A stretch of 34,422 nt of DNA, taken from assembly GCA_038210945.1 (NCBI GenBank), contig JBBQWD010000001.1:1-34422 (forward strand). The letters run 5' to 3'. The stretch is from Gemmatimonadales bacterium (GTDB lineage Bacteria; Gemmatimonadota; Gemmatimonadetes; Gemmatimonadales; Gemmatimonadaceae). Position 1 is the first letter of the stretch. Every line of letters begins with the position of its first letter. Below the pieces are notes generated by a model that saw only the letters and a list, made by a program, of their open reading frames with translations, did not search any database and had not been told where the DNA came from. Below are positions 1 to 34,422 of the stretch, piece by piece. A program made the position numbers and the translations under genes.

Positions 1-1120
1 CGCCGTCCACATGAACGGCCATGTAGAAGGAATACAAGGTCAGGCGTATCTGGTTACGGAGATCCCAAAGACGCTGCAACCGACCGAGGTCGACACGGTC
101 GGTGACCATCGAAGTCTGGCTTACAGCTTCAAGCCAACCCGCGATCATGCGCGCAGCGTGCTATTCGGCGGACTCGACCCCGGTGAGAAAACTCTCGAGG
201 CCGGCCCACTCAACTGGGTAGCGGTCAAGAACAAGTACTTCGTAATCGGGATTCTTGCGCCGCCAAATGGGGCGCCGTTCAGCGAGGTAACGCTGACTGG
301 CGGACCGCGTACGTCGAAGGTCGCTACTACCGCGTCGGCGAGCGTAGTGCAGGCAATTCGGAGTAACGCGTTCTCCTTTGACATTTACGCCGGACCCCAG
401 GAATCGCAGCGCCTCATGCGAATGGGCCGTGACTTCGATCATGTCAATCCGTATGGATGGCGTTTCCTGCAGGGCGTCGTTCATCCAATTGCCTCAAAGG
501 TGATTCAGGGCCTGCTCTGGATGCACCACCGACTCAATCTCAGCTACGGATGGGTCCTCGTCATTCTCGGAATTCTGGTCCGACTAGCTCTTTGGCCGCT
601 GAATCAGAGCACCATGCGCTCGAGTTTGAAGATGCAGGAGCTCCAACCCAAGCTCGCCGCTGCGCAGAAGAAATACAAAGACCCGGTGCAACAGCGGGAA
701 GCAATCATGAAAGTCTATCATGACGCGGGGGTGAGTCCCTTCGCGGGGCTGACGGGCTGCCTTCCGGCACTGCTTCCCATGCCCATCCTCTTCGCGCTCT
801 TCTTCGTCTTCCAGAACACGATCGAATTCCGAGGTGTGCCGTTCATGTGGCTGCACGACATCTCGGTAAAGGATCCGTACTATGTCCTGCCCCTACTAAT
901 GGGCGCCTCCATGTACGTGCTGTCCTGGATTGGAATGCGTAATGCTCCTCCCAATCCTCAGGCGAAGATGATGGGGTACATGTTTCCGGTGATGATGACG
1001 GTGGTGCTCTTGAATATGGCTTCGGGTCTCAACCTCTATTACACCGCGCAGAACATCGCCGCGCTTCCACAGCAGTGGCTGGTTGCGCGCGAGCGGGCAA
1101 GAGCGCGTCCGGCAGGTTAG
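1..1120 (+). CDS. yidC: Membrane protein insertase YidC (5'-truncated by window)
   Basis: YAGP motif, YGWVLVILGILVRLALWPL, MQELQPKL, GCLPALLPMPILFALF, FMWLHDIS..DPYYVLP and SGLNLYY are YidC/Oxa1 signatures. The frame is open to the window start. Confidence 0.96.
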   Translation, partial: AVHMNGHVEGIQGQAYLVTEIPKTLQPTEVDTVGDHRSLAYSFKPTRDHARSVLFGGLDPGEKTLEAGPLNWVAVKNKYFVIGILAPPNGAPFSEVTLTGGPRTSKVATTASASVVQAIRSNAFSFDIYAGPQESQRLMRMGRDFDHVNPYGWRFLQGVVHPIASKVIQGLLWMHHRLNLSYGWVLVILGILVRLALWPLNQSTMRSSLKMQELQPKLAAAQKKYKDPVQQREAIMKVYHDAGVSPFAGLTGCLPALLPMPILFALFFVFQNTIEFRGVPFMWLHDISVKDPYYVLPLLMGASMYVLSWIGMRNAPPNPQAKMMGYMFPVMMTVVLLNMASGLNLYYTAQNIAALPQQWLVARERARARPAG

Positions 1121-1130
1121 GGAGAAGAGA

Positions 1131-1919
1131 ATGCTGCGTGTCACGTACATTGGTCACGCAACGCTACTAATTGAGATTGGCGGGAAGCGGCTACTCACGG
1201 ATCCGAACTTTGATCCGGTACTTGGGAAAGTCCTGCCACGCGTGAGCGCTCCGGGAATAGCGCTCGAAGCACTGCCCAAGCTCGATGCGATACTGCTGAC
1301 GCACGCGCACGCCGACCACCTGTCCTTCGATTCTCTTGACGCGCTTCCAGACGACATCCCGCTGTTTGCGCCGCCTGCAATCGCCAAATGGCTGGGGAAG
1401 CAAGGCTACAGTCATGCGGTTCCGCTCGCGCCAGGCGATGCGGTCGACGTAGATGATGTCAAGATTCGCGCAGCGTCGGCCACCCACAAAGGAAATCGGT
1501 ACGGAGTAGATCGCTGGAGGAGCGCGGCCAATATGTATCTCATTGATACTAAAACGACCTCCGTGTTCTTTGCGGGCGATACCGCGCTGATGCCGGACAC
1601 GACACACCTGGTCGAGAATCACCTGGCATCCACCGGACGCAGTCTGGACGTCGCACTGCTGCCCATCGGACACGCGCCGTGGTGGAAGCCCGGGTTTCGC
1701 AAAGGACATCTTACCAGCAGCGATGCTTTGACCCTCTTCGAACGACTCAAGGCCCGTTATTTTATCCCGTACCACTGGGGAACCTTCAACCATGTCACGT
1801 CGACTGCGTTCGATGCGATCGACCGGCTGAGGGTAGCCCTCCAGGATCATCCGTTGCATCCCGCGGTAAAAATTCTGGAGCCAGGGACGACATTCGTCCT
1901 GCCAACAGTGAGCTCGTGA
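1131..1919 (+). CDS. MBL-fold metallo-hydrolase (Lactamase_B_2/3, UlaG/NAPE-PLD-like)
   Basis: YIGHATLLI, LLTDP, THAHADH metal motif, FFAGDT and IPYHWGTF. ATG at 1131 follows a GGAGAAGAG purine-rich RBS. Confidence 0.88.
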   Translation: MLRVTYIGHATLLIEIGGKRLLTDPNFDPVLGKVLPRVSAPGIALEALPKLDAILLTHAHADHLSFDSLDALPDDIPLFAPPAIAKWLGKQGYSHAVPLAPGDAVDVDDVKIRAASATHKGNRYGVDRWRSAANMYLIDTKTTSVFFAGDTALMPDTTHLVENHLASTGRSLDVALLPIGHAPWWKPGFRKGHLTSSDALTLFERLKARYFIPYHWGTFNHVTSTAFDAIDRLRVALQDHPLHPAVKILEPGTTFVLPTVSS

Positions 1920-3289
1920 CGACCGTTGCCAGGAGTGTGGCACAGCTCGAGGACACGATCGTTGCTGTTGCAACGCCGAGCGGTCGTGGCGCTCTCGCAG
2001 TGATCAGATTGAGCGGTCCCAACGCTTTCGCGATCGCGGCCAAGCATCTGGATCCCCAGCCATTACAAATGCGTGTTGCGCAACTCTGCAGCGTTTTCGA
2101 CGGTGGTGAGGTTCTGGATCAGGCACTGGTGACATTCTTTCCAGGTCCCAATTCCTTCACTGGCGATGACACGGTCGAATTCTCGACGCACGGCGGATAT
2201 CTGGTTCCGAGCTCCGTGATCGCCGCACTCGTCTCTTCCGGTGCTCGGCAAGCTCTGCCGGGCGAATTCACGCGAAGAGCGGTGCTGAACGGCAAGCTCG
2301 ACATCCTTCAGGCCGAAGCGATTGGTGATCTCATCGACGCAAGGTCGCAAACAATGCAGCGCACGGCACTCGGACAGCTCGATGGAGGACTGTCCCGCAG
2401 ACTGCTGTCGCTGAGGGACAATCTCATCGATCTCGAGGCGCTGATCGTCTACGACATCGACTTTCCCGAGGAAGATGATGGTCCCATTTCGCGGGAACGG
2501 GTGGATAAGGCCGGGATGGAAATCGTGGTATCCCTCAAAACCCTCCTCGCAACGGCTCCTGCCGGTGAGCTCATTCGGGAGGGCGCCATCGTGGTCATCG
2601 CCGGACGACCGAATGTCGGCAAGTCGTCGCTGTTCAACGCACTGCTTGGAAGATCGAGGGCGATTGTGACAGAGATCCCAGGTACGACGCGCGATGCGCT
2701 CGAAGCGGTAATCGACAGTGGAAAATGGCCACTGCGGCTCGTCGACACCGCCGGGCTTCGAGAGACGGATGATCGAATCGAGAGACTGGGGATAGAGGTC
2801 AGTGAGCGCTATCTCGCGGATGCGCACGTAATCCTCGCCTGTGCCGAGGGCCCGGAACAACTGGCGGAGACAATTGACATAATCGCCCGAGATGCGAGCG
2901 CGCAAATCATAGCGGTCCGCACAAAAGCTGATTTAGTAGCAGACAAAGAACAATCAGTTGATTCTCGACCAAACGTTGCCGTCAGCGCCGAGACTGGGTT
3001 TGGGCTTCAGGATCTGATCGAAACAATCAATGAGGTTTTGAGCGAAAAACACGGTGAGATCGTTCCCGAGCTGCCGATCCTGACGAAAGCTCGGCACCAC
3101 CATGCTCTCACCGTGGCTTGCTCGGAGATCGAGCAGTTCCTACGAGCATGGAGCGAAGAAAACCTCCCGGCTACGATTGCATCGATCCACCTGCGTACCG
3201 CACTCTCGTCGCTGGAAGAGCTAATTGGAGCAGTCGAAGTCGAAGATGTCTTCGACCGTGTATTCAGCTCTTTTTGTGTGGGGAAGTAG
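1916..3289 (+). CDS. mnmE: tRNA modification GTPase MnmE (TrmE)
   Basis: DTIVAVATP, SFTGDD, PGEFTRRAVLNGKLD, G1 GRPNVGKSS, G2 PGTTRD, G3 DTAG and C-terminal FCVGK. Start set at the GTGA overlap at 1916; GTG 1937 is an alternative. Confidence 0.97.
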   Translation: MTTVARSVAQLEDTIVAVATPSGRGALAVIRLSGPNAFAIAAKHLDPQPLQMRVAQLCSVFDGGEVLDQALVTFFPGPNSFTGDDTVEFSTHGGYLVPSSVIAALVSSGARQALPGEFTRRAVLNGKLDILQAEAIGDLIDARSQTMQRTALGQLDGGLSRRLLSLRDNLIDLEALIVYDIDFPEEDDGPISRERVDKAGMEIVVSLKTLLATAPAGELIREGAIVVIAGRPNVGKSSLFNALLGRSRAIVTEIPGTTRDALEAVIDSGKWPLRLVDTAGLRETDDRIERLGIEVSERYLADAHVILACAEGPEQLAETIDIIARDASAQIIAVRTKADLVADKEQSVDSRPNVAVSAETGFGLQDLIETINEVLSEKHGEIVPELPILTKARHHHALTVACSEIEQFLRAWSEENLPATIASIHLRTALSSLEELIGAVEVEDVFDRVFSSFCVGK

Positions 3290-3291
3290 GA

Positions 3292-4230
3292 CTAGGCGGA
3301 CGCAGCGGCGGAGCTTGCAATCGAGGTAATCTCGCTCGCGCTAGCGCGAATCGCCCACTCGAACCCGCGAGCGTTCACTGCCGACTCGACCATTCTGGCG
3401 CCGAGGAAGTAGCCGCTTCTTTCGGGGAAAATATGCCGGTCGACCGTGCGAGCGTCATCGCTCATGCCTCCGGAGAGGTAGCGAAGGCGCAATCCAAGCC
3501 CAGCGCGATCGAGATCGGCATTCAGAGCTCGCGTCATCAACGGCTCGAGTTCCCGAACACTGGCATACTCGCGGCGGGTGTATCCGTAATATTCCCAGGC
3601 TGCGTGTCCGGGACTGATTGCTCTCGAGGCGTGAGTGGAAAGGCCCTCGTTGATCATAAGCTCACGGAGCGAAGCGCGCCTTCCGGTTTCCCAGTAGGAG
3701 TAGTAACCGCCGGCGTCCTCGATCAGCTGTTTCAGCTCGCTGCGGCTGGTCGGAGACGTGTAACGAACCGAATGCGCGATCTCGTGAGCCAGCCAGAGGG
3801 GAATCAGCTCCGGATCTAGTCCCAATCCTTGGGTTTCGGGGTTGGTTACACTGGTAAAATGCTCCAGGCAGACGAAGGCGACTCCCTTTCCGTCGACTAC
3901 GAGCTCGCCGGCGTTAGCAGCGCCGACGCCCACCATGAGCACGACATCAATGTCGGTATCGATACCCAGGAGGGTTCTGCACTGCTCTTCAGTATTTCTG
4001 GCGAGAGAGACCACGTCGATTCTTTCGAGCATGGTGCGGAGGTCTACGCGACTCGCAAGTGCGGCAGAGCGAACAACTTCCAGAAAATGCGGCCCCGCCG
4101 GATCCAGCACGTAGTTGTGCCAGTAGGCCTCTAAAAAACGGCGGTGATTTTCGAAGTAGCGGAGATAGGCGGCGACACGGTCGGTACTGTTGTGAACTGC
4201 GAAGAAGTCAGGCAGTAGGTTGATGAGCAT
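3292..4230 (-). CDS. Putative Zn-dependent protease (DUF2268-like gluzincin)
   Basis: LAHEIAHSVR (HExxH) followed by INEGLS (third-ligand Glu) and a C-terminal GYFLG motif. No signal peptide. Confidence 0.7.
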   Translation of the reverse strand: MLINLLPDFFAVHNSTDRVAAYLRYFENHRRFLEAYWHNYVLDPAGPHFLEVVRSAALASRVDLRTMLERIDVVSLARNTEEQCRTLLGIDTDIDVVLMVGVGAANAGELVVDGKGVAFVCLEHFTSVTNPETQGLGLDPELIPLWLAHEIAHSVRYTSPTSRSELKQLIEDAGGYYSYWETGRRASLRELMINEGLSTHASRAISPGHAAWEYYGYTRREYASVRELEPLMTRALNADLDRAGLGLRLRYLSGGMSDDARTVDRHIFPERSGYFLGARMVESAVNARGFEWAIRASASEITSIASSAAASA

Positions 4231-4401
4231 CAACGACCAGGTCGCGGGGTGGGGAGCCGTCGCGGTTTTTGCGATGCGAGAAGATACATTGACCCCAAAC
4301 TCTCAACAAGACCGATCTCCTCCAAAGAATTTTTTGAAACTGTGGCACAGATATTCCCTCTAGTTTCTGCAAGGTTCCGAGAGCAGAGAGGAGGAGCAGC
4401 C

Positions 4402-5052
4402 ATGACAACGCTGCGTCAGATTGAGCTCTGTTGCCCTGTGTGTGACAACGAGTTCAAATCGCAAAGTGTAGTTTCGACAAACGCGTTCGGCGGTAAACGG
4501 ACCGATTTCCACGAGCGGGCCGCTGGAACGCAGCCACTCGCGTATCTCATCCACATGTGCAGTGAGTGTGGCTTCTCCGGCGGAGAAGCTGACTTCACCG
4601 GCGCTGCGGATGTGAGCCCGGTGCTCAAACAGCACGTGCTCAAGGAGCTTGCTCCGAGCCGATCGACGCTGACATGTGGCTCGGAGAAGTATGAAGCGGC
4701 CGCCAAGGTTGCTCAGTGGCAGGGACTGGATCCCAGGCACATCGCAGACCTTCTCCTCCGCGCTGCTTGGTGCTGCGTCGACGAAGGAGACGGCGAAGCG
4801 GAGCGGTACTTCCGCCGGCATGCCGCGTGGATGTTTCAGGAAGCGCTGAAATCTTATGACGGAGTTCCGCGCGAAGAGCGACCGATTCTGACGTATCTCG
4901 TGGGAGAGCTATGGAGACGAATCGGCGAGGTTGGAAAGGCCGCATGCTGGTTCGAGGCAGTTGCCGGGGAAGTGACGGATCCGGAGAGCCAGCAGTGGGT
5001 TGTGGACGCGGCAGACCAGCAGAGGCTCAATCCAAGAGAGTGGTTCGGCTAG
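4402..5052 (+). CDS. DUF2225-family protein (Zn ribbon plus TPR-like helices)
   Basis: GAGGAGG RBS before ATG 4402. CPVC...CSEC Zn ribbon, TDF motif, LRAAW and YLVGELWRRIG are typical of DUF2225. Confidence 0.82.
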   Translation: MTTLRQIELCCPVCDNEFKSQSVVSTNAFGGKRTDFHERAAGTQPLAYLIHMCSECGFSGGEADFTGAADVSPVLKQHVLKELAPSRSTLTCGSEKYEAAAKVAQWQGLDPRHIADLLLRAAWCCVDEGDGEAERYFRRHAAWMFQEALKSYDGVPREERPILTYLVGELWRRIGEVGKAACWFEAVAGEVTDPESQQWVVDAADQQRLNPREWFG

Positions 5053-5055
5053 AAG

Positions 5056-5709
5056 TTATTTCGTTCCGAACAATCTGTCACCGGCATCACCGAGGCCGGG
5101 CAGAATATAGCCCTGACTGTTGAGTTCCCGGTCCAAAGCCGCGCAGTAGATCTGCACATCCGGGTGAGCCTTGCTCAAATGGCGCACTCCTTCAGGGGCG
5201 GCTACCACGCACAGAAACCGAATCCGGTTCGCGCCGGCCCTCTTGAGCGATGCGACCGCGGCAGCGGCGCTTCCTCCAGTCGCGAGCATCGGGTCCAGCA
5301 GAAAGAAATCACGCTCAGCAGTGTCTCCAGGGACTTTGAAGTAATAGTCCACTGGCTGAAGGGTGTCGTGGTCCCGGTACAATCCGATGTGCCCGACGCG
5401 GGCTGATGGCACCAGGCGAAGAATTCCCTCCACCATTCCAAGACCAGCCCGCAGAATAGGGACAAGGGTCAGCTTCTTTCCGCTGATGTGCCACCCCGAT
5501 GTCTTTTCCAGCGGGGTATCTACATCTCTCGGCTCGAGCGAGAGCTCGCTGGTTGCCTCGTAAGCCATGAGCATCGCAATCTCATCGACGAGCTCCTTGA
5601 AATGCTTGGTCTCGGTCTTCTGATCGCGGAGAATCGTTAACTTGTGCTGGACGAGAGGATGCCGGATAATAATCAGAGAAGGGAATTCCTCGACGCGCTC
5701 GATCATCAT
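5056..5709 (-). CDS. upp: Uracil phosphoribosyltransferase
   Basis: [27 protein letters not shown] loop [11 protein letters not shown] and [18 protein letters not shown]. Confidence 0.98.
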
Positions 5710-5771
5710 AGCCCCAGGATTTCCAGCACCAGCACAATGGACGTCAATCGGCTCATAATCTCTAACTCCTG

Positions 5772-5948
5772 ATGAAAGAATACCAGGCTGTTGTAGTGAA
5801 GCTGACGCGGCACACACGCGAGGACGAAGACACGCTCACCGATCTTCTCAACGAGCGGAGCAGAGGCGGATGGGAGCCAGCACTCATGTCGCAGGATGAA
5901 CAGCGCCTGACCATCCTGTTTCAGCGTGACGCAGTAGCAGAAGGCTAG
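5772..5948 (+). CDS. Small protein (58 aa), DUF4177-like; below the ORF-track cutoff
   Basis: Manual translation [58 protein letters not shown]. The EY..V / LN....GWE / FQR pattern fits DUF4177. It fills the gap and ends 4 nt before the next CDS. Confidence 0.75.
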
Positions 5949-5952
5949 CTGG

Positions 5953-7335
5953 TTGGAGATAACCTTCGTCGGCGCCGCTCGCGAAGTCACCGGGTCCTGC
6001 CATCTACTGCACGTCAACGGACACACTGTCGCGCTCGACTGCGGGATGTTTCAGGGAAGGCGTCAGGAATCTGCCGAGAAGAACCGTACTCTCCCGGTGG
6101 CAATCAAGGATCTCGACGCCGTAGTTCTCTCACACGCGCACATCGATCACTCCGGCCGGCTTCCATACCTGATAGCCGAAGGCTACTCCAAAACGATCTG
6201 GGCAACCGCCGCGACACGAGACCTCTGCGCGGTAATGCTAGCCGACTCGGCCCACATTCAGGAGAAAGACGCCGAGTTTCTGGCAAAGAGGAGGAAGGAA
6301 TTCATCGAGCCGTTGTACGGAATGCGTCACGCTGTCCGCACAATGGATCTCATGGTGGGCGTCCCCTACAATAGACCGTTCGATGTCGTCCCTGGAATAA
6401 AGGCCACTTACATCGATGCCGGGCACATACTCGGCTCCGCCTCCGTTCTTCTCGACTGCACGGAAGGAGGTAAGATCCAGCGGCTTGTGTTTTCCGGTGA
6501 TATCGGACGTAGCGGCCTGGCCATAATCCGGGAGCCGGTTCCGCCCGAAGGCGCGGATGCGCTGATAATGGAGTCGACTTACGGGAACCGGGAACATGAG
6601 TCGGTCGAAGGAGCGCGCGCCAAACTGGCACAGGTAGTTCGGGAAACAGCGGCACGTGGCGGACGTGTTCTCATCCCGGCGTTTGCGGTCGGCCGGACGC
6701 AGGAGGTGATCTACGCGCTGCACTCGCTCGCGAAAGAAGGCGCGATTCCCTCCATACCCATCTATGTCGATAGCCCGCTGGCGATCGATGTGACGACCGT
6801 GTTCGAGATGCACCCGGAGAGCTTCGACAGATCGGAAGAAATGGTCCAGAAGGCAAAGGATCTGTTTCGCTTCGACCTTCTTCACTACACTCGCGATGTG
6901 GAGGAATCAAAGGCTCTGTCACGCGCACACGGCCCGATGGTGATCATAGCCGCCTCGGGGATGATGGAGAACGGCAGGATTCTGCATCATCTGGCACAGG
7001 GCGCCGGCGACTCCCGCAACACGATTCTCGTGGTGGGCTTTCAAGCCGAGCACACACTTGGACGCAGAGTGGTTGAACGGCGGCCTGTTCTACAGATCTT
7101 CGGAGAAGATGTGCCGCTTCACGCGCGTGTAGAAGTAATCGATGGGTACAGCGCCCATGCGGACAAGACTGAGATGATAACGTGGCTCGGACGAGTAAAG
7201 GACAAATCTCCGCGCCTTGACCCTATCTGGCTGGTGCACGGAGAGGCTGAAGTTCAAGACGAATTCAAGGCGACGCTTGGCGCCATCGGATACTCGGTGG
7301 AGTGTCCGAAGCCTCACACCAGACATGCTTTCTAA
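5953..7335 (+). CDS. MBL/beta-CASP RNA-metabolising metallo-hydrolase (YSH1/TTHA0252-like ribonuclease)
   Basis: GAAREVTGS, DCGMFQG, SHAHIDHSG, AGHILGS, SGDIG, ESTYG, PAFAVGR, YSAHAD and LVHGE. TTG start. Confidence 0.92.
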   Translation: MEITFVGAAREVTGSCHLLHVNGHTVALDCGMFQGRRQESAEKNRTLPVAIKDLDAVVLSHAHIDHSGRLPYLIAEGYSKTIWATAATRDLCAVMLADSAHIQEKDAEFLAKRRKEFIEPLYGMRHAVRTMDLMVGVPYNRPFDVVPGIKATYIDAGHILGSASVLLDCTEGGKIQRLVFSGDIGRSGLAIIREPVPPEGADALIMESTYGNREHESVEGARAKLAQVVRETAARGGRVLIPAFAVGRTQEVIYALHSLAKEGAIPSIPIYVDSPLAIDVTTVFEMHPESFDRSEEMVQKAKDLFRFDLLHYTRDVEESKALSRAHGPMVIIAASGMMENGRILHHLAQGAGDSRNTILVVGFQAEHTLGRRVVERRPVLQIFGEDVPLHARVEVIDGYSAHADKTEMITWLGRVKDKSPRLDPIWLVHGEAEVQDEFKATLGAIGYSVECPKPHTRHAF

Positions 7336-7349
7336 CGTAGCTTCCACTG

Positions 7350-7988
7350 ATGAAGCGCGCCGCTGCCGCTGCTGCTGCCAAGGCAAAGCAGGCTGTAATC
7401 CTCATTCGCCGAATCCTGACTGTCGCAGTCGTGACGGCATTTGCGCTCTGGCTCCTCTCCGCCACTGCGGTACTCGTCTGGAGCTCTCGGGATGAGGCTC
7501 GGCCCGCCCAAGCGATCGTCGTACTTGGCGCCGCTCAATACGCGGGTAAGCCCTCTCCTGTCCTTCGGGCCCGGCTCGATCATGCCTTGGAGCTCTGGAA
7601 CCGACACCTCGCGTCACTCCTGATACTGACAGGGGGGACGGGTTCCGGCGACACGACCAGTGAAGCAGCTGTTGGAAGGACCTACGCGCGGAAACACGGC
7701 GTTCCCGACAGCGCCATTCTCGTCGAAACCGAAGGTCGAACGACGAGTGAATCAATGAGAGCCGTTGCGGGTATGCTCGAGGTGCGCGGACTTCAGACCG
7801 CCCTTCTCGTCAGCGACCCGTTCCATATGCTGAGGCTGCGGATTCTGGCGAGACGCTTCGGTTTTACACCGTACACATCTCCGACCCAGACCAGCCCAAT
7901 CTCGCCCAATCGGGAAGAGCGCTGGAAGTATATTTTCAGCGAATCCATCAAGGCACCACTCGCCTTCTTTTTCGAGAGGAAGCTGTGA
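7350..7988 (+). CDS. YdcF/DUF218 (SanA/ElyC-like) membrane-anchored protein
   Basis: N-terminal TM helix, AIVVLGAA, RLDHA, LTGG, SEA, E...TT.E and VSDPFHMLR. Confidence 0.9.
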   Translation: MKRAAAAAAAKAKQAVILIRRILTVAVVTAFALWLLSATAVLVWSSRDEARPAQAIVVLGAAQYAGKPSPVLRARLDHALELWNRHLASLLILTGGTGSGDTTSEAAVGRTYARKHGVPDSAILVETEGRTTSESMRAVAGMLEVRGLQTALLVSDPFHMLRLRILARRFGFTPYTSPTQTSPISPNREERWKYIFSESIKAPLAFFFERKL

Positions 7989-9367
7989 AGACCAAGCATT
8001 TAGTTGCCCTGTGCTACTTAATGGGGAGCGTCCTGGCCGTCGCTCCACTCGGCGCGCAGGCCACACCCAAAATCAAGTTCGAGAAGTACACGCTTCCGAA
8101 CGGTCTCGAGGTGATCCTGCATGAGGATCATTCGACGCCAATCGTTTCCGTGGACACCTGGTACCACGTGGGATCGGGCGACGAACAGATAGGCCGCACC
8201 GGGTTCGCGCACCTGTTCGAGCACATCATGTTCATGGGCTCGCAAAACGTGCCGGTGGGGGCATTCGACCAGATGCTCGAAGCAGCTGGGGCCGACAACA
8301 ACGGATCGACCAATGAAGACCGAACCAACTACTACGAGAATCTTCCTTCCAACGCTCTGGCGCTTGCCCTATGGCTCGACGCCGACCGGATGGGCTTTCT
8401 GCTGCCGACGATGGACTTGGCCAAGCTGAATCTGCAGCGTGATGTCGTAAAGAATGAGCGCCGGCAGCGGGTGGACAACGTCCCGTACGGGCGCGCCGAC
8501 GAGACCATATTGGCGGCGTTGTACCCTCCATCCCACCCGTACTCCTGGCCGGTCATCGGCTCGATGGCGGATCTAAGCGCTGCCTCGGTCGACGATGTGA
8601 AAAACTTTTTCCGGACCTACTACGCTCCCAACAACGCGACGGTAGCCATAGCGGGCGATTTCGATCCCGTGGCCGTCAAGAAACTCGTCGCTCAGTACTT
8701 CGGACCGATTCCTCGCGGTCCAGCGGTGAAAAGGAGAACGACGGTTCCCGCCGTAATTCTTCCCCGCGACAAATTCATCGTGCTGGAAGACAAGGTGCAG
8801 CTACCGCGGCTCTTCTACACATGGCCGACGGTAAAGCTGTACGCGCCGGATGATGCCACGCTTGACATCCTGGCGCTGGTCCTCGCCAACGACAAGAACT
8901 CCCGGCTGTACAAGAAGCTCGTGTACGAGCTTCAGATTGCCCAGAACGCGCGCGCGTTTCAGGAAAGCGGGCGGCTCGATGGCAAGTTCCAGGTCGACGT
9001 CACACCGATGCCCGGACAAAAGGTCACCGACATCGATCAGGTCGTCCGGACGGAGATCACCAACATCATCGATAAGGGCATCTCGACCCGGGAGCTGCAA
9101 CGGGCTCAAAACTCGTACAAGGCAAGCTTTCTCGACCGTTTGGCCAGCGTGTTGGGCAAGGCGGACCAACTCAACACCTATAACTATTTCGCCGGCAATC
9201 CGGACTACGTTCAACAGGATGCTGCAAGGTATGAGCGTGTGACTGCCGCTGACGTTCAGCGCGTCGCCAGGAAATACCTTGGCAAGCCGAAGATCGTGCT
9301 CACGGTAGTCCCAGAGGGCAAGAAAGACATGATGCTGACCGCAGCCGCAGCCGGAGGCGCTCGATGA
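7985..9367 (+). CDS. M16B peptidase, catalytic subunit, exported
   Basis: Sec-type signal peptide (..LAVAPLGA|Q), GFAHLFEHIMF (HxxEH), NGST..DRTNY and VVKNERRQR. Confidence 0.93.
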   Translation: MKTKHLVALCYLMGSVLAVAPLGAQATPKIKFEKYTLPNGLEVILHEDHSTPIVSVDTWYHVGSGDEQIGRTGFAHLFEHIMFMGSQNVPVGAFDQMLEAAGADNNGSTNEDRTNYYENLPSNALALALWLDADRMGFLLPTMDLAKLNLQRDVVKNERRQRVDNVPYGRADETILAALYPPSHPYSWPVIGSMADLSAASVDDVKNFFRTYYAPNNATVAIAGDFDPVAVKKLVAQYFGPIPRGPAVKRRTTVPAVILPRDKFIVLEDKVQLPRLFYTWPTVKLYAPDDATLDILALVLANDKNSRLYKKLVYELQIAQNARAFQESGRLDGKFQVDVTPMPGQKVTDIDQVVRTEITNIIDKGISTRELQRAQNSYKASFLDRLASVLGKADQLNTYNYFAGNPDYVQQDAARYERVTAADVQRVARKYLGKPKIVLTVVPEGKKDMMLTAAAAGGAR

Positions 9368-10809
9368 GAGTATTCCATTCCAGTGGCGCGTTGGGCGTGC
9401 TCGCTTTAACCGTCATTCAGTCGACTGCCTTCGCTCAAGGCACGTTTGATCGCACCAAGCCACCCGAACTGGGTCCTCCGCCTCGTGTAGCGCTTCCGCC
9501 GATTGTAACTCGCGAGCTCCCGAACGGCCTCAAGCTGATGATCGTCGAGCAGCACGAGCTGCCTCTTGCCGACTTCGTCCTGCTCGTCGGAAGTGGGAGC
9601 ACCACTGACCCCACCAGCAAGACAGGCGTAGCAAATCTCACGTCCGCGATGCTCCGTGAAGGAACCGCAACGCGAAAGAGCCTCGAGATCGCGGATCAGA
9701 TTGCATTCCTCGGCATCAATCTGTCCCCGTCCAGCAGCTGGGAGTCGAGCACTCTGTCGCTCCACACTCCTACGGCTCAACTGGATAGCGCACTGGCGCT
9801 CTTCGCGGATGTCGCACTCCACCCATCCTTTCCGGCGAACGAATTCGAGCGGATCAGGAAGAGCCGGCTTACGGATCTCATTCGGTTGAAGGACCAAGGC
9901 CCCGCGATCGCCAATCTCGCGTTCCCGGCAATCATTTATGGGAGCGGACACCCGTACGGCGCTGCAACACTCGGAACGGAAACGTCGGTCAAATCGCTCT
10001 CCGTGACCGACCTCCAGAACTATTACCAGGCGAACTTCAAGCCGAACAACGCTACTCTGATCATCGTCGGGGACGTGAGCCCGAGTCAGATCGAACAGAA
10101 GATCAACGCAGTGTTCGGCGGTTGGCAGCGTGGCGATGTATCGCCGCTCACATATGCAGATCCACCGAAAGCCGGCACGACCACGATCTATCTCATCGAC
10201 AAGCCTGGGGCCGCTCAATCATCGTTTCGGATTGGTGCTGTAGGCGTCCCGCGCTCGACTAAAGACTACTTTGCTCTGTCTGTGATGAACACGATTCTTG
10301 GCGGGTCATTTTCCAGCCGACTCAATCAGAATCTTCGTGAGACCCGGGGCTATACCTATGGCGCAAGCACGCGGTTCGATATGAGGCGTGCTGCCGGCCC
10401 GTTCTCGGCATCGGCAGAAATAGTCGCGGCGAAAACAGATTCAGCACTGCTGGAGTTCATGAAGGAGTTGAACGCCATCCGGCAGACAGTACCTCCGACC
10501 GAGCTGTCTCGCGCCAAGCGATTCCTGCAGCTACAGCTCCCAGGGAATTTTGAGACCACGCAGGACATTGCGTTCCAGCTGGTTCCGGTCGCGCTTTACA
10601 GGCTGCCGTTGGACTACTACAACAACTACGTCCAGAACATCGAGGCTGTCACTCAAGCCGATGTCGCACGAGTCGCGCAGCAATATATCAATCCCGGCTC
10701 TTTGGCTGTCGTGATCGTGGGCGACAGAAAGAGCATTGAGCCAGGACTCAAGGCCATCAATGTCGCTCCTATCGTCATCAGAGACATGAGCGGCCAGCCG
10801 ATCCCTTAG
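9364..10809 (+). CDS. M16B peptidase, non-catalytic partner subunit, exported
   Basis: Signal peptide (..TAFA|Q) and M16 fold without HxxEH. Carries LGGSFSSRLNQNLRETRGYTYGA (R/Y substrate pair). ATGA overlap with the upstream gene. Confidence 0.9.
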   Translation: MRVFHSSGALGVLALTVIQSTAFAQGTFDRTKPPELGPPPRVALPPIVTRELPNGLKLMIVEQHELPLADFVLLVGSGSTTDPTSKTGVANLTSAMLREGTATRKSLEIADQIAFLGINLSPSSSWESSTLSLHTPTAQLDSALALFADVALHPSFPANEFERIRKSRLTDLIRLKDQGPAIANLAFPAIIYGSGHPYGAATLGTETSVKSLSVTDLQNYYQANFKPNNATLIIVGDVSPSQIEQKINAVFGGWQRGDVSPLTYADPPKAGTTTIYLIDKPGAAQSSFRIGAVGVPRSTKDYFALSVMNTILGGSFSSRLNQNLRETRGYTYGASTRFDMRRAAGPFSASAEIVAAKTDSALLEFMKELNAIRQTVPPTELSRAKRFLQLQLPGNFETTQDIAFQLVPVALYRLPLDYYNNYVQNIEAVTQADVARVAQQYINPGSLAVVIVGDRKSIEPGLKAINVAPIVIRDMSGQPIP

Positions 10810-10828
10810 CTGAAGAACGCGGCGGCGC

Positions 10829-10868
10829 AAAGAGGGCATGACCGGATAGATGGTCATGCCCTCTTTTT
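10829..10868. terminator. Bidirectional intrinsic terminator
   Basis: AAAGAGGGCATGACC-8nt loop-GGTCATGCCCTCTTT plus T tract, lying between convergent genes. Confidence 0.88.
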
Positions 10869-10878
10869 CGTATCGCGC

Positions 10879-11676
10879 CTATGGATTCAACGCCGCATTA
10901 ATCCACTTCCAATACTCGTCGGCACCGACGTCCGTTACGTCGTTGTGTCCGGCATTTTCTACGAGGAGGAACTGCCCCTTTCGTTTCGCCGCCTCGTACA
11001 CTTCGACTCCCATCCTGAAGGGCACCACGCGATCGCGTTTCCCGTGCGCGACTGAAACAGGCGCATCGAGGCGTGATACGGCTTGGATCGTGTCGAAATG
11101 GATACGCGAGACTGTCTTCCAGACCAGAACTACTGGAGCAGATACGATGAGTCTCGCCATCGCGCGTGCAGACGAGAATGGCGACTGCAGCAGCAGAGCC
11201 CTCGGAGGGTGGATCTCAGCCAGCTCTGCTGCTATGGCGCTTCCGAGCGAATGTCCAAAGTAGGCAATGCGCCCGCGATCGAGACCGAAAGCAGACACGA
11301 GATGATCATGTGCTGCTTGCGCGTCAAGCTTTGTGTTCGAGTAAGTAGGGGACCCGCCGAGTGACATGTAGCCACGGTATTCGGCAAGAAAAACGGCATG
11401 GTTCGTATTCCGCAGTACCTCACGCGCCCAGTCGAGCTGCCACATGGCGAGATCGGCGTTGCCATGAAAGCAGAGGAGAACTCCAGAAGTGGCTCGTGGA
11501 TCTCCGACGACAAACCCAACCAGTCGTTGTCCATCCGAGGCCTCGTAATACACGTGTCCGAATTCAACCGGAGCCTCATGTAGCCTCGGCGGCTGAAAGA
11601 GAATTCGCTCCTGGGCCCACCAGATCAGCAAGAGGAACCCGCACAGCAGCCCAAGAATCAAGAGCGCGCTAATCAC
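10879..11676 (-). CDS. Alpha/beta hydrolase (ABHD13/17, Bem46-like), N-terminal membrane anchor
   Basis: TM helix, QERILFQP, FHGNA, EYRGY, nucleophile GHSLG, HGKRDRVVP (Asp) and AGHND (His). Confidence 0.92.
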   Translation of the reverse strand: MISALLILGLLCGFLLLIWWAQERILFQPPRLHEAPVEFGHVYYEASDGQRLVGFVVGDPRATSGVLLCFHGNADLAMWQLDWAREVLRNTNHAVFLAEYRGYMSLGGSPTYSNTKLDAQAAHDHLVSAFGLDRGRIAYFGHSLGSAIAAELAEIHPPRALLLQSPFSSARAMARLIVSAPVVLVWKTVSRIHFDTIQAVSRLDAPVSVAHGKRDRVVPFRMGVEVYEAAKRKGQFLLVENAGHNDVTDVGADEYWKWINAALNP

Positions 11677-11729
11677 GCGAGCACGTCGAGGGGGTTCCAG
11701 TGGGTTTGCATGGCGGGCAATTTACGACA

Positions 11730-13040
11730 ATGCGAATTCCAATAGAAACCTTCCACCTGGAAAACGGGCTTTTCGTCACACTGTCCGAGGATCACACTGC
11801 GCCGATCGTCGCGGTGAATCTCTGGTATCACGTCGGATCGGCGAACGAGAAACCCGGCAGGACCGGATTCGCACATCTGTTCGAGCACATGCTCTTCCAG
11901 GGTTCGGCGCACGTCGGATCGAACGAACACTTCGAGCTGATCCAACGAGCGGGCGGAACCCTGAACGGATCAACCTGGCTCGAGCGGACGAACTACTTCG
12001 AGACTATTCCGTCAAACGAGCTCGCGCTGGCACTGTGGCTGGAAGCCGATCGCATGGGTGAGCTGCTCCCAGCCATGACTCAGGAGAAGCTGGACACGCA
12101 ACGCGATGTCGTAAAGAACGAACGACGGTGGTCCGTCGACAATCAGCCGTACGGGACGATGCTGGAAAAGATGCAGGAGCTGGTCTTCCCGCCATCCCAC
12201 CCATTTCAGCATTCGCTGATCGGATCGATGGATGACCTGACGGCGGCATCACTCGATGATGTCGCGCAGTTTTTCTCCACGTACTACAGGCCGGATAACG
12301 CGGTTCTTTCGATAGCCGGAGATTTCGATCCTGCGGATGCGCGACGGTTGATTTCCGAATACTTCGGGCCGATTCCAAGAGGGAAAGGAAAGCCTCCGCT
12401 GGCGCCAATGAATCTTCCGCCGGTGTTCGGAAAACGATTACGCGAAGTCGTCCACGATGACGTGAGTCTTCCCCGACTGTTCACGGTCTTTCGCTCCCCT
12501 GTTTTTGGAAGCGAGAACTATTATGCCGCGAGCGTGGCATCGGCGGTTCTCGGGCTCAGAAAGGGAAGCCGGCTGCACCGGTCCCTGGTACGGGAGCGAC
12601 AAATTGCAGCAGATGCATCCGCCTTCACTTTCGATCTGGCAAAGGGGACCGACCTATTAGTGATCGATGTGACCGCACGGCCGGAAACCGGAGTCTCGCA
12701 GCTCGAAGAGGAGGTCGAGCGGGAGATCGACGTCCTCTATCGCGCAGGAGTAACCGAGTCCGAGGTGGGGAGAGCGATCGCCCTCATCGAAACCGATCTG
12801 GTAGCCTCACTGCAGTCTGCGGGCGAACGCGCCGACAGGCTCTCGATGTTCGCCACCTACTTCGCTCGGCCAGAACTCATCAACGAGCAGGTAGATCGAT
12901 ACCGGACGGTGACCGCGAAGCGGGTCAACGACCTCATTTCCGAGCGATTCGGTCAGGACAACCGCGCAAGCCTGCTCTACGTTCCGAAAGAGGGTGTCGA
13001 GTCTGATGGTGTTCTGGCGGCTGCGGCAAGCACAGGCTGA
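11730..13040 (+). CDS. M16B peptidase, catalytic subunit, cytoplasmic
   Basis: WYHVGS, GFAHLFEHMLF and VVKNERR. No signal peptide; the protein starts MRIPIETFHLENGL. Confidence 0.93.
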   Translation: MRIPIETFHLENGLFVTLSEDHTAPIVAVNLWYHVGSANEKPGRTGFAHLFEHMLFQGSAHVGSNEHFELIQRAGGTLNGSTWLERTNYFETIPSNELALALWLEADRMGELLPAMTQEKLDTQRDVVKNERRWSVDNQPYGTMLEKMQELVFPPSHPFQHSLIGSMDDLTAASLDDVAQFFSTYYRPDNAVLSIAGDFDPADARRLISEYFGPIPRGKGKPPLAPMNLPPVFGKRLREVVHDDVSLPRLFTVFRSPVFGSENYYAASVASAVLGLRKGSRLHRSLVRERQIAADASAFTFDLAKGTDLLVIDVTARPETGVSQLEEEVEREIDVLYRAGVTESEVGRAIALIETDLVASLQSAGERADRLSMFATYFARPELINEQVDRYRTVTAKRVNDLISERFGQDNRASLLYVPKEGVESDGVLAAAASTG

Positions 13041-14389
13041 TGGTCACCTCTCTCCGCCCGAAATCAGGACCGGCACGGCGATATCATTTCCCGGACTTTC
13101 ACGACGCGGTGTTGCCGAGCGGAATTCGCTTAGTAACGGCTCCGGTGAAAAAACTTCCGCTGGCCACGGTGCTGGTAGTCGTAGATGCCGGGTCTGTGAG
13201 CGAACCCCGAGGCAAAGAGGGAATCGCATCGCTTGCAGCGGCAGGACTCCTTGAAGGTACCAACCGATTCGACGGGGCCGAGCTGGCGGAGAAGTTCGAG
13301 CAGCTTGGTACTTCCCTGGAATCGGGGGCAGACTGGGATAGCGCGGTCATCAAGTTCACCACCTTGTCCGACCAGTTGGAAGAGGCAACGCGGTTGCTCG
13401 GCGAGGTGATCAGCAGTCCCGTCTTTCCGGAGCGGGAAGTTGAGCGCCTCAAGGCCGAGCGACTGGCGGAAATCCTCCAGTTGGAGACCGAGCCCCGCGG
13501 ATTGGCGGACGAGAAATTCTCAGAGTTTCTCTATTCGCCCGAATCCCGGTACTCCAGGCCAGACGAGGGAAGCACGGAGAGCGTCAATGCCCTCTCACGT
13601 GAAGATGTCGAGCAGTTCTATGGATCGAATTATCGAGCAGGAACTACGACCGTTATCATTGCGGGAGATGTCACACCAGAACGAACGCGTGCCTTGGTCA
13701 CGGATGCTTTCCGAAACTGGCCCTCGGGATCGGCTCAAGAGCCACAGCTTACGACAGCCGCACGGACCAAGGGACGACACGTTCACATTGTGCACAAGCC
13801 GGAAGCGCCGCAATCGGAGCTTCGGGTAGGACACGTCGGATTGCCGCGCAGGCATCCCGATTTTTTCCCGACGATGGTAATGAACGCGGTGCTTGGCGGC
13901 CTTTTCGGCTCGCGGATCAATCTCAATCTCCGCGAAGTCCACGGTTACACCTATGGCGCGTCATCCTACTACGACTGGCGGCGCGGAGCAGGTCCATTCG
14001 TCGTATCGACGGCCGTAGAGAGCGAAGTCACCTCACCGGCACTCACGGAAATTCTTCTCGAGATCGACCGAATTCGTAGCGACAGGATCTCTGACGAAGA
14101 GCTGTCTCTTGCTCGTGACTATCTCGAGGGAGTCTTCCCGATTCGCTACGAGACTACAGCGGCAATAGCCTCAGCTCTGGCGACGCTTGTGATCCATGAC
14201 CTACCGCCAGACTACTACGATACCTATCGCAAGAACATCCACAGCGTGTCGGCCGACGCGGTGCTTGAGGCAGCGATCGCTCATCTCCATCCGAGCGAGC
14301 TGCAAACGGTCATAGTCGGTGACGCAAAAATGATTCAGGGCGCTCTCGCCGATTCGAAATTCGGCGAGCTGGTCGTTCATAACGGATAG
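13040..14389 (+). CDS. M16B peptidase, non-catalytic partner subunit, cytoplasmic
   Basis: No HxxEH. Carries LGGLFGSRINLNLREVHGYTYGA. TGATG overlap with the upstream gene. Confidence 0.9.
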   Translation: MVTSLRPKSGPARRYHFPDFHDAVLPSGIRLVTAPVKKLPLATVLVVVDAGSVSEPRGKEGIASLAAAGLLEGTNRFDGAELAEKFEQLGTSLESGADWDSAVIKFTTLSDQLEEATRLLGEVISSPVFPEREVERLKAERLAEILQLETEPRGLADEKFSEFLYSPESRYSRPDEGSTESVNALSREDVEQFYGSNYRAGTTTVIIAGDVTPERTRALVTDAFRNWPSGSAQEPQLTTAARTKGRHVHIVHKPEAPQSELRVGHVGLPRRHPDFFPTMVMNAVLGGLFGSRINLNLREVHGYTYGASSYYDWRRGAGPFVVSTAVESEVTSPALTEILLEIDRIRSDRISDEELSLARDYLEGVFPIRYETTAAIASALATLVIHDLPPDYYDTYRKNIHSVSADAVLEAAIAHLHPSELQTVIVGDAKMIQGALADSKFGELVVHNG

Positions 14390-14396
14390 GGGAGAG

Positions 14397-14963
14397 GTGA
14401 CAAAGGAAGGATCGGACGAGCCCGGGCGGATAGATTCGCGCCGTGTCTATACCGGCAAGGTCATCTCACTCGACGTGGATCGGGTCAGGTTTCCCGACGG
14501 ATCCGTCGGTGAGCTCGAGATGATAAGGCATCCGGGTGCGAGCGCTGTCGTCCCCTTCCTCAGCGATCCCCGTGGAGCGGATCCCCAGGTCCTGATGATT
14601 CGACAGTACCGGTACGCGGCAGACGGCTATCTCCTCGAAATCCCAGCCGGACGACTCGACCCGGGAGAGGATCCTCGCGATTGTGCCTTGAGGGAGCTTA
14701 AAGAAGAAACCGGCTGTTCAGCTACGCAGGTCGATCATCTCTTCACGATGTATACGACTCCCGGATTCACGGACGAGAAAATTCACCTCTTCATGGCAAC
14801 GGGCCTGACGGCAGGGGAGGCCAAACGTGAATCGGACGAGTTTCTCGATCTCGAGCCGATACCACTCTCGCGTGCGTTGGAACTGGTGGAAGCCGGTGAG
14901 ATCAAGGACGCCAAAACCGCGCTCGGTCTCCTCTTCGCCGCGGGATTTCGCGCCGGCCGTTAA
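14397..14963 (+). CDS. Nudix hydrolase, ADP-ribose pyrophosphatase-like
   Basis: QYRY, Nudix box GRLDPGEDPRDCALRELKEETGC, TPGFTDE and IKDAKT. Confidence 0.92.
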   Translation: MTKEGSDEPGRIDSRRVYTGKVISLDVDRVRFPDGSVGELEMIRHPGASAVVPFLSDPRGADPQVLMIRQYRYAADGYLLEIPAGRLDPGEDPRDCALRELKEETGCSATQVDHLFTMYTTPGFTDEKIHLFMATGLTAGEAKRESDEFLDLEPIPLSRALELVEAGEIKDAKTALGLLFAAGFRAGR

Positions 14964-15069
14964 CCCTTTGGGCCAAATTGGCGTCTAATCAACCAAGGAC
15001 GCTGACATGTCATGTAAAGAGGACAGATTGGCAGAATCTGGACAAGCTCTACCTTCCAGGTGAACCGTC

Positions 15070-15094
15070 TAAGTCCTTGTCAATCCATAAGTTA
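15070..15094. promoter_or_regulatory. IHF-like binding site
   Basis: TAAGTCCTTGTCAATCCATAAGTTA. AATCCATAAGTTA is one mismatch from WATCAANNNNTTR and lies just upstream of a -24/-12 motif. Confidence 0.6.
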
Positions 15095-15109
15095 AGCCTG
15101 ACAGTCGCC

Positions 15110-15125
15110 CGGCATGGCCCGTGCA
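15110..15125 (+). promoter_or_regulatory. sigma54 (-24/-12) promoter for the ECF sigma gene
   Basis: CGGCATGGCCCGTGCA has the GG-N10-GC spacing and resembles TGGCACG-N4-TTGC. Confidence 0.65.
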
Positions 15126-15207
15126 TTATAGGGTAGCGCAGAAAAGTTCCAATGAGAGATGTGCACGATCCAGTGTCGTGAGAGTCTCCATTTAATTAGG
15201 AGAGAAA

Positions 15208-15846
15208 ATGGCTGACATCGTCCGTAAGCAGAAAGTCTCAGTTGAAGTAGCGACCGTCAGGGAGCGCCTGCAGGCGATGGATGACTCAGCCGTCGTTACT
15301 GCCTTCCTTGGTGGTGAGGAGCGTGCCTTCTCAGAGTTGGTGACTCGTTACCAGACCCGTCTCCTGAATTTCGTGTACCGTACGATCGGCGATCGGGAAA
15401 AGGCTGAGGATCTGGTACAGGAAGTATTCATTCGGGTTTACCGCCATCTGCATCGCTTCGACAGGTCAAAGAAGTTTTCGACCTGGGTCTATACGATTGC
15501 ATCGAATTTGGCGAAGAACGAGCTTCGCAACCGCTCCCGTAATCCTCTGGTCCTCTTCCAGACGGTTCAGAAGAACTTTCAGGATGAAGACCGGCCACTA
15601 CAGTTCGAGGACACGACCTCGCGTCCGGACGACATGTACCGCAAGCGGCATTTGCGGGAGATAGTCGAGGAAACGGTGGCCAAGCTCCCCGAGCACCACA
15701 GGAATGTGTTCATCCTGCGAGAGCTGGAAGGCAAGTCCTATGAAGAGATCGCGGAGATCACCGACTGCAATCTCGGGACGGTAAAGTCCCGCCTCAACCG
15801 GGCAAGGAATTCGTTCGCGGAGATCATTGCCCCATATGTAGATTAG
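15208..15846 (+). CDS. ECF sigma-70 factor (RpoE/SigW-like)
   Basis: AGGAG RBS. Region 2 AEDLVQEVFIRVY..FSTWVYTIASN and region 4 LRELEGKSYEEIAEI...GTVKSRLNRAR. Confidence 0.96.
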   Translation: MADIVRKQKVSVEVATVRERLQAMDDSAVVTAFLGGEERAFSELVTRYQTRLLNFVYRTIGDREKAEDLVQEVFIRVYRHLHRFDRSKKFSTWVYTIASNLAKNELRNRSRNPLVLFQTVQKNFQDEDRPLQFEDTTSRPDDMYRKRHLREIVEETVAKLPEHHRNVFILRELEGKSYEEIAEITDCNLGTVKSRLNRARNSFAEIIAPYVD

Positions 15847-15912
15847 GTCTGACGGTTCGGGAACAGGCGCCCTGCTGCTGGGTACCTGTTACCGAACCCT
15901 CAACCTATCTTC

Positions 15913-16446
15913 ATGGACTGCCGCGATTTTTGTGATCAGCATCTTGCATTCGTAGACGATACCCTGGCTGGTATCGAGCTCGTTCGCATGCAGCGGCACC
16001 TTTTGGAATGTGAAAGCTGCGCGAAGCAAGATGCTAAGATCCGCCGCGCGCTTCTCCTGTTCAGAAACCTCCCCTCCATAGAGCCATCCGCGGACTTTTC
16101 CCAGCGGCTCGAAGCGCGTCTCAGGAATTGCGAATACGACGATCTGTTCGCTACGACGCAGCGCAATCTCAGACGTGGCGCCATCGCGGCGACGATCGCC
16201 AGCGTGTTGATGCTGGGATATATCGGAACGACGCTCTTCCATTCCGACGGTCCACGCGATCTCGTGATGGCCCCGGTAGTAGCAAACATTCCAGAGCCGG
16301 ACCTCACTCCAATCACTACCTCGACCCCGGCAATAGTTACGTCCGTATCAGCGGGACTAACTATTTGGCCAGCTGCCCTCTTTGCGGAGCAAGTTCCGGT
16401 TCGGTTTGCCCACTCCAGCCTCGAGCTCGCGAACTACACCCGCTAG
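15913..16446 (+). CDS. Zinc-binding (zf-HC2/ZAS) membrane anti-sigma factor
   Basis: MDC...HLLECESC (HxxxCxxC), single TM GAIAATIASVLMLGYIG, directly downstream of the ECF sigma. Confidence 0.85.
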   Translation: MDCRDFCDQHLAFVDDTLAGIELVRMQRHLLECESCAKQDAKIRRALLLFRNLPSIEPSADFSQRLEARLRNCEYDDLFATTQRNLRRGAIAATIASVLMLGYIGTTLFHSDGPRDLVMAPVVANIPEPDLTPITTSTPAIVTSVSAGLTIWPAALFAEQVPVRFAHSSLELANYTR

Positions 16447-16494
16447 CGCTCCGGAACCATCGGCAGCCTGGAAGGGGTGCCGTATATTTCGAGG

Positions 16495-17556
16495 ATGTCT
16501 GCCTCCTCGCTCAAAACACTTCGTGATGCCCTCAAGCGCCGGTCTTTCGACGGCGCTTATTTCATCACTGGCGAGGACGATTACCAGAAAGATGATGCGA
16601 TACGACAGCTGGTCGAGGCCGCTCTCGAGCCCTCCTCCCGGGACTTCAACCTGGATACGAGAAGAGCCGCGGAAATCGATCCGGAGACGTTAGGCGTCCT
16701 GCTCTCCACTCCACCGATGATGGCGGAGCGAAGAGTCATCGTCCTTCGGGATGTTAACGCGCTAAAAAAGGACGCGCGAAAAGCCCTCGACCAATACCTG
16801 AAAAGCCCAGCGCCGGACCTGCTCCTCATCATGACTGGGGCCGCGGGAACCAAAGCAGATCCAGCCCTCGCCGCTGTGACCACCGTACTCGAATTCGGAT
16901 TCCTAACCGGTGACAGGATACCGAGATGGATCGCGCACTATGCCACGAACGGGCTCGGTATCCGGATTTCCGCGCCCGCGATTGAGCTTCTTCAGGCTGC
17001 GGTCGGAAGCGACCTCCATCAACTGGCGGGAGAGCTGGATAAGCTTGCCAGCTACGTACAAGGCCGGGATGAAGAAATCGGTGAGGATACCGTTGCTGCC
17101 ATCGTTGGAGTCAGACGTGGTGAGACGCAGACCGATCTGCTCGATGCCGTCGCCGACAGAAACGTGTCGCGCTCGCTGGAGCTGATCTCTCATGTTCTAG
17201 GTCAGCCGAAAACAACGGCCGTTTCAGTCGTCATGGCATTGTCGACCCAGATGCTGGCAATTTCGTGGGGACGCGCCCGGCTGGATGAAGGTCTTTCCAG
17301 AGGCCGCCTCGCGCAGGAATACTTCGATTTTCTGAAGGAGACTGGAGCCTTCACCGGCCGGTCATGGGGCTCCGCGACCGCCGTTTGGGCTCGCGCGGCG
17401 GAACGCTGGAGCCAGGAAGCACTCGACCGCGCGCTCGACTCGCTGCTCGAAGCGGATGTCGCACTGAAGGAGAGCAGGGTCTCGTCCGAAGAACAATTGC
17501 TGGCAACGGTAGTACTCAGTCTGTGCGCAGCCGACGAAAGAAACGCTGCCGCGTGA
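16495..17556 (+). CDS. holA: DNA polymerase III delta subunit
   Basis: YFITGEDDY, DFNLD, TPPMMAERRVI, LAGELDKL and LLEADVALK. Confidence 0.92.
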   Translation: MSASSLKTLRDALKRRSFDGAYFITGEDDYQKDDAIRQLVEAALEPSSRDFNLDTRRAAEIDPETLGVLLSTPPMMAERRVIVLRDVNALKKDARKALDQYLKSPAPDLLLIMTGAAGTKADPALAAVTTVLEFGFLTGDRIPRWIAHYATNGLGIRISAPAIELLQAAVGSDLHQLAGELDKLASYVQGRDEEIGEDTVAAIVGVRRGETQTDLLDAVADRNVSRSLELISHVLGQPKTTAVSVVMALSTQMLAISWGRARLDEGLSRGRLAQEYFDFLKETGAFTGRSWGSATAVWARAAERWSQEALDRALDSLLEADVALKESRVSSEEQLLATVVLSLCAADERNAAA

Positions 17557-17576
17557 GCCAATAGGAGAGTGGTAAG

Positions 17577-18644
17577 ATGTTCAGATGGACATACCTTCCC
17601 GGCGCACTTCTATCATGTGCCGCCGCACTGGCGGTTGCGCAGACGCCTGCTCGATTGACCGATCCGGTTTTCGTAAGGGCCCAAGGGCTTGTGAGCGATG
17701 GAAACGGTGTGGCAGGGAGAGCACTGATCGATTCCGTAATTGCGGCGACCCAACCCACGGCGCGCCTGTACCCCGAAGCGCTGTACTGGCGAGCAAGCCT
17801 CGCATCAAACGCGGCGGATGCGGAGAGCGATTACAAGCACATAGTGGTTGATTATCCGCTCGCACCCCAGGCTGAAGACGCCCTGCTGCGTCTGGCACAG
17901 CTCGAGCTTGCCCGCGGAGACCGAGAAGGCGCGCTTATCCATCTTCAGCGGATCCCGCGCGATTATCCGCGAAGCAAGTCGCTCGCGAGGGCAAGCTATT
18001 GGACCGCGAGAGTCCTCTTCGAGAAGAATGATGTTCCGGGCGCGTGTGCCGCAAATGCAAATGCGCTCTCACAAGCAGGAGACGCGGAAATAGAGCTGCG
18101 AAATCAGATACAGTATCAAGGTCAGCGTTGTCCGTCGGTTGCAGCAAGCGCGCCCACTACGCCGGCGAGCGTGACTACTCCAGCTCCAAATATCCCAACC
18201 CCAACGCCACCCGCTCCGACCGCCTCGCCGGTAACAGGGAAGGTATCGGTCGCTGACACACTCACTGCCACCGCATCGGTCCCGGCCTCAACGGTTACTC
18301 AGAACCAGCGACCGAAGGCTCCGACCGGAGGCAATGATACGAAGCCGATTACGGTCGACATTGCGAAGTCACCAGCAACAGTGAAATCGACGGCGAAGCC
18401 TTCAACGGTATCGCGTCCAAGCAGTTATTCGGTGCAGGTGGCAGCGTATAATCGTAGAGCTGAAGCGGACAAACTCGCTTCCAGCCTGACGAAGCGGGGC
18501 TATCAGGCGCGAGTCGATGGCAATGTTGCGCCTTTCCGAGTCAGGATCGGGCGGTACGCTACGACCAAGGACGCCGAGGATGCACTGAAAAGAATCAAGG
18601 CAAAGCATATGGATGGATTCGTAGTACGAGCCCCCGAGCGGTAA
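17577..18644 (+). CDS. Exported TPR + Pro/Thr linker + SPOR domain protein
   Basis: Signal peptide, TPR repeats (ALYWRA, DYPLAPQAEDALLRLAQ, DYPRS..A.YW), low-complexity PT linker and C-terminal SPOR (YSVQVAAY...FRVRIGRY). Confidence 0.88.
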   Translation: MFRWTYLPGALLSCAAALAVAQTPARLTDPVFVRAQGLVSDGNGVAGRALIDSVIAATQPTARLYPEALYWRASLASNAADAESDYKHIVVDYPLAPQAEDALLRLAQLELARGDREGALIHLQRIPRDYPRSKSLARASYWTARVLFEKNDVPGACAANANALSQAGDAEIELRNQIQYQGQRCPSVAASAPTTPASVTTPAPNIPTPTPPAPTASPVTGKVSVADTLTATASVPASTVTQNQRPKAPTGGNDTKPITVDIAKSPATVKSTAKPSTVSRPSSYSVQVAAYNRRAEADKLASSLTKRGYQARVDGNVAPFRVRIGRYATTKDAEDALKRIKAKHMDGFVVRAPER

Positions 18645-21274
18645 TGCGCGTCGCATCGACACCGTTGATGCAGCAGTACCGGGAGATCAAGTCGCGTCAT
18701 CAGGACGCGATTCTGTTCTTCCGGATGGGCGAGTTCTACGAAATGTTCTATGAGGATGCCGAAGTCGCCTCGAAGACACTCGGCCTCACGCTCACGTCAA
18801 GGAACAATGGCGGGGCGAGTGAAGTCCCGCTCGCCGGCGTCCCTGTCAAAGCCGCGGGGGAATACCTGCGGCGGTTGATCCAGCACGGATTCCGTGTCTC
18901 GATCTGCGAGCAGACCGAAGATCCAAAATTTGCGAAGGGCATCGTCAAGCGCGAGGTCGTAGAGACGATCACGCCAGGCGCAGCCTTCTCCGATGATCTG
19001 CTCGACGGAACTCGTAACAACTATCTGTGCGCGTTGAGTCGCGATGGCGATTCGGTAGGAATTGCCGCGGCGGACCTCTCGACGGGTGAGCTCAGACTGA
19101 CTGCCGTCGAGATCAACGATCTGGAGTCCGCGCTGTCGAGATTCACGCCACGGGAAGTGATCGTAGCACACGGTGAGAGTCTTACGAGCGCGCTCAGAGG
19201 GCCGGTGGGAGAAGAAGCGCCCATGGTCACCGAACGGGAAGGTTGGGAATTTGATCCAGCGCTTGGCCGCGACCAGCTGATAGAACGTTTCAAGGTGAGC
19301 TCGCTGGAGTCGTTCGGCATCGAAGACGGTGATAAGGCAGCCGTGGGAGCGGCGGGCGCGTTGCTGCGTTATCTGGGCGAGCTGCAGCCTGCGGGCATGC
19401 CACATCTCGCGCGGCCGAAGATCGAACGGGCAGGCGGTACCATGCCTCTAGACGAGATGACACGCCGAAATCTGGAGCTCGTCGAGTCAATGCGAGGAGG
19501 CGAAGTTTCGGGGACCCTGCTCGGAGTTCTCGACCGCACTCTCACTCCCATGGGTGCGCGCTTGCTTCGCCAGTGGTTACTCGCTCCACTCGTCCAATGG
19601 GCTGCAATCGAAGCACGCCTGAGCGCCGTAGCAGCGCTCGGAGATATCCTCGTTCGTGAGGCGATGCGGGAAGCGCTGGAGGGAGTACGAGACATCGAGC
19701 GTCTGGCTGGAAAAGCCGCGGCTGGTCGCGCCTCTCCACGGGAGTTGAGAGCGCTGGGTGATTCGATGGCGCGCCTGCCATTCGTTCAGTCCGCGCTCGA
19801 GCGCGCACACGCGGCGGCCTTGGGCGAGCGAGAGGTGGCGTTCGGAAAGCACCTCTCTCTGTGGGACGACTGCGCCGATCTCTGCGAGAAAGTCAGGAAC
19901 ATGCTCGTCGACCGGCCGCCCGTCACGATCGGAGACGAGCCAAGCATTCGCGCTGGTGTCGACACCTCACTCGACGAATGGAGAGCGCTGCGCGACGGCG
20001 GAAAGGATGGAATAGCGAAAATCCAGACGGATGAGCGCGCAAGAACCGGCATCAGCTCACTCAAAGTCGGATACAACAAGGTGTTCGGCTACTTCATAGA
20101 AGTGTCGAACAGCAACATTCATCTCGTTCCCGCCGACTTTCAGCGGCGGCAGACCCTGGCCGGCGCGGAGCGCTACGTAACACCGTCGCTCAAGGAGTAC
20201 GAGGAGCGGGTGCTCACGGCCGCCGAGCGGGTTGAGGAGCGTGAGCGCCAACTATTCGAGACGCTGCGCTCGGAGATCGGATCTCATATAGCCCGCGTGC
20301 AATCTGTAGCGCAGATAATCGCAGAGCTGGATGTGCTCGCATCGCTAGCTGAGGCTGCGGCTAGGGAGGGATACGTGCGCCCGGTGCTCGCGGATGAATT
20401 CTCGCTCGAGATCACGGCGGGACGGCATCCGGTAGTCGAGAGGATGATGCCGCGGGAGAAATTCATTCCGAATGACATCTCGCTCGCGGAAGACACGCGG
20501 ATGATCATTCTGACCGGGCCGAACATGGCGGGCAAGTCTACGGTTCTCCGCCAGGTGGGGCTGATCGTACTCATGGCCCAGGTGGGTAGCTTCGTCCCAG
20601 CATCGCGGGCGCGCATTGGGATCGTCGACCGGCTCTTTACTCGCGTTGGAGCGAGTGACAACCTGGTTCGCGGACAGTCAACCTTCATGGTGGAGATGTC
20701 GGAAACGAGCGCCATCCTCCATACGGCTACCAAGCGAAGCCTGGTGCTGCTGGACGAGATTGGGCGTGGCACCTCGACCTATGATGGGATCTCGATCGCC
20801 TGGTCGGTGAGCGAGCACCTTCACGATGTGGTAGGGTGCAAGACAGTCTTTGCCACGCACTATCACGAGCTGACCCAGTTATCGAACAGTTTAGTAGCAG
20901 TTCGCAACTATAATGTTCAGGTGCGCGAAGTCGGAGATCAGGTACTTTTTCTCCACCGCCTCCAACCCGGCGGAGCTGATCGCTCCTACGGAATCGAGGT
21001 CGGAAGACTGGCCGGACTCCCGCCCGCCGTGCTGGAGCGCGCAAAAGAGCTGTTGAGACTGCTCGAAGCGGAACAAATCGTGCCCCGATCTGGTCACTCT
21101 TCACCAGCACCGCGCAACACCACCGATGACCAGCTAGCCCTGTTCGGGATGATGACGCATCCGGTGGTGCAACAACTCAGGAACGTGGAGCCCAACAGCA
21201 TGACACCAATTCAGGCGCTCGAGCTTCTTGGCAGGCTTGTCGATGAAGTCAAGCGAGAGAAAGGAACGGCGTGA
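18644..21274 (+). CDS. mutS: DNA mismatch repair protein MutS
   Basis: TPLMQQY, FRMGEFYEMF, Walker A GPNMAGKST, STFMVEM, DEIGRGTST, ATHYHEL, RSYGIEV and the clamp motif QLALF. Confidence 0.99.
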   Translation: MRVASTPLMQQYREIKSRHQDAILFFRMGEFYEMFYEDAEVASKTLGLTLTSRNNGGASEVPLAGVPVKAAGEYLRRLIQHGFRVSICEQTEDPKFAKGIVKREVVETITPGAAFSDDLLDGTRNNYLCALSRDGDSVGIAAADLSTGELRLTAVEINDLESALSRFTPREVIVAHGESLTSALRGPVGEEAPMVTEREGWEFDPALGRDQLIERFKVSSLESFGIEDGDKAAVGAAGALLRYLGELQPAGMPHLARPKIERAGGTMPLDEMTRRNLELVESMRGGEVSGTLLGVLDRTLTPMGARLLRQWLLAPLVQWAAIEARLSAVAALGDILVREAMREALEGVRDIERLAGKAAAGRASPRELRALGDSMARLPFVQSALERAHAAALGEREVAFGKHLSLWDDCADLCEKVRNMLVDRPPVTIGDEPSIRAGVDTSLDEWRALRDGGKDGIAKIQTDERARTGISSLKVGYNKVFGYFIEVSNSNIHLVPADFQRRQTLAGAERYVTPSLKEYEERVLTAAERVEERERQLFETLRSEIGSHIARVQSVAQIIAELDVLASLAEAAAREGYVRPVLADEFSLEITAGRHPVVERMMPREKFIPNDISLAEDTRMIILTGPNMAGKSTVLRQVGLIVLMAQVGSFVPASRARIGIVDRLFTRVGASDNLVRGQSTFMVEMSETSAILHTATKRSLVLLDEIGRGTSTYDGISIAWSVSEHLHDVVGCKTVFATHYHELTQLSNSLVAVRNYNVQVREVGDQVLFLHRLQPGGADRSYGIEVGRLAGLPPAVLERAKELLRLLEAEQIVPRSGHSSPAPRNTTDDQLALFGMMTHPVVQQLRNVEPNSMTPIQALELLGRLVDEVKREKGTA

Positions 21275-21762
21275 GAACGAGCAAAATGGTCCGAAGCCTC
21301 TTCGCGATCCTGGTGCTCGCGACGGCATGCAAGAAGGGAGAAGGATCGAACCTCCCGTTCCAAACGGTCGGCCGCCAGCCGGATGTGGCTCCGGTGATGC
21401 TCAACAAGGAGCTGCCGTTCCGGTACCCGCCCGCGCTTTACGCCCAGAAAGTCCAGGGCAACGTGACGCTCCGGATCTACATCGACAGGGATGGATCGAT
21501 CGTACCAGATTCCACTCGAGTCGCGGAGACGTCAGGCTTCAACGCGCTGGATTCAGCGGCCATGAAAGGCTCGCGGGATCTCAGATTCGAGCCGGCAAAG
21601 ACCCAGAACATTCCGGTTCCCGTGTCGATTCTTCTTCCAGTGTTCTTCAGGCATCCAGACGCGCCACCGCTCGCCGGCGACTCGATCATCAAACGAGATT
21701 CCGCGGCGGACACGGCGAAAGACGCGGCGCGCGGAACGACGAAGCGTGGAACCACACGCTAG
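21271..21762 (+). CDS. TonB C-terminal-domain lipoprotein
   Basis: Lipobox-like VLATA-C and a TonB_C pattern YPPA...QGNVTLRIYIDRDG...SGFNALDSAA...FEPA. Start is GTG 21271 or ATG 21286. Confidence 0.82.
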   Translation: MRTSKMVRSLFAILVLATACKKGEGSNLPFQTVGRQPDVAPVMLNKELPFRYPPALYAQKVQGNVTLRIYIDRDGSIVPDSTRVAETSGFNALDSAAMKGSRDLRFEPAKTQNIPVPVSILLPVFFRHPDAPPLAGDSIIKRDSAADTAKDAARGTTKRGTTR

Positions 21763-23157
21763 ATGAAGAACGAAAGGAATCGCCTACCCTATGATAGCGT
21801 CCTCGACACGATCGGCTGGACGCCGCTGATCAGGCTGAATCACGTCACGCGCGGAATAAGAACACCGATCTATGGCAAGGCGGAGTTCTTCAATCCGGGC
21901 GGCTCGGTAAAGGACCGGATAGGACTCCCGATCATCGAGCGCGCCGAGAAAGAGGGCAGGCTGAAGCCCGGCGGAACGATCGTCGAGGGCACGAGCGGAA
22001 ACACAGGCGTGGGTCTGGCAATCGCGGCGGCTCTTCGCGGATACAAATGCATCTTCACGATGCCTGACAAGATGTCGCAGGAGAAAGTGCGGCTACTGAA
22101 AGCGTTCGGCGCGGACGTGATCGTCACGCCAACGGCGGTGCCTCCCGATCACCCCGAGCACTACGTGATGATGGCGAAGCGAATCGCCAAAGAGACACCA
22201 AACGCGATCCTGGCCGACCAGTTCGACAACGAGGCAAATCCGGACGCTCACTACGCGACCACGGGTCCTGAGCTCTGGCAGCAGACTTCAGGAAAGATCA
22301 CGCACTTCGTGGGATCCGCTGGAACCGGAGGAACCCTCACTGGCGCCGGCCGCTACCTCAAAGAGCGAAACAAGAAAGTTAAGGTGATTGCTGGGGATCC
22401 TGCCGGCTCGATACTGGCCGAGTACTGGCGCAGCAAGGGAAAGAACAAAATCGAGGGAACGCCGTACAAAATCGAAGGAATCGGCCAGGATAAGCTTCCA
22501 GGCACGCTCGACATGAGCGTGATCGACGAGTACTACACTGTCAGCGACAAGGAATCATTCGCGATGGCGAGGCGTCTGACTCGAGAGGAAGGACTTTTCG
22601 TCGGCGGATCGTCGGGGCTCATCACTTCAGTGGCGCTCAAGATTGCCCGCGAGCTGGACGACCCGAACGCGATGGTGGTGACGCTGCTGTGTGACACCGG
22701 GGAGCGCTATCTCTCGAAGCTTTACAGCGACGAGTGGATGCGTGAAAACCAGATGCTCGACACGCCAAAAGTCGCTCTGCACAGCGTCCTCGGCAGGAAA
22801 AACGGCGTCGCACCGGCGGTGGTAAGTGTTGCCCCCGGGGCGACCGTGAGGCAGGCGATCGGACTCATGAGCCTGCACGACGTCTCGCAGCTTCCAGTAA
22901 TGGACGGCGCCAACTGCATCGGCTCGGTGAGTGACTGGTCGCTGTCGCAGAAGAGCCTCGAGAACCCCAAGCTGCTCGACAACACGGTCAACGAGATAAT
23001 GGATTCGCCCTTCCCGATGGTCGCGTCAGACCAGCCTGTCGACAGCGTGGTAAAACTGCTCTCGAAATCGAACCCCGCGGTTCTCGTGCAGGAGCACGGT
23101 GTCGTGCAGGGGATCGTTACGCGATCCGACATGCTGCACTTCATGATGTCGCGTTAA
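21763..23157 (+). CDS. Cystathionine beta-synthase (PLP enzyme with C-terminal CBS pair)
   Basis: NPGGSVKDR (PLP Lys), EGTSGNTG, GTGGT, IEGIG, DTGERYLSK, then two CBS domains (VSQLPV..., GIVTRSD). Confidence 0.9.
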   Translation: MKNERNRLPYDSVLDTIGWTPLIRLNHVTRGIRTPIYGKAEFFNPGGSVKDRIGLPIIERAEKEGRLKPGGTIVEGTSGNTGVGLAIAAALRGYKCIFTMPDKMSQEKVRLLKAFGADVIVTPTAVPPDHPEHYVMMAKRIAKETPNAILADQFDNEANPDAHYATTGPELWQQTSGKITHFVGSAGTGGTLTGAGRYLKERNKKVKVIAGDPAGSILAEYWRSKGKNKIEGTPYKIEGIGQDKLPGTLDMSVIDEYYTVSDKESFAMARRLTREEGLFVGGSSGLITSVALKIARELDDPNAMVVTLLCDTGERYLSKLYSDEWMRENQMLDTPKVALHSVLGRKNGVAPAVVSVAPGATVRQAIGLMSLHDVSQLPVMDGANCIGSVSDWSLSQKSLENPKLLDNTVNEIMDSPFPMVASDQPVDSVVKLLSKSNPAVLVQEHGVVQGIVTRSDMLHFMMSR

Positions 23158-23175
23158 CCAAGGAAAACAGATCGA

Positions 23176-24174
23176 ATGAAGATTACCGTACTCATGGGTG
23201 GCACCTCGTCTGAGCGCAACGTTTCACTGGCGTCGGGAATCCGCATTGTGCAGGCGCTGCGCGATCGTGGGCACAAAGTGACGGCCCTCGATCCAGCGCG
23301 TGGCGTGTTGAACGCTAAAGAGGAGCTGGAGCTCAGCACCGGAAAGGTCGGCACGGAGCCGCCTTCTCTCGAAGCGCTGTCGAAAGTCGCGGAGGGCGCT
23401 TTTCTTCCCAACCTCACATCGATGAAGGAGATAAAGGAAGCCGACGTCGCCTTCCTCGCTCTTCATGGGGGGCAGGGGGAGGATGGAACGATCCAGGCGC
23501 TGCTCGACATGACACGCGTGAAGTACACCGGGAGTGGCCACCTCTCGAGCGCACTGGCCATGGACAAGGACCTCTCGAAGAAACTGTTCCGGAGCGAGGA
23601 GGTCAAAACCGCAGACTGGCTGATGGCCCCAGCGACCATTGAGCAGGTCGAAGGAATGCTGGGCATGCCGGTGGTGGTAAAACCGTCGAAGCAGGGATCG
23701 ACGGTCGGCCTGACACTGGTGAAACAGCGCAAGGATCTTCTGCCGGCAATCGAGGAAGCATTTAAGTACGACGACGAGGTGATGATCGAGCGCTTCGTGC
23801 CCGGCCGGGAGCTAACCGTCGGTGTCCTGGGTAATGTTGCGCTACCGGTCGGGGAGATCATCTCGAAGCACGAGATCTACGACTACGAGTGCAAGTACAC
23901 CGCGGGCATGGCGAGGGAAGAGTTTCCCGCGAAGCTGTCGCCGGAGGCGACAGAGAGAGTACAGCACCAGGCTCTGGCGGCCTTCCGGGCGCTCAAGCTA
24001 AAGGGGTACGCCCGCATCGATTTCAGGCTAACGAGCGAAGGCGAATTCTACTGTCTCGAGGCGAATACGTTGCCCGGGATGACCGAGCTCAGTCTGATAC
24101 CACAGGGTGCCGCGGCGATGGGAATAGGCTTTCCCGAGCTTTGCGAGCGGATAGTAAAGCTCGCCCTGGAATAG
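23176..24174 (+). CDS. ddl: D-alanine--D-alanine ligase
   Basis: MGGTSSERNVSLASG, LHGGQGEDG, AMDK, VKPSKQGST, YDYECKY, RIDF and EANTLPGMT. Confidence 0.96.
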   Translation: MKITVLMGGTSSERNVSLASGIRIVQALRDRGHKVTALDPARGVLNAKEELELSTGKVGTEPPSLEALSKVAEGAFLPNLTSMKEIKEADVAFLALHGGQGEDGTIQALLDMTRVKYTGSGHLSSALAMDKDLSKKLFRSEEVKTADWLMAPATIEQVEGMLGMPVVVKPSKQGSTVGLTLVKQRKDLLPAIEEAFKYDDEVMIERFVPGRELTVGVLGNVALPVGEIISKHEIYDYECKYTAGMAREEFPAKLSPEATERVQHQALAAFRALKLKGYARIDFRLTSEGEFYCLEANTLPGMTELSLIPQGAAAMGIGFPELCERIVKLALE

Positions 24175-24242
24175 GGCTTCCTTCAGGAACCCTTCGGCCC
24201 GCCCTGTGTTTTAGGATGTAGCACCCTTTGTAGCAGGTTTGT

Positions 24243-25142
24243 ATGAGCGAGCTGTACGAGGCATCGGAGTCTCCCCGCATGACGCGCGCTGTTCAGTGGC
24301 TGTTGGCGCTGAACATTGGCGTGTATTTCCTGCAGCTGACGTTGTTCAGCCCGGATGCGGTGTTTTCAGCGCTCGCGCTCGACCCGGCCAGGTTCCCCAG
24401 CTCATGGTGGACCATCGTCACGTACATGTTCGTGCATGCGTGGCTCGCTCATCTCGCATTCAACCTGTTCACACTGTGGATGTTCGGGCCGAGGCTCGAG
24501 CATGCATGGGGAACGCGCACCTTCACCCAGTTCTATCTCTGGTGCGGACTCGGCGGCGCTGTCGCGCATCTGCTGTTCGCCCAGCACTCCTCTGTAATCG
24601 GTGCCTCCGGCGCGATCAGCGGCGTGTTGGTCGCCTACGCGATTCACTGGCCCGATGAAGAGGTGTATTTGTTCGGCGTGATCCCGATGAAATCGCGCTG
24701 GCTGATCGCGGCGATGATCGGGATGAACATCATCTTTGCACTGTCGCCGAGCTCACGAATCGATTGGACCGCTCATGTCGGCGGAATGGGCTTTGGGTGG
24801 CTCTTCCTGAAACTCTACTCGTTGGGCGGCCTCGATCGTGTGAGAGGCTGGGTGTCATCGGTGCCGGATGAATCGGAGGACATGCCTCGAGCCGTGCCTC
24901 GCACACGGTCTTCGATGCAGGATCGCGGGCGCGGGGTTGATGAAGTCGTTGCCCGTAGCAACGCCGTCGTCCTCCGTGAGAGCAAGCCACTCGCGCGCGT
25001 GCCGAAACAGGAAACTCCGCAGGAATACGCCGCGAGAGTCAACGTCGTCCTGGACAAGATATCGCAGCAGGGAATAGCGAGCCTGACGAGAGACGAGCGC
25101 CGACTGCTCGAGGACATGTCGCGAAAGCTGCGCGACGAGTGA
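24243..25142 (+). CDS. Rhomboid intramembrane serine protease with C-terminal DUF6576-like domain
   Basis: TYMFVH..HLAFN, GASGA (Ser), AHVGG (His) and C-terminal VLDKISQQGIASLT..ER. Confidence 0.92.
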   Translation: MSELYEASESPRMTRAVQWLLALNIGVYFLQLTLFSPDAVFSALALDPARFPSSWWTIVTYMFVHAWLAHLAFNLFTLWMFGPRLEHAWGTRTFTQFYLWCGLGGAVAHLLFAQHSSVIGASGAISGVLVAYAIHWPDEEVYLFGVIPMKSRWLIAAMIGMNIIFALSPSSRIDWTAHVGGMGFGWLFLKLYSLGGLDRVRGWVSSVPDESEDMPRAVPRTRSSMQDRGRGVDEVVARSNAVVLRESKPLARVPKQETPQEYAARVNVVLDKISQQGIASLTRDERRLLEDMSRKLRDE

Positions 25143-25223
25143 TAGCGATGCGGATCCAAGTCGCGCTCAGGGAGAACTTCGCTGCGGATTGATCCGCGCC
25201 AGTCATCTGTGCATCGTTCGAGG

Positions 25224-25628
25224 ATGCCAAGACCAGAGCTCCTCGAGACATTCGACAACCCTTACGCCGATCGCGACTACGAGATCCACATGGATTGCTC
25301 GGAGTTCACGTCGCTATGCCCAGTCGGCGGGATCGAGAGCGATGCCGAAGAGCTCAAGCTCCTGGAGGGCGGCGCCCCCGATTTCGGCACGATTCGCATC
25401 ACCTATGTTCCGGCGAAGAAGTGCATCGAGCTGAAGAGCCTCAAGCTCTATCTGTGGAGCTACAGGAACGATGGGATCTTCTACGAGCGCGCGGTGAACC
25501 GGGTACTGGACGATCTGGTCGCGAGCTCGAAGCCGAAGTGGATGCGAGTGGTGGGCGACTTCAACGTTCGCGGCGGCGTCAAGTCGGTGATCACCGCAAC
25601 TCACGGTAAGGCGCCGGCGGCGAAGTAG
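25224..25628 (+). CDS. queF: NADPH-dependent 7-cyano-7-deazaguanine reductase QueF (unimodular) with loop insertion
   Basis: LETFDNP, EFTSLCP, PDFGT, QueF motif ELKSLKLYL and FNVRGG. Confidence 0.9.
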   Translation: MPRPELLETFDNPYADRDYEIHMDCSEFTSLCPVGGIESDAEELKLLEGGAPDFGTIRITYVPAKKCIELKSLKLYLWSYRNDGIFYERAVNRVLDDLVASSKPKWMRVVGDFNVRGGVKSVITATHGKAPAAK

Positions 25629-25698
25629 TTCGACGCACCCGTTGATAACGAGCAACGAGAAGTTTTAATTGTTCACTCCGGGCGTCGAAGTCCGGTGC

Positions 25699-25771
<73 letters not shown>

Positions 25772-25824
25772 CTCCTCTGAAAGCGTGGTCGCGGTGGCCA
25801 CGGATTCGCACTTTCGCGTGATCA

Positions 25825-26733
25825 TCACCTCGGAGGAAGCTGCCAGATCTCGACCAGATTCCGGTCGACGAAGGGCACGGCGACGCGATTTCGCTTCGTG
25901 TCGACAGCGATATCGGCCGGTGCGCCCCCGGTGCGAATGATTGGCCGGCCAGTTCCTCCAGTGAAAAGATGCAGGCTCGAGTCTTTCTGACTCGCCACGA
26001 GCACGCGGTCTCCGGGAAGAACTTCGACCCCGTCGAACATCGCGCCTCCGCTCCTGCCGATTTCGCTGAGCGTCTTGCTCCCAGCAGCCCAGGCTTTGAT
26101 CGCCGACTCACCGCCATATGGGACGACAATGAAGCGGCGGTTGTTTGCGTCCCACGTAATGCCGTTGGGCCCGCCGAGCGCCGGGTCCTCCAGTGCGAGA
26201 GACACCCGCCCTCCGGCTATCCGGTAAATGCGGTTCGTTCCCGTATCCGTTATGTACAGCCCATCGGGGCCGGCTGCGATATCGTTGAGGAAGCCGAGTT
26301 TGAAGGCGGAGAAATCGACAGTCGCGAGCGGCGCACCCGTGCGACGATTGAACGCGCGCACCGCATCGGCGTCCACTACCCACAACATATCGCCCACGAT
26401 CGTCATCCCCCGCGGCGCATGCAGCGTCGCCCCGCCTGCGCCACCCGCGATGAACCGGAGCCGCTCGACCGTGCCATCCGGGGTCATGCGGGAGATGAAG
26501 CCGTTGTTGTCCTTAGCGCCGGGGTCACCATTCCCCCAGCTGTTCACGAAGTACACATCCTGGTCCGGATCGTAGCGTACGGCTTCGGGCTGGATAAAGC
26601 CCCCGGGCGACGCAATCAACGCCGAATCGGATTTCGCAACGGCGAGACTATCCGGTGTGGTCTCAGCCGGTTTGGAGTTTGAGCAGGCGGCGAGAACAGC
26701 GGCACCAATGATGGCAGCGAGAGTCGAGCGCAT
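25825..26733 (-). CDS. SMP-30/gluconolactonase-like beta-propeller lipoprotein
   Basis: GAGGTG RBS, lipobox LAAC, and PEAV, FLNDIA, GPNGI, FDGV and PADI propeller motifs. Confidence 0.85.
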   Translation of the reverse strand: MRSTLAAIIGAAVLAACSNSKPAETTPDSLAVAKSDSALIASPGGFIQPEAVRYDPDQDVYFVNSWGNGDPGAKDNNGFISRMTPDGTVERLRFIAGGAGGATLHAPRGMTIVGDMLWVVDADAVRAFNRRTGAPLATVDFSAFKLGFLNDIAAGPDGLYITDTGTNRIYRIAGGRVSLALEDPALGGPNGITWDANNRRFIVVPYGGESAIKAWAAGSKTLSEIGRSGGAMFDGVEVLPGDRVLVASQKDSSLHLFTGGTGRPIIRTGGAPADIAVDTKRNRVAVPFVDRNLVEIWQLPPR

Positions 26734-26796
26734 GGTTTCACCTCGATGAAATCGGAAACAACGCCGGATGTGACAAAGACGATTCTGCAAATTGTC

Positions 26797-26825
26797 TTGA
26801 CATCTGGATAGTGGTGGAATACTCT
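26797..26825 (+). promoter_or_regulatory. sigma70 promoter for the porin leader
   Basis: TTGACA-N17-TACTCT. Confidence 0.75.
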
Positions 26826-26885
26826 TGCCCGCGTTCGGGATAGTTCGTGTCGTCCGTAACCACTAGCTCGGTCATAAGCCCAGTC

Positions 26886-26978
26886 ATGCTTTCTGCTCGC
26901 CGCGTCTCTCTTTCCAATCCTGGAAATAATCGCCCGCTCCCACAGATGCTGTGGGGCGTGATCGAATGTTCCGGGTAG
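26886..26978 (+). CDS. Putative leader peptide (30 aa)
   Basis: MLSARRVSLSNPGNNRPLPQMLWGVIECSG*, located between the promoter and the terminator. No clear SD sequence. Confidence 0.4.
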   Translation: MLSARRVSLSNPGNNRPLPQMLWGVIECSG

Positions 26979-27011
26979 AGCCGCCAAGCCAGCACTACAG
27001 CTCATTTCAAT

Positions 27012-27054
27012 GCCCTCGCGTTTCGATCGATGAACGCGGGGGCTTTTTGTTTTT
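27012..27054 (+). terminator. Intrinsic terminator within the 5' leader (attenuator)
   Basis: GCCCTCGCGTT/AACGCGGGGGC 11-bp stem plus TTTTTGTTTTT, 47 nt upstream of the porin ATG and on the same strand. Confidence 0.85.
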
Positions 27055-27101
27055 CGCAACGGATTTCGCCGTACGTATCACTCACTTCAAAGGAGGCCGA
27101 G

Positions 27102-28259
27102 ATGCTTCATCGAATATCCGCAGCCGCTCGCGTGTCTGTCCCGCCGTCGAGGGCCGGTCCGTCGCGCAGGATCCGTTTCGGCGGGGCAATGCTTGCGCTG
27201 TCCTTTGCTACGACCGCCGGCAGCCAGGAGGTGAAATGGTTCGACGAGATCGCGGTAAACGCGTTTGTCTCCACGGCCTACGTGTACAACGGCAATCGTC
27301 CGGCGACCGGTACCAGCAGCTATCGCGTCTTCGATTTCATCGACAACTCCTTCAACCTCGACGTCGCTGAACTGGTCGTGCAGATAGCACCTTCCAAGCC
27401 GAACGACGCCGGTTTTCGTGTAGACCTGGCTGTCGGCAACTCGATCCCGCAGGTCACGAAGTCGCAAGACCAGACCGTCGCCCAGTTCGACCTGCAACAG
27501 CTGTTCGTAAGCTACATCGCCCCCGTTGGCTCCGGGCTGCGCTTCGATTTCGGGAAGTACGTCACGCACCTCGGTTACGAGGTGATCGAAGGGTACGACG
27601 GCTACAACGACAACTACAGCCGGTCGATCCTCTTCGGCTACGCCATTCCATTCACGCACACCGGCGTCAAGGCGAGCTACGCTTTCTCGAGCAAGGTGGC
27701 CGCGATGGTCGAAGTGGTGAACGGGTGGGATCTCGTCCGCGACAACAATCACTCCAAGTCCGTCGGTGCACAGCTAAGTCTGACGCCTGTCGCTTCGCTC
27801 ACCGTACTGCTCAACTGGATCGGCGGGGCCGAGATCGCGAACGACAATCACACGAATCGCAACGTGTTCGACGTCGTGGCCATCCTCAAGCCGACCAAGA
27901 CGCTGACGCTCGGCGTAAACGGGGACTACGGGATCGAGAACGGTACGAGCACCGTGAATCCCGGGTCCGACGGGACATGGAAGGGGATCGCCGGCTACGC
28001 GACGCTCGCCGTGACGAGCAAATTCTCCGTTGCGCTACGGGGCGAGACGTTTCACGACGAGGAAGGTGTGCGCCTCGGAACGGGTACCAGGGCTACGCTG
28101 TCGGAGGTGACCTTCACGCCGGCGTACAAGTTCACCGATCACGTTCTGTTACGGTGTGACCTGCGCTACGACACGGCGAACCAACCGATCCTTGCCAAGC
28201 GCGCTACGCTTGCCGACAAGCAAGCGACCATAGGCGCTAACGTAATCTTCGTTTATTGA
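27102..28259 (+). CDS. Outer-membrane beta-barrel porin (BBP2/DUF1597-like)
   Basis: AGGAGG RBS, signal peptide, FDFGKYVTHLGYEVIE, NYSRSILF..PFTHTG, NGWD, ALRGETFHD and a C-terminal aromatic beta-signal (VIFVY). Confidence 0.88.
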   Translation: MLHRISAAARVSVPPSRAGPSRRIRFGGAMLALSFATTAGSQEVKWFDEIAVNAFVSTAYVYNGNRPATGTSSYRVFDFIDNSFNLDVAELVVQIAPSKPNDAGFRVDLAVGNSIPQVTKSQDQTVAQFDLQQLFVSYIAPVGSGLRFDFGKYVTHLGYEVIEGYDGYNDNYSRSILFGYAIPFTHTGVKASYAFSSKVAAMVEVVNGWDLVRDNNHSKSVGAQLSLTPVASLTVLLNWIGGAEIANDNHTNRNVFDVVAILKPTKTLTLGVNGDYGIENGTSTVNPGSDGTWKGIAGYATLAVTSKFSVALRGETFHDEEGVRLGTGTRATLSEVTFTPAYKFTDHVLLRCDLRYDTANQPILAKRATLADKQATIGANVIFVY

Positions 28260-28271
28260 GACTCCACTTCA

Positions 28272-28327
28272 GTGCCGGCGGCGTGATCAACGTGGCGAAC
28301 ATCGCCGTGATCACGCCCGCCGAGCAC
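28272..28327. repeat. Long imperfect inverted repeat between convergent genes
   Basis: GTGC-CGGCGG-CGTGATCA...TGATCACG-CCCGCCG-AGCAC with an inner GGCGA/TCGCC stem. No U tract. Confidence 0.7.
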
Positions 28328-28333
28328 CTCTGC

Positions 28334-30580
28334 TTACGTCCCCCCAAGAGTCGTCGCAAGTCCGCTGATGAGCGTCGCTTCGCGCTCGACAGCCGCGCCG
28401 GCTCGCGCGATCTCCCGATCGGCGTCTTCCCACTGACCCTGCTCGATCGCTTCACGAACGCCCGGTATCGTCTTTACGCCGTAGCCTGTGTAGAAACCCG
28501 GCGCGTACAGCATGTGGATGTACCACGGCCGGCCTTTCAATCCTTCAGTGGATGTGAGCGCGCGCTCCGCCTGGACCAGGCGCGCATTCACGCTCCTGGC
28601 GATGCCGGAGCGTCCCTCGGATACGGCGCGGCTGTACGCCCGGTCGTAACGTGACGCGGCGTGATTGAGTGAATCGAGTGCGTTGAGGAGTGGCGCGAAG
28701 TTCAGCTGTGGCGCGGGCCGCTGACGCTGTGGCCCGGCAACAGGATCGTGTGGATCGCTCGTGAACTTGAAGACGCCCTCTTCGATCTGGCGGTTCCGCT
28801 CCGCTATCTCTTCCGAACGCTTGTCGCGGAGAGACTGGAGATCCTTCACGTAGGTCTGGATGGTTTCCGCGAGATTCGTAAACGCGAACGGAAGGAGATC
28901 CGCGTTTGCCAGACGGAGCACCGAGATGCCACCAGCTTGGGCGAGCGCGCGACCGTAGACAAACGATGTGTCGCTGAAATGGGTGTACCAGTAAAAATCG
29001 TCGTAGATCGAATGGTAGATACCGCCGTCATCCTCTCCGCCGTATCCGATGTTGAGCGATGCAACGCCGAGATGATCGATGAAGCTCGAGTAGTCGGATC
29101 CTGATCCGAGAGCGCTGATCCGAAGGTCCTCGCGATCGCGAGCATCGCGGCGCGCGTCTGCCGAGCCGTTGACGATTCTGGATGCCTGCGCCCGCTTCCA
29201 CGAGCTCACTCCTGACTCAGGATCTTCGACATCCAGGGCGACGCCGTTGATGAACTTCTCGAGGGAGTGTGATCCAGAAATGCCCAGGTATCCCCTGCCG
29301 TTGCTATCGCTGTTGATATATGCGACCGCATGCGCCTTGAGCTCGTCGGCGTGCGCCTCCGCCCACTCCGTCGAACCGAGCAACCCCGGCTCTTCGCCAT
29401 CCCAAGCGGCGTAGATGATCGTGCGCTTGGGCCGCCACCCCTGTTTGTACAATGCGCCCAACCCACGCGCTTCCTCGAGTTCGGCGACGAGGCCCGAGAT
29501 TGGATCCTCGGCGCCATTCACCCACGCGTCGTGGTGGTTGCCGCGGATGATCCACTGATCGGCCTCGGTGGTGCCGGGAAGCTTCGCGATCACGTCGTAA
29601 AGCGTCTTCAAGCTCCAATCAGATTTGACGCGCAGGTGGACTTTTGCCGGGCCGGGGCCGAAGCGATAGGTGATCGGCAATCCGCCCCGCCATGCGGTGG
29701 GCACGACTGAGCCGCCAAGTGCCGCGAGAAGCGGCTGGGCATCGCCGTAGGAAATTGGGAGAACGGGGATCTTCGTGATGGTCGGTGCCTCGGCGATGGT
29801 CAGGCGCTTTGCATTCTTCGTAGCGCCGATGCCGGGAGTCAGAGGATCACCCGGATAAGTGGGCATGTCCGCGACAGATCCGCGCTGAACGCCTTGTGCT
29901 GGACGCATTGGTCCTGCCGGAAACACATCGCCGCCAGCGTAACCATCATCTCTTGGATCAGAGTAGATCAGGCATCCCACGGCGCCGTGCTCTGCTGCCA
30001 CCTTGGGCTTGATGCCACGCCAGGAGCCGCCGTACTTCGCGATGACGATCGCACCTTTCACGGAGATGCCGCGCTGCTCGAGCTCTTCGTAATCGGCGGG
30101 CACTCCGTAGTTCACGAAGACCAGCGGCCCAGTCACGTCGCCGTCAGCGGAATAGGCGTTGTAGGACGGCAGTTGCTCGCTCCGCTGGTTCGATGTCGGA
30201 TCCAGTGACAGGACAGTCTCCTGCAGCGATGCCTTGAAAGTCGTCGGTGCGACGAGCTCGACGACGCGCTCGATGGGCGTCGGAAAGAGAACGTCGAAGT
30301 TCTCGATGTGCGCATCCCATCCATAGGACTTGAACTCGTTGAGGATCCACTCGGCGTTGGTCCGATCGTAGGGAGATCCAACGTGGTGCGGCCGTGCGCT
30401 GAGACGACGCATGGCCTCTCTCATGCGCGCGGGATCAGGCATCGCCTTGAATCGCGCTTCTAGATCGCGCTCGGCTTGGACGGACTGCGGAAAAAAGCCA
30501 CGCAGCGGGACATCGGCGGGCGTGGGTGAGAGGGCGAGACCGGCTGCAGAAACCAGGAGCGACGAGAGCAGCATGCGCAT
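28334..30580 (-). CDS. M28B glutamate carboxypeptidase II-like peptidase (PA and TfR dimerisation domains)
   Basis: Signal peptide, PHHVGS, FVNYG, VQRGS, GDPLTPG, GNHHDAW, GAEDP, WDGEE.GLLGSTEW, GSGSDY, YHSIYD and HMLYAPG. Confidence 0.93.
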   Translation of the reverse strand: MRMLLSSLLVSAAGLALSPTPADVPLRGFFPQSVQAERDLEARFKAMPDPARMREAMRRLSARPHHVGSPYDRTNAEWILNEFKSYGWDAHIENFDVLFPTPIERVVELVAPTTFKASLQETVLSLDPTSNQRSEQLPSYNAYSADGDVTGPLVFVNYGVPADYEELEQRGISVKGAIVIAKYGGSWRGIKPKVAAEHGAVGCLIYSDPRDDGYAGGDVFPAGPMRPAQGVQRGSVADMPTYPGDPLTPGIGATKNAKRLTIAEAPTITKIPVLPISYGDAQPLLAALGGSVVPTAWRGGLPITYRFGPGPAKVHLRVKSDWSLKTLYDVIAKLPGTTEADQWIIRGNHHDAWVNGAEDPISGLVAELEEARGLGALYKQGWRPKRTIIYAAWDGEEPGLLGSTEWAEAHADELKAHAVAYINSDSNGRGYLGISGSHSLEKFINGVALDVEDPESGVSSWKRAQASRIVNGSADARRDARDREDLRISALGSGSDYSSFIDHLGVASLNIGYGGEDDGGIYHSIYDDFYWYTHFSDTSFVYGRALAQAGGISVLRLANADLLPFAFTNLAETIQTYVKDLQSLRDKRSEEIAERNRQIEEGVFKFTSDPHDPVAGPQRQRPAPQLNFAPLLNALDSLNHAASRYDRAYSRAVSEGRSGIARSVNARLVQAERALTSTEGLKGRPWYIHMLYAPGFYTGYGVKTIPGVREAIEQGQWEDADREIARAGAAVEREATLISGLATTLGGT

Positions 30581-30660
30581 TCGGAGTTCTCCGCGGGGGT
30601 GGACACGTCCAGTGAGGAATGAATCGACCGTCAAAACGTAATTGCCGGAAGCCAAACCGC

Positions 30661-30693
30661 AAAAAAAGACGCTGCGAGAGTTCGCAGCGTCTT
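30661..30693 (-). terminator. Intrinsic terminator downstream of the HxlR gene
   Basis: Minus strand reads AAGACGCTGCGA-ACTC-TCGCAGCGTC-TTTTTTT. Confidence 0.85.
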
Positions 30694-30724
30694 CATCGCT
30701 CGGGTCACGCCCTAGCAGTTCTGG

Positions 30725-31132
30725 TCATCCACCTTTGGTGGCCGGCGACAGACGTTCCGGCGCGTGGTCGTGTGAATCGGAGCGCTCAGCGAGCTCCTCA
30801 TCCTGATGGGGTTCAGCTAGGATCCATCGGTTGGCCCACGCGCTGATCTCATTAAGCGCGATTTCGAGAGACCGCCCCTTGTCGGTGAGCTCGTACTCGA
30901 CGCGAACCGGGGAATCGGCGATGACCCATCGGGTCACCAGGTCTTCCGCTTCAAGCGACCGAAGTCGCTCGGAAAGCATTCTGTCGGTGATGTCGGGGAT
31001 GGCGGTCTTGATTGCCGCGTACCGGGTCTTGCCCTGCAACAGGGTCTGAATGATGGCACCGGTCCATCGACCACCGATCAGCTCGACAGCACGGTGGAAC
31101 CTGGAACATACTGTAGGGGCGATTTCGGCCAT
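30725..31132 (-). CDS. HxlR/DUF24 winged-helix transcriptional regulator
   Basis: C...AVELIGGRW, ITDRMLSERLRSLE and PVRVEYELTDKG. Confidence 0.94.
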   Translation of the reverse strand: MAEIAPTVCSRFHRAVELIGGRWTGAIIQTLLQGKTRYAAIKTAIPDITDRMLSERLRSLEAEDLVTRWVIADSPVRVEYELTDKGRSLEIALNEISAWANRWILAEPHQDEELAERSDSHDHAPERLSPATKGG

Positions 31133-31157
31133 GGGGCTAATTTAGAAATTTGGGCGC

Positions 31158-31203
31158 TTGACACAAGTAACTTACCTAAATATACTACCTTATCCGAAGT
31201 AAG
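31158..31203 (+). promoter_or_regulatory. sigma70 promoter of the yceI-family gene with candidate operator repeats
   Basis: TTGACA-N17-TATACT (31158-31186), GTAA-C-TTAC in the spacer, and CTTA-N7-TAAG at 31189-31203. Confidence 0.78.
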
Positions 31204-31271
31204 TCCATGAGTCGGTTAATGCAACCAGCACGGGGTTAACCGCAAACCTTCAGCACTATTGAGAGGCAAGT

Positions 31272-31835
31272 ATGACCCCAACGGCCCAGACAGCTCCCGC
31301 AGCAGGGGCCAAGACAGCGTGGAAGCTCGACCCGACGCACACTGTTGTCGAATTCTCCGCCAAGCACTTGATGATCACTACCGTAAAGGGCAGGATCGCA
31401 GATATCGAAGGAATCATCTACTCCGACGAGAAGGACTTCAAGAATTCCTCAGTCGAAGCGACACTTAAGGCCGTGAGCCTGGATACTCGGACTGACCAGC
31501 GCGACCAGCACCTCCGTTCAGCGGATTTCCTGGATGTCGAGAAGTTTCCGGAGATCCGGTTCCGCAGCACCCGCATTCAGGGTGACAAGCAGAGCTTTAA
31601 GCTCACCGGGGACCTGACAATCCGCGACGTAACCAAGCCAATCACGCTCGACGTCGAATTCGAGGGTGAGACCAAGGATCCGTGGGGTGGACAGCGGGTC
31701 GGATTCAGCGCGAGCGGCAAGATTGATCGGCGCGAGTTCGGATTGACGTGGAATCAAGCGCTCGAAGCGGGTGGAGTGGTCGTCGGAAACGACATCAAGA
31801 TCAGCATCGAGGCACAGGCGGTCAAAGTAGGCTGA
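31272..31835 (+). CDS. YceI-family polyisoprenoid-binding protein (no signal peptide)
   Basis: WKLDPTHT, RDQHLRSADFLD, GDLTIRDVTKP, DPWG and IDRREFGLTWN. Confidence 0.95.
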   Translation: MTPTAQTAPAAGAKTAWKLDPTHTVVEFSAKHLMITTVKGRIADIEGIIYSDEKDFKNSSVEATLKAVSLDTRTDQRDQHLRSADFLDVEKFPEIRFRSTRIQGDKQSFKLTGDLTIRDVTKPITLDVEFEGETKDPWGGQRVGFSASGKIDRREFGLTWNQALEAGGVVVGNDIKISIEAQAVKVG

Positions 31836-31861
31836 TCGAATTGGATAAGATACTTATCTAA

Positions 31862-31892
31862 CAGAGTGGGTGCGCGACGCGCACCCACTCTG
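31862..31892 (+). terminator. Probable terminator hairpin after the YceI gene
   Basis: Perfect 15-bp inverted repeat CAGAGTGGGTGCGCG-A-CGCGCACCCACTCTG followed by CGTTT. Confidence 0.7.
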
Positions 31893-31951
31893 CGTTTCAG
31901 GGGTAAACGAAGGCATCGAGCGAAGAGCGACAACCTTACCATCTTCCGGGC

Positions 31952-32866
31952 GTGAGGATCTTGCAGAGCACCACCATTCTGTGCGGGCTGGGAGTGTTGC
32001 TTGCCGCAGTGGTCTCGGGCAGTACCGGAGCCCAGCTGCCTCCGGGAGGGGTTAGTTATCTATCGAACTCACCCGTGGATGTCGTCGTGGTCGCGCACCA
32101 GGACGATTGGCAACTCTTCATGGGTGACGTCATCGCACGACAGATCAGAGGCGGGAAGCCAGTCATCTTCATCTATCTCACCGCCGGGGACGATGGGCGA
32201 GACCCCCTCTATTGGGCAACACGGGAACGGGGCGCGCTCGAGTCCACGCGTGTTGCAGTCGGGTTGGCAGCTACCGACTCGGCCGGTAGCCATTGTTCGA
32301 CGGCAAACACGCTAAGACACGCCATGCGAAGATGCACGATCGTCAACACGGCATCCTACTTTCTTCGCTTGCCGGATGGTCGCCGAAATGGGTCAGGATT
32401 CGCTGGGCATTCCTACCAAAGCCTGCGCAAGCTGCGTAAGGGCCGCACAGCATCCATGTCGCCCGTGGACGGCAGCACCGACTACGACAGCTGGGCAGAC
32501 CTGACAAACACCGTGGCTGAGCTGATTGGTGAGAGCTCAACGAACAGAATCATCACAGTCCACACAAGCGATCCGAGCGTGGTGTCGAACCCGCACGATC
32601 ATTTCGACCACCGAATGGCAGGTCTCCTCGTTGCTGATGCTCGCCGGAAGCACAAATGGAACGTCATGTACTACACCGGATACGCCCTGGCGTCGCGTGC
32701 GCCCAACCGGTCAAACGATCAGATGAGGGAAAAGACGAGGCTCTTCACGGCTTACGATCGAGCGATGACGCAGGTCAACGCCAAGTGGGGCGCGTATCGG
32801 GAACATCCGGCATTTTATTCCGAATGCATACAGCGCACCTATGCGCGCAGGGCTATCTCCCAATGA
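31952..32866 (+). CDS. Exported PIG-L/LmbE-family deacetylase
   Basis: Hydrophobic N-terminus, VAHQDD, YLTAGD, RE, LRLPDG and DHFDH metal motifs. Confidence 0.85.
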   Translation: MRILQSTTILCGLGVLLAAVVSGSTGAQLPPGGVSYLSNSPVDVVVVAHQDDWQLFMGDVIARQIRGGKPVIFIYLTAGDDGRDPLYWATRERGALESTRVAVGLAATDSAGSHCSTANTLRHAMRRCTIVNTASYFLRLPDGRRNGSGFAGHSYQSLRKLRKGRTASMSPVDGSTDYDSWADLTNTVAELIGESSTNRIITVHTSDPSVVSNPHDHFDHRMAGLLVADARRKHKWNVMYYTGYALASRAPNRSNDQMREKTRLFTAYDRAMTQVNAKWGAYREHPAFYSECIQRTYARRAISQ

Positions 32867-33027
32867 GCCTTTTCTGCTTTATGCGCGGCAACGGCGGCTT
32901 GAACCGTCGCCCGTCAGAATCATCCGCCGACACCCGGGATTCCTGCGCTTGCCGACTCATGATCGCGTGACGGGAATCACGGTCCTACTTTAGCCTCCTC
33001 ACTGAACTTGGCTACAACGGAGCAACG

Positions 33028-33891
33028 ATGCGTCTAGGTCTGGTCGTCGGAGCAACACTGCTCGTCGCGCAGCATCAGGCAGGAGCGCAGTGCAGAGTAA
33101 GAACAGACAGCAATGAAGGAAAGCTTCTCGCCTTCTACACCGCGCCAATCGTTTTTTCCATGGCCACCGCTCCCGAGGAAATGGCACCGGGCAGCTTTAG
33201 AGTCGGCGCTGAGGGCGAATACATTCCCAAGCCGGATCCCGCGATCGAGCAGACAGGCGCGTGCTTCGCGCAAAAGAGTGAGAAGACTTCACTGTCACCG
33301 GTGTTCGGGAGGCCGAGGATCACAATCGGTGTTCCGTTCGGATTTGCACTGGAGGCGGCGTATCTCCCGCCGGTGACAATTGCCCGCGCGAAGCCAAATC
33401 TCTTCAGCTTCGGAATCTCACATACCCGCCATCTCGCCCTCGGTCCTGTCTCGAATGGAACAACCGTCATGCTGCGACTGCACGGCACGTTTGGAAATGT
33501 GAAGGGGGCGATAACGTGTCCGCGATCTTCGCTGCAGCAAAGTGCGCCCTTGAGCCCGTGCTACGGGACCAGCCCGTCGAAGGACACCTTTCATCCAGAC
33601 ATGTTCGGCGGCGAGATAGCGGCGGGGTTTGCACCCGGGACCGGAGGGATCGCCTTCTACGCGGGCGCTGGAGCCAACAGGATAGACCCCCACTTCCAGG
33701 TTGGCTTCACCGATCTGAATGGAAACGTCGACGCGACTCAGGTAGAGCTCGAAAACCCTCTAGTGCGCGCGTCCGTCTTTGGCGGTGTCACGGCAGTCTT
33801 TCGTCGAATACTTGATGTCAGCGCCCAGATCTATTCAGTCCCATCGGATGCGACCCTGTTTCGGCTGAATGGGGGAATTCGCTTCCGTTAA
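33028..33891 (+). CDS. Hypothetical exported protein, probably an outer-membrane beta-barrel
   Basis: GGAG RBS, signal peptide (AGA|Q), alternating amphipathic strands and C-terminal LNGGIRFR. Confidence 0.65.
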   Translation: MRLGLVVGATLLVAQHQAGAQCRVRTDSNEGKLLAFYTAPIVFSMATAPEEMAPGSFRVGAEGEYIPKPDPAIEQTGACFAQKSEKTSLSPVFGRPRITIGVPFGFALEAAYLPPVTIARAKPNLFSFGISHTRHLALGPVSNGTTVMLRLHGTFGNVKGAITCPRSSLQQSAPLSPCYGTSPSKDTFHPDMFGGEIAAGFAPGTGGIAFYAGAGANRIDPHFQVGFTDLNGNVDATQVELENPLVRASVFGGVTAVFRRILDVSAQIYSVPSDATLFRLNGGIRFR

Positions 33892-33972
33892 CGAAGCAGG
33901 AAATTTCCCTATACCTCATCTGGGCACGGTTCGTGTACCACTCGCTGGCACGCACACACCTGAGAGGAAGAG

Positions 33973-34143
33973 ATGGGAAGCAACCAGGAGCACCAGAAAA
34001 GGGCTAACGCGACCGATCAGAAGTTTCGAACTGACGACGAACATATCCACGAGATGGACAAGAAGCACCTGAAGGAAAGCGAAAAGGATGCGGCGTTCAT
34101 TCCCAAGCCGGACGACAAACAAGCCGCGGACAAGAAGGAATAG
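33973..34143 (+). CDS. Small highly charged protein (56 aa); not in the ORF track
   Basis: GAGAGGA RBS. MGSNQEHQKRANATDQKFRTDDEHIHEMDKKHLKESEKDAAFIPKPDDKQAADKKE*, ending 4 nt from the convergent gene. Confidence 0.65.
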   Translation: MGSNQEHQKRANATDQKFRTDDEHIHEMDKKHLKESEKDAAFIPKPDDKQAADKKE

Positions 34144-34147
34144 AAGA

Positions 34148-34422
34148 TCAGCTGTCGAGCATCCGTCCAAAGCTGTCCGGGTCGGTCGGAGGAGTAAAAG
34201 ACTTGATCCCGTGACGAGCAGCGACTGACCGCACTTCGGCCTGCATTCGGAAGGGGCTGAAAAGGATTGGAACTGATCCTGCCCGGACGATCGATTTTAC
34301 GAGCGCATCCCGACAATCGGGATGATCGCAGTCAATGATCACAGTCCCGGGTTTTTCCCGGAGAATTGCCTCTTCCGCGACCTCCGCCGGTCCGAGAAAT
34401 CTCGGCTGCAATCCACGAAGCT
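34148..34422 (-). CDS. Hypothetical protein, 5'-truncated, possibly a degenerate receiver-like fold
   Basis: The frame is open to the window edge. EKPGTVIIDCD and VPILFS resemble the beta3/beta4 strands of receiver domains. Confidence 0.5.
   Translation of the reverse strand, partial: LRGLQPRFLGPAEVAEEAILREKPGTVIIDCDHPDCRDALVKSIVRAGSVPILFSPFRMQAEVRSVAARHGIKSFTPPTDPDSFGRMLDS

Follow-up and report, generated by a model that had tools for sequence, protein, structure and literature searches.

A leader region ahead of a BBP2-family gene

The 34,422-nucleotide stretch of Gemmatimonadales DNA analyzed here (the window) encodes a 385-aa outer-membrane beta-barrel protein of the BBP2 family (27102–28259, + strand; PF07642, E 4e-76), and the DNA ahead of this gene raises the question of whether its transcription is attenuated and, if so, in response to which signal. 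An initial annotation, made from the sequence letters of the window, had proposed a leader-peptide attenuator or riboswitch controlling a BBP2-type porin, and the assignment of the porin family was upheld. The leader elements described below lie on the + strand. The putative sigma70-type promoter (26797–26825) was found as annotated, with TTGACA at 26797–26802, a 17-nt spacer, TACTCT at 26820–26825 and a predicted start site near 26832. Positions A2 and T6 of the -10 hexamer are kept in 97% of 128 homologous promoters, with the hexamer taken 17 nt after the -35 element, which served as anchor; the spacer is variable, and a simple promoter scanner called no promoters at the leader. A divergent gene lies upstream of the porin leader.

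The predicted transcript contains a leader ORF of 30 codons (26886–26978, MLSARRVSLSNPGNNRPLPQMLWGVIECSG), defined by its in-frame start and by homologue comparison, which has no Shine-Dalgarno (SD)-like sequence ahead of it and whose stop codon lies at 26976–26978. Asn conservation and parsimony mark Asn11-x-x-Asn14-Asn15 (26916–26930) as its putative control codons. Folding and pairing analyses place a 1:2 hairpin, the presumed anti-antiterminator, at 26929–26962, with a 5' arm that starts inside the last Asn codon. Segment 2, the 5' strand of the predicted antiterminator, spans 26960–26977 and ends within the leader stop codon (pairing and duplex energy), and segment 3, which comprises the terminator's left arm and its loop and would also provide the 3' strand of the antiterminator, spans 27011–27028 (pairing and folding). 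The intrinsic terminator itself (27012–27054) consists of the 3:4 hairpin, with its stem at 27012–27043, and a U tract extending to 27054; it is followed by the porin ribosome-binding site, AAGGAGG, read from the sequence at 27090–27096, and by the porin gene, the presumed regulated gene.

The initial annotation had recognized no known riboswitch in this region, and Rfam searches agree: the sole match in the whole window was a tRNA, the leader returned nothing meaningful at E-values up to 10 (best E 0.95, unrelated families), and five homologous loci gave no relevant match at gathering or loose thresholds. NCBIfam provided no name for the porin and none for the leader peptide. Contigs from two metatranscriptome sets, shallow in depth and derived in part from other strains, covered the porin gene in part and left 26730–27038 uncovered.

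Gene context and distribution of the leader

Leader copies were pooled from a DNA search of relatives, a porin search, a metagenome pattern scan that gave 99 loci and a search of genus genomes with a covariance model. After removal of contained duplicates there were 133 distinct copies, and those derived from genomes all came from one Gemmatimonadaceae genus; the copies are close kin, and counts of them are not counts of independent events. Eleven of the 133 end too soon for a downstream gene to be called. In all 122 classifiable copies the first downstream gene is amtB (64), glnK (32), the porin gene (23) or glnA (3), and no other type of gene was found in this position. Since 107 of these 122 copies were supplied by leader-only searches, the nitrogen context is no artefact of the porin-based search. 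The leader thus does precede the porin gene, as had been proposed, but it is not porin-specific, being located also ahead of amtB, glnK and glnA. The source genome itself harbors a second copy, ahead of amtB-glnK (G000:C82:3949-4203; L009:1502-1755), its leader ORF being shortened by a 6-nt deletion that preserves the frame.

Relatives of the porin are mostly labelled as Gemmatimonadaceae or Gemmatimonadales, and 19 of the 51 homologous porin loci carry the leader. Among the 32 loci with no detected leader, 22 have glnK, amtB or glnA beside the porin gene, and by its gene neighborhood the BBP2 porin is likely part of a nitrogen-uptake set. One of the three glnA cases (L026) is a glnA remnant of about 30 codons between the leader and glnK, within the first 130 nt past the terminator, which suggests that deletions have shortened an ancestral operon of the order leader-glnA-glnK-amtB-porin.

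By eye, a palindrome like TGTGCA-N5-TGCACA also sits just upstream of the -35 element in many glnK/amtB promoters, both those that carry the attenuator and those that lack it (for instance L011, L025, L236, L237, L252 and L256; a half-site is present at 26787–26790 of the window). A looser form of this palindrome occurs in 34 of 128 leader promoters, and it may be a candidate site for a nitrogen regulator.

Within the genus, the leader is patchy. At an E-value of 10−2 (0.01) the covariance model matched 38 of 109 genus genomes, 35 of them strongly; weak matches (E above 1e-5) fell mostly on the terminator part and were dropped, using a score cut of 25. The amtB gene is present in 34 of the 35 genomes with a strong leader match, versus 66 of the 109 genus genomes overall, and in the lone strong-match genome with no amtB call the gene is cut by a contig end (the genus tallies, here as in the 63-genome and gltB counts below, include the unpublished genomes G285, G286 and G287, on which nothing else stated here depends). 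Conversely, the leader was found at five of the 28 best-scoring genus amtB loci examined, 30 having been returned, of which two from unpublished genomes were left out. Most genus amtB genes without the leader (L294-L299, L304, L305, L308, L310, L311, L313-L319) display a TATAAT-like -10 element a few bases ahead of the start codon and apparently give leaderless mRNAs. Outside the genus, the leader was not found in the genomes searched: the covariance model yielded only one weak match (E 0.005) in 147 genomes from other genera of the family and none in 145 genomes of an order sample, the pattern search yielded three one-mismatch matches versus three control matches in 394 genomes from other genera of the phylum, and none of 28 amtB loci from other genera combined an Asn-containing upstream ORF (uORF) with a terminator.

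Conservation of the reading frame and of its asparagine codons

The 30-codon uORF of the initial annotation is present at 26886–26978, and a start codon in frame was found in every one of the 128 copies for which promoter context is available. Between the promoter and the paired Asn codons (NN), 139 ATGs lie in frame versus 16 out of frame, and the start-to-NN distance is 10–14 codons; the promoter-to-start and NN-to-terminator distances, by comparison, occupy all three phases (64/31/26 and 62/32/27). For the majority of copies, the stop codon lies 51 nt past NN. An SD-like motif precedes the uORF in one of 125 copies, and the 5' UTR ranges from about 1 to 58 nt. Near-leaderless uORFs, with the ATG about 1–4 nt past the predicted start site, were observed in L006, L102, L138, L157, L200 and L212.

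Among the 44 copies that were not chosen by an NN-containing search pattern, the three positions of N-x-x-N-N are occupied by Asn in 43, 43 and 44 copies, encoded by AAC in 4, 6 and 10. Parsimony on a tree of 125 copies, whose NN counts include pattern-selected rows, assigns 2, 1 and 0 amino-acid changes to these codons versus 10, 6 and 12 third-position changes. Codons before and between the Asn codons underwent 16–36 amino-acid changes each, with 18 and 16 for the intervening Pro and Gly. At the Pro in position +3, 13 amino-acid changes accompany a fixed third position, and the P-L-P-Q codons show almost no third-position change on the tree, meaning that these codons are held as RNA, in the form of stem nucleotides. 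At the last Asn codon, 21 of 88 sequences tolerate a change from AAT to AAC that disrupts a stem pair, and hence Asn is conserved there at the codon level; one of the three conserved Asn codons lies outside any supported helix. The Asn cluster is modest, at three to four codons. Leader peptides contain 3.9 Asn each, versus 2.7% Asn in 11 window proteins. Arg follows NN in 128 of 132 copies, with synonymous use of CGC, CGT and CGA, and an S-A-R-R-like head is kept. Judged from these substitution patterns, the leader ORF is under coding selection acting on its Asn codons, and Asn alone is conserved as an amino acid.

This outcome divides the stall motif that had been put forward, N-P-G-N-N-R-P-L-P: its three Asn codons are conserved, but its Pro and Gly vary and P-L-P is frozen as stem nucleotides. 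The accompanying mgtL-like reading is not supported, with 18 amino-acid changes counted for the Pro in position -2, and proline sensing was rejected because Pro codons vary as amino acids outside the stems. Sensing through Gln codons was likewise rejected, a single Gln codon, lying within the stem, being present in 109 of 127 leaders.

Conservation and folding of the leader helices

Pairing was assessed in a structure alignment of 88 sequences, corresponding to the full-length copies after thinning at 95.5% identity; the shuffle controls ignore relatedness, and the search pattern fixed parts of segments 1 and 2 in many rows. The terminator, which the initial annotation had described as strong, has a fold z-score of -4.94 (0 of 200 shuffles as good) and is 94.5% paired across the 88 sequences, with double changes between G-C and A-U at one pair in 21 of them. 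The 1:2 hairpin has a z-score of -2.72 (3 of 200 shuffles as good) and 96.2% of its cells are paired. Taken jointly, 1:2 and 3:4 are 95.4% paired, a value reached by none of 500 shuffles, and present 26 double-sided changes. The antiterminator helix, 26960–26977:27011–27028, is 95.7% paired (3 of 500 shuffles as high) and has a duplex energy of -17.1 kcal/mol; the 2:3 form alone is unremarkable relative to shuffles (z -1.26), and its double-sided changes number only three, a figure that 31 of 500 shuffles reach. In this alignment, covariation supports 1:2 and 3:4 strongly and 2:3 more weakly. The 1:2 / 2:3 / 3:4 layout of a ribosome-coupled attenuator, as first drawn, is therefore supported by the aligned helices and by the folds, and the homologues conserve the frame, the Asn codons and the 1:2 and 3:4 hairpins.

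Two of the pairings originally assigned within this layout fared differently. The alternative pairing GGGGCGT:ATGCCCT can form in the window copy, where two private substitutions allow it to appear in the fold with a ribosome at the last Asn, but it was rejected as the conserved antiterminator: it is 73.4% paired, against the 95.7% of 26960–26977:27011–27028, 404 of 500 shuffles score as high, and one G-C pair of this register holds in just 18 of the 88 sequences. Both stems of the long hairpin traced over the 3' half of the uORF are present, but the outer one, CCTGGAA:TTCCGGG, is 81% paired (181 of 500 shuffles as high) without covariation support and may form in some copies.

Constrained folds of nascent RNA, that is, of the RNA before arm 4 of the terminator is complete, were computed for 121 copies. 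The 2:3 helix formed in 118 of them with a ribosome at the first Asn codon, in 109 with a ribosome at the last, in 45 with no ribosome and in none with a ribosome at the stop codon. In full-length equilibrium folds with a stalled ribosome the terminator is still present in 95–96 of the 121 copies. Since the terminator wins at equilibrium, antitermination must be kinetic, with 2:3 forming first. The conservation of the terminator loop may be explained by its pairing with segment 2.

Two divergent copies, L034 and L041, have a rebuilt 1:2 hairpin with its register moved by one codon. L041 also has a frameshift past NN, with a stop codon still close, and, by eye, a compensatory GGCUA:UGGCC antiterminator pair.

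A probable asparagine-codon attenuator and its alternatives

Sequence comparison thus brings together a promoter, an in-frame ORF in which N-x-x-N-N is conserved as amino acids, three helices that exclude one another and a purely nitrogen-related gene context. On these grounds the leader is very probably a conserved ribosome-coupled attenuator, and there is a good probability that Asn-tRNA is its input. The full model, in which glutamine limitation depletes Asn-tRNA and an Asn-codon attenuator thereby switches on genes for nitrogen uptake and assimilation, so that Asn-tRNA acts as a nitrogen proxy, appears reasonably likely. According to this model, when nitrogen is plentiful the ribosome would reach the stop codon at 26976–26978 and cover segment 2, and the terminator would form. 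When glutamine is low, Asn-tRNA would fall, because its amide nitrogen comes from glutamine via GatCAB or AsnB. With Asn-tRNA in short supply, the ribosome would wait at Asn11, Asn14 or Asn15, masking the base of segment 1; segment 2 would then pair with segment 3 ahead of the synthesis of segment 4, allowing RNA polymerase to read through.

Stalling might instead be set by a nascent-peptide arrest motif that senses a small molecule, such as 2-oxoglutarate or glutamine, in the manner of TnaC or SpeFL, and not by scarcity of Asn-tRNA. The retained S-A-R-R-like head, the Arg after NN (128 of 132) and the presence of only three to four Asn codons would suit an arrest peptide. We consider it unlikely, however, since residues that precede the Asn codons or lie between them are free to vary (16–36 amino-acid changes per codon), the start-to-NN length varies between 10 and 14 codons, and extra Asn residues recur next to the cluster (of 132 copies, 15 have one at -4 and 12 have one at -2), as expected for codon-count sensing. 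It is also conceivable, if distinctly unlikely, that the attenuator senses the general speed or initiation of translation, as in slow growth or the stringent response, or just dampens expression, with Asn being incidental. A uORF that lacks an SD, 5' UTRs of about 1 to 58 nt and a 2:3 helix in 45 of 121 nascent folds without a ribosome are compatible with such a device; the holding of three codons as Asn with synonymous variation only, one of them outside the supported helices, and the fact that every classifiable target is a nitrogen gene are not what it predicts.

The ORF could also be a by-product, with the terminator controlled by a metabolite-binding riboswitch such as a new glutamine aptamer. 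Nucleotides 26925–26978 are highly conserved, and other bacteria regulate nitrogen genes through glutamine riboswitches (PMC9971707). Yet the conserved positions are accounted for by the three helices plus the codons, Rfam gave no match and simple hairpins alone are supported, and the combination of frame-preserving indels and third-position variation implies a translated ORF, which leaves a riboswitch very unlikely. Binding of the leader by an ANTAR-type protein antiterminator like GnfR is extremely unlikely; the target motif of ANTAR proteins is a twin hexaloop hairpin, and this explanation would leave the conserved ORF unaccounted for. It has a precedent in the GnfR-mediated antitermination of glnK/amtB in Geobacter (PMC2995071). 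In a search of uncertain sensitivity, an ANTAR domain scored over the cut-off in none of five genomes and in none of 14 control genomes.

Nitrogen physiology of the leader-bearing genomes

For an attenuator that reads Asn codons, the routes by which Asn-tRNA can be made would be of direct relevance. The gatB gene was identified in five of five genomes, GlnRS scored over the cut-off in none of four genus genomes, and AsnA was absent in four of four and five of five genomes examined. A full AsnB is missing in three of five leader-bearing genomes, one of them 98% complete. Of 63 genus genomes, 41 have AsnB homologues, and those of one genome (G002) lie, by eye, among apparent surface-polysaccharide genes. 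AsnRS was present in all 10 genomes tested; given this enzyme and the AsnB homologues, uptake of Asn could break the link between the signal and glutamine. The AspRS of the genus has Leu at the position of interest in its anticodon-domain motif, where many non-discriminating AspRS have His and some have Leu. Neither GlnD nor an NtrC over the cut-off was found in the five leader-bearing genomes, in which many other sigma54 activators are present. The tRNA-Asn has a U1-A72 pair, which GatCAB requires, in five of five genomes; according to PMC4206432, this pair is a necessary but not sufficient feature, and bacteria with AsnRS and GatCAB but without an Asn synthetase can make Asn on tRNA.

Asparagine codons in gltB leaders

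Where upstream DNA was readable, a terminator-like hairpin was detected ahead of gltB in 15 of 21 genus loci and in 10 of 25 other loci. In genus g6, seven of eight gltB loci have a leader ORF that ends 45–46 nt before the terminator and contains one to three Asn codons within an N-L-N-x-V-R-like stretch. Leaders combining Asn codons with a terminator were located ahead of gltB in genus g6 (L334-L337, L343, L347, L349) and in the genus of the porin leader (L324, L354, L355, L357, L361, L362, L364). The gltB leaders gave no match over the length of the leader covariance model and would therefore be separate families; they are possibly independent Asn attenuator families, for which we regard them as candidates.

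These leaders would fit into a Gemmatimonadales nitrogen regulon that dispenses with GlnD and NtrC and uses the ribosome as sensor, with Asn-tRNA, made from glutamine through GatCAB, being read by attenuators at amtB, glnK, glnA and the porin gene and by the unrelated gltB leaders. Such a regulon would amount to a new and repeatedly evolved route of nitrogen control, a proposal that could equally well prove right or wrong.

Relation to known regulatory systems

Known bacterial nitrogen control involves GlnD/PII/NtrBC, GlnR/TnrA, NtcA, NrpR, glutamine riboswitches and ANTAR proteins. The proline-codon leaders mgtL and mgtP of Salmonella are a case in which an aa-tRNA-dependent leader links a transporter gene to a wider physiological state, and in this respect the leader described here is similar; unlike in mgtL/mgtP, Pro is not conserved here as an amino acid outside the stems, and termination is intrinsic. 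A comparative survey of attenuators (Lopatovskaya et al. 2010) reportedly may mention asparagine genes, which could lower the novelty of the present leader.

The closest likeness is to the classical attenuators, represented by trpL, hisL, leuL, thrL and pheL and by the ilvB uORF of Corynebacterium (PMC10272879, PMC11109978). In common with them, the leader described here has a short ORF whose control codons form a cluster at the 5' edge of segment 1 and whose stop codon closes segment 2, the helices 1:2, 2:3 and 3:4, and an intrinsic terminator that precedes the first gene. The present leader differs from them in that its control codons are Asn, no SD precedes the uORF and the targets, genes for ammonium transport, PII, glutamine synthetase and a porin, do not encode enzymes making the sensed amino acid, so that the aa-tRNA would be a proxy for nitrogen status; amtB, glnK, glnA and the porin gene supply the amide nitrogen of Asn only indirectly. 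Because its targets do not make the sensed amino acid, we count the leader as a variant of classical attenuation.

Among RNA-level controls of nitrogen genes, the glutamine-I (glnA) and glutamine-II (downstream-peptide) riboswitches (PMC9971707) similarly respond to glutamine status; the leader here, in contrast, has no Rfam match, and its sensor is apparently the translation of Asn codons, with no aptamer. The GnfK/GnfR system of Geobacter sulfurreducens, which acts on nifH and glnK-amtB, also features a premature intrinsic terminator before glnK/amtB, relieved under nitrogen limitation (PMC2995071), but it needs a two-component ANTAR protein, whereas here the leader ORF is conserved and ANTAR domains over the cut-off were found in none of five genomes (controls, none of 14). 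The motifs reported in the 5' UTRs of SAR11 amt/amtB genes (PMC3870248) are likewise cis-RNAs before amtB in cells without GlnD/NtrBC; they are described there as riboswitch-like, and it is by this description, together with the lack of an Rfam match here, that the two are set apart. In a full-text search, mostly outside subscription papers, neither an Asn-codon attenuator nor this motif was found in print, although the supplement of PMC11109978 may list similar motifs.

If the Asn-codon model is true, translation of the codons of one amino acid would serve as a global nutrient sensor for a whole nitrogen-uptake set, and leader-peptide attenuation would gain a new amino acid and reach a phylum that has been little studied, here represented mainly by metagenome-assembled genomes. 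The BBP2 porins of this clade would gain a testable role in nitrogen uptake. The 150-nt element is directly testable in E. coli or in cell-free reporters, and the attenuator could serve as a compact glutamine/Asn biosensor.

Other features of the window

Upstream of the leader locus, the window contains a QueF-like short gene (25209–25771) followed by a tRNA-Phe, and the porin operon of another genome (G124) lies, by eye, near a similar rhomboid/tRNA region. Four genes for M16 (insulinase-family) peptidases form two tandem pairs, at 7985–10809 and 11700–14389 of the window. Elsewhere in the source genome, ARAGORN called a tRNA-Sec (G000:C46:1891-1989).
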